From: Octopus vulgaris
Taxonomy: Eukaryota
DNA: 64,000 bases
Assembly: GCA_951406725.2 (NCBI GenBank)
Contig: OX597815.1
Coordinates: 15,190,001 to 15,254,000 of the forward strand
Direction of reading: 5' to 3'
Shown here: in pieces, positions 1 through 64,000 of the stretch
How the letters are laid out: every line of letters begins with the position of its first letter
Position numbering within the stretch: the first letter of the stretch is position 1
Translations under genes and position numbers: made by a program
Notes under the pieces: model-generated
What the model saw: the letters and a program-made list of their open reading frames with translations, nothing else
The model's database searches: none
What the model was told of the DNA's origin: nothing

Positions 1-38
1 TAGAGAAATAGATAGTAATTTTAGTATCATGGGAAGAT

Positions 39-470
39 GGCGAGCTGCCAGAATCGTTAGCACACCGTGCAAAATGCTTAGCGGCATTTCGTTCGTCTTT
101 ACTGATCTGAGTTCAAATTCCGCCGATGTCCACTTTGCCATTCATCCTTTCGAGAACAGTAAAATAAATACCAGTGGAGCCCTGGAACCGATGTAATCGA
201 CTAGACCCTCCCCCGAAATTGCTCGTCTTGTGCGAAAACTTGTAACCATTATTATTAAAGCGACACGCTGACAGAATTTTTTGGACGCTGAGCAAAATGC
301 TTAGTGGCATTACGTCCGTCTTTATGTGTTGAGAATTGAAATTCCGTCAAGGTCGACTTTGTTATTCATTCTTTCGTATAAGTACCAGTTGAGCACTGGG
401 GTCGATGTAATCGACTTACACCCCCACGCCCAAACTTGCTAGTCTTGTGTCAAAATTCGAAACCAATATT
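39..470 (+). mobile_element. Two adjacent diverged copies of tRNA-derived SINE family A
   Basis: A-box-like tggcagaatcgttag head, B box gagttcaaattcc, central gtcgactttgcctttcatcctttcg...agtaccag domain; the same sequence recurs many times in the window. Confidence 0.85.
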
Positions 471-709
471 AGTATTATGGATGGTGTTGTTGCTGTTGTT
501 GTGTGGCTTTAAGTCAGCCCTGACTTAACACATCTATAATGAAGGGTGCTTGAGCTCTGCTCATCTCGTCTATTCAAAAGCATAGAATCATCCGAACTAC
601 ATTCTCCTATACCTCCCATCCTCCACCTTTAAGACAATAAAGTATAGTTTTAAACAGATTGAATCGCTATTTCTTGTCGAGCCACCGCATAGAGGCGCCA
701 CCACTGATT

Positions 710-922
710 GTGGAGGCACATGGCCTAGTGGTTAGAGCAGCGGACTCGCGGTCGAGGGATCGCGAGTTCGAATCTCAGACCGGGCGATGTGTGTCTTTAT
801 GAGCGAAACACCTAAGCTCCACGCAGCTCCGGCAGAAGGTAATGGTGAACTTCTGCTGACTCTTTCGCCACAACTTTCTCTCACTCTTTCCTCCTGCATC
901 TTGCAGCTCACCTGCGACGGTA
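710..922 (+). mobile_element. tRNA-derived SINE family C, partial
   Basis: Head gtggaggcacatggcctagtggttagagcagcggactcgcggtcg...gttcgaatc is homologous to copies at 29184, 32437, 55063 and 57120. Confidence 0.8.
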
Positions 923-1072
923 CTAAATGGTGGTACTAAATGTTATGATGAGTTACCAGTTACCAAGACACTCCTACAACGCAAAGAAGTTAGCAGCAAC
1001 AATGAGTTTTAACATAAACTGAGCCCCACAAGTGATTAGACCTGTGCATGTACATGACTTCTTGTACAAATC

Positions 1073-1103
1073 CTTGTGAGTGGAAACTGAAAGAAGCCTG
1101 TCG

Positions 1104-1181
<78 letters not shown>

Positions 1182-1370
1182 TCCCCCAACATCGCTTGAC
1201 AACCGATGCTGGTGTGTTTACGTCCCCGTAACTTATTGGTTCGGTAAAAGTGGCCGATAGAATAAGTACTAGGCTTACAAAGTCCCGGGGTCGATTTGCT
1301 CGACTAAAGGCGGTGCTCCAGCATGGCAATAGTCAAATGACTGAAACAAGTAAAAAAGTAAAAAGAGTAA
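1073..1370 (+). mobile_element. SINE family B (CORE-like), 5'-truncated, with internal (TA)n(TG)n
   Basis: Matches full copies at 7335, 52260 and 54150; tail ggcggtgctccagcatggc...actgaaacaagtaaaa. Confidence 0.85.
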
Positions 1371-2479
1371 ATCGAAGTACAACGAAGACATCGACTTCTG
1401 TTGTCTGAAAGGTATAACCGACCATGGAATTTGAACTCAGAACTTTAAGAAATATAACAAAATACCACAAAGCATTTTTTCCGGCATTCTTGCCATTTCT
1501 ACAACGTCATCATAGTTAAGCTCTTCGCTCCCTTTGAAGTATAGGTCACCAACGACTCTTCTCTCCTGTTCTCAGCCAGGTTTTGAATTGTAATCAATGC
1601 TTTTGTAGCTGTTTTTTTTTTCGAAGTTCGTGGTGTTGTCCCTATGCAAACCCATTTTTACCTCTGAGCACAGGTGGTCCATATTAGCCTGGTTTCTATC
1701 CTTTGACCTGTTCAGTATTAGAGTCACTGCTTGGAACTTGCACTCCTCTGGCACAGCTCTCAGTGTCACTGAGCTACATGAGTGACCACACAATGCAAGA
1801 AAAGATGGACTTCATGGTGGACAACATCATCATCACCAAAATGGCCACACATATCAAGACAGTCAATTGGCTCAATACCGGAACTGGAATGTTGATTATC
1901 TTACCGATTCTTGAAGGATGACAAATCACAGTCGATCCCAGCGGGAATCGAACCCAGGACGTTGCATTTTTTTTTTTCAAGACCGTTGCTTTTTTTTTTT
2001 TTTTTTTGCAAGGTGGTTTTCTGATTCTGCAAGCATTGGAAATAAACAACATCAAAAGGAAATCCATATAGGAAATGAATGGAATGTCATTGTTAACAAG
2101 CCTCTCGGTTATATGCAGACGCTCCCTCAAGGAAAGAATACTTTCTTTCTCACAATTTCCAGCATACAGCAAACGGTGGTAAATAAATATATGAATACTT
2201 TGGATAATATACGCCATATCAGTAACTTGCATAAAATATTTCCGACATTGTTCCCAATGATAGATGTGTATGTGTGTGTGAGTGTGTGTGTGTGTGCCTG
2301 TGTATGTGTGTGTATGTGTGTGTGTATGTGCGTGCCTATATCTGTGAAGACTAAAAACTAACATACATGTACAGTTAAATGTACATGTTTTACATACATA
2401 CACGAATGCATAAACATAAACGTATATACATACATTCTTACATACATAAATACATCCATACATAAATGTATACATACGG

Positions 2480-2517
<38 letters not shown>

Positions 2518-3630
2518 GTGTGTGCTGAACAGCATCCATATTGCAAGAAATAAGAGTTAAAACCCATATATATAGGTGAGTGCATGCGTGTGTGTGGGGG
2601 GTTAAAGGATGTTTCTATAATCATAAAAATAGAAAAACTGAGAGCATTAACTGAGAAAAGACTCACTATCCATGGAAAATTCAGTTATCATTAATACTTT
2701 TATTGATAATGACTTTGAACTTTGCTAACTACCGGCGAAACTCTAAAAACGACATTCAATAAAATTACACGCACGCACAAATGGTATATTACTTAGTTGA
2801 ATGTAACAACATTTGAATAAGCCTCACTTTGAGCATATCACAAAATTGCACAGCAATAGTTTAATAGTATGATGGAAAATTCAGACTTATTACATTAGCT
2901 TTGATTCTAAAATATGGAACAATGTTAAAAAACCCAAGAAAAAAAACCGGCATACTCTCAGCAAATAAACATTTAAATTACACTCGCATATATGTGTTCG
3001 TACACACAATGTTGTTTTAGGTGAAGCTGAGATTAGCTGTTCTCCTAATTTCATTAAATATCGATTTTTTTTTTCGATTATGTACAATCACAATTTTCAT
3101 TACGTCGAATGAATTAACCCTAATATAAGACAGGGAATTTTTTAATTCACTCCGGCGCAAATGAAAGGCGAAACGATTCCACCAGGAATCATATAATGGT
3201 CTTTGGCAGTCTCCTCAAGGTGGTAAGGTTGCAATGGTCAGATGTAGCTATGACCTTTAACGGCTTTTTTACATTAGTTAGATCGCTGCGCTCGATGGTG
3301 GCTACAAAAGTTGACGGCTTCCTCACTGTGGTGAGCTCACTATAGTCGATAATACCCTTGAGCCTCTGAAGGATAATGCATCTGGAAAAAGCATAGGCCA
3401 GCCCAGAATGCTAGGACGCAATAGTTCGGAGATTATAGTGGGACAAGACAATGCAACAAAATTATGTGAGTTGTATGCATGGAACAGGTCAGATATGCCA
3501 CACGCATGTAGCTAGTTTAGATAAGCACAGTTTGTTATAATTACCAGGCAAACTTGGAAAAGTTGCTTGCAGAATATTGCAGAATGAAATGTTTAACGGA
3601 ATAGTGGGGATTATTATTAATATTATTAAA

Positions 3631-3800
3631 GGGGCGAGCTGGCAGAATCGTTAGTGCACCGGGCAAGATGCTTAGAGGAATTTCGTCCGTTTTTACGTCC
3701 TGAGTTCAAATGCCACCTACGTCGACTTTACCTTTCATCCTTTCGGGATCGATAAAATAAGTACCAGTTGAGCACTGGGGTCGATGTAGTCGATTTAAGC
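3631..3800 (+). mobile_element. SINE family A
   Basis: A box, B box and central domain as in the other copies. Confidence 0.85.
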
Positions 3801-3840
3801 CCTTCTTCTCATCATCATCTTTATCATCATCACCATCATC

Positions 3841-4075
3841 AATATTATTAATATTATTATTATCCATATACACACAACAGATTAAACTGTTAGAAAAGAA
3901 AAATTCCTAACATCGGGCTAAGTAACTTTAGATGCCAAGAACCTTCCTAAGTATCCTAGCTATCCCTAATAACACTGTTTTCTGGATCAGCGAGGAGACA
4001 GTTGACGAAGTTTCCAAGATCCTGAAAGGAACTAAATATGTATTCACTAGAGTTCTGACATCAACTGTAGGCGAT
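3841..4075 (-). mobile_element. 3' end of an R4/Dong-clade non-LTR retrotransposon
   Basis: Minus strand reads ...LIQKTVLLGIARILRKVLGI* (stop at 3928-3930), typical of the C-terminus of RLE-type R4 elements; followed by a short UTR and TAA-rich tail. Confidence 0.7.
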
Positions 4076-4239
4076 TGGTTAAGTGGAAGAGTGGTACTAA
4101 TTTACAAAGATGAAAACAAAAATGCCATTATCTGAAAAGAAAAAAAGCTTCTTTCTTTTTTTTTTATCAATCTACTATAAATAGTTAGCAGAACTCACGT
4201 AATATGCAACGTAAAAAATTTTATTTTTTGCCTTTCTTA

Positions 4240-5100
4240 ACAACAAAAAAATACCAATCATTTGGCCAGCATATTTGCCGACAGACATGCTGGCTTATTT
4301 CCGTTCAGTATTAAGTTCTTTTACACTGCAAGTCAGGTTTGACCTGTTGTACTCGTCAGGTTCGCCTTCATTCGTCCGAGGCTGCTGAGGGAGCGTTCTT
4401 CAGAATACAATATTGTAGAAGCGGTTGCCAAAATACCAGCAATTTTGTTGGAGATTGGAATTATGCCATGTAGATCGTTGTTTAAACAATTTCAACAAGT
4501 TCTATTAGCTGTAAAGCTGATAGATACGTAAAATACCTTTTCGGTAGGCAGTCTACATGGACATCACATATCAATTTGTATATATTTCTGTGTATACAAA
4601 CTGCCCTTTTGCTCTTTTGAAATCTAGAATAATACTAAAATGCAACACAAGAGGTTGCTAGTGCTCATCTGAGTCATCTAATGCATCAAGATTTAAGACA
4701 ATATAACCGAGTGACAAAGTATGTCTTAAATCATAGTCTATGCCCATCTTATCGAGTTTACAATTATAGATATCTATATCTATACAACTGTAGTTTTTGA
4801 AAGTTTGATCAAGCAACATTTCAGTTATTGATTTTAAAAACAGGGTTTACAATTGACACAAAGCTTTTTTTTTTTACTTCACGAAAAGTTTTCCTCCTTA
4901 AATGACAATCGCGAGCTTTGCATTATATCCGCTTTATCTTAACGTACCCTGGTCTTACGTCGGCTGCAGCTCCTCAGCCTTCAGTCAATTTCTTTATTAA
5001 ACATGAGGTGGGTTGGCCTGTGTGTATTGCAATATATTGTTTAACGGTTTTGTTTGACATATTCACCATTCATAACATTCATACATCCCCGTAAATATTT
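4240..5100 (-). pseudogene. Degraded hAT-superfamily transposase relic
   Basis: Minus strand about 4336-4440 reads ILATASTILYSEERSLSSLGRMKANLTSTTGQT, resembling the hAT dimerisation motif ERSFSxLxRxKxxLRSTMxQxRL; many stops; boundaries approximate. Confidence 0.55.
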
Positions 5101-5147
5101 ACTAATCTTTTTGTATGATGTTTTGTATATTTTTAGGCATCTGCGGT

Positions 5148-5148
5148 C

Positions 5149-5206
<58 letters not shown>

Positions 5207-5238
5207 GTAATAGTAATAGTAATAACAATAACAATAAC

Positions 5239-5272
<34 letters not shown>

Positions 5273-5275
5273 GTA

Positions 5276-5306
<31 letters not shown>

Positions 5307-5332
5307 TGATAATAATAATAATAGTAATAGTA

Positions 5333-5387
<55 letters not shown>

Positions 5388-5411
5388 TAATAATAATAAT
5401 AATAATAATAA
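5148..5411. repeat. (TAA)n microsatellite
   Basis: Seen directly. Confidence 0.98.
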
Positions 5412-5667
5412 ATGCACGCGGATAATGAGCTCCACACACATCGTTAGGAGCTTTCTTGACTTCCTGTCCATCTTCTTTAGCTCCCCCTCTGTCCACTTCA
5501 GGGTTCCAGCGCCATACCGAACTACTGCAACTGCGCGCGAGTTTATTGCCGAAATTATGTTTCTGGCATTCGGCTTTGAAGCCAATATTTTTCTCACTTG
5601 CCGCAGGTGTTCTTTCTTTGTCTTTTCTTTCATATCGTTGTGTTTAATTCCATCTGCCTCAAATAAA
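5412..5667 (-). mobile_element. R4/Dong-clade retrotransposon fragment (RT thumb region)
   Basis: EADGIKHNDMKEKTKKEHLRQVRKILASKPNARNIISAINSRAVAVVRYGAGTLKWTEGELKKMDRKSRKLLT. Confidence 0.8.
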
Positions 5668-6050
5668 CATATGCGTAGGAATACTTGAGATAGATGGAGA
5701 GATAAGACAAAAAAAGAGTACCTGTGGTGAGTTGAAAGCTAGAAACATAATTTCGGCAATAAACTCGCGCGCTGGAATCCTGAAGTGGAGAGAGAAGGAA
5801 CTAAATGAGATGAACAGGAAGACAAGAAAGTTCCTAACGACGCTTGGAGCCCATCATCCACGTGTAAATACTGATCGCCTATACATGAAGAGAGCAAATG
5901 GAAGAAGGGGACTGATAAGTGTGGAAAACTGCGCACGTATTGAACTCGAGAGCTTAATGAGATACCTATTCCAAAGTAAGGAAACCTTGTTAGTGTCAGT
6001 TTGGAACAAAGGAGTACTGAAAGCAGAGAAAAAGGAAGAACAAAGGAAGA

Positions 6051-6051
<1 letters not shown>
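5668..6051 (+). mobile_element. R4/Dong-clade retrotransposon fragment, inverted relative to its neighbour
   Basis: KARNIISAINSR...RKTRKFLTTLGAHHPRVNTDRLYMKRANGRRGLISVE fits the HHP..RLY..R..GGRGL motif; followed by (TTA)n at 6052-6126. Confidence 0.8.
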
Positions 6052-6126
<75 letters not shown>

Positions 6127-6191
6127 GAGTGAGAGAGCAGTACATGTCATCAAAGTGACACTGAGGTAAAATATACGAAGCCCAGTATACC

Positions 6192-6428
6192 TATTTCTTT
6201 ACTACCCACAAGGGACTAAACACAGAGAGGCCAAACAAGGACAGACAAACGGATTAAGCCGATTATATCAACCCCAGTGCGTAACTGGTACTTAATTTAT
6301 CGACCCCGAAAGGATGAAAGGCAAAGTCGACCTCGGCGGAATTTGAACTCAGAACGTAGCGGCAGACGAAATACGGCTACGCATTTCGCCCGGCGTGCTA
6401 ACGTTTCTGCCAGCTCGCCGCCTTGAAA
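6192..6428 (-). mobile_element. Full-length SINE family A with target-site duplication
   Basis: cccagtatacc is repeated at 6181-6191 and 6429-6439. Confidence 0.9.
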
Positions 6429-6926
6429 CCCAGTATACCCATCATGACTACCCGTATGATAAGGGTACACCAGGCACATGCATCACAACCATATGTGCAC
6501 GACATCGTGATCTCATATCAAGATAAACAGCTCAAGACCTTGCAGGTGGGGCCCCGTTAGAATTTTCTACTGGTCGAGTAGCCCATCTCGCTCAAAAGGT
6601 CCCTGAATAAGGGTGATTTAAGGATGTTGAACGAAACACCCATGTTTCCAAAGGTGAATTATCCAAACCTCTAAGAATTCCTTTTAACACATGGCTATGA
6701 TGCTCCCCCACTACTTCTGCTCGTGGTCAGAGATGCACATATCGTCAGCCACTAAGGGACATGCTCAACTGGTTACGGTCAAACAACTGACAAGCAAATC
6801 CATGGTATTGAGCAGAATATTTGCTGTAGCCTATCTTTTATACCAAGATGAAACAATGTACATTATAACACTTCCAGTCAGTTATAATCAGAAGAGCTAC
6901 TGCTTGGTGTTATTATTACTACCAAG

Positions 6927-7120
6927 GAGGCGAGCTGGCAGAATTATTAGCGCGCCAGGCAAAATGCCTAGCAACATTTCGTCCGTGAATACGTTCTGAG
7001 TTCAAATTCTGCCGAGGGACGTCAATAAAATAAGTGTCAGTTGAGGACTGGGTTTCATGTAATCGACTACTATCCCTTGCCCCAAATTTCAGGTCCTGTG
7101 TCTATAGAAGAAAGGATATT
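6927..7120 (+). mobile_element. SINE family A, internally deleted
   Basis: Head and B box intact, central domain shortened. Confidence 0.8.
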
Positions 7121-7334
7121 AGAATGTTCTTGTGCATGTGTGTGTGTGCGTGTGTAACGGACGGATGCGGTTCTTACGTCGGAGTTACCAATTGCAACTT
7201 ACGAATGAGAAGTTACTTGATATAGAAATAGCGATCCTTGTTTCGCGTCGGGGTCGTAAATTGTAGATGGTCAATAGTAGGATGAGGGCAACGTAATAAC
7301 AACATCGAAGAGAAAAGAATATATTCACAGACGT

Positions 7335-7504
7335 AGGAGTGGCTGTGTGGTAAGTAGCTTGCTTACCAACCACATGGTTCTGGGTTCAGTCCCACTGCGT
7401 GGCACCTTGGGCAAGTGTCAGCTACTATAGTCTGGGGCCGACCAAAGCCTTGTGAGTGGATTTGGTAGACGGAAACTGAAAGAAGCCCTTCGTATATATT
7501 TTTC

Positions 7505-7554
<50 letters not shown>

Positions 7555-7748
7555 TTGTGTGTCTGTGTTTGTCCCCCCAACATCGCTTGACAACCGATGC
7601 TGGTGTGTTTACGTCCGTTCGACAAAAAGACCAATAGAATAAGTACTAGGCTTAAAGAGTAAGTCCCGGGGTCGATTTGTTCGACTAAAGGCGGTGCTCC
7701 AGCATGGCCACAGTCCCATGACTGAAACAAGTAAAAGAGTAAAAGAGT
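7335..7748 (+). mobile_element. Near full-length SINE family B
   Basis: tRNA-like head (tggctgtgtggtaag; ggttcagtccc), CORE-like ccttgggcaagtg, internal (TA)n(TG)n, (gtaaaaga)n tail. Confidence 0.9.
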
Positions 7749-7749
7749 A

Positions 7750-8169
7750 CAGATTTTATTAGAAGCTGTGTGTGGAATCCTTGTAAACGGTCTGCTGACA
7801 GAGAAGAAGAAGGGGTAAAAAGTGCGTTGTTATTTTCCATTCGGTCGATGCTCTCGGTTAGCCGACTGAAAACCGAAGAGAGAGACACAGTGGGAGAGAG
7901 ATTCTATGTTCTTGGTAAGCCGGCCGAAAACGAAAGTGGGAGAAGCGAACTGTTGAATCTATTATATAAAGTATGGCCAGGAAGTAGGTCAAACTTAAAA
8001 CAATAGATTGACCTTTTCACGCCCACCGAAGGTCTCGGAGGTCAGGTGTTTCTCATTAATCTCCCAGTATAGAGATAAGACACAAACGATCAGACATTCG
8101 TCTGACAAGCAACAGGTGTGTGGATTCGGTTTCGAATCTCAAGTAAATAGAAGAAGACGATCTAATACA
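7750..8169 (-). mobile_element. Possible solo-LTR-like segment
   Basis: Minus strand begins TGTATTAG, has TATATAA near the middle and AATAAA near the end; no terminal CA or TSD found. Confidence 0.3.
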
Positions 8170-8392
8170 TATATATATATATATATATATATAACAAAGT
8201 ATTAAGGAATGACCCTAACAGGTCTTTCAACTCACTTGAAAAGAGCAGCCAAACTCAAACCGCAAAAATAGTAGTAATTCTGAAAGCTAAAGGAGAAATA
8301 AAAACATTTATCCCTTTCAACTTTGTACCCTGCAAGGTTTCAACTATTTTTCTTGAATTTTTCTTGAATTTTTTTGCTACCCTATATTGATA

Positions 8393-8452
<60 letters not shown>

Positions 8453-8455
8453 CAT

Positions 8456-8496
<41 letters not shown>

Positions 8497-8660
8497 TATA
8501 TATATATGTGTATATATATATATACATATATATATGTATATATTACATTTCTAAATATCTCAGTGTAATGAGATAATGTAATCAGTGGATTTATTTCACT
8601 AAAATTCTTATATTTTTACAGGGGCTAGATAGGCATCTCCAACTAGCAGGCCATGCTACT

Positions 8661-8701
8661 CCAGACTGATGACGAGAAAAGACTCAGAAACTAGTCTCTG
8701 G
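8661..8701 (+). ncRNA. Type I hammerhead ribozyme motif (minimal, palindromic stem III)
   Basis: ccaga-CTGATGA-c(gag aaaaga ctc)a-GAAA-ctag-TC-tctgg; GUC cleavage triplet; stem I ccaga/tctgg. Confidence 0.8.
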
Positions 8702-8862
8702 TTGCAGTCTTAGTTGGGTGGAGGTGCTTATCTCTTCCCTTGTAAACATAAGGACACAGGAAATGTGTCAAGGCCGACAGGAAGCGTCGCTGCTTCCTAG
8801 GGCTAAATAGCAGTAGTGTGATTCCCCTCATGAGACTGTCACATTAAACTGACAGTATACAA

Positions 8863-9242
<380 letters not shown>

Positions 9243-9262
9243 TGATTACTGTTCCATTACTC

Positions 9263-9318
9263 GTAGCCTGATGATTGTCCTGAGACAAAACGCGCGTTAT
9301 AAAAACCTGCCTAGCTAC
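9263..9318 (+). ncRNA. Degenerate type I hammerhead-like motif
   Basis: gtagc-CTGATGA-tt(gtc ctga gac)-AAAA-cgc...gcc-TA-gctac; GAAA is mutated. Confidence 0.4.
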
Positions 9319-9408
9319 CTGACTGCACAGCAAGAAAACATTAGAAGTTCTTATCTTTATTGTGTAAATTAAATGATACACATCTCTCACTGGGTGGATA
9401 TCAAATAC

Positions 9409-9439
<31 letters not shown>

Positions 9440-9458
9440 CATATACATACATAAATAC

Positions 9459-9517
<59 letters not shown>

Positions 9518-9522
9518 CATAT

Positions 9523-9555
<33 letters not shown>

Positions 9556-9572
9556 TATGTATATATACATAC

Positions 9573-9633
<61 letters not shown>

Positions 9634-9654
9634 CATATATATATATATACATAT

Positions 9655-9685
<31 letters not shown>

Positions 9686-9781
9686 ATATACATATGTAGG
9701 TCCCGGGTTGATTCGGGGTTAACCACAGTAAGTAAGGTACTCAATACATAGCAGAGTAAAATTAATTTATTATATAGAAGG

Positions 9782-9832
9782 AGCTTCTACAGGACTAGTA
9801 CTGTTTCATTCAAGAGAAATCTTCAGGAAGCT
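9782..9832 (-). ncRNA. Type I hammerhead ribozyme motif
   Basis: Reverse complement of 10875-10925. Confidence 0.75.
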
Positions 9833-10192
9833 ATTTAACAAGAATTGTATTAGCATTTATACATTTGTGTATATGTATATATATATATATATATATGTAC
9901 ATATGTGTATGTGGGTGTATGTATATATAGGTGTAAATATGTGTATATAGCGAACTAGGTGTGTTGTGTGTGCATGAGTGTATGTGCGTATGAATATATA
10001 TTTTTCTGTGTATATATGTATGTGTGGTCGTGGGTATATATATACATGTGTGTATGCGTGCATGCATGGGAGTGAGTGTATGCATATATACGTGTGTGTA
10101 TGTGTAGACAGGTATATGCATGTGCATGTGTATAAATTTGTATATGTGGGCGGGTGTATGTATGTGTGTATGTAGATATGTATGTATATGTG

Positions 10193-10225
<33 letters not shown>

Positions 10226-10311
10226 ATTAAGGTATGTAGAAAAATACAACATGGACAAGAACGTATAACTCTTAGAAGACGACACAATAAACACGGACAG
10301 GACATTCGAAA

Positions 10312-10377
10312 CCCCCAGTCCCCAGTCAAGAACCGGATCATCGTAGTAATTTCGGCCGATCAATCTTGAGACTACTA
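10312..10377 (-). ncRNA. Non-circularly permuted hammerhead-like motif (core mutated to CUGGGGA)
   Basis: tagtaGTC-tcaaga-ttgatcggcc-GAAA-ttacta...tcttga-CTGGGGA; stem III 7 bp, stem I 6 bp. Confidence 0.55.
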
Positions 10378-10874
10378 GATCACGGCCAGCCCTCCAAGAA
10401 AAACCAAGCAACGAGCATTAGAAAAACTAAGCTGGAAGCGTAGATTTCCTGGAAGAAGGATCGAATGCATACGAACACCAGGACAGCAAAAGGGACAGAT
10501 ATAAAAAAAAACAAAAAACAATAATGGAATACAGAATATATATATATATATGTGTGTATATATATGTGTGTAGATACGTATACATATGTGTATAGGTATA
10601 AGTGAGAATCTCCTTATTTACATATAACTCTATCCCCCCTTTTTTTATATATATATTTTTTATATATATATTTTTTATATATATTTTTTATTTTTTTATT
10701 TTTTTATTTTTTTATTTTTTTATTTATCTATTCTTTCATCTAACTTACCACTGACTCCTTGACCACTCCCCCAAGTATGATATTTTGCGCTATGCCTACC
10801 CCCAAAAAAGTCCCCCACCACCACTCCTTTAAACCTGCCTAAATGTATAAATGCTAATACAATTCTTGTTAAAT

Positions 10875-10925
10875 AGCTTCCTGAAGATTTCTCTTGAATG
10901 AAACAGTACTAGTCCTGTAGAAGCT
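10875..10925 (+). ncRNA. Type I hammerhead ribozyme motif
   Basis: agcttc-CTGAAGA-t(ttc tctt gaa)t-GAAA-cag tactagtc ctg-TA-gaagct; stem I 6 bp, stem III 4 bp, GUA triplet. Confidence 0.75.
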
Positions 10926-10973
10926 CCTTCTATATAATAAATTATATAATATACATATATACATATATGTATA

Positions 10974-11035
<62 letters not shown>

Positions 11036-11137
11036 TATGTGTATATATGTATATTATATATATATGTATATATATATGTGTATATATATATATATATTCA
11101 TATGTGTATATATGTATATTATATATATATGTATATA

Positions 11138-11193
<56 letters not shown>

Positions 11194-11858
11194 TATATGT
11201 ATGTATATAAATGATTATTAAAAGAAATAAAAACACCGGAAAGTTGAAGTGTATGTCTTAACCAAGAACAGTTCTAATCACCTCTGCTATGTAACATTTG
11301 CAAAGTTGGCTATAGACGTAAGCTGGTGGAATTTCTTCTGTGATTAGAAGAGTTCCGCCAACCTTTATCTCTGCATCGAAAAGAGTTACGCAAACGTTAT
11401 GAATGTGAAACGGAGCCAAGTTATCCCCTTTCGAAGAATTCATGAAAGTCTAAAGGCAAAAAGATAGATATATCATGGAAGAGAGATAGCAATGGGAGTT
11501 GTTTGTGGGTGATGATGGTGAGCTTGAGAGACTGATAGAATAGTCTAGAAAGAGTGGTTAGAGGTAGAATGAATGATAAAGAGAGGCAGAAAGGAAATGA
11601 GAGAGCGAAGAGGGAAGTAGAAGGAGAGAAAGCGAAGAGGAAAGTAGGAGAGAAAGAGAAGAGGAGAAAGACAACAACAACAAAAAAAAAACCTAGCAAA
11701 TGAGAGAGCACGTGAAGGATAAGAGAAACATGATAGGCATACGTACCCCACATATATGCACACATGTACACGCACATGCTGGTGTGTGCCTGTCTGTGTA
11801 TGTATTGTATTATATATATGTATGTATATATATTTATATATGTACACACACACGCACG

Positions 11859-11899
<41 letters not shown>

Positions 11900-11915
<16 letters not shown>

Positions 11916-12608
11916 GTATGTGTGTGTGTATGTATGTATGTATGTATGTATGTATGTATGTGTGTATGTATGTATGTATGTATGTATGTGTGTATGTATG
12001 TATGTATGTATGTATGTATGTGTGTGTGTATGTATGTATGTGTGTATGTGTGTATGTATGTATGTATGTATGTATGTATGTATGTATGTATGTATGTATG
12101 TATGTATGTATGTATGTATGTGTGTATGTATGTATGTATGTATGTGTGTATGTATGTGTGTGTATGTATGTATGTGTGTGTATGTATGTATGTGTGTATG
12201 TATGTATGTATGTATGTGTGTGTATGTATGTATGTATGTATGTATGTATGTATGTGTGTGTGTATGTATGTGTGTGTGTATGTATGTATGTATGTATGTA
12301 TGTATGTATGTATGCATGCATGTATGTATGTATGTATGTATGTATGTGTGTATGTATGTATGTGTGTATGTATGTATGTATGTATGTGTGTATGTATGTG
12401 TGTGTGTATGTATGTATGTGTGTGTATGTATGTATGTATGTGTGTATGTATGTATGTATGTATGTATGTATGTATGTATGTGTGTATGTATGTATGTACG
12501 TACGTATGTATGTGTATGTATGTATGTATGTATGTATGTATATATGTATGTGTGTATGTATGTATGTATGTATGTATGTATGTGTGTGTATGTATGTATG
12601 TATGTATG

Positions 12609-12641
<33 letters not shown>

Positions 12642-12667
12642 GTGTATGTATGTATGTATGTATGTAT
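11900..12667. repeat. (TATG)n microsatellite, about 770 bp
   Basis: Seen directly; explains the long YIHT and MYVC ORFs. Confidence 0.98.
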
Positions 12668-12828
12668 ACATATGCATTCATATATGTATACAAATACACA
12701 CATACGTAAATATATACATTCATAAGCATATGTATATGTGTTTGATAAATGTCTGTGAATGTGTACACATATAAATGTATGTTCGTGTGTGTAGATTTAC
12801 ACACACGCATACACACACACACACACAC

Positions 12829-13071
12829 ACTCTCTCTCTCACCCTATCTCTCTCTCCGTCTCCCTCTCTCTCTCTCTCACCCTATCCCTCTCTCTCCGTC
12901 TCCCTCTCTCTCTCACTCCATCTCTGTCTCACTCTATCTCTCTCTCACTCTATCTCTCTCTCCGTCTCCCTCTCTCTCTCACCCTATCTCTCTCTCCGTC
13001 TCCCTCTCTCTCTCACCCTATCCCTCTCTCTCCGTCTCCCTCTCTCTCTCTCACTCCATCTCTGTCTCCGT

Positions 13072-13146
<75 letters not shown>

Positions 13147-13155
13147 CTCTCTCAC
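12829..13155. repeat. CT-rich minisatellite and (CT)n
   Basis: Repeated ctcaccctatc...ctccgtctccctctctc units. Confidence 0.9.
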
Positions 13156-13373
13156 ACACTCGTCGGAAAACCTCATTGGTTATGGTTCTGCCTTAGATTA
13201 GTGGAGAGTTAACAACCAGGTAGGATTGTGGTTAGGAACGTGGGTAATGCAAGTATGTGGCTTGCTTGGAGGATGAATAGTCATGTAGGTACGCATGCTG
13301 GTAGATAGGTAGTTGTGAAGGAAGCTGCTTGTGTGCTTATGTGTGTGTGTATGTATGCATGTATGTATATATA

Positions 13374-13425
<52 letters not shown>

Positions 13426-13618
13426 AATAAAATAGAACATATGCATATATATAAACATATATGTACGTACCTACCTCTACATGTACATATACACGCATAT
13501 ATGTGTACAGGACACCAAAAAGACGTCGAACACATAGAGAGACGAAAAACATAGACACAAACCAAGGAACAAGACAAGCAAAAAAAAAGGAGATACAGGA
13601 CAATAAGCACAACGAAAA

Positions 13619-13683
13619 ATCCCCTTCTTCAGTCGCTAAGGTTTCATCTACTAAACGTTTCGAAGGATAAAAGCGAGACGTAT
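13619..13683 (-). ncRNA. Non-circularly permuted hammerhead-like motif, core intact
   Basis: acGTC-tcgct-ttt-atcctt-c-GAAA-cgt...agcga-CTGAAGA-a-ggggat. Confidence 0.65.
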
Positions 13684-13776
13684 ACTTCGAAGAAAACTTC
13701 CTTCCTGCGAAAAGCAAATCAATTAAAATTCTGAGATCTTTTCGCAGAGGGGTAAAAAAAGCAAGACGGTAACGAC

Positions 13777-13834
<58 letters not shown>

Positions 13835-14023
13835 TAATGAAGGTGGCTAGACGCAATATAAAACCAAAAAGAAGAATTCATTTGTCACTATTAGAGAACT
13901 GAGGGTGCATTGTAGCACCTACATTGCGCTAAATAAGAGTCAAGGACCCTTATCGCCACAAACATAGCACAGGGGAGTTAACCACCCCACAAGGGTCACT
14001 ATATATTTATATATGTATGCATG

Positions 14024-14157
<134 letters not shown>

Positions 14158-14210
14158 ACAGAACATCCAGACAGACAATATAAAGAAAACGAGGACGGGT
14201 TATTCGGAGT

Positions 14211-14275
14211 TTTCTTTCCTCAGTCGAATTCCAGACTATCTTTGCAATTTCGGCTGCTTACACTCGAGATTGCTA
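14211..14275 (-). ncRNA. Non-circularly permuted hammerhead-like motif (stem II not formed)
   Basis: gcaATC-tcgagt-gtaagcagcc-GAAA-ttgc...attcga-CTGAGGA. Confidence 0.55.
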
Positions 14276-14769
14276 CAATATGGTCAACCCCAAGGTAAAA
14301 CTAAAAAAAGAGCACTAGATACCTTGGAAGAAAGCAGCGAATGTATACGAAAACAGGGACGGAAAAGAAAAAGAACAGAGAAATGGTGCATAAATACACC
14401 TAACAGGGCATTAACAACGGGTGTCTTTCGACTAAGGACGAATTAAATTAAGCTGGCGTGAGTGGAAGTAAAGCCTTATGGCAGGGACATAAGATTTGTC
14501 AAGCACAAGGAGGAATATAGATGTTGCACGGACGGTAGTCGAACCAAGAAAGAAAGGTCAGGCTTGGCTGAACACCGGTCACATGGGAAGAGAAGAGAGA
14601 GAAGTAGAGGCAGAGCGATAGAAGAATTAAGGAGGGGCGAGAGAAAATGAAAGAAGAGGGAAAGTGAGCATGAAGAGGAGGCCAGGAAATGTGATAGAGG
14701 GGGAACGAAAGAACGAAGAGTGGAGAATGAACGAAGTGTGAAAGGGCTGATAGAAAGAAGGAAAGAATG

Positions 14770-15850
14770 AAAGAAGGTAGGTGGGTGCATCCGGTATGTA
14801 GTTTGTTGGGTAGGTAGGTATATAGGTGAGTTGGTATGTTTGAGGTGGCTTAATATATGTGAGGGCAAACAGTAGCTACATGGCTTAATAACAAGTGTTA
14901 AGGCAGATAGGTGGGTAAAATATATAGGTAGAGGGATGAGAATGTTGGTAGATATGTAGGAAGGTGGGTAGATGGCTATTAATTAGGGAGGTTAAAAAGG
15001 ATAGATGGGTAGTGGGTAGAGAGTATGTTGGTAAGGAGGTATATATCTATTTGGATGGGTATATAGGCGAAATGTAGGTGGGGGTGTTTGAAAGTGGGTA
15101 GGTAAGTATATAAGTAGTTTCTAGATATGTAATTAGATAGGTAGCAAGATGTGTAGATAGGTAGGTTTGTAGGTTTGCGTATGGGTAAGTAGCTAGGGAG
15201 GTAGATAGGAACGAGGGTACATTTGTGAGAAGATGGGTAGATTGCCATTTATTTAAGGCGGTGTGTAGTTATGTGGTGAGGTAGGAAAGTGAGCTGCCAG
15301 GCAGACAGTTATATGGGTTGTTATATATGTAGTTAAGGAAGTATATGTAGGTAAGTAAATTGGTGGGTTGATTGATAGCTGGTTAGGAATCGAAAGATGG
15401 GTATGTGGGTGGGTAGGTAGGTAGGTAGGTAGGTAGGTACGTACGTAGGTAGGTATGTAGGTAGGTAGGTAGGTAGGTAGGTAGGTAGGTAGGTAGGTAG
15501 GTAGGTAGGTAGGTAGGTAGGTAGGTAGGTAGGTAGGTAGGTAGGTAGTAAAAAGGTGACAGGGTGGGCAGGTGGTTCGGAAAGTGGGTAACTTGGAAAG
15601 AAGTACTGTAGATGGATAAGTTAGTAGGTTGGAAGGTTGGTAGTAACGTAGGTAGCTAGTTAGGTACGTGTAGATAGGTTCATAGGTGTATAGCTAGGCT
15701 GGTAAATCGAAAGGTGGTTGGTTTCATTGATCGGTATGTATGTAGGTAAGTAAGAAGTTTGGTAGGTAGATAGAATGATAGAGGTAGGTATTTAATTAGG
15801 ATAGGTAGGTGGGTCAGTAGATAGGTAGGAAGGTCGGTATGTAGGTAGAT
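14770..15850. repeat. Degenerate and perfect (TAGG)n tract
   Basis: Near-perfect (TAGG)n at 15410-15548 within G-rich degenerate flanks. Confidence 0.9.
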
Positions 15851-16322
15851 AGGCAGAGTTGTTAGAACGCCGGGCGAAATGCGTAACCGTATTTCGTCTG
15901 CCGCTACGTTCTGAGTTCAAATTCCGCCGAAGTCGACTTTGCCTTTCATCCTTTCGAGGTCGATTAAATAAGTACCAGTTACGCGCTGGGGTCGAAGTAA
16001 TCGACTTAATACCTATGTCTGTCCTTGTTTGTCCTCTCCGTGTTTAGCCCTTTGTGGGTAATAAAGAAATATGTATGTATGTAGGAAAGGCGGCGAGCTG
16101 GCAGAAACGTTAGCACGGCAGGCGATAATGCTTATCTGTATTTCGTCTGCCGCTACGTTCTGAGTTCAAATTCCGCCGAGGTCGACTTTGCCTTTCATCC
16201 TTTCGGAGTCGATAAATTAAGTACCAGTTACGCACTGGGGTCGATAATAATCGACTTAATCCGTTTGTCTGTCCTTGTTTGTCCTCTCCGTGTTTAGCCC
16301 CTTGTGGGTAGTAAAGAAATAG
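15850..16322 (+). mobile_element. Two consecutive SINE family A copies
   Basis: 15850-16070 and 16088-16322, each with its own head. Confidence 0.9.
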
Positions 16323-16953
16323 GTATGTATGTATGTAGGTAAGTTTGGTAGGTAGGTAGATAGAATGATAGAGGTAGGTATTTAATTAGGGTAGTAGGTG
16401 GGTAAGTAGATAGGTAGATAGGTAGGTAGGTAGGTAGGTAGGTAGGTAGGAAGGTGGGCAAGTAGAGGTTCCTATTATTCTCTCATTTGATAGTTAGAAT
16501 TACTGGCTATTTATATCATCACGCACGCTTATATCAGCAACAACACAAACATAAGCCACGAACTCAAATGTATTTCAGTTTACCATTTCCTAAATCTACT
16601 TCATAGTGCTAGCTAAAAATAAATGCTACAAGGTGCCAAAAGCATATGTAGCAGAGATATATCAATTTCGAAAGGAAGAATGTTTTCTGTGTGTGTGTGT
16701 GCGCGTGCAACGTAAGCGGATGGAGTCGATCAGACGCCATAGTGAAAAAAAAAAAATTCACTTACGCTACTTGTCGGTATTGAACCTAGACCCTTATGAT
16801 TATGAAGCGAGCTTCTAATCTCTCGGCCATAGGAGGATTCGCTGAGGCAATAGAACGTTTGTGTATGTCTGTGTGCTTGTGTGTGTATATACGTGTGTGT
16901 GTGTGTGTGTGTGTATGTGTGATTGTGTATGTATGTGTGTGTGTGTGTGTGTA

Positions 16954-16987
<34 letters not shown>

Positions 16988-17809
16988 ATTCAAATACGCT
17001 CAGATGAAGTAGTTACATCGACGGGAATAGTTGCGAATGTAGGACATGGATTGATTTTAAAGTGTAGTATCTCTGCTAACACACATATACATAAATACAC
17101 ACACTCGCAAACATATACGACACTTATTTACACACACTTGCACTTTTACATACATTAATGCATACCCTCACACATATATGTACACACTCACACATGTATT
17201 TTACTCACGCTTATTTGTACACACACACACATGAAAATGGTAGTTCAGAGTATGTAATATATGCCTAAGCTTATTGACACCCACCCAAACATCTTCCAAG
17301 TTTTGGGGGATTGGTCTTAGAGGTCAGAATGGTGTGAGTGAACCACGAAAGACTAGCCGTGAAGCAAAAAAATCCTTTGAGTTCCATATTTCTCTTCCTT
17401 CCCCCCACCCAACCAACCTCCCACACTGTCCCTTAAAATAGCAAACGACCCTTAGCTTCACACAAAATAAAAACTGCTAAAACAGGTCAGATCATCTCAA
17501 ATTCTTTGTAAACTCCTAAATATATCTTTTTCTGTGTGTATATATATATATATACTACCAAATATGACTTTTAAAACTCCTAATACTTTTCTGTGTATGT
17601 ATACAGACACTTCCAAACAAACATGATTTTTAATGAACTAATATTTTTATTGAACTTTTTGTCTAATATTTTCTCAGATATTTCCTTGTAAATTCTTTTA
17701 AACATTTTCTTCTTCTTATTATTATTATCAAAGAATGTATATATGTATTTTAATACTTTTGTGACAACCAGTACTTAACACAACAAAGCTTATACAAAGC
17801 TTTACATTT

Positions 17810-17853
17810 TACTTTTGACAATATTTTTCTAAAAAAGTGAAACCGGTCAAGTG
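17810..17853 (+). ncRNA. Degenerate type I hammerhead-like motif
   Basis: tactt-TTGACAA-(stem II)-GAAA-ccgg-TC-aagtg; CUGANGA carries two changes. Confidence 0.5.
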
Positions 17854-17892
17854 AATAAACATCTTTAAAATTGCATTTTCAAACCTTCTTTC

Positions 17893-17991
<99 letters not shown>

Positions 17992-18381
17992 GGCATTGTA
18001 AATAAAATAAGAGACGGTCCGCAGCGTTGCATTAAATAAAAATACACGGAGCGAAATTACGTTGATCCTTTGGACGATAACTGACGAGCATTTGGTAACC
18101 TGAGTATGCTTTCCTTTTATTTGTTCTTATATATATATATTATGCGTTGTTTTAACTTTTTCACACATACACATATGAGAGGTTCTGGCGTCCAGATGAT
18201 CCACGATGGCAGGTAAGTCTGTGTAAGCGTTACGGAAGGACCGTAGTTAGACTCCCGATTCGATAATAGTATGAGTGAGTAGTCTAATGCAGGTCGTGTG
18301 TGAGTATGTATATGTTAAATAAAATGAGACAACATGGCCAGGCAGTGTGAAATTTCTATGATATTTCTAAAGCGAAAGTTA

Positions 18382-18429
18382 GTCTTACAGCTGTTTCAAG
18401 GATATGAGGCCTATCTCTTTATCCGAGAC
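18382..18429 (-). ncRNA. Degenerate type I hammerhead-like motif
   Basis: gtct-CGGATAA-agagatag gcct catatcctt-GAAA-cagctg-TA-agac. Confidence 0.5.
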
Positions 18430-19124
18430 GATATGAGAGAGTTAAATAGAGGAAAATACTAGAGTTCAATATATAGGTTATTTTGGAAAAGGGAAGATAT
18501 AGGAGGTATACAGAGAAATAAGAGAATAAAAATATATGTTGAATGTCACAGTTGTAGTTCCATTATGTAAGGAAAGTGCTGTGTAGGATGGGAAAAATGA
18601 CTTCTTGCCCGTGGTATGTAAATTCCGATAGGAGTTCATATTTTATTATCACAAATGGATAGTGTGGAGACATTAATTACATGTGCTGTTCATTGAAAGG
18701 GGTCTTGTAGTGTGAATGAAATTTTGAGAAAGTACTGGTAGGAGTAAGTAGATAGAGAGAAGACAATACATGTGTATGTTAGGAGGAGAACGGTATTGGT
18801 GAAAAGGAGTAGGGGAGGAAAGAAGAAAGATACAAAGAAAGAAAGAAAGAAAGAAAGAATGTAAAAAAAGAAAGCGGAAAAGAAAATGAAAAAAGGAGTG
18901 CTAGATGGTGGTCAAGATATTGTGAGGGGGTGGGACAGGAGAGCTATCAGTAGATAAAAGGAATAGGGGAAGCGATAAAAGTAAGAGATAAGAACGTAAA
19001 GAAGGAATGTGTTAGAAGTGGGCGGTGAGGTGATATGTTTGAAAGGCACCAAGGTAAAAAAAATAGTACGGAGATGTACTAAAAGTGAATAGTAAACCTC
19101 AAAAAGATATAATGGTCAAGTTTA

Positions 19125-19392
19125 TAAGAATGGTTGTGTGGTAAGCCAAATGGCTCCAGGTTCAGTCCCACTGCGTGGAACCTTGGGCAAGTGTTTTCTA
19201 CTATAGCCTCGGGCCAACCAAAGCGTTGTGAGTGGATTTGGCAAACGGAAACTGAAAGAAGCCCGTCCTATATATACATATATATGTGTGTGTGTGTGTG
19301 TGTATATTTCTGTCTGTGTTTGTCCCACCACCATCGCTTGACACCTTGACACCCGATGTTGGTATGTTTACGTCCCCGTAACTTAGCGGTTA
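19125..19392 (+). mobile_element. SINE family B, 3'-truncated
   Basis: Head, CORE-like segment and internal microsatellite are present. Confidence 0.85.
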
Positions 19393-19546
19393 CGTTGTTG
19401 GAGATTGCCCATGTACTGTGTGGTGATTTAGGTTGTATTTAGATCCGTGGTAAAATTTGAATGTATGAAAAAAGCGATGGCTGAAATGAATTTGACTTTT
19501 AGAGTCCCCTAACAGCGTGTGGCTTTACTTATTGAAACAGCCCTTG

Positions 19547-19603
<57 letters not shown>

Positions 19604-19699
19604 CGGGAAAGTTTACGAAAATAAACAAAAGACGAAGGCAGGTGGAGTACAAACAAACAAATGTATTAGTATAGTGCTCAGGAATAGAAATAGAGAAAG

Positions 19700-19737
19700 T
19701 CTTTTATGTTTCGAGCCCACGCTCTTCGGCGGAAAGA
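19700..19737 (-). ncRNA. Degenerate minimal type I hammerhead-like motif
   Basis: tcttt-CCGCCGA-a-gagc gtgg gctc-GAAA-ca-TA-aaaga. Confidence 0.5.
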
Positions 19738-19856
19738 TACACAGAAAAAAACAAGGAGAGAAACATGGAGAGAAAAAAAAAGGAGAGAAATATATACATA
19801 CATACATACATACATATATACATCGGGCTAAAACATTTTAAAGGATTTTAAGGATT

Positions 19857-19898
<42 letters not shown>

Positions 19899-20240
19899 CA
19901 TACATACATACATACATACATACATACATACATACATACATACATGCATACATACATACATACATATACACTTATAGATATATGCAAATATATGTATATC
20001 TATGCATGTATAAGGTGGCCAACGATGTGACATTTTCTAAAATTTGTTCCTTTTATTTCTATATGGGAACATCAAAAGCATTGTATGCAGCCTCGCAACA
20101 GACAGACAGTAGTAAAAGTTACTGATTAGAAAATAATACACACTTGAAGTAATTATGCAAATTAGTTAGGTACTCTGAAAATAAATATTCTCCGAGAAAG
20201 GCTCTCAGCATTATGTAAAGTAAATTTACGCAGAATACAG

Positions 20241-20271
<31 letters not shown>

Positions 20272-20324
20272 TGTATGTATGTATGTATGTATGTATGTAT
20301 GTATGTATGTATGTATGTATGTGT

Positions 20325-20372
<48 letters not shown>

Positions 20373-20520
20373 ATGTATGTATGTATGTATGTATGTATGT
20401 ATGTATGTATGTATGTATGTATGTACGTATGTATGTATGTACGTATGTATGTATGTATGTAAGTGTGTATGTATGTATGTATGTATGTATGTATGTATGT
20501 ATGTATATATGTATGTATGT

Positions 20521-20757
20521 ATGTGCAGATTTGTATGTTTTATGTATGTATTCTCATGCATATAGTTGCATATCTGGACATGCTCATATATATTTAAATG
20601 ATAAACTTCTGGAAAGTTTTACATATTTTTACAGTTCCAGTGATGGATTGCATCTGTAGTCTTCGAATTAGCTTTCTCCTTTCTCGTTTTGAGAAGTCTA
20701 TTTTCTCAAGATTTATATTTAGGCAGTGTGTTACATATCCCAAGGCCCCAATAAAGT
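20521..20757 (-). mobile_element. 3' fragment of an RLE-type (R4/R2-group) non-LTR retrotransposon inside (TATG)n
   Basis: GALGYVTHCLNINLEKIDFSKRERRKLIRRLQMQSITGTVKICKTFQKFII*; homologous to 42897-43167. Confidence 0.7.
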
Positions 20758-20764
20758 ATGTATG

Positions 20765-20798
<34 letters not shown>

Positions 20799-20907
20799 TG
20801 TATGTATGTATGTATGTATGTATGTATGTATGTATGTATGCATGTATCATGTATGTATATATGTATGTATTTATGTACGTATGTAAGAATGTATGTATAT
20901 ATATATA

Positions 20908-21598
20908 TCTACTACATATATGGGAAATTCTATCTGTGGCTGTGTTTGCGAAGTTGTTAGCAAACTCCTCCTACATCGTTTTATCGATTTTGATGAAATT
21001 TCACACGTGAGTAGAACTCATATCTAGAAATCTCATGGCATACTCAGATTCTTGAAAAAAAAATCGATAATAGGGCCCCTGGAAGGGATCCTTATACATA
21101 ATTAATATATTTTAACAGCCAGCCCCAGCATGGCCACAGCTCATGAGCTGAAACTAGAATCAATCAATCAATCAAAGGGAAATAACCCATTCATTTTCCT
21201 AAATTATTTTGTATAAATCAAATTGAGTATGCTTATTTCTTAGTATTTAAACTGTTAGAGTTATTTTCGCAATTTATCCAGTACAACCCTTAAACAATTA
21301 AATAGTATTTTCCCAAACAGTAGATCAAACTTATTTCGGTTAGTGACTTATTTACAAATACACCAACAATAGCGCCCCTGAGGGTAATATTCTCTGTGAA
21401 CGCACAAAAGCCCTTTTCAGAGTTATTTACTTTGAATTGTTATTATCTCATATCTGATTAGCCTGTTATTACGTAACATACTTCGCGATTTTAGTATACA
21501 TAGATTGAGTATTTGCGGTCGATAAAGTTTAAAACACTAGCGCTGCATTTAATTGTTAAGTAGCACTATGAGCCGGCAACGCTGGGTCATAGTGCTAG
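20908..21598 (+). mobile_element. Non-autonomous Helitron
   Basis: A|TC start, subterminal hairpin, CTAG|T end. Confidence 0.7.
21122..21174 (+). mobile_element. Extremely 5'-truncated copy of the CR1-group LINE
   Basis: gccccagcatggccacagctcatgagctgaaactagaatcaatcaatc matches the LINE 3' end at 61255-61309. Confidence 0.85.
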
Positions 21599-21719
21599 TG
21601 CATGCATATACAGCTGCGTGCGTGCGCACATACACGTGAGTACTTTCCAAATCTCCGACCAATCAGAGACAGCTAGTTAGCATTCAATTGTATCAAGTTA
21701 GTATCAAGTTTCGGGCATT

Positions 21720-21934
21720 TTGATTGGGTTTTGGATAGAAAATTCACAAAAAAGTCACTTCTATTGATTTTTTAATGGCTTTGCGGGGTGACTGGGGAAA
21801 TGTAAAGATGTGCACGACCACCCTTTGACGGTTTTGAATGACCATAGAAAGTGCGAGCCCTCTAACTGGAAAATTGTGGATTTGTATAAAGGACACACAC
21901 ACAGACAGACATTTTGCCGTTTATATATATTAGA
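21720..21934 (-). mobile_element. Helitron-like 5' end fragment
   Basis: Minus strand begins A|TCTAATATATATAAA followed by a (TG)-rich tract, like the other Helitron 5' ends; no 3' end found. Confidence 0.4.
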
Positions 21935-22007
21935 TGAATGTGTATGTGCGCGCGCGTGTGTTTGTGGGTGTGTGTGTATATGAGATAAATATATATATAT
22001 ATATATA

Positions 22008-22080
22008 TTCTACTATAGCCTCTGGGTGTCCAAAGCCTTTTGAGTAGATTTGGTAGATGGAAACTTAAAGAAGGCCGTCG

Positions 22081-22123
<43 letters not shown>

Positions 22124-22330
22124 TTGTGTCTGTGTTTGTCCCCCCTACCATCGCTTGACAACCGATGTTGGTGCATTTACGTCCCCGTAACTTAGCGGTT
22201 CGGCAAAAGTGACCGATAGAATAAGTACTAAGCTTACAAAGAATAACTTCGGAGTTTGATTCATTCGAGTAAAGGCGATGCTCCAGTATGGCCGCTGTCA
22301 AATGTCTGAAAAAACTAAAAGAATAAAAGA
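22008..22330 (+). mobile_element. SINE family B, 5'-truncated
   Basis: Homology to the other B copies. Confidence 0.85.
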
Positions 22331-22718
22331 ACATATAAATATAATTATTAATAGCGACACGAGCAGCATCACTACCAGAAGGTAATATCTAGTCCCACTT
22401 AAAGATGGATGTTGTGTTAGAACACCGAATACTGCGTTATTTACCCCGAGAGAACTTCTCATATGTACTTATGATGCATATAAGCGCTCTTGTTTGTACC
22501 GATAACGAGCGATAATCGTCCGCTATCGCTGCCAGACTGCCAGATCATGTGATATCAGTGGTGAGTGTGTTTGTGTGTAGCTGCGACTGTGTGTAAATTG
22601 AATAATATTTTTTCGTTGATCAGAAGCGTGGAAATTAATTCAAAGCCATAATATAATATGGCACACTAACGCTTAAATAGGTATAATTACAACATATGCA
22701 TACACACACGCGCGCACA

Positions 22719-22761
<43 letters not shown>

Positions 22762-23892
22762 TCGCACATACGTTCGCACGCACATGCACACGTACGCTCA
22801 CATTTTCTATCGAACTGTGAAAAATAATCTAATTCGACATATGCAAAATCGATATAAGCAATTTATAAACAATCGGATAGCAGTGTGGGAAAACATCTTC
22901 CCTTCATGTGATGGGTACTTTCGTTTATCAGTGTGTTTGTGTGTGTATGTATGTATGTGTGTGTATGTGTGTGTGCGTGCATGTGAGTGAACGTATGTGT
23001 ATGTGTGAGTGTATGTTATGCAATTGTATAATAATACACAAACACGCACAAACACATACGCCCAAGCACACACACACATACACACGTAGGTGTGTATGTG
23101 TGTTAAGATACAATGAAAGCGAAGTAGGTGGGAGAAAAGACGTGAGTTTTGTAGGTTTCTTGAAGCACTGTAAAATGTAAAAAAAAAAAAACATTAGAAA
23201 GCCGAGGCAATACGGTTTCTGAAAGATTAAATATAAGAAGAAAGATTAAACAGTTACCTCGTAGCTTTTGATAAATCAATATTTCCGGCGAAAATACTCT
23301 CTCAATAATTTCTGATTGAAAATTGAGATGTAGTGTGAGCATAAAGCTTTTTATCTTTATATGGTGGGTTCATTTGTTTGTAGCTAGACACACACACACA
23401 CACACACAGATACACACACATACACACACACGCATATGTAGACACACGCGCGCACACGTACACACACACATGCACAAACTCATGCACATACGCACGCACA
23501 CACACACACTCACACATACACACGGTTACGCATACCCACGCACATACACACACGGCCATACACACACATCCACAAACATGCACACGCACACACATGTTTA
23601 CACTCACACATACACACAATCACGTGCGCAAACGCTATAAGATGAACAATCGAAAGAATGTGGCACTCAGTTGATTGAGCTTGGATAGTATATAATAATA
23701 ACAGATTGATTCAGGTTCACGTTGCTTGAAGTTTCGTGAGCATAAAATACGTCTACATCATCAGATGTGCAGCGTCAGCGTAGAGAGATTTTCTTTCAAA
23801 TTTTCACCACTTTGACACCGTACGTCTGACAATGTGAACACAATCTGAGCTGATGAAACTTTAGTGGTTGTATTATTCTCTTTAGTTATGTA

Positions 23893-24112
23893 CTCTTTTA
23901 CTCTTTTTTACTTGTTTCAGTCATTTGACTGTGGCCATGCTGGAGCACCGCCTTTTAGTCGAGCAAATCGACACCGGGACTTATTCTTTTGTAAGCCTAG
24001 TACTTATTCTATCGGTCTCTTTTGCCGAACCGCTAAGTTACGGGGGACATAAACACACCAGCATGGGTTGTCAAGCAATGTTGTGGGGACAAACACTGAC
24101 ACACAAACATAT

Positions 24113-24153
<41 letters not shown>

Positions 24154-24322
24154 CATATACGACAGGCTTCTTTCAGCTTCCGTCCACCAAATCCACTCAC
24201 AAGGCTTTGGTCGGCTCGAGGCTATAGTAGAAGACACTTGCCCAAGGTGCCACGCAGTGGGATTGAACCCGGAACCATGTGGTTGGTAAGCAAGCTACTT
24301 ACCACACAGCCACTCCTGCACC
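23893..24322 (-). mobile_element. Full-length SINE family B
   Basis: Head, CORE-like segment, internal microsatellite and tail. Confidence 0.9.
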
Positions 24323-24372
24323 TGTATTACATATTTTCTGTAAACTTCACTTCTCTTTAATACATTGTTTCA

Positions 24373-25601
24373 TTGGGTTGAGTCATAAATAATTTCCGAT
24401 TTTGTTAAACACTTTTGCCCATAAAAAAGTTTTAAGAAGAATTATTTTCAATTATCAGTAGAATTGCCACTATTTTGAATGTCCTCTTGTCATTTATCCG
24501 GTAGCTCTTTGATTCCTCTTGAGTAAAATTCAACTAGCTTCGACATGAAGAAGCTTTCCACTTACATTTTCACCTGGTCTTCCTGAGAAAATATTTTCCC
24601 CATCAAAGCATTTTGTTGAGGTGAAGAAGGTGGAAATTAGTTGGTGCAAGGTCTGGTGAATATGGTGGATAAAGTAGAACAAACCAGCCCAAATCCAACA
24701 GTTTACCCTGCGTGATTCTTGCTGAATATGGTCTTGCGTTATCATGGAGAAGCAAGACGTTTCTCCTGCTGACGCTTTCTTAAAAGATTTTCTTGCGCAC
24801 GTCGGCATTTGGTGTTTGATTGCGATTTAAAAAACTCAAAATGAGTAATATCGCGGTGATGCCACCACACACACAATATAACCTACCTTCTATGGAGTTC
24901 GGCCTTTGAGTTTGTTTGTGGAGATTTATCGTTATCCATCCACAGACTTTTGCGTTGAACATTGCCATAAAAGACCTATTTTTCATCACCTGTAATGATA
25001 TTATTGGGAAACGGGTTATTTCTCTGCCTTAAATGAAGACTTAGCGCTATGGACCTGCGATCTTTCTTATTTTTATCCTAAGAGTATGGGGACCCCAAAC
25101 AGCTAGCTTGCTGACTTTTCCCATTGCTTCCAACTGGCGGCAGACGATGGATTGGGATGTGCTGAAGTCAGTTGCTAATTCCTGAGAAGTTTTACATTAA
25201 TTTTACACTTGAATTCTCCTAATTCTCTTAAAGCATCGAGGTATTATGAGCGTCCTGGTCTGAGTTGATCTCTCAGTGACAAATCTCCGGAACGAAATTT
25301 TGAAAACCAATTTCGCACTTGCCGGTCAGAAATGACACTTTGGCTATAAACACTGCAAATTTTATTAGATGTTTCTCTGATGCTTTTCTATTCTTTAACT
25401 CCCTCAACATCTCGTGTTGAATATGCATTTCCAGTTTATTCATTTTAGGGGAGTGAAATTTAATATTAAACTATGATGAGCACGCTTTCACTGCTTAAAT
25501 ATGAATGACAGAAAAGGCCCTTTGAAAAGCGGTACTTCCCATTTCAGTTTTAGACATCTGAAGTTTGAAATGCGACTTTATAATTACTTATGATGACCCA
25601 A
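24373..25601 (-). mobile_element. Full-length but decayed mariner transposon (about 1.23 kb)
   Basis: Imperfect TIRs ttgggttgagtcataaataatt / ttgggtcatcataagtaatt; minus-strand motifs ITGDEK, HDNARPY and PYSPDLAP; frameshifts and stops. Confidence 0.9.
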
Positions 25602-25609
25602 TAATATTC

Positions 25610-25840
25610 CGCAGGGGTGGTTGTGTGTTCAAAAGGTTTCTTCCTAAACACATGGCTCTGAGTTCAGTCCCACTGCGTTGTCTCTTGGGTATCTTCTACT
25701 ATAGCCACAGACTGGCCAAAATCGTGTAAGCGGATTTGGTAGGCGGAAACTGAAAGAAGCCAGTCATATATGTATGGGCATATATGTGTGTGTGTGTGTG
25801 TGTTTATGTCTGTGATTGACCCCCACCATCGCATGACAAC
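25610..25840 (+). mobile_element. Diverged partial SINE family B
   Basis: B box gagttcagtccc and ggaaactgaaagaagcc. Confidence 0.75.
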
Positions 25841-25976
25841 TATCTGTAATAGACACTCAGACTAACTAACATATTCACATATTTAAGCATCATGCTTGAA
25901 ACTCTTGGAGTACCAACGAATTTGAATCAAACTGTTTTGATCCATATATATATACACACACACATATATATGTATG

Positions 25977-26070
<94 letters not shown>

Positions 26071-26545
26071 TAGATAGATAGACAGATGCATATATGGGTA
26101 CAGGACGTCATAAAACGTAAACAACATGAAATACGAAAACAAAGTTGAGTACGCAAACAACGAGAGAAACAAGTGGAAAACAATACAAGTATCATAATGA
26201 ACGACTCTTCATCAGTTGTCGGCTGTCCGTCTACGACTCATATATATATATATATTATATTTATTTATATAGAGACACATGTCTTTACACATACGTACAC
26301 ATACAGGTACACGCGCACAAACACATACACACACACAAATACGTATCTCAAAACGTCCTTGTCCAAAATGTTAATACCCTGAAATTCTCTCCCTGCCCAC
26401 GCTTTTTCTTAAAGGCGTTAATCTACAGACGTTTAGAAAATATATCAACTGAAGCACTATCACCTGTTTTTGACAACCTTCCAACATCAAGATCCCATAC
26501 CCCGAAACCCGACTAAATTATAAACGCGTAGTCCCTCCTGCCTGC

Positions 26546-27120
26546 CCGAGTCGCCTTTTTCCAGAAGATAGAGAACAGGATAAAAGTTGACGACAACGAA
26601 GTGTGACATTAAACAAAACGGTTCGAGAGGACATCGAATTTGCACTAGAGACTGACTCACCAGTCGTCCACTACCATTCTGCTGCATTGAAGCTGAACCT
26701 TCTGGCGCATCTCTGCATTTATCCTCATAAATGTTCATCCAAATAAAAATTACATTTAATGATGGCAGCAAACATTACAGACGATTAGGAACATCACAGA
26801 CCTCAGCCTGGATGATATTTATAGCAGACATCAAGGAGATAGGGATGCGTACGTGACTTAGACAGTCTGTTGGTGCATATATTTTTAACGGCTGTGTTGT
26901 ACATGCAGAAATATATATTTGTGCCAAAAGTGCACGTGCAAACATTGAATCACACGTGTGTTCTTTTACTGTGCACGAAGAAGCAAGGTGCAAAAAATGC
27001 AGACAGTTGCATGCAAGTGTAAGCGCGTCCACATGTTTGCTTGAATGTGGGAATATGTTAAGTGAGTCCGAGTGACTGTTACCGATTTTGTGTTTATGTG
27101 AAAGAGATTGTGTTTGTGAG
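26546..27120 (+). repeat. Local duplication, copy 1 (pre-insertion state)
   Basis: Co-linear with 29002-30200. Confidence 0.9.
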
Positions 27121-27822
27121 TGTGTGTGTGTGTGTGTGTGTTTATGTTTGTGTTTGATCCCCCACCATTGTGTGACAACCGGTACTGGAGTGGTTACATC
27201 TCCGTAACTTAGCGGCTCGGCAACTTCTTACCTAGGGCGAGCCCATAGCAATATCACATCTTCTCCACTATTTCAGTATTACGTGTTAAAAGTGAAACGA
27301 AAACATTTCTCTACTTTATGTCAGATATTTTCACTTTAACAATAAAAATTAGAGATAATAATAACAATTGAATTATATGTAGTAAGTAATAATTAAAATT
27401 AAACTAAAGTATAATATAATCGTAACATAACAAAAGTAAAAATAGCAATTGGTATAAAATTGCATCAATGACTTGAACTTGAATAAGTGGTAACAGGCTT
27501 TACAAAAAAACAATAAGTACTGGGGTCGATTCGTTCTCCTAAAGTTCTTCAAGGCGGTGCCCCCAGCATGGCCGTAGTCTAATGATAGAAACAAGTAAAA
27601 AATAAAAGACAACGTAAATAACTTTTTCAATCGGAGGCCATTCTCAAAATCTATTTTTAACATTAAAATCTGTGAATGTGTATATTAGGGGTTGTGGAAA
27701 TCTACCTCATCGGTGGCCGCTAACCCGAGTAACACGTACTAGAGTAGCAGGGAGAAAATTATGCAAATACGTTCTTTAGCAACACATAGAAAAACAATGT
27801 AAGAAACTGCGTATACACACAC

Positions 27823-27874
<52 letters not shown>

Positions 27875-27928
27875 ACAAAAATCAACTTGAACCACGTTCC
27901 TGGTATTCGTAATTTAGACGCATCAGGT

Positions 27929-28945
27929 ATGACCCGATTGTCAGCAGTGCAGAGAGAACAATCTATCGACCGATTACAAGCAGAGCAGCGTGCCCTGGAT
28001 GTTGCGAAATCTTACAATGTCCATGTTAGCACCATCTATCGCCTGTAACAGCCATGCAACACCCATCAGCACTGCAGACCGTCCCCGCAGAGGGTGCCCC
28101 CGGCTGACCACGTCTAGGCAGGACCGTTTCATCCACCTGTAACACCTCCGTGATAGCTTCAGACCGGCTGGCGTGAGAGCTTGCGAGACCATTAGCACTG
28201 GACAGCGATCCATTACCAACGACACTTTACGTCGTCGGCTGCCCATCAACACCTTGCCTCTGCCGTCGTCCTGCTTGAGGGCCTGTCCTCACTGCCCACC
28301 ACCGTCATGCACGACTAGAGTAGGCTACACAGCACCAGCATTGGCGGCATCAACAATGGAGCTCGATAGTCTTCTTTGACGAAGGTTGGTACTCCGTCTC
28401 CACATCGGGTGGCAGAGCGAGGATGTGGCGTAGGAGGAGTGAACGATACAGAGACGCGTGTGTCATGGAGAGAGACGCGTGGGGTAGTCAAAGCATGATG
28501 GTTTGTGGGGGCTATAGGTCTGAATCAGTGAAATGGGGCCTATGTGTTCCAAAATGTTGGTGCAGGCAGAGGGAATGGCATCACAGTTCAGCGCTACGTT
28601 GACCAAATCCTGAGACCTCACATCGTACTCTTCTTCGCGCGTCACCTTAGTCACATATTCCAGCTGGACAATGCTCCCTCCCACACGGCCAGGGTCATCA
28701 TGGACTTCCTGCGTCAACACAATATCAGAATCATGCTGTGTCCAGCTCTCAGCCAGGATTCGAACCTAGTTGAACACCTGTGGGATGAAATCCAGAGACG
28801 GCTGAACCAGGTGGTCAAAAGGCCGACAAATCCCGTGAAATTAGAGGCAGCTTTCCTCGGGGAGTGGACACAGGTGCCAATGGCTTTTGTGAACCGCCTC
28901 ATGCACTCCATGTATCGACAGTGCATGGCTGTTTTGAACACCCAG
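27929..28945 (+). pseudogene. Tc1-family transposase pseudogene
   Basis: MTRLSAVQREQ...NVHVSTIYRL, DRPRRGCPRLTT, FQLDNAPSHTAR...ALSQDSNLVEHLWDE (DD34E-type); stops and frameshifts; TIRs not found. Confidence 0.88.
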
Positions 28946-29183
28946 GTATTGAACCTTTTACGCCCTACAATCTCGATGTGCTGTATCCGCCTAAAACCTG
29001 TCCGAGTCGCCTTTTTCCAGAAGATTGACAACAACGAAGTGTGACATTAAACAAAACGGTTCAAGAGGACATCAAATTTACACTAGAGACTGACTCACCA
29101 GTAGTCCATTACCATTCTGCTGCATTGACGCTGAACCTTCTGTCACATCTCTGCATTTATCCACATAAATGTTTATCCAAATG

Positions 29184-29568
29184 GATGGAAGCACTCCGTC
29201 GGTTACGACGATGAGGGTTCCGGTTGATCCGATCAACGGAACAGCCTGCTCGTGAAATTAACGTGTAAGTGGCTGAGCACTCCACAGACACGTGTACCCT
29301 TAACGTAGTTCTCGGCGATATTCAGCGTGACACAGAGAGTGACAAGGCCGGCCCTTTGAAATACAGGTAGAACAGAAACAGGAAGTAAGAGTGAGAGAAA
29401 GTTGTGGTGAAAGAGTACAGCAGGGATCACCACCATCCCTGCCGGAGCCTCATGGAGCTTTAGGTGTTTTCGCTCAATAAACACTCACAACGTTCGGTCT
29501 GGGAATCGAAATCGCGATCCTACGACCGCGAGTCCGCTGCCCTAACCACTGGGCCATTGCGCCTCCAC
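29184..29568 (-). mobile_element. Full-length SINE family C with 13-bp TSD
   Basis: gtttatccaaatg at 29171-29183 and 29569-29581. Confidence 0.93.
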
Positions 29569-29659
29569 GTTTATCCAAATGAACAATGCATTTAATGATG
29601 GCAGCAAACATTACAGATGATTAGGAACATCAGTGACTTTAGCCTGGATGATATTTATA

Positions 29660-29894
29660 TATTTGTTTACTACCCACAGGGGGCTAAACATAGAGGGGAC
29701 AAACAAGGACAGACAAAGGAATTAAGTCGATTACATCGACCCCAGTGCGAAACTGGTACTTAATTTATCGACCCCGAAAGGATGAAAGGCAAAGTCGACC
29801 TCGGCGGAATTTGAACTCAGAACGTAACGGCAGACGAAATACGGCTACGCATTTCGCCCGGTGTGCTAACGTGTCTGCCAGCTCGCCGCCTTTT
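29660..29894 (-). mobile_element. Full-length SINE family A with 17-bp TSD
   Basis: cctggatgatatttata at 29643-29659 and 29895-29911. Confidence 0.93.
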
Positions 29895-30232
29895 CCTGGA
29901 TGATATTTATAGCAGACATCAAGGAGGTAGGGATGTGTACGTGAGTTAGAATGTCTGTTGGTGCATGTCTTTTTAACGCCTGTGTTGTGCATGCAAAAAT
30001 GTATATGTGAGTACCAAAAACGCACGTGCAAACATTGAATCATACGTGTGTTCTTTAACTGTGTACAAGAAGCAAGGTGCAAAGATTGCAGACAGTTGCA
30101 TGTAAGTGTGAGCATGTCCACATGCTTACTTAAATGTGTGAATATGTTAAGTGAGTCTGAGTGACTGTTACAGATTTTTATGTTTATGTGAAAGTGATTC
30201 TCTGTGTGTCCGTGTGTCCGTGTGTGTGTGTG

Positions 30233-30270
<38 letters not shown>

Positions 30271-30824
30271 TTTAGTGAAGTTGTGTGAATGTGCTACAGA
30301 TTTTGTATGTGCCAGAGATGGTGTCTGTGTTTGTAATGCTGTGGGAATTGCGCGTAGCTAAGTGTGTGCGTGCGTGTGTGTGTGTGTGTCTGTGTCTGTG
30401 TCTATGTGTGTGAGTGCATCTATGTGCATATCACGTGGCAAGCAGGCAAGGAGGCCAAGTGACACCTGATGATGAGGACTGCCTACTGTCATTAGAGTCA
30501 TCTCTTGAACTATTTAACACTTGAAAGCAACACTCGGAGAGGCACGGGGGAGAAAATTAGAGAGAAAAGTGGAGGGGTGGGGATAAGTGAACAAATAACA
30601 GAAGGAAAAGAAAAGAAAGAAAATAAGAAAGAAAGAGACGTAGAGAGTAACGTGGGGGTGTTTAGGTAGGTGAGAGGTAGAAGTGGAGAAAAAGGAGAGG
30701 CGTGGGAAATGAGGGAGGGAGGGAAAAATTATAAATAGTGAACATATAGTAGTGAATGCAAGGTCGTTGGAAACGGGGTTTTCAGTGATCAGGAGGAATC
30801 GCATCAACAATGAAAATAACTATT

Positions 30825-31608
30825 CTAGTCTACTCTAGGCACAAGGACCGAAATTTTGGAGGAAGGGGGCCAGCCGATTAGATCGACTCTAATAATACGC
30901 AACTGGTACCTAATTTATCGACCCCGAAAGGGATGAAAGGAAAAGTCGACCTCGGCTGAATTTGAACTCAGAACGTAAAGACGGACAAAATACCTATTTC
31001 TATTTCTTTACTACCCACAAGGGGTTAAAAACAGAGGGGACAAACAAGGACAGACAAACGGATTAAGTCGATTATATCGATCCCAGTGCGTAACTGGTAC
31101 TTATTTAATCGACCCCGAAAGGATGAAAGGAAAAGTCGACCTCGGCGGAATTTGAACTCAGAACGTAAAGACGGACATAAAATACCTATTTCTATTTCTT
31201 TATTACCCACAAGGGGTTAAAAACAGAGGGGACAAACAAGGACAGACAAACGGATTAAGTCGATTATATCGACCCCAGTGCGTAACTGGTACTTATTTAA
31301 TCGACCCCGAAAGGATGAAAGGCAAAGTCGACCTGAACGGAATTTGAACTCAGAACGTAAAGACAGACAAAATATATATTTCTTTACTACCCACAACGGG
31401 CTAAACACAGAGAGGACAAACAAGGACAGACAAACGGATTAAGTCGATTATATCGACCCCAGTGCGTAACTGGTACTTATTTAATCGACCCCGAAAGGAT
31501 GAAAGGCAAAGTCGACCTCGGCGGAATTTGAACTCAGAACGTGACGGCAGACGAAATACAGCTACGCATTTTGCCCGGCGTGCTAACGGTTCTGCCAGCT
31601 CACCGCCT
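30825..31608 (-). mobile_element. Tandem array of four SINE A bodies with a single head
   Basis: Junctions near 30991, 31183 and 31373; head only at 31557-31608. Confidence 0.9.
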
Positions 31609-31718
31609 TGTACAAAGAGAGATGTTATTATCAAATTGTAAACGGATATAGAAGAAATTCGGGGAAAAACTTTAGGAAATAGAAAACCGCAAGCAATTCT
31701 AGCAATATATAGTTTGAT

Positions 31719-31792
<74 letters not shown>

Positions 31793-32436
31793 TGCGTGCA
31801 GATGTGTGTGGGAGCGCGCGTATTTTGGTGCGTGTGTCTAAGTATGAATGAAGCATTAATTTCGAATAAAGGAGTAGGCCTCTATTACAAGTGTTTATTC
31901 TTTCGTTTGCTTATCGAACACACTACATACAAACACTCATACGTGCGTGCATGCACACACATTTTCGCGAGGTAGCAGCGTGTTATGATGCGCTGTCTAA
32001 GTTCCCTAGCATGTTGAGAGAAGAACGGAATGGCCGTGACAAAAATGCCTTTTCTTTAAGGTGCACTTTGTCAAGGTCGATCTACAGTTAAGTCACACCA
32101 AAAATTTGTAGCAGCTTCGTTATTCTTTGAACACCTTCATGGGATACACTTCGCTGGTGATATGCGCAGAACTTCACGCTCTGAACCGCACCTACTCTGC
32201 CCAACCGCCATCACGTATAAGCCATTGAAGGAGCCCTCTAGGCAGTCGTTCGATTTGTTAGCAGTAGGAACCGAAGTTTCTCAAAGCATTTCCTAATGTC
32301 TGTAAAAAAGAAAGGACACATTGGATAATGTGGTATTTGATAGCTGCAAAGCTTCTCAAATATTTAAATATCTATTCAGTTGCAGGTGTATACAACAACA
32401 ACAATAGCAATAACAACAACAATAGCAGCGACCTCA

Positions 32437-32795
32437 AGAGGCGCAATGGCCCTGTGGTTAGGGCTGCGGACTCGCGGTCGGAGGATCGTGGTTTCGATTC
32501 CCAGACCGTTGTGTGTGTTTATTGAGCGAAAACACCTAAAGCTCCACGAGGATCCGGCAAGGGGTGGTGGCGACTCCTGTTGTACTCCTTCGCTCCAACT
32601 TTCTCTCACTCTTTCTTCCTGTTTCTTGTCCCCGACTTCCTACGCAACCGCTGAGCCTGGATGCGCATTCATCCATCCGTCGATGCTCTCGGTGTCGGGG
32701 GTTGACCTGCTTTCTCTTCTGCGGGTCTTACGAACAGCAAGGGACCACGTTTCGGACTTCTCCCAAACGCCTAACAAACAAACAAACAAACAAGC
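32437..32795 (+). mobile_element. SINE family C, alternative-tail subfamily
   Basis: Shares the head with 55063; 3' half shared only with 57120; (CAAA)n tail. Confidence 0.85.
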
Positions 32796-33215
32796 AGCAA
32801 CATCAAACATACACAAAGAGACACAAAGAGAGTGGAGAAAGCACAACTTGCTCCGACTAACACGTTGTTCTTGTTCTTTCTACGTTTATCAGGTTGTGAA
32901 TGACAACTGCTGTCTTCTTGACAAGCTCTTTGTGCTTCACGTGGAATTGTTATGGGAGAATGCAAAAGTGGTTCCACTTGAGCTGCCTCCGAGTTTTTTT
33001 AATATCATTTTTTTCTCCTACAAAACACTGCAGCTCAGCGATAAACTACCACGTATTAAGGAAACAGAAGAATTTGGGAAACTAGTGATCGGTTGTATCG
33101 ATATTACAAAACAATCGGACCTTGATCCTACTGTTTAAACTTACCTGCCACATATCGGGGTTGGACAGCGTACATTCTAGTCTGTGTCTCTATGGTCGGT
33201 TTTATCTGTAATAAT

Positions 33216-33549
33216 AGTTTCAAATTTTGGCACAATGCCACATATGGAAAATAACCATTCTTATAACACACAGAAACCAGAGTACCCAGAAGAAGCCCAT
33301 ACGTCGATATTTGGATTTCAATACATGCTGTGATAAAGGAAGAACGTTGGTTTCAAATTTTGGTAGAAGGCCAGCAATATTGGGGGAGGGGATAAGTTTA
33401 CATTGATCCCAATGCTCAACAGGTACTTGTTTTATTGACCCCAAAAGGATGGGAGTAAAGTGAGCCTCAGCGGAATTTGAACTCAGAACGAAATGCTGCT
33501 ACGCATTTTCCCCCGCGTGCTAACGATTCGGCCAGCTCGCGGCTTTAAC
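33216..33549 (-). mobile_element. Diverged SINE family A insertion
   Basis: Flanked by tttatctgtaataat at 33201-33215 and 33550-33564. Confidence 0.75.
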
Positions 33550-33709
33550 TTTATCTGTAATAATGGACGTGTAGATTGCAAAAACGCAACAACGAATAGC
33601 AAAGTGCCACATGTATGTTATATCGGAGCTGACCCTGACTTGTGCAATAACAGTAAGAATTGATACTACAGCTTTGGCATACCATAGCCGTCTGCTCCTT
33701 ATAAATGGC

Positions 33710-33928
33710 CCAGACACGTTAGCGCGCCGGGCGAAATGCTTAGCGGTATTTCGTCTGTCGTTACGTTCTGAGTTCAAATTCCGCCGAGGTTGACTTTGCC
33801 TTTCATCCTTTCGGAGTCGATAAATTAAGTACCAGTTTCGCACTGGGGTCGATGTAATCGACTTAATCCGTTTGTCTGTCCTTGTTTGTCCCTTCTATGT
33901 TTAGCCCCTTGTGGGCAATAAAGAAATA
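33710..33928 (+). mobile_element. SINE family A
   Basis: Homology to the other A copies. Confidence 0.9.
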
Positions 33929-34377
33929 TATAAATGGCCACGTGATTCAGTGTGCCTCATGCTTAATGTGTCTGCTTCTTTCTATGCCATTGACCCTTTT
34001 GCCTTATTTTCCTTGGCTCATTTTATTTTGAATAAAGCAAATTATACTGACCAAAAGTTATTCAAACGTAAAAATCTTTTTCAACTGATCAACAGATCTG
34101 AGAAGACAATGTTATGATGGTGAAGTTCATTTCACCAGAACACGTTTCTATTTGTCCTTTGTATGCATCCCTTTCGTACAAACAAGGAGAAGATATTTTC
34201 TTTTTTCACCCTTAAGCACGTAAATATATTTTAACAAATGAATTCCTGTTTTCTTTATTCAAATCATCTTCCATTTTTGCGGGGAGTCGTGAACAATTAC
34301 CGCTACTTTTTGTTTATTTTCTCCGACTAAGAGGGAATTTTATTTTTATTGTATAGCATCCAAATTATCCAGATTTA

Positions 34378-35168
34378 TACCTATTTCTTTACTACCCACA
34401 AGGGGCTAAACATAGAGGGGACAAACAAGAACAGACATAGGTATTAAGTCGATTACATCGACCCCAGTGCGTAACTGGTACTTAATTTATCGACCTCGAA
34501 AGGATGAAAGGCAAAGTCGACCTCGGCGGAATTTGAACTCACAACGTAACGGCAGACGAAATACCTATTTCTTTATTACCCACAAGGGGCTAATCATAGA
34601 GGGGAACAAACAAAGACAGACATAGGTATTAAGTCGATTATATCGACTCCAGTACGTAACTGGTACTTAATTTATCGACCCCGAAAGGATGAAAGGCAAA
34701 GTCGACCTCGGCGGAATTTGAACTCACAACGTAACGGCAGACGAAATACCTATTTCTTTATTACCCACAAGGGGCTAATCATAGAGGGGAACAAACAAGG
34801 ACAGACATAGGTATTAAGTCGATTACATCGACCCCAGTGCATAACTGGTACTTAATTTATCGACCTCGAAAGGATGAAAGGCAAAGTCGACCTCGGCGGA
34901 ATTTGAACTCACAACGTAACGGCAGACGAAATACCTATTTCTTTATTACCCACAAGGGGCTAATCATAGAGGGAACAAACAAAGACAGACATAGGTATTA
35001 AGTCGATTACATCGACCCCAGTGCGTAACTGGTACTTAATTTATCGACCCCGAAAGGATGAAAGGCAAAGTCGACCTCGGCGGAATTTGAACTCACAACG
35101 TAACGGCAGACGAAATACCGCTAAGCATTTCGCCCGGCGCGCTAACGTTTCTGCCAGCTCGCCGCCTT
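34378..35168 (-). mobile_element. Tandem array of four 184-185 bp SINE A bodies with a single head
   Basis: Unit boundaries at 34378, 34562, 34747, 34932 and 35116. Confidence 0.93.
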
Positions 35169-36107
35169 ATACCAATGGTTCAATTGAGTCATTTCCCCCT
35201 GGTCATTTTATTTCTATCGGATAATACACCTATGTTTCTCTCTCTATCTCTTTCCCTATTAATCTCTCAACCACTGTCGGCCAAGTATGTCTTTCCCTTC
35301 TTTCTGTCTCTTTCTTCTGTCACTATCTTCCTCTTTCGAGATCAGCAATCCTGTCTCTCCTTATCCGTTTCTCTTTATCCGTTTCTCTTTATCCGTTTCT
35401 CTTCCTCTTTATTAACACTTTGCTCTACTGTTACCTCGCATACACACTCACACATACACACGCTTATCTCTCCCCACCCCTCTCTCTCTCTGTCTCTCCT
35501 GTCCTCCCCTTTCACTATCTTTCTCTCTCTCCTCTTTCTGACTACATTTCTCACCCTTTTACTCCAATTGTTCGCCAGTCACCTCTTTCACTTTCCTCAT
35601 CCTTCCACTCCTACTCAGTCTCTGAACACATCCTATAATTTATACTAGAACCTCATGTGGACGCTCGATATGCTAGAAATAGCAACCGAATCTCTCTCAG
35701 ATTAAACCCAGTCAAATTATTTTTTTTTTAAATAAAGGACATACTGCATAATCTGATCCTGGTTGAAAAGTATATAATAAACACTTGGGTTAATCCCGGC
35801 ATGAATGCCTTTGATCCTAGTTTTGTTGAAACGGAACTAACCTGAGGTTAAGCAGTGCCATCATATTGTAGAATACAATAGATGACGTCACAGCTGCATC
35901 AAATCATTGACTGAAAAATGTCACGTCCACCACCAAGCAATGCACACACGCACATGCACTGTGTGTACGTGTGTGAATGTGTGTGGCGTGTTGCGTGTGT
36001 GTGTTTGTGTATCTTCCTTGAAATGTCTCCGTCAATTGTTTATCTTCTAACAATAAGAAGTATTTTCCAGCATCCGCCACCACCAAAACAATAATCAAAA
36101 TTATTTA

Positions 36108-36828
36108 AGGCGGCGTGCAGGCAAAATACTGAGTGGCATTTCGTCCGTCTTTTTTTGTTCACAGTTCAAGTTCCACTGAGGTAGACTTTATCTCTCATCT
36201 TTTCGGGGTCGCTAAAATAAATACCTATTTCTTTACTACCCACAAGGGGCAAAACACAGAGAGGACAAACAAGGACAGACATAGGCATTATGTCGATTAC
36301 ATCGACCTCAGTGCATAACTGGTACTTAATTTATCTACCCCGAAAGGATGAAAGGTAAAGTCGCCCTCGGCGGAATTTGAACTCACAACGTAACGGCAGA
36401 CGAAGTACAGCAAAGCATTTCGCCCGGTGTGCTAACGCTTCTGCTAGCTCGCTGCCTTAAAATAAATACCAGTCGGTAAAATAAATACCAGTTGATCACT
36501 GGGGTCGATGTCATCGACTTGCACCCTCCTCCCAAATTGCAAGCCTTGTACCTTTAATAGAGAGGAATGTTGTTGTTGTTGTTGTTGTTGTTAAGGCATC
36601 TTGCTGGCAGAATCGTTAGCATACCGGGCAAAATGCTTAGCGGTATTTCGTCTGTCTTTACGTTCTGAGTTCAAATTCCGCCGAGGTCGACTTCGCCTTT
36701 CATTCTTTGGTGGTCGATTAAATAAGTACCAGTTACGCACTGAGGTCGATATAATCGACTTAATCCGTTTGTCTGTCCTTGTTTGCCCCCTCTGTATTTA
36801 GCCCCTTGTGGATAGTAAGGAAATAGGT
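36108..36828. mobile_element. Cluster of nested SINE A copies in both orientations
   Basis: A minus copy at about 36223-36458 interrupts an older plus copy; a further plus copy lies at 36595-36828. Confidence 0.85.
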
Positions 36829-37281
36829 AATATAAAATTTTCCTTTTTTTCCTTTTCTTTTTTGCTGCTTTGTTTTATACGAGCAATTACAAGTTTCATC
36901 CAGACACCCAGAGACCTCAGGTAACAACAAGTTGGACGCTGCACCATGAACGTTATTTATGATTAGTAATGATATAGTTTTATGTGAAGGAGGCCCGAAT
37001 CTTAGAACTAAGATTCTGTTAAATTTGTAATATATCAGTTTTTATAGAGTTTTAAGAGAATCAGGTATTTTCAAGTTGCCAATATTTTTCTAAGGATCTG
37101 GGCATTACACACACAACACACAATACAAATACTAATACAACAAAAGACTGCAGCCAAGTAGTTATCTTCTCGACCAATTCAAGATTTGCCCGCTTTTGCA
37201 AATAAATGCGAAACTTATAGCTTGTTCGTTGTTTTCATAACTTGGCAGGGTAAACGTTTGTGGCTTTATAGTTTTGCTGCA

Positions 37282-37460
37282 GGCGTGGCTGTGTGGAAGC
37301 ACAGGCGTGGCTGTGTGGAAGCACGGGCGTGGCTGTATGGTAAGAAGACTGCTTCCCAACCACATGGTTCCGGGTTCAGTCCAGTCCAACTGCGAAGCAT
37401 CTTGGACAAGTGTTTTCTACTATTGCCTCAGACACACGGAAACTGAAAGAAGCCCGTTGT
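37282..37460 (+). mobile_element. SINE family B fragment with a triplicated 20-bp head segment
   Basis: ggcgtggctgtgtgg unit occurs three times. Confidence 0.75.
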
Positions 37461-37654
37461 GTGTGTGTTGTGGAGGTAACTGACACTCCCGCACGTGACA
37501 TTCAGTGGACTGGACCAGTCTTATAAAAAGATAAGCCAGGAGACAGTTGAGGTCGAACTGTGAAAGTGTCAGTCTCGTTATTGATTCTACTTTGGAGTAT
37601 TGGATTATTGTGCAAGCGGTTATAATAAGATAACCAACTCTTGCTACATTGCTT

Positions 37655-38064
37655 AGCTGGCAGAGTTGTTAGAACGCCGGGCGAAATGCTTAGCAGTATT
37701 TCGTCTGCCGCTACGTTCTGAGTTCAAATTCCGCCGAGGTCGACTTTGCCTTTCACTCTTTCGGGGTCGATTAAATAAGTACCAGTTACGCAGTGGGGTC
37801 AATATAATCGACTTAATCCGTTTGTCTGTCCTTGCTTGTACTCTCTGTGTTTAGCCCCTTGTGGGTAGTAAAGAAATAGGTATTTCGTCTGCCGTTACGT
37901 TCTGAGTTCAAATTCCGCCGAGGTCGACTTTGCCTTTCATCCTTTCGGGGTCGATTAAATAAGTACCAGTTACGCACTGGGGTCGATATAATCGACTTAA
38001 TCCGTTTGTCTGTCCTTGTTTGTCCTCTCTGTGTTTAGCCCCTTGTGAGTAGTAAAGAAATAGG
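37655..38064 (+). mobile_element. SINE A tandem dimer with a single head
   Basis: Junction aaagaaatagg-tatttcgtctg at 37880. Confidence 0.9.
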
Positions 38065-38462
38065 TAATATCTGGTACTGTGATATATCGTTGCACACACA
38101 TCATATATCATCACTGACGATATAACAATATGTATGTATGAGTGTTTGCTCTACCACCACCACCACAGCTTGTCAACCGGTGTTGGTGTATTTACGTCCA
38201 CGTAACTTAACGGGCTGAAAAAAGTACTAGTTGATTCACTCGACTGAGACCCTTCAAGGCGGTGCCCCAACATCGCCGCAGTCTAGTGACTGATATAAGT
38301 AAAAGATGAAAGAAAGAAAGATGAAAATGTCATTGGTGTTGACGATACTGTTGTTAATTGAGTCATTCATATCACTTTACTTCACTAACAATCCGCAACG
38401 GAGAAGACTAGAATTATCGTTATTTTTGTCCGAAACGTTAGCAGTCTCTTCATTATTACTTA

Positions 38463-39257
38463 CTAGCAGTATCGCCCGGCGTTGCTCGGGTTTGTAAGGG
38501 AAATAACTATATAAGCATTTTTAGAGAGTTATAGCCAAAAAATAGCAAAAAAATGCATTAAAAATGGAAAACAAATGATGGTAAATTTTTTTTTAAATCG
38601 TTGACTCATCGTAGACATTTTTAGAGAGTTACTTCCCTTATATAATAGCGAAAAAATGCATTAAAATGGAAAAAAATGATGGTAATTTTTTTTTAATCGT
38701 AGACTCATCGTAGACGCGCGCTAATACCCAGAAGGGCTCGATATGAATCACGACTATAAGATACCCGGTTTTGGTTACACTGCACCGCAAAATGTGGGAG
38801 TAGTTAGGAATGTAAATCGTAGGAGACAGACACACAACCTTACTTTTATATATAAAAACTAGCAGTATCGCCCGGCGTTGCTCGGGTTTGTAAGGGAAAT
38901 AACTATATAAGCATTTTTAGAGAGCTATAGCCAAAAAATAGCAAAAAATGCATTAAAAATGGAAAACAAATGATGGTAAATTTTTTTTTAAATCGTTGAC
39001 TCATCGTAGACATTTTTAGAGAGTTACTTCCCTTATATAATAGCGAAAAAATGCATTAAAATGGAAAAAAATGATGGTAATTTTTTTTTTAATCGTAGAC
39101 TCATCGTAGACGCGCGCTAATACCCAGAAGGGCTCGATATGAATCACGACTATAAGATACCCGGTTTTGGTTAAACTGCACCGCAAAATGTGGGAGTAGT
39201 TAGGAATCTAAATCGTAGGAGACAGACAGCACACAACCTCACTTTTATATATAAAGA
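38463..39257 (-). mobile_element. Head-to-tail dimer of a non-autonomous Helitron
   Basis: Units 38463-38858 and 38859-39257; on the minus strand A|TC...cccgagcaacgccggg hairpin...CTAG|T; homologous to 50358-50664. Confidence 0.9.
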
Positions 39258-39527
39258 TTAATCTTCCCTTATTATTTGCATAATTTGCACAAATGAAGCG
39301 TTTTTTGCCTATTTTGAAAGCCTGTTCCATTGATTTGTTTGTGATTTATATCGGCTTAACACAAGAAGCTTTTTTTATTTACCCCCGAAAGGATGGAGGC
39401 TAAAATTGACCTCGGTGGCATTTAAACTCAGAACGCAAAGAACCAGAGCAAATACCGAAAAGGCATTTTGTCTGACGCTTTAACAATTCTGCCGACCCAA
39501 CGCACCGCTACCACCAGCAACAAATAT

Positions 39528-39701
39528 GGCAGCAGCGGTGGCAGCAGCGGCGGCAGCGGCGGCGGCAGCGGTGACAGCAGCGGTGGAGCAGCGGCGGTAG
39601 CGGCAGCGGCAGCGGTAGCGGCAGCGGCAGCGGCGGGTAGCGGTGGCAGCCGCGGCAGCGGTAGCGGCGGCGGCAGCGGTAGCGGCGGCGGCAGCGGTAG
39701 C

Positions 39702-39732
<31 letters not shown>

Positions 39733-39800
39733 GCGGTAGCGGCGGCGGCGGCGGCAGCGGCGGTGGCAGCGGCGGCGGCAGCGGCGGCGGCAGGGGCAGC
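39528..39800. repeat. GC-rich (GGC/AGC)n trinucleotide repeat
   Basis: Seen directly; explains the poly-Gly/Ser and poly-Ala ORFs. Confidence 0.95.
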
Positions 39801-39894
39801 TGTTGAAGTAGCGTTGGTTGTGATGGTGGTCACTCCCATTGAATTCGAGGTATGAGTGTTTGATGGAGAGTATTAAAGAAACACCAAAAGAAGT

Positions 39895-40036
39895 GGGAGA
39901 GAGAGGGAGAGAGAGAGAGAAAGAGACAGGGAGACAGTGAGTGAATGAGTGAGTGAGTGAGTGAGTGAGTGAGTGAGTGAGTGTGTGAGTGAGTGTGTGA
40001 GTGAGTGAGTGGATGAAAGAAAGAAAGAAAGAAGGA

Positions 40037-40103
<67 letters not shown>

Positions 40104-40150
40104 CAGGAAAAAAGAAAGAAGGAAAGGAAGAAACAAACAAACAAACAAAC
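39895..40150. repeat. (GA)n, (TGAG)n, (AAAG)n and (AAAC)n compound microsatellite
   Basis: Seen directly. Confidence 0.95.
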
Positions 40151-40159
40151 TACTTTAAA

Positions 40160-41000
40160 AGTAAAAGAAGTTTGTAATTTGAGTCCAGATATGAATTTTG
40201 CAATGAAGTCGCAATTAGGACTCTGATGATTTTGATTTTGCTTGAGATTAGATAATTGTGTCTGTTGATTGCAGGATATAATTCTTTTGCCGTTCTGTTT
40301 CTTCAACTCTAATTGTCTTGATGCTTCGTGACTCATTTTACGCAATGCAGATCGTTCTTGGCAATGACTTTCTAAAAATGTCAAGTTAAGCTATAGAGAC
40401 TTTAATGATTGCTTCAATTTATCCTTATACGTAGGGACAGGTCTTCCTCTACCGCAGTGTCCCTCTGCTTGTTGGCCATGCAGAAGAATTTCCAGAATGC
40501 AGTCATCTTTCATTCGAACAACATTTCCTACCCATCTGCACTGAATCCTCAGCAGCACGCTTTTGATACTAGAAATATCACATTTTTCTAATATTTTGAC
40601 ATTTGATATCTGATCTTACCAGTTTATGTTGCGGATATTGTGCAGACAGCACATATGAAAGGTTTCAACTTTCTTTGTATGTCTGTAGTATGTCTGTTCT
40701 TTGTATGTCTGCAGTATGTCTGTTCTTTGTATGTCCACGTTTCTGCCCCAAGCAAAAGTGTGCTCAAAATACAAGATTTATATACACTTATTTCAGTTTT
40801 CAGACTGATACCGTGTCCATTCCACAAACTATGGGAAAGTTTTCCAAAACCACTTTTAGCCTTAGATATCCTAACATTGATTTTTGCCATCAAGAGTACT
40901 CTTAAAGTACTGTACTTCCGAGATATTAAATACCTCACCCGTTTCAAGCAGCTGTAATTTTGAGGAAGACTTGAAAGTGCATATTCTCAAAAAAATATTC
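40160..41000 (-). mobile_element. Degraded 3' part of an RTE-clade LINE
   Basis: RISKAKSGFGKLSHSLW...VYKSCILSTLLLGAETWT, RWVGNVVRMKD and GRGRP motifs; stops present. Confidence 0.85.
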
Positions 41001-41642
41001 TGAATCTGTTTCACTTTCACTTCTTAGAATGTATGAGGAGAAATATGTTTGCGGGTTATTAACATCACGCCCTGGAGGAATGAATAAGATGACTGGAGAA
41101 TATCATCAAATTTATACAAAGCTGTTTGATTAAATATTCTTCTTTTTCTCTTTTTCCTTTCGTCTTTTTTTCTGTCGTCTTTTTTCTGGGTTTTTTTCTG
41201 TCTTTTTCTTTTCGCCTGTTATAAAATTGAAACTTAAAAACTGATGATGTCATTCCATCAACGTGTGGACACTAGTTGCTCTCGTTCATACTTTACGTTT
41301 GAATTTCTATAAATTTGAATTTTTATCACTTCTTATTTTGAACTTGAGAAAGACAGACTTACTGTCTTTGTGATATGTATGACTGTATGTATATGTTTAT
41401 GTGTGTGTGTGTGTGTGTGTATGTGTGTGCATGTATGTCTGTGTGTATAATATATATATATATATTGGCCTGCTCGCTTAGCCAGCGGGGCGGCGTCATT
41501 TGAAGGCTAAAACAATACGAAGCGCATTGTGACCAGCGATGTGTAACAACATATGATAGCCTGGTCGGTCACGGTTGACCTCGTGTGTACCGTTGGCGAT
41601 TTTTTCCTCTGTCTTCCCTTCTCTGGATCTTTCCTTCTCCTA

Positions 41643-41679
41643 TGTTTCCGATGAAGAGCTCCGCTCGAAACATTAAGCA
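41643..41679 (+). ncRNA. Minimal type I hammerhead-like motif (CCGAUGA variant)
   Basis: tgttt-CCGATGA-a-gagc tcc gctc-GAAA-ca-TT-aagca. Confidence 0.55.
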
Positions 41680-41776
41680 CTCCTTCTTTCCTTCTTTCCT
41701 GAGCATCCAATAATACTATATTTGTTCCACGTCCTCGCGTTGTTGTGTTTTTTTTTGTGCTTTCTTGTTTGGATTA

Positions 41777-41821
<45 letters not shown>

Positions 41822-42100
41822 TTACATACATATCACTACACTTTTATTTATTTTTGCAATGCCGAGAAACGTGTGTAAAATTTCGAAAATGACTCAAAAG
41901 AAAATGGATAAGGAAAGATAACTCTTCTAAAAAGGCTTTGCATGAAAGACTAAAATGTGACCCTTGGTTTTGCAGTTCTCTCTGGTGCATGGAGATAGGT
42001 CGGATATCAAAGAGTGTTGGCTATCTCTAGGTTAAAAGGCAAGCAGTCGAAAACAATCGAATTGGGATTTCTTCTTGTTACTAAATCCGATTAGAGATAC

Positions 42101-42171
<71 letters not shown>

Positions 42172-42319
42172 CATATATATTGTGTATGTATTTATGCATA
42201 TATGGGTACAGGACGTCACCAACTGTGTAAACAACATGAAATACGAAAACAAATGAGTTAAATACGTAAACAACGATAGGTAAAAAATGGAAAATAGGAC
42301 AAGTAAACATAGAGAAACA

Positions 42320-42380
42320 ACCCTTCATCAGTTGTCGGCTGTATATCTACTCATTTCGAGCATTCACGGACAATATGAGT
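42320..42380 (-). ncRNA. Non-circularly permuted hammerhead-like motif, core intact
   Basis: actcATA-ttgtc-cgtgaat-gctc-GAAA-tgagt...gacaa-CTGATGA-a-gggt; stems III 6 bp, I 5 bp, II 4 bp. Confidence 0.7.
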
Positions 42381-42896
42381 CTTCAAAGACAGATGCTCCC
42401 ATTAATTCCAAAATTAAATTTAGGATTTATGGAGGGTCAAGGTTGGGAATAAAAACAGGACAGTGGAGACACACAAGGAAACTGAACGAAAAAATACATG
42501 GAAGGTCATTAGACCAGAACGAGAGGAAAATAGTGAATGCTGGGAGAAATATTTTCTTTGAAAAGAGAAAAGATAGAAGAGAGAGAAAGAAAACGTTCAG
42601 TCATTTGAACGTCCTTGCAGGAAAAGAAAGATGGTCACGTGAGGAAAAGAAAGACGGTCAATGGTCACGTGGGAGCAACGTAAGAGAGAAAAAGAGAAAG
42701 AGGGAGAGAGACATGTAGATAGAAAACGGTGAAAGGGAGAAAAAGGGAATTAGAGAAGGGGGAAGAAAACAGTATAGAGTAGAGTCGCATCAAAAAGGTT
42801 AAGATAAATTTACTTGGAAATGGATGCGTGGCGTTAAATTAAATAATAATATAAATAACATATATATATGTGCATGTATGTACGTATGAATGTATA

Positions 42897-43167
42897 CGTG
42901 CAGATTTGTATATTTTGTTTTATGCATGTCTTCTCATGCATATACTTACATATTTAGACATGCTCATTTATACTTAAAGGATAAACTTCCGGTAAGTTTT
43001 ACAAATTTTTACAGTTGCAGTGATGGCTTTGATCTGTAGCCTTCGAATCAGATTTCTCCTTCCTGGCTTTGAGAAACCTAATTTCTCAAGATTGGTATTT
43101 CAGTAGAGTGTTACATGTCCCAGTGCTCCAAAAATTACATGTATAAATCTGAACTTGTAATCTGGAT
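42897..43167 (-). mobile_element. 3' fragment of an RLE-type non-LTR retrotransposon next to (TATG)n
   Basis: YPDYKFRFIHVIFGALGHVT...LIRRLQIKAITATVKICKT; homologous to 20521-20757. Confidence 0.7.
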
Positions 43168-43384
43168 ATGTATGTATGCATGCATGCATGTATGTATGTA
43201 TGTACGCATGTATGTATGTATGTATGTATGTATGTATGTATGTATGTATGTATGTATGTATGTATGTATGTATGTATGTATGTATGTATGTATGTATGTA
43301 TGTATGTATGTATGTATGTATGTATGTATGTATGTATGTTTGTATGTATGTAGGTATGTATATATGTCTAATGTGTATGTATGC

Positions 43385-43417
<33 letters not shown>

Positions 43418-43487
43418 TGTATGTATGTATGTATGTATGTATGTATGTATGTATGTATGTATGTATGTATGTATGTATGTATGTATG
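43168..43487. repeat. (TATG)n microsatellite
   Basis: Seen directly. Confidence 0.98.
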
Positions 43488-44359
43488 TTCATTTACATAT
43501 AGGCAGAACATTTAAGCTAGATTGGACACAGCTTAAATTCTTAATCCGGTTCACAGCTTTTGCTTTTTTCTTTGGTGGAGGGGGGTAATTTTTCCCACTA
43601 CGGCACAGTTTGTTTAGAGAAAATTAAACATATTTTGTTGTACTTTGTGCATGAATTGAAATAGATAAATAATTCATAAATAAAAGCATTTTATATTTTA
43701 GCCAATGAATGTAAACCATAACAAAATGAAAAAGGACAACAGACACTAAAGTTCTTTATTAAATTACTGTATTTAGGATTTCAGTTTGAATTTTCTTAGA
43801 TTTCTCAAATATAATGTTATTACTTTTGCGGCACACCTCGTTACATTCCCCGGCATATAGGCGCGCCGTGACTCGCTGCTTGGTAACGAGTGTCCTTGAC
43901 AGACTTGTATGTTTTGGCGAATAACCTCAGTCCGCCAAGCCTGTTTTTATCACCACTTCCACATTGGAAAACTGTGGATAGCAAAGCCAATCCAACATGT
44001 ACGTCACATCGACAACAATGTTAAGTGTTTCGTTGTTGAAACAAAGTTATCAATGTTTTCTGTCATTAATTTATTTATTCGTTTTCTGTTTTTTCCCCTC
44101 ATCCGTTCTTTTGTGACCTCTGTAGGTTAAATGTCAGTATCAGCGACATGCAGTCGCAAGGCACTACCTCCGCACCTCTCTGGGTCATCAACTTATATTA
44201 ACTGGATCAAAATTCGTTCATGTTGACATTACTTTTGATCCCAATTGGTCAGACTATATGTAGAGTGTCAGATTGGCTGTAGCGTGCCAGACTAAATAAA
44301 CGGTGGATCAGATATATGCGGAATGTCAAACTAAATGTAGCATACCAGGATAAAAAATA

Positions 44360-44640
44360 TATATTTCTTTATTGCCCACAAGGGGCTAAACATAGAGGGT
44401 ACAAACAAGGACAGACAAAGGGCTTTTTTTTTTTTTCTTGTTTCAGTCATTTTGACTGCGGCCATGCTGGAGCACCGCCTTTAATCGAGCAACTCGACCC
44501 CGGGACTTACTCTTTTGTAAGCCCAGTACTTATTCTATCGGTCCCTTTTGCCGAACCGCTAAGTAACGGGGACATAAACACACCACCAGCATCGGTTGTC
44601 AAGCAATGCTAGGGGGACAAACACAGACACACAAACACAC
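44360..44640 (-). mobile_element. SINE A tail fragment plus SINE B 3' half
   Basis: Homology to both families. Confidence 0.85.
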
Positions 44641-45796
44641 ACACGCATATATATATACAAACTTGGTTAAGCAGTAAATCGGCGGCACTGTTTCTAAAGA
44701 ATATTAGCCCTTCATTTCATTTCCTCGATACACTTGTAGGAGAAAAGGGAGGCTTGTCCGCATCATTTGCTGCTGGTCCTCTACAGAGGAAAATAAGAAA
44801 TATAACAAAACAAAAATCTCACGTAGACCTAAGTACCAGAAGTGGAGAGCATTCTAGCTGTAGATACTCAAACAGGAAATGCGTTTGATAAAATCTGTGT
44901 GTGTGCGCTCGGCATTTGCGAAGCACCTAATGCTATGCTATAAATATTTGTGTTTCCAGGTGAGAGCTTTTTCATAATACTGAAGTTGTGTGTGAGTGTG
45001 TGTGAAAGTGTATATCAGACTTCCAGGAAACTAGCTGTGGTTGGTTTGTGTCGGTAAAACTATACAATAAGGTCGATGAGTTTACATGATGTGCGTAGAA
45101 GGGCGTTTAGGGATTGGCCCAACCCTGTGTGTGTAAGAGAGAGAGGTGAGGAGAAGGGATATAGAGTAGAGAAGGAGAGAGAGGGAGACAGAGAGAAAAA
45201 GAGAGAAAGGAAGAGAGAGAGAGAGATTTGTCTGACAAATGACCGATCCCGAAACATCACATTCACATTACTCTCCGCTCCGCGGCAAACAAACTTATCC
45301 AAATTCACAAAGATCGCGATATATATATATATATACTACTATCATATTCTTAAGAATGAAATCAACCTCTCTGTCTATATATCTACCCTCTTTATAATGT
45401 TGGCAAATGAAATAAGGATAAGAATGCGCAGTGTCCGTTTTATTGGAAAATTCTATATGTGGCTGAAGATTGCTCGACATTTTAAAACTGACATAATACT
45501 TACAGTGTTTAATAAAATGAAATAGCATGAAACAATTGTACTACTCTACCTTGGATTAATATACTTGTTGCTTATTTTTATTATAATCACCCCATTGATT
45601 TATATGGATAGTACCATACAAAATTCTGGTGCCTTTAACTTAAGTACCATATTCATCTGAATCTAAATTTTGCTGAACTTATATATATATATATATATAT
45701 GATTAGGTTGGGTATATAATACCACTTGCTAAAATCAGAGCCATTGCTCCAAAACCCACCGTGAAAATTACGATATATATATATATAATATATATA

Positions 45797-45916
45797 GGCG
45801 CAGGAGTGGCTGTGTGGTAAGTAGCTTGTTTACCAACCACATGGTTCCGGGTTCAGTCCAATGCCTTGTGAATGGATTTGGTAGACGGAAACTGAAAGAA
45901 GCCTGTCGTATATATG

Positions 45917-45947
<31 letters not shown>

Positions 45948-46158
45948 TTGTGTGTCTGTGTTTGTCCCCCTGGTATTGCTTGACAACCGATGCTGGTGTG
46001 TTTATGTCCCCGTTACTTAGCGGTTCGGCAAAAGAGACCGATAGAATAAGTACTGGGCTTACAAAAGAATAAGTCCCGGAGTTGAGTTGCTCGATTAAAG
46101 GTGGTGCTCCAGCATGGCCGCAGTCAAATGACTGAAACAAGTAGAAGAGTAAAAGAGT
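45797..46158 (+). mobile_element. SINE family B (CORE-like segment deleted)
   Basis: Homology to the other B copies. Confidence 0.9.
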
Positions 46159-46184
46159 ATATATATATATATATATATATTAAT

Positions 46185-46470
46185 CTTTTACCTTTTACCT
46201 GTTTCAGTCATTAGGCTGCGTCCATGATGGGGCACCGCCTTGAACTTTTAGTCGAAGTGATCGACTCCAATATTTATATTTTAATCCTGGTACTTATTTC
46301 TATTGATCTGTTTTGCCGAACCACTAGGTTACGCGAATGTAAACACGCCAACACCAGTTGCCCAGTGGTTATGGAGGAGGGACAAACACAAACACGCTCA
46401 CATAAATAAATATACATAAATATACCATGTCGTTGGGAAGCAATCTTCTTACCACACAGCCACTCCTGCG
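46185..46470 (-). mobile_element. Diverged SINE family B
   Basis: Tail-to-tail with the previous copy. Confidence 0.8.
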
Positions 46471-46488
46471 TCTCTCTCTCTCTCTCTC

Positions 46489-46526
<38 letters not shown>

Positions 46527-46645
46527 TCACGTACGTACACACACATGTATAAATGTGTACATGCGCTGTGCATGTGTATATATGTGGATGTTTGCGCAAC
46601 CGAGCATAAAATTATGCATATATTGTGTTTGAATGTTTTGCATTC

Positions 46646-46699
<54 letters not shown>

Positions 46700-46784
46700 A
46701 TGAATGCAAAACAAGAATATATACAAATATTCTTTTGAAAATATTTTTCTTTTAATTTTTCTAAATTTAATAATTTAATTGTTA

Positions 46785-46820
46785 CAGTTGAAAAAGTCTC
46801 AATGACTGAAACCGGTACTG
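46785..46820 (+). ncRNA. Degenerate type I hammerhead-like motif
   Basis: cag-TTGAAAA-agtc tcaat gact-GAAA-ccgg-TA-ctg. Confidence 0.5.
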
Positions 46821-46873
46821 AAATGTTTTTTATAAAATTATTTTAGCATTTTCTACCTTGACCTTATTTTTCC

Positions 46874-46940
<67 letters not shown>

Positions 46941-47037
46941 TATGATGTGTACATGCGTTGTGTATGTGTATATATGTGGATGTTTGCGTAACCGAGCATA
47001 AAACTATGCATATATTGTGTTTGAATGTTTTGCATTC

Positions 47038-47096
<59 letters not shown>

Positions 47097-47519
47097 ATAA
47101 AATACTGAAAGACTATTTTATGTTATTACTAACCTCCCCCACTTCCGAGCTGTACCACCCTGTGCATGAGCTTTCACAATTATTTTGTGTGCCGAATGTT
47201 AGACTGAATTTAATGCACCAGATAGCCTCTATCAGTAATGTATAAATGAACAGTTTCGTACATGTATTGTTGATTCAAATGATCATAATTTACATAAATG
47301 TTTTGCTGGGACGTTCGTGACCACTTTCAGGTCAAGTGACTTTCTGACCTCCGAGACAGAATATACTTTTGTTTCCCTAAGGAACATCGTATCGCTTTAA
47401 TTCAATTTCTTAGTTGAATGTATGTGTGTATGTTTCTCTGGGATTCATTTGAAGTTTTATTCCTTTGCAGAATTCAAGCTGGTCACTAACAGAGTAGCAA
47501 GGTTCTTTTTGTTTATGAC

Positions 47520-48011
47520 ATGCATGACATGCATAAGATCTGGTCATCAAATCTAAGTAGAGACTTCAAACTTGAAATCTTCAAAGCCACAATCGAACCA
47601 ATTCTACTATATGGCTCAGAAACCTGGACGTTATCAAAGAATCTTGAGAGGCGGTTGGATGGAACCACACTCGCCTCTTTATGAGAGCTCAAAATCTCTC
47701 GTGGAAGCGTCATCCAACCAAAATGCAAATATATGGGAAATTACCACCTGTGTCATCTCTTGTGAAAGGTAGGAGAGTCCAGTTTGCTGGACATTGTTGT
47801 AGAGCTGAAAACGAGGCAATTTCTACTCTTCTCCTCTGGAAGCCATCTACTCGCAATACCAGAGGGTGCACACTTTCCTACCCTGATGTAATCTCCAGGG
47901 ATACAGGCATCCAGCAACAGGACCTCCGTAATGCTATGATGAACCGTGAAGTCTGACGTAGTATGGTAAATTCCATTGTCTCGACCACGGTCGAACAATG
48001 ATGATGATGAT
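47520..48011 (+). mobile_element. 5'-truncated RTE-group LINE, 3' end with (TGA)n tail
   Basis: KIWSSNLSRDFKLEIFKATIEPILLYGSETWTL...RRVQFAGHCCR; one frameshift. Confidence 0.88.
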
Positions 48012-48450
48012 TTTGTTTAAGTGAAGACAGCTTCGAGGGTTTGTAGTTACCTAAATTGGTTGATTTAGGTATGTATGCGTGCATACGGTGTGTGTGTGTG
48101 TGGTGGGGTGAATGCAAATCCGTCTTCTCTGTTCCTTTTTGGAGAACCCAAACATTTCTAAGCTTTTATGCAAATCTATAGCCTGAATATAAGAACTGTA
48201 TATTTCTTATTAGTTCTCCACAAAGGTTCTCTTTCCCCATTTTTCGAAAAGCTATTCACACCTATTGAGCAACTAAACCCTACAATGGTGCACACCTTTT
48301 ACTTTCTGTTCTATACAACTATACTTGGCTTCTTGTTCTTGAAGGGTTTTAGTTGAATGACTCGATCCAAACACTTTTTCTTTTTGTTATATATTATGTA
48401 TATATTTATGTATGTATGTATGTGTATGCATATATATATTTATATATACA

Positions 48451-48555
<105 letters not shown>

Positions 48556-50357
48556 CTATTACATACATAAAAGCATAGATACATGTATGTGAACACAGGT
48601 ACGACCAAGACCGACAGAATAAGTACTAGTCTTACAAAGAATAAGTCCCAGGGTCGATTATTTAGACTGAAGGCGGTGCTCCAGCATGGTCGCAATCAAA
48701 TGACCGAAACAAATAAAAGAATATAGTCCACACTTTTTCTTCGCTGTCTCAGATCATTATGCCCGATCTGTTGTGCCTACATTTTACAGAAATATGCTCT
48801 ATCTTCTTTCATCTTGAGTGAGTACACCCTCCACAAATAATATCGTCATGACATTTTCGAACTTCTGCTTATGATTTGTGTCATAGCATAGGTGTTAATG
48901 CCACGAAATCAGCATCGGTTGTCACATCTATATATTTTATCACGAGTGTGTGTTCAAGTATATTTTCAAGTACTGTTAAAAGTCCACGGTTCTACATTAT
49001 ATCAGTATGTTTATGTGTAAATTAAGATAAATTTAATTATGTTTCGGTCAATATTGTCCTGATCCATGTCTAAATTAATGGCATCACCTAGTAAAGTCTT
49101 TTAAGTCATGTTTAAAACACCACAACCCACTCGAAATATATCCAAGTGTCGGTATTCCTCAGAGAAGCTTGCCAAGAGGCCTTATGAAAGTTATGGGACA
49201 CTTTTCTTTCCTGATTTATTTCGGGATAATGTTGAAAAGCGCAGGGATGTTTGTAAAAAAACAATTGATATTTAGCTATATAATAATATGACATGAGTTT
49301 AATTTTAGTAGATGGGTGGATGATACGGAGCTCCTGACTTCTGTCATTTTTGAACGGCGTGGAAGAGAACAAAGTGTGGGTATTTTGAAACTATCCTAGT
49401 AATCAAGGCTTGCTATGTCATTAATTTTCTTTAGTATGAGGTGACAGACCAATAAGTAACAGTATTCAAAGTGAGACCGCGTAGGAGGGAATAGACGGAT
49501 AATGATACTTGGTTCTCTGAGCCCGAAAGTTCCGCGATACCAAGTAATCACCCTGCAAACCTTATCCACTTTATTGTTGACGTGAGCGCCACAGCTGAGA
49601 TTATTGTCGACAATTACTCCCATGACTTTAGCAGTCATTCTTAGACGTGAGAGGCTTTTCTAAGATAAGATAATATGTCTGTAAACATCTGCTTTCCCAA
49701 AGAGTATGAGCTTAACATCTTTTGGGTGTATATTGTTTATCACGTTTTTACTATATATAGGTCAGAGTAGAATTTTAGCCAGTTAGCTACCTCCTAGGTA
49801 GCTTTCTGATGCTTAGAGTAATCTGGGAAATTTTCTTTTGTGATGTATTTGAAGATATTTGCGATGTCATTGATGTAAACTCCGTCGAAAATCTCAAAGA
49901 AGTCGAGATATTTGATATCTGCATTTGGGCCGTTTCTCAAAACATCCATGATGTCAAAAAGATGTGTAGATGCAATTTTAGTCACATTGAGTAATTTTAG
50001 TCACATTGAGTCATGCAGGCTAAAGTTTAAGAGATTCTTCCTATCCGGGAAATAATTTATTCTTAAGCTTACCTTCCATTCCAATACTTCTCTTCAAATG
50101 CACAAGAGGTGAGATCGGTTATTTATTTATTGCAAACAAATTATTTTAATTTGTGGAAACTGGATTGGCAGACAGGGATACAAAAAATGTTCGAGTATAT
50201 AACCTGGATCTAGCGACATTCGCCGGATTTAGCAGAAGATGCAAATTGGTCTCGATACTCTTACAGAATACTAACGAAGAATCTATTACGGTCCGTAGCT
50301 AAGTTGTTAACAATATTCATTGTTGTCATGGTGTCCGTTGTGTTGAGTGTTATGTCA

Positions 50358-50664
50358 TCTTTATATATAAAATTGAAGTTGTGTGTGTGTGAGACTCTGT
50401 CTCCTCCGATTTAGATTCCTAACTACTCCCACATTTTGCGGTGCAGTTTAACCAAAAGTGGGTATCTTATAGTCGTCATTCATATTGAGCCCTTCTGGGT
50501 ATTAGCGCGCGTCTACGATGAGTCTACGATTAAAAAAAATTTACCATCATTTTCCCGCATTTTTAATGATTTTTGCTCGGGTTATATAAGGGAAGTAACT
50601 CTCTAAAAATGCTTATATAGTTATTTCCCTTACAAACCCGAGCAACGCCGGGCGATACTGCTAG
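50358..50664 (+). mobile_element. Non-autonomous Helitron monomer
   Basis: A|TC start, cccgagcaacgccggg hairpin, CTAG|T end, no TSD. Confidence 0.92.
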
Positions 50665-51321
50665 TACATGATATAATGCAAGTTATTTTCACTGATGCAA
50701 CATACGTCAACTTCAATGTGTCTCTGAAAACAGAGCAATATTATTTTAGAAAGAATTTTCCCAATTGCTATAGCATTCTCGTGGAACATACTGTTTTTAT
50801 CAAATAGTGAACCTATGTGTTTTAGTAAATGAGTAAAACACAACTGGGTTGTGTTTAATCTTCTCAATGGTCAAGTCTTCCTCAACACAATTATTTGCTT
50901 GTTGACGATGGTTTTCATGCTGTTCTGAATTTTTCTTTCCATTCAAACCATGTTATAGCTGTCGATTGTGATTGCTGGTGTTATTAGTATTTCAGTTGAT
51001 AATTTTTTTATATCTAATCGTTTGATCTTGCTTCAGAGCGTTTTCATCCTCCTCTGAGTTCTCACTTCTTTTTCCGTTAACGAGTAATGTTGAGGGATTC
51101 TTTGAACAAAATATTGATAACTATATCATCAGACATCTGCCTAGTTGCTTTGATGTCAGAAGAGTGTGTATGAAAGGCCAGTCGATAAGCGGTAAGTTAT
51201 ACATAATTGCTTCCCAGTTTGCTTTTTGAAAATCAGTCTTATTGAACAGGTGTGCGCAAGTTAGTGCTGTGCTTCGTTTAGTCAAGGGATGCCGGGAACT
51301 AATACAACAGTATTCCATAAG

Positions 51322-51540
51322 GTGAGGAACCGACAGAATCGTTAACACGCTGGGCAAAATGCTTAGCGGCATTTCGTCTGTCTTCACGTTCTGAGTTCAA
51401 ATTCTGCCGAGGTCGACTTTGCCTTTCATCCTTTCGGGGTCAATAAAATATGTACCAGTTCAGCTCCGGGATCGATGCAATCGACTTATCTCCTCACCCA
51501 ACTGGAATTACGGGCTTTGTACCAAAATTTGAAGCCAATA
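51322..51540 (+). mobile_element. SINE family A
   Basis: Homology to the other A copies. Confidence 0.85.
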
Positions 51541-52259
51541 CTATTGTATGTTTTATTGTAGTTTTTTTTTTCTCATCTGGTATAGCATTGATAATGTTAA
51601 TGTGATTGCTGAGAATTGGGTCCAAAATTCTTTTGTTGTATCTCGTTTGGTCACGCACGAATGAGGTGGACGGATGGTGGCTCATCCATAGGCATAAACA
51701 GTGTTTCTCCCGTAGCTTAGGAGTGGATATGCAATTAACTGATTTCGGAATATTCATTAGGGGACAGGGTTCTTCCTTTAAATGATAGCTCGTTCCTCTG
51801 ATCAGCAATTTCATTCATTTTTTCAGTAGGCTTTCATTTATTGTTTCTCAATCAACACAAACACACACTCATACACACACACGGCACGCACACACGTACA
51901 GACATAAACGGCTGTCACTGATAAATATATAAATGCAGATAATCTTTTAAAATGCTTTGAATACTTTCCCCTGCCACTATTCCGATCTAAAGCCTAGATC
52001 AGTAAATAGCCCATTTTTTTTTCTTCTTTTACACCATTACCGTATGCATTTTCAAACAAATAAAAAGACCAGCTAACACGAAAACTCTGTAAATGGAACC
52101 ATTAAAATATGCAAGACTTTCTTAAAGTTCGATATGTGATACCTATAAGTATTGTCATCCAAACTCCTATGCGGGAGTTTTATTTCTTTTCTAGAAACCG
52201 ACTGCCTCATTCCAAATAGTATACAAATAAATAAAAAGAAGAAAAAATATATACATATA

Positions 52260-52668
52260 GGCACAGGAGTGGCTGTGAGGTAAGTAGCTTGTTTACCAAC
52301 CACATGGTTCCAGGTTCAGTCCCACAGCGTGGCACCTTGGGCAAGTGTCTTCTACTATAGCCTCGGGCCGACCAAAGCCTTGTGAGTGGATTTGGTAGAC
52401 GGAAACTGAAAGAAGCCTGTCGTATATATGTATATATGTATATGTATGTGTGTGTTTGTGTGTTTGTGTTTGTCCCCCTGGCATTGCTTTACAACCGATG
52501 CTGGTGTGCTTATGTCCCCGTTACTTAGCGGTTCGGCAAAAGAGACCGATAGAATAAGTACTGGGCTTACAAAAGAATAAGTCCCGGGGTCGAGTTGCTC
52601 GATTAAAGGCGGTGATCCAGCATGGCCGCAGTCAAATGACTGAAACAAATAAAAGAGTAAAAGAGTAG
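52260..52668 (+). mobile_element. Full-length SINE family B
   Basis: All modules present. Confidence 0.92.
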
Positions 52669-52676
52669 AGTATATT

Positions 52677-52873
52677 TAAGTATATAAGCCCATGGGTCGA
52701 CATGCCACTATATACAAGAGAATACATACATAAAACAAATCATACAAATCTACACATGCTCTAACTCCAAGCACAAATACCGTGATGTTGAAATTCAAAT
52801 GAAGAAGACTTCAGTCAAGGTTCGAAACCGACTCTTTCTTTATTGACAAGAAATCTTGAAATAAATCGAATAA
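52677..52873 (+). mobile_element. 3' UTR of the (CATA)n-associated RLE element
   Basis: The first ~80 bp are homologous to the reverse complement of 20521-20596; ends in AATAAA then (CATA)n. Confidence 0.6.
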
Positions 52874-53416
52874 CATACACACACACATACATACATACAT
52901 ACATACATACATACATACATACATACATACATACATACATACACACATACATACGTACATACATACATACATACATACATACACACATACATACATACGT
53001 ACATACATACATAATACATACACACATACGTACGTACATACATACATACCTACATACATGCACAATACATACACAATACATACATACATACATACATTCA
53101 TACATACATACGTACATACATACATACCTACATACATACATGCATATATAATACATATATACATACATACATAATACATACATACATATATACATAATAC
53201 ATACATACATATATACATACATACATACATATACATACATACATACATACATAATACATACATACGTACATACATACATACATACATACAGACAGACATA
53301 CATACGTACATACATAATACATGCATACATGCATACATACATACATACATACATACACAATACATACATACATACATACACACACATACATACATACGTA
53401 CATACATACATACATA
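52874..53416. repeat. (CATA)n microsatellite
   Basis: Seen directly. Confidence 0.98.
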
Positions 53417-53741
53417 AAGGAATTCAAATATACACTCCATCATAAGGACACACGCTTATACAGCCACATTGTCCTTGCTAAAAGTAGTTTCAAGTCAATT
53501 ATCCGTGACCACCTCCATTTACCCCCATGTTCACCATCACAATCTTCATTGTGTTCATTAAGGAAGAAATGCAGACGACAGGAAATGATAGCCAGTCCTT
53601 GATTGATGATAGTAGACTCGTTAGCAGGTTAAATTGGTGTCCGCTTCCCTGAATCTCTCTCTCTCACTCCCTCTCTCTCATTCTATCTATCTATCTCTTT
53701 CTCTCTCTATCTATCTATCTCTCTCGCTCTCTCTCGCTCTC

Positions 53742-53804
<63 letters not shown>

Positions 53805-54149
53805 TACACACACACTCACACACATCCATTTATCGGTTCATTAAGGCAGCTGCTACGACAGACCAGACAGATATAAGTACATACAAGGAACATCCGATCT
53901 TATCAGTCATGTACAAACACATATCCTTTAGATTCACTGTATTAATGGTAAGTACAGATCAGTATCTTTTGTATTTAGCCTGAATCCACTTTGTTCGTGT
54001 CAGATAAAACCACTTCGGATTCAATAGACACTATAAGCATATATAAGTAGCCTGGACAGTGATGATAATAAAATGATCCAGGCAGTCCAGCTTAGAGATT
54101 TTAAGATCTCTTTGTCACTCACCCACGAATTTCATTCACTTGTAACTAT

Positions 54150-54365
54150 ACTCTTTTACTCTTTTACTTGTTTCAGTCATTTGACTGCGGCCATGCTGGA
54201 GCACCGCCTTTAGTCGAGCAAATCGACTCCGGGACTTATTCTTTGTAAGGTCTGTACTTATTCTATCGGTCTCTTTTGCCGAACCGCTAAGTTACGGGGA
54301 CGTAAACACACCAGCATCGGTTGTCAAGCAATGCTATGGGGACAAACACAGACACACAAACACAT

Positions 54366-54396
<31 letters not shown>

Positions 54397-54567
54397 CATA
54401 TATACGACAACTTCTTTCAGTTTCCGTCTACCAAATCCACTCACAAGGCATTGGTCGGCCCGGGGCTATAGCAGAAGACACTTGCCCAAGATGCCACGCA
54501 GTGGGACTGAACCCGGAACCATGTGGTTGGTAAGCAAGCTACTTACCACACAGTCACTCCTGCGCCT
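54150..54567 (-). mobile_element. Full-length SINE family B
   Basis: All modules present. Confidence 0.92.
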
Positions 54568-55062
54568 ATATAGTTTATGATTTTATTCATTTTAGGCTTA
54601 ATTTCACTTGTGTATAAATTTTTATAGAATTAATTTTGTTTTATGAACCAAAAACATAAATTAACTTATTTCTTAAGTGCTTATATAATTCAACTTTCTG
54701 GGAGTGACAAAAATCTCAAAAACAGAAAAATTATTAGATTTTTTTCTCTTTTAGGTAAAATTACTAAAAATCTTTTTGGGCTTACAAGGATTTACTCGAC
54801 TCTAACACTCCACCATTTATTACGATCCAGGACAGCGTTCGGGAGGTCAGCAGAGTAACATCCTGAGTCCGTACAAAGGAGGATTTTGCAGTATATCCAC
54901 AGAAGTATGTCATCTCTAGGCATGCCCTGCAACATACCACGCATCCCCTTCTGGTAGCATCAGTGATTGCCAGAAAAAACTGTCACCCAGCCTTGTTTGG
55001 TTGGTTATTCAGAATGGCCTGTAACATGTGAGTATAGACACCATGTGTGTCCATGTGTTTGT

Positions 55063-55452
55063 AGTGGAGGCGCAATGGCCTAGTGGTTAGGGCAGCGGAC
55101 TCGCGGTCATAGGATCGCGGTTTCGATTCCCAGACCGGGCGTTGTGAGTGTTTATTGAGCGAAAACACCTAAAGCTCCGAGAGGCTCCGGTAGGGGATGG
55201 TGGTGATCCCTGCTGTACTCTTTCACCACAACTTTCTCTCACTCTTACTTCCTGTTTCTGTTGTACTTGTATTTCAAAGGGCCGGCCTTGTCACTCTCTG
55301 TGTCACGCTGAATATCCCCGAGAACTACGTTAAGGGTACACGTGCCTGTGGAGTGCTCAGCCACTTACACGTTAATTTCACGAGCAGGCTGTTCCGTTGA
55401 TTCGGAACAACCGGAACCCTCGTCGTCGTAACCGACGGAGTGCTTCCATCCA
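55063..55452 (+). mobile_element. Full-length SINE family C with 13-bp TSD
   Basis: tccatgtgtttgt at 55050-55062 and 55453-55465. Confidence 0.93.
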
Positions 55453-55759
55453 TCCATGTGTTTGTTGAGAGTCTGAAGGGTGTGTAACCATCTAAAGCAC
55501 TGATTCCTCAATAGCACAGAAGATCCTCCCAGGATCATCTGCTAGTAACGTTATCCAAACAACATTGAGGTCATTCTCTTCCGTAGATGCCACCGTTACT
55601 TCCTGAGAATACTACAAATTTTAGAGGTTTTCTTCGGTCGTGTTTTTTGCTTCTTCAATGTCTGTAGCAGATTTACTTTCCTTGAGTCACAGACAAAAGA
55701 ATAATACCCTCAACTGTTTTTTGTTGTTGTTTTTTTCTATTTTACAAGCTTTTATAGAA

Positions 55760-56340
55760 GGGTGGCATCTTCTAAAATGGTGATCAGTTAAGAGATCACT
55801 CATCAACAACATAATTCTGCATGTATTTTGTTGAGAATGGATCACGAAGAAAGGCAAATTTTGGTAGAGTGAAGCCGAATTTTAAAGATTTGCCAATTGA
55901 AAGACAAAGGATGTAATCCAAGATAACAAGCAGAAATTCTTTAAGTGTATCCACTAGAAGTCTGGAAGACAGAAACATTCAGTCATAACCTCCGTTAATT
56001 TTACAACTGAAATCCAGTTGCGAAGTGTATTGAAGGTCGTGTTCTTTCATTCCCTGAGAAACATAATTTCGATGTGGCTTAACATTACAGAGGCATTACC
56101 CATACAGCAGCTATAGCAAAAGTATGCAGCAAATTGTTGGTGAACTGTGTGCAGCCAGAAAGTCGTATGAAAGAAACCGAAACGGTTATAGGTAAAAATT
56201 GGTCTTCTGTTGGACAGATCTACAGCTCTTAATATTCAGAAGGAGCCAGAGCTAAAAGTTTACCTGCAATCTTAGAGATTTCTCAAAAGCTAAAGGCCAC
56301 AAAGAAATCGTCCAATTTAGAATGTCTAAAAACAGAACTC
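55760..56340 (+). mobile_element. Degraded RTE-like reverse transcriptase fragment
   Basis: YRGITHTAAIAKVCSKLL...RNGYR...SSVGQIY resembles RT domains 0-2; many stops. Confidence 0.55.
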
Positions 56341-56404
56341 GAATATCCTTAATGTAAATTCGTTTTACTGGATGCAAATAAGTGATGATAAATGTATACG
56401 TGTA

Positions 56405-56484
<80 letters not shown>

Positions 56485-57119
56485 TCTGTGTGTGTGTGTG
56501 TGCATAGGTGCCTTAATTGGTAACACAAAGTACAGTTACAATTCAATTGATTGGCGACAACAAACTTTCAGCTGCCATTTTTTAATTTATGATCATATCC
56601 GCTCGTTTGTCAACCTCTGCAACATTTATTTAAATTACACTAACTTTGAGAAATATTAAATTAAAATTAACGAAAAAAGCAGAGGGAAAAGGCGAATCGA
56701 AATTTAAGATCTACTGTAATTAATACCAATAAGAGTTTATTAAACTCTTTAACAGCTATATATTTCTAAAGTACAGAAATATATAAAATAACTTAGCAAA
56801 AGTCATTCACTCTTTTATATTTCATTCATTCTTTATTCTCTATTTTTGGTTCCATTGAACCTTAGCTGAACCATTCACTGTTTCAAGAATCACTGGCCCA
56901 GACAATTGCGCTTCACCTACACATCTTATTAGAGAGTGCAGTGTGGACCTCGTATACTGAAAGGTATGGCATATTGTTGTCTGGCCCTCATTTAGATGAT
57001 GGTATAGTATATATTAGGAAAAAAACGAATCGTTTTTTCGACTAGCAACATGTCATAGGTCAGAAGTGTCAGAGATGACCTGGGACTAAATAACAACAAC
57101 AACAACAGCAGCAGCAGCA

Positions 57120-57540
57120 GTGGAGGCGCAATGGCCCAATGGTTAGGGCAGCAGACTCGCAGTCAGAGGATCGCGGTTTCGATTCCCAGACCGGGCGTTG
57201 TGTGTGTGTTTATTGAGCGAAAACACCTAAAGCTCCACGATGATCCGGCAGGGGGTGGAGGCGACCCCTGTTGTACTCTTTCGCCACAACTTTCTCTCGT
57301 CTTTCTTCCTGTTTCTTGTCCCCGACTTCCTGCGCAACCGCTGAGCCTGGATGCGCATTCATCCATCCGTCGATGCTCTTGGTGTCGAGGGTTGACCTGC
57401 TTTCTCTTCTGCGGGTCTCACGAATAGCAAAGGACCTCGATTCGGACTTCTCCCACTGCGAGCTCTGGGACGAAGACCGCTCCGCTCAACAGCAACAACA
57501 ACAACAAACAAGCAAGCAAGCAAACAAAAAACAAACAGAC
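57120..57540 (+). mobile_element. SINE family C, alternative-tail subfamily
   Basis: Homologous to 32437-32795. Confidence 0.85.
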
Positions 57541-57817
57541 AGATAACTATAGCTGCTCTTCTGAACCAATGTATATCATAGCTTTAACATTCCTAACGAC
57601 CAAGTGACCCTGTATTCCTGTCATAGAAACCCTGAAAAGCTCAGAGACACATCCTTTCCTTCTTAGAGTAAGAAGTGATTTCTTTTCACAGGACACAAGC
57701 CTCCATATATACAGATGTATTGAGAGAAAACGAGATATTTTGATAACCATGTCTTTCTCAAGACTTTTAGCAGTATAAATATATGGCTTCATATGGAATT
57801 ACTGATTGAAAGATATA

Positions 57818-58319
57818 CCGTAAATCCTCGAGTATAACCGCATTTTTTTCCCAAAATTTAAAGGTCAAGGCCCCTAGTGCGTACTCTATACGAGGTTAAA
57901 AATGAAAAATATTTTCTAAGCAATGTCCGAGTCTCTATTTGCTGTCCGGCAATGTTTATTCAGACGCATTTTGTGATGTCGGGAGCGAAAATACCTTAAG
58001 CTAAGCCTGAAAGCAATGAAGTCATAAAAGAATCATCCATAACTTGCAGCAAGCAACATTTATTAAACATTATTTCTTTATTTTCTGCAAACAAAATGCA
58101 CAAAAAAGCTACACGTTTGCTTTATGTTATATATACAATAATAATAAAGGACGTTGCCCTATACATTTTTACAAACCAAGGACGTTATATAGACCTCCTT
58201 GACTCAAGTTAGAGAAGGGGTGCGTATTATACACAAGGTTTAGGTTTTTCAGAGGCACAGCCCCCTAAAAATCCCCTGCGAATTATACTCAAGGGCGAAC
58301 TATACTCGAGGATTTACAG
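57818..58319. mobile_element. Non-autonomous Tc1/mariner-pogo type MITE
   Basis: TIRs ccgtaaatcctcgagtata / tatactcgaggatttacag, TA on both flanks. Confidence 0.9.
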
Positions 58320-58909
58320 TAAGTGTTAAGCGGTGTTTATAGATATAATTTATCTTCTGCTGGTTTTGTCTAGATGAAGGGTCTTCACCTACTCTCTAAA
58401 GTTTGTATTCCCTTACTGGTATTGACCTGGGCAGATGGCCAAAACGATTAACTTACTATGGCACTTAATTCAGTCACATAATAGTCACTAGAAAGACGGA
58501 TGTCTCCCTCAAGATAGTAACTGAAGTTTATTATAAACTTTCGGGAGGGGTTTCAGAACATCCTATGAGAAAAACCCTTGACTGATAGACAAGCAACCAA
58601 GCCATCGGCTGAGATGTACGTCACCTCATTTCCACCAATGTGATACAAATTTAGAATATATTCCAACGTACCGCAATAACGTCTTTGAATATAAAAAGAA
58701 TAAATAACATCTTCTGAAAAATCTTAGATTGTGCTTATGTATATTTGTGGGGGGTGCGTGTGTGTGTATGTGTGTACATGTATACATGCATACATAACTC
58801 TGTATATATGTATGTATGATTATATATACGCGGAGAACGGCTATGTTTTAGACGTTATATAAAAATTATGATTACGTTGCATTTTAATCTTTTTTTTTGT
58901 TTTTCGTAA

Positions 58910-58982
<73 letters not shown>

Positions 58983-59199
58983 AATCATATGTGTGTGTCT
59001 GTATTATTAAAGAAAAGCATGAGTCATGACTTCGCTATTTCTTTTCTTCTTCTTTATTTCATCTGTTACATGTGTTTCTGTGTTTGATAATTGATGATGC
59101 GATATAGAAATTCAATTAACAAACTTTTTCCATACATCATTCTGTGAGGCTTCTGGATACATACACAGAGCTGTTCCCTGAGGTCATTAGGTATCTCAG

Positions 59200-59458
59200 G
59201 TCAAGCGATGTTGGTGGGGGGGGGGACAAACACAGACACAAACATATACACAAACATATACACACAGACATACATATATATATATATATATACATATATA
59301 CGACGGGCTTCTTTCAGTTTCCATCTACCAAATCCACCCACAAGGCTTTGGTCGGCCCTAGGCTATAGTAGAAGACACTTGCCAAAGGTGCACGCAGTGG
59401 GACTGAACCCGGAACTATGTGGTTGGGAAGCAAGCTACTTACCACACAGCCACTCCTA
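59200..59458 (-). mobile_element. SINE family B, 5' two-thirds
   Basis: Homology to the other B copies. Confidence 0.85.
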
Positions 59459-59726
59459 CAATAACCACTAAAGAAGATTATTAAAATACATGACAAGGAC
59501 GATAATATAAAATCTGTTATATTTCCGATAGTTAATTCCTTTGCTCAACTCTCCACTCATCGTGTTATTGTACATCATATAATACATGGGAAGAAATGAA
59601 TATCATTCCCTATCTCTGAACATTTCTAATAATGGATTATTGCTACTAAATATACACACACAAACACAGACAGATGCACACACACACACACACACACATA
59701 TACACGCATATATATATATACATGCA

Positions 59727-59791
<65 letters not shown>

Positions 59792-60211
59792 TCGTCAGTT
59801 TTTTCCTGTAGCTCTCCGCTCTGGCGCTCCCTTTGATAACAGTAATCATCTATACGTATAATTATTCCCCCAGCCTATGGTACAGATGTAAGGCATTTTC
59901 TGTTGTATAGGTAACATTCTTTATCTGTTATAGCTTGTCATTATTATTGTACACGCTATGTTATTTTGTTCTATCCTCGCACACATTCGTCGGCCTCTTC
60001 CTGTAGCTCTATGTTCTGGCGCTCCCGTTGATAAAAGTGGTCTTGTTTGTAAATAGCATGAAACCACTAAGACGTCTCGGAAACCAACTGATAAGAAAAT
60101 AAACTGCAAATGTTCCTTGTATCTCTCTTTTCTGTCCATTATGTATTTGCCCAATGTTCGTCTATTTTTCCCTATCTATCTAACCTTTGAAATATATGTA
60201 TATATACGTAC

Positions 60212-60248
<37 letters not shown>

Positions 60249-60271
60249 CAGTATACACACACACACACACA

Positions 60272-60339
<68 letters not shown>

Positions 60340-60806
60340 AAGATAATGCAGATCGTAATAAGAAATGCAATCACATCTGCATCTACTCGTAACTACAATA
60401 AATTTTTCAATACGATTTTTTTCTAATACAATAAACAGATGCGACAACATAATACCGAACTTCTTATAAGACGAATAAACAATACAAAGGGTAATTAAAC
60501 GTTAATGTGTAAATATTATTTAGCGACTAGCAGAAAACCTCCCGGCAGGCGGTGTTTCTACTGGTATATATAATTAGATAAAGGATGGGTAGGTAGGCGT
60601 TAATGGCATCAGAGCATTTGTCTGTAAATATTATACGCCTTTTCTGATGTATTCTTGCCCATTGTGTGTGTGTGTGCCTGTGTGTGTGTAAGTTTGTGTG
60701 TGTGTGTGTGCATGTCTATGCGTGCGTGTGTGTGTGCGTTTTTGCTAATCCCTTTTCACGCTTATATGCATTATAAAAGTGCATACACATCGCTATATAT
60801 AAGTAT

Positions 60807-60876
<70 letters not shown>

Positions 60877-61200
60877 GCACACACATATACATATCATGTT
60901 TCTACTTAACCTATATCATTGCTCGTTACTGGCTCTCGTTTATTTATCACATGTCAAAATATTAGCGCATACTTTACTTCTCAACTTGTATCTTCCCCCA
61001 TCTCTTTTCTTCTTTTCCTTTGCTCCTCCGGCATTTTCTCTCGGCCTTACCCTGTTTTCTCTATCCACGTCCTCCCACATTCTTAACGTTGCTTTGTCTG
61101 CTCATCAGTCTGTGTATATATAAATGATCGTATGTATAATGTCTACCACTACAACTCCGGAACGACTAATGCCTTGCGAATAAAACTGTGCGGAAGCCCG

Positions 61201-61254
<54 letters not shown>

Positions 61255-61258
<4 letters not shown>

Positions 61259-64000
61259 ATTGATTGATTGATTCTAGTTTCAGCTTATGAGCTGTGGCCA
61301 TGCTGGGGCACCGCCATTTGGTGTTGCTACCTGGTTTCACTTCATGGAGGCTTTCTAGCAACTGCTATTTGGTGCATGAGAGAGTTCGATGCAGCTGCCC
61401 TCATCTGCCCCTCCTGCCGTGAAGTTGGTTCATCTGGGACACCTGACAGGAAGAGATCCAGCTTCATTTTAAAGACATCTGTATCCACCCCATGCAGGTC
61501 TCTCAGGTTCTTCGGGAGGATATTGAAGAGCTGTGGGCCTCGGAAGCCCAGGCTATCACAGAATCTTGTCCTACATCTTGATGGCAGGTTTGGAGTCCTA
61601 GGCACTACGCAGTGGCGCCCAGTTCTGGCATTTGCGTAACTCTCGATGCCAAAGTTCAGGACACTTCCCTCCAGGATCTTCCAGATGTATATTATGGCAT
61701 ATCTTTCCCGCCTACGCTCCAGAGAATATAATTTTAATCTCTTGAGTCTTTCCCAGTAGCTTACATTCTGCATAGAGGCTATCTTCTTTGTGTAGCTTCG
61801 TTGGATCGCCTCAAGTTCTGTGATCAACTTGACACTGGATGGTGACCATAGCTGAGAGCAATAGTCAAAGTGGCTTAGGACAAGTGTCTTCCAGAGGACC
61901 ATCATGGTTTTTTGTTCTCTTGTTCTAAAGGTTCTAAGAATCCATCCAGCCAGCCGTCTACATTTCATTGTCAGTTTAGCAACATGTACATGAAAGGTCG
62001 CGTCATCACTCATGTGAATACCCAGGTCACGCACTGATTGTGCCTCTGGGATTGCAATCCCTCCGGGTCCAGTGTATTCATTGGGTATTGCATTCAGCTT
62101 TGCATGCTGATAGTATAAAGCTTGAAACTTTCCAGCATTGAACTGCATGCTATTCTTTTCAGCCCACTTGTATATTTCGTCCAGCTCACATTGCAGATGT
62201 TTAGTGTCCTCAGGGTTCTGTATTGCCTGTGAAACTTTTGTATCGTCTGCATAACTTGTAATCGTGGCTCTCTGCGTGGCTGAGGGCATGTCTGAGAGGG
62301 CCATTATGAACAGTAGTGGTCCCAGAACAGTGCCCTGCGGAACACCGCTCACTATTTGTGTGTTAATGGAGGTGGCCCCATTGGCTACTACCACCTGACT
62401 TCTATCCTTCAGAAAGTCATGAAGCCATTCTCCCAGTTTTCCAACTATGTTGAGATCACGCAGTTTGTGACATATCATTCCATGATCGACTTTATCAAAG
62501 GCCTTTGCAAAGTCGAGATATATCACTTCCACATTTGAGTGGTTGAGCAGCCGTTTCAGCACCCAGTCATAGTGTTGTAGGAGCTGAGTTAAACAGCTTC
62601 TCCTGGTCGGAAACCATGTTGGGTGTCGGGCAGCAAGTCATTCTCTTCAAGGAAGGTGATCAGCTTCCTTCTGACTATTCGTTCCATGACCTTGCTGATG
62701 TGTGAGGTCAGAGAGATAGGTCTATAGTTCTTGGCTTCCGCTCTGCTACCTCCTTTATGAATGGGGCATATTTTACCTTCCTTCAGTTTTCCTGGAAGTT
62801 TGCCAGCTGCAAGGAAGCTCTGAAAGAGGAACTGCAGTGGTCTTGCTAGGACTCTCTTACATGCTTTTAGGAGGATTGCCGGGAATCCATCGGGGCCAGT
62901 AGCTGAGTCTGTTTTCATTTCATCTATAGCCTTGGTTACATCGTCTTCCTTTATATCGATGTAATCTATCGTCGCCGCCTCTGATTTTATATCTGCAGTG
63001 GTAAAAAAGTCAGTTGGATTGGTGATTTGGAGATGCCCAAGGGGTGGAGTGAAAACACTCTTGAATTGCTCATTCAGTATTTCACTTACCCTCATTGGTT
63101 TTCCTGTAAGTGTGCCATCCTTTTCGAGGAGTGGCCCTATTCTACAGTGCACTGTAGCTGTTTCTTTGGCATACCTGTAGAAAGCTCTGGGGTTAGATTT
63201 TATGTTTTCTATAGCCCAGGCTTCTTTGTCTGCTCTTTCTTTTTCATGGGAGAGTTGCAGACATTTTTCGATTTCCAACAGTTTTATTTTTAGGCGGGAC
63301 TTTTCACTGCTTTCAATCTGTTTGTATAGGCGATTTGAAAATTTCGTACGCCGTCTCATTAAAATTTTCCTCTCTCTGGGGATTTTGTTCTTGTGTACAG
63401 TGGCCTTTCTCTCTGGGACACATTTGTAGCATATGGCTTGCATTACAGACATGAATTGTTGAAGTTTCACGTCGATGTCTGGCGAGGAGAGACATTTAGG
63501 CCAGTTTTGTTTGAGGATCTCTTTGTCAATTTGTTTCCAGTTTGCCTTATGGTAGTTCAAGCTGGAAAGATTTTGAGGGTTTCTTGTAGGCTGCATGTCC
63601 GTGCTCTCTTTTGGCCCGTACATGGTCAGCTCTATCATGTTGTGATCCGAGAGTAGTGTCGGTGTCACTTTCACATTATGGATGAGATCCATGTCATTTG
63701 TGAAGCAGAGATCCAGTGTGTTACCTGCCCTGGTTGGTTGGAGTATTACCTGCTCCATGTACAGGGTGTTGATGAGGTTCAGGAGGGACCTCGCCTGTCC
63801 TCGTTCACATCTTGTCATTCCTGGGAGAGAAAGGCCCTCGGGCCATCTGACATTGGGCAGATTGAAGTCTCCCATAAGAAGCACACCTATGTGTTGCTCT
63901 AATGTGGTTAGAATTTCTTCTATTTTTATAAGGCAGTCTTCAAACTTGCCCACATGGCTTGGGGCATCTGGAGGGCGATATGTAGCACACACAACTACAT
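61255..64000 (-). mobile_element. Young CR1-group LINE, runs off the window; (AATC)n tail
   Basis: APE motifs (YRPP, GDFN, LDLCF, SDH), RT motifs, short 3' UTR and tail. Confidence 0.95.
61342..63992 (-). pseudogene. LINE ORF2 (APE endonuclease plus reverse transcriptase) split by one frameshift near 62600
   Basis: 467 aa and 406 aa ORFs; QHGFRPG|RSCLTQLL is restored by adding one A; YLDFAKAFDKVDH, GVPQGTVLGPLLF, YADD. Confidence 0.92.

Follow-up and report, generated by a model that had tools for sequence, protein, structure and literature searches.

The question raised by this locus is whether a short segment of the Octopus vulgaris genome, lying within the window (the whole 64,000-nt stretch of DNA analysed here), encodes a self-cleaving hammerhead ribozyme, and how such a ribozyme would be built. 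Our analysis leads us to consider it quite probable that the minus strand carries a self-cleaving hammerhead with its motifs in the order S-G-C and its core opened between A9 and G10.1, located in a non-coding tandem element likely moving as a Penelope-dependent retrozyme. The core elements on this strand are the following:

13681-13678, minus strand: 3' strand of stem III, ACGU (read from the sequence)
13677, minus strand: C17 of the GUC triplet (read from the sequence)
13676-13672, minus strand: 3' strand of stem I, UCGCU (read from the sequence)
13672..13681, minus strand: S block, made up of ACGU, C17 and UCGCU (predicted cut 13677/13676)
13667-13662, minus strand: 3' strand of stem II, UCCUUC, with C11.1 at 13662 (sequence and covariation)
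13661-13658, minus strand: GAAA (read from the sequence)
13657-13655, minus strand: 5' strand of stem III, CGU (read from the sequence)
13655..13667, minus strand: G block, made up of UCCUUC, GAAA and the 5' strand of stem III (sequence and covariation)
13637-13633, minus strand: 5' strand of stem I, AGCGA (read from the sequence)
13632-13626, minus strand: core CUGAAGA (read from the sequence)
13625-13619, minus strand: AGGGGAU, of which AGGGG is the 3' strand of a helix termed Pa
13621..13637, minus strand: 5' strand of stem I, CUGAAGA and the Pa 3' strand AGGGG (sequence and covariation)

The hammerhead core (C3UGANGA9, G12AAA15.1 and U16.1-H17) and its three surrounding stems are thus all present, with the cleavage site followed by GAAA and then by CUGAAGA. 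Types I, II and III are defined by the orders CGS, GSC or SCG; the ribozyme in the window, being SGC, is none of these, and it also lacks the contiguous block of the published type SGC. A descriptor for the S-G-C order returned two matches in the window against none in 200 dinucleotide shuffles, and, with the stem II condition removed, it found three S-G-C cores there (13677, 14268 and 42374). The original prediction, an intact non-circularly permuted hammerhead at this site, stands with regard to the block order, the GUC triplet and the catalytic nucleotides (ACGU at 13681-13678, C17 at 13677, GAAA and CUGAAGA). It also stands for stem I (agcga/ucgcu, 5 bp) and stem III (acgU/Acgu, 4 bp), both of them Watson-Crick throughout and covarying across families, and the cleavage predicted from the sequence between 13677 and 13676 agrees with the covariation of the S block. 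Two measurements needed correction: the distance from GAAA to AGCGA is 20 nt, 25 nt being the distance to CUGAAGA, and the ribozyme does not stop at 13619..13683 but reaches approximately 70 nt further 5', to 13752.

The predicted stem II was not supported. The proposed pairing of ggggau with auccuu can be drawn, but it places an A opposite a C at 10.1/11.1, and this 6-bp helix was paired in only 64% of alignment cells, a value equalled in 319 of 500 shuffles. A perfect partner of UCCUUC is found upstream instead, in the strand GAAGGA (13704-13699), together with two extra helices and an extension of stem III:

13748..13752, minus strand: 5' strand of Pa, CCCCU, pairing with the AGGGG that directly follows CUGAAGA; first of the two extra helices leading into the core (covariation)
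13705..13747, minus strand: Pb hairpin with the 10-bp stem CUGCGAAAAG/CUUUUCGCAG, joining Pa to G10.1; second extra helix (covariation and folding)
13699..13704, minus strand: 5' strand of stem II, GAAGGA, supplied from upstream, with G10.1 at 13704 (pair count)
13686..13695, minus strand: 5' strand of a helix termed Pc plus GAA, extending stem III (by eye, without pair counting)
13642..13652, minus strand: AGUA plus the Pc 3' strand GAUGAAA (by eye)

The chain accordingly runs from the Pa 5' strand through the Pb hairpin, the stem II 5' strand, the stem III extension, the S block, the G block, the second half of the extension, the stem I 5' strand and CUGAAGA to the Pa 3' strand. As the Pb hairpin links Pa to G10.1, A9 and G10.1 are not joined in this layout. 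Pc, recognized by eye in four families, pairs the strand that follows the stem II 5' strand with the strand preceding the stem I 5' strand; the AGUA/GAA loop within this extension looks like a bulged-G (loop E) motif in families A and B, and its counterpart in family N looks to us like a kink-turn. The upstream position of the stem II strand also bears on experimental design—a minus-strand transcript of 13700-13600, as had been suggested for in vitro cleavage, loses most of GAAGGA, and a false negative could result.

Pair counts were obtained from 16 aligned copies of families A and B, which were picked by hand, mostly as fitting copies; the pool comprised 43 distinct cores of these two families together with additional pattern matches. 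A four-family MAFFT alignment misaligned families D and N, and those four rows were excluded from the count. In the 16 rows, the opened model had 96.9% of its cells paired, a share that none of 500 shuffles attained and that compares with 37-48% in slid controls, and it showed compensatory changes at 13 of 26 pairs. The compensatory changes fell in five helices (stems I, II and III, Pa and Pb), and they count as few events because they mainly separate two related lineages. Upstream stem II was paired in 100% of cells, with three of five pairs compensatory, and Pa in 98.6%, with one compensatory pair within A/B and other sequences in D and N; the mean pair probability of Pb was 0.99.

An ordinary contiguous type-SGC ribozyme would account for much of the same sequence if the G-run after CUGAAGA formed stem II, with one extra A following A9, and if the upstream helices served only to store or regulate the RNA. 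Such a downstream stem II exists in a 4-bp register (G10.1-C11.1, with two G-U pairs) that is 100% paired in the 16 A/B rows, and an extra nucleotide at this point has a precedent: according to the accessible part of PMC3705267, the CChMVd (+) hammerhead tolerates one, A10, at A9-G10.1. That case concerns a single nucleotide in a circularly permuted hammerhead, whereas the ribozyme in the window has two helices and a chain break at the same step. The downstream strand could, by eye, also pair with AGUAGAUGAAA; a contiguous fold combining the extra A with this helix was tried and dropped on family comparison and pair counts. The duplex energy of the 4-bp stem is about 0, and this stem would be incompatible with two stronger covarying helices; the 6-bp register remains at shuffle level. 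The nested part composed of Pa, Pb and upstream stem II reaches -24.6 kcal/mol, against -14.3 for Pb plus the stem II first proposed.

The comparison of families is decisive here. Four of them (A, B, D and the Naiad-type N) share the opened layout, although their sequences differ in every helix: stem II reads GAAGGA/UCCUUC in A, GAGCA/UGCUC in B, GGCUGG/CCAGCC in D and GACACC/GGUGUC in N, and Pa reads CCCCU/AGGGG, GACCCU/AGGGUC, UUUCUU/AAGAAA and CCA/UGG, respectively. A downstream stem II of at least four pairs can be drawn for 23 of 24 distinct cores of A and 17 of 19 of B, yet for none of 13 in D and none of 15 in N. Since D and N cores allow no contiguous stem II, the families decide for the opened layout over the downstream stem, and we regard the contiguous alternative as conceivable in A and B but on the whole quite unlikely. 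An opened fit was found for 14 of 24 distinct cores in A, 11 of 19 in B, 4 of 13 in D and 8 of 15 in N, at least four of these fits being in the wrong register and many of the misses being visibly truncated or mutated. When the upstream 110 nt were shuffled, the observed fit was reached in 0 of 2000 trials for each of A, B and D, and in 27 of 2000 for N. Through all this change in the helices, CUGANGA, GAAA, U16.1/H17 and A15.1-U16.1 were kept.

Copies of families D and B lie in the window as well:

14211..14333, minus strand: family D copy laid out in the same way, with cleavage predicted after 14268 (AUC) and a downstream stem II impossible (sequence and fit)
42318..42439, minus strand: family B copy laid out in the same way, with cleavage predicted after 42374 (AUA) (sequence and fit)
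26070..26240, minus strand: family B-type copy truncated within the ribozyme, only the CUGAUGA side being left (sequence)

The family D copy, approximately 450 nt from the ribozyme described above and the third ribozyme copy in the window, has a G-U pair in the upstream stem II strand where its relatives have G-C; this family yielded 1422 first-look candidates, with 84-89% identity among those scored. Genome-wide, the A/B core pattern gave 5257 matches against one in a reversed control. Further opened-ribozyme subfamilies with other helix sequences were noticed at L018 (minus strand, near 2494), where the Pa partner may be shifted by 8 nt, at L284 (near 7641 on the minus-strand count) and at L285. 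The window also contains, by eye, a LINE reverse transcriptase-like fragment (61342-62637, minus strand), a Tc1/mariner transposase-like fragment (28532-29044, plus strand) and a fragment resembling another non-LTR element (5133-6169, minus strand), along with a high-copy dispersed repeat, probably SINE-like, with tandem steps of ~184 nt in both orientations (6043-6425, 29511-31711 and 34375-38066).

Standard searches did not recover the ribozyme. At gathering score, Rfam had no match anywhere in the window, and none of the 34 matches with E up to 10 in 13400-14450 was a hammerhead. Nested folding missed the opened fold (z of 0.43 and -0.69, with a pair probability of 0.007 for upstream stem II); because the fold is pseudoknotted, nested folding is uninformative. 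Taken by themselves, the lack of an Rfam hammerhead match and the non-significant folding z-scores are what chance pairing in a purine/pyrimidine-rich repeat would produce. The absence of matches in 200 shuffled windows, the compensatory changes in five helices and the layout shared by four families and published Naiads have largely refuted that explanation, and we give it next to no weight. We also considered that two transcripts might cleave as a dimer through a self-complementary stem III, in the manner of minimal Penelope hammerheads; dimer cleavage has reportedly been seen for Penelope-associated hammerheads, and the family A stem III is indeed the palindrome ACGU. This stem is non-palindromic in B, D and N, however, and all partner strands are available in cis, making a dimer very improbable.

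The closest published relatives are the type-SGC hammerheads, HRIMA-1 and variants (Eckert et al. 2023, PMC10085705), which, in the sections of that paper available to us, have the S-G-C order, the core nucleotides, the 3-4 nt linker between stems I and II and the pseudoknotted stems in common with the octopus ribozyme. Those authors assumed CUGAnGA and its flanking stem strands to be contiguous, with at most 1-2 inserted nt, whereas in octopus an upstream segment supplies the stem II strand via two extra helices. A further helix ascribed to type SGC links the outer flanks of stems I and II, and Pc may be its counterpart in octopus. According to the same sections, none of the published SGC examples had been located in the genome of a known organism, whereas the copies described here are genomic and belong to an animal retroelement. 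The HRIMA-1 alignments might hold similar opened cases. We found no published description of the opened-core layout in a literature search that covered few subscription papers.

The distribution of the layout connects it to Naiads. These Penelope-like elements were reported to lack canonical hammerheads, with eight of them, including Naiad_Ovul, flagged as HHR_half_core, and cephalopod Naiads were described as long inactive (Craig et al. 2021, PMC8557442, in its accessible parts). By eye, the 3' ends of the consensuses available from that source for Naiad_Ovul, Naiad_Obim, Naiad_Plae and the Naiad listed before Naiad_Plae can be read as the opened layout, and the Naiad_Ovul/Obim 3' motif had 273 genome matches against none in a reversed control. 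Four Naiad 3' passages in the portion of the PMC8557442 supplement at hand, one ending just before Naiad-3_Nbra, appear by eye to be clean type-CSG hammerheads, so non-circular permutations of more than one kind may occur among Naiads. In the octopus genome, a ribozyme core lies 0.8-1.4 kb downstream of the C-terminus of a Naiad-type reverse transcriptase (RT) at 12 of 30 loci, and no core was found within 1.5 kb of it at the other 18. The Naiad-type RT core itself matched RVT_1 weakly (E of 1e-5, below the cut-off), DKA and RT motifs were confined to separate broken loci, and no intact copy was detected among 150 candidates scored of 3098, the longest open frame being 292 aa.

The element that hosts the ribozyme in the window is of a different kind:

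13419..13777, minus strand: host insertion, a ~359-nt 5'-truncated 3' end of the ~835-nt non-coding tandem element that defines family A, with (TA)n on both sides

Its limits had been placed at 13498-13775; the repeat actually ends near 13419, inside the TA tract, and starts at about 13777. In the genome searched (2.8 Gb in 227 contigs), the host repeat gave 2025 first-look candidates, with 98-100% identity in the 40 scored, and an exact 30-mer of family A gave 739 matches against none in a reversed control. Units are spaced by 832-886 nt in 16 arrays, each with one hammerhead; one family A array, at L022:1930-1990 (plus strand), abuts an inverted Penelope-like fragment with an apparent ordinary minimal hammerhead of palindromic stem III. 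The unit has no credible ORF, and in particular no GIY-YIG/RT ORF with a DKA motif; a 280-codon frame was rejected as a gene on account of a stop and low complexity. Family A insertions have their 3' end fixed in (TA)n and scattered 5' ends, and they combine the (TA)n insertion bias with 5' truncation, partial tandems and an inverted 5' copy, an inverted piece being present at L200. All of these habits are also found in Naiads, as far as PMC8557442 could be consulted; unlike Naiads, family A is young, has no RT and shows no sequence similarity to the 3' end of Naiads. Two full units are separated by 1.8 substitutions if they come from one array (13 pairs) and by 15.6 if they come from different arrays (263 pairs), and segment pairs with zero substitutions make up 26 of 37 within arrays against 18 of 743 between them.

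Such an element could be propagated as follows. The helices would reassemble the active site of the hammerhead, Pa and Pb spanning the gap between A9 and G10.1. Transcripts of tandem copies would be cut once per unit, and a transcript running through two ribozymes would free an RNA of unit length. Monomers might then be re-ligated into circles, and a Penelope-type reverse transcriptase would prime at (TA)n and copy round the circle to yield arrays. If copying of the circle always began at one point, the resulting arrays would have a constant 3' end, a 5' end at any position and units that hardly differ, although local duplication could be an alternative source of the array homogeneity. The predicted circular fold of the unit has a z of -3.5 against 30 shuffles, with only 46% of it paired. 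The solo truncated copy in the window, with its one ribozyme, is probably a dead-end insertion.

By analogy, the host element likely functions like a retrozyme. The non-LTR animal retrozymes covered in the available portions of PMC7229834 and of a recent preprint (Li et al. 2026, 10.64898/2026.07.22.740005) likewise consist of tandem units that are non-coding and contain a single hammerhead, occur as dispersed monomers and multimers and behave in a Penelope-like manner, and the family A unit length falls within the 51-972 bp range given in the preprint. Animal retrozyme RNAs are described as being ligated to circles (Cervera and de la Pena 2020, PMC7229834, as far as accessible). The same portions define non-LTR retrozymes by type I hammerheads and circular RNA, whereas the family A ribozyme is non-circularly permuted, opened and missed by type I descriptors.

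The fold might instead be conserved as a signal for retrotransposition, through RT binding or template positioning, with in vivo cleavage slow or absent. None of 23 family A insertions had its 5' end at the cut site (the nearest lying at +7, in two cases, and at -20), and copies pass through this position; the templates were therefore either uncut or re-ligated. One of 30 Naiad-type copies (L097) and one of 30 family B loci (L120) do have a 5' end there, the join being ambiguous against the TA tract. A signaling role would also fit the finding, in the part of the retrozyme preprint available (10.64898/2026.07.22.740005), that only one of nine elements tested cleaved, which calls for caution with predicted ribozymes, as well as the lack of a precedent for the opened core in the literature searched. 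On the other hand, re-ligation would account for the intact templates as well, and core nucleotides kept while all helices changed are the pattern expected for catalysis. We consider a purely structural role unlikely and favour the self-cleaving, opened hammerhead.

A mobiliser for family A was sought among Penelope-like elements. Young loci of this kind (L282-L290, e.g., G000:C1:9002495) carry intact RT frames of 713-782 aa with, by eye, a cysteine-rich linker and a C-terminal endonuclease-like region; one such element, with a 753-aa frame, has a Neptune-like layout by eye, its Pfam match being RVT_1 only. This Neptune-like element is a candidate mobiliser. It has no SGC core, and its best match to the ribozyme-bearing 3' ends is 19 nt (E of 0.56); no homology of family A to an intact Neptune-like element or to the Naiad 3' end was found. 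Its 3' repeat contains a possible variant minimal hammerhead around the palindrome ACCGGU.

A broader interpretation, which we hold with less assurance and still find rather more persuasive than not, is that this hammerhead has a topology outside the six-permutation scheme, with four separable pieces, a five-helix junction and an entry at A9-G10.1; that it is the missing ribozyme of Naiads across phyla; and that it also runs a young circular-RNA retrozyme family in octopus, outliving the catalogued Naiads. If true, the CUGAnGA block would be separable from stem II, against a standing assumption about hammerheads, and the A9-G10.1 step would give those who engineer ribozymes a point of access to the core that already exists in nature. 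Descriptor and Rfam searches would then undercount genomic ribozymes, and animal genomes would contain thousands of copies of non-circularly permuted hammerheads. The HHR_half_core cases left open in the accessible parts of Craig et al. (PMC8557442) would be resolved, and a role of hammerheads in Penelope-type transposition would become testable in a clade thought to be without them.
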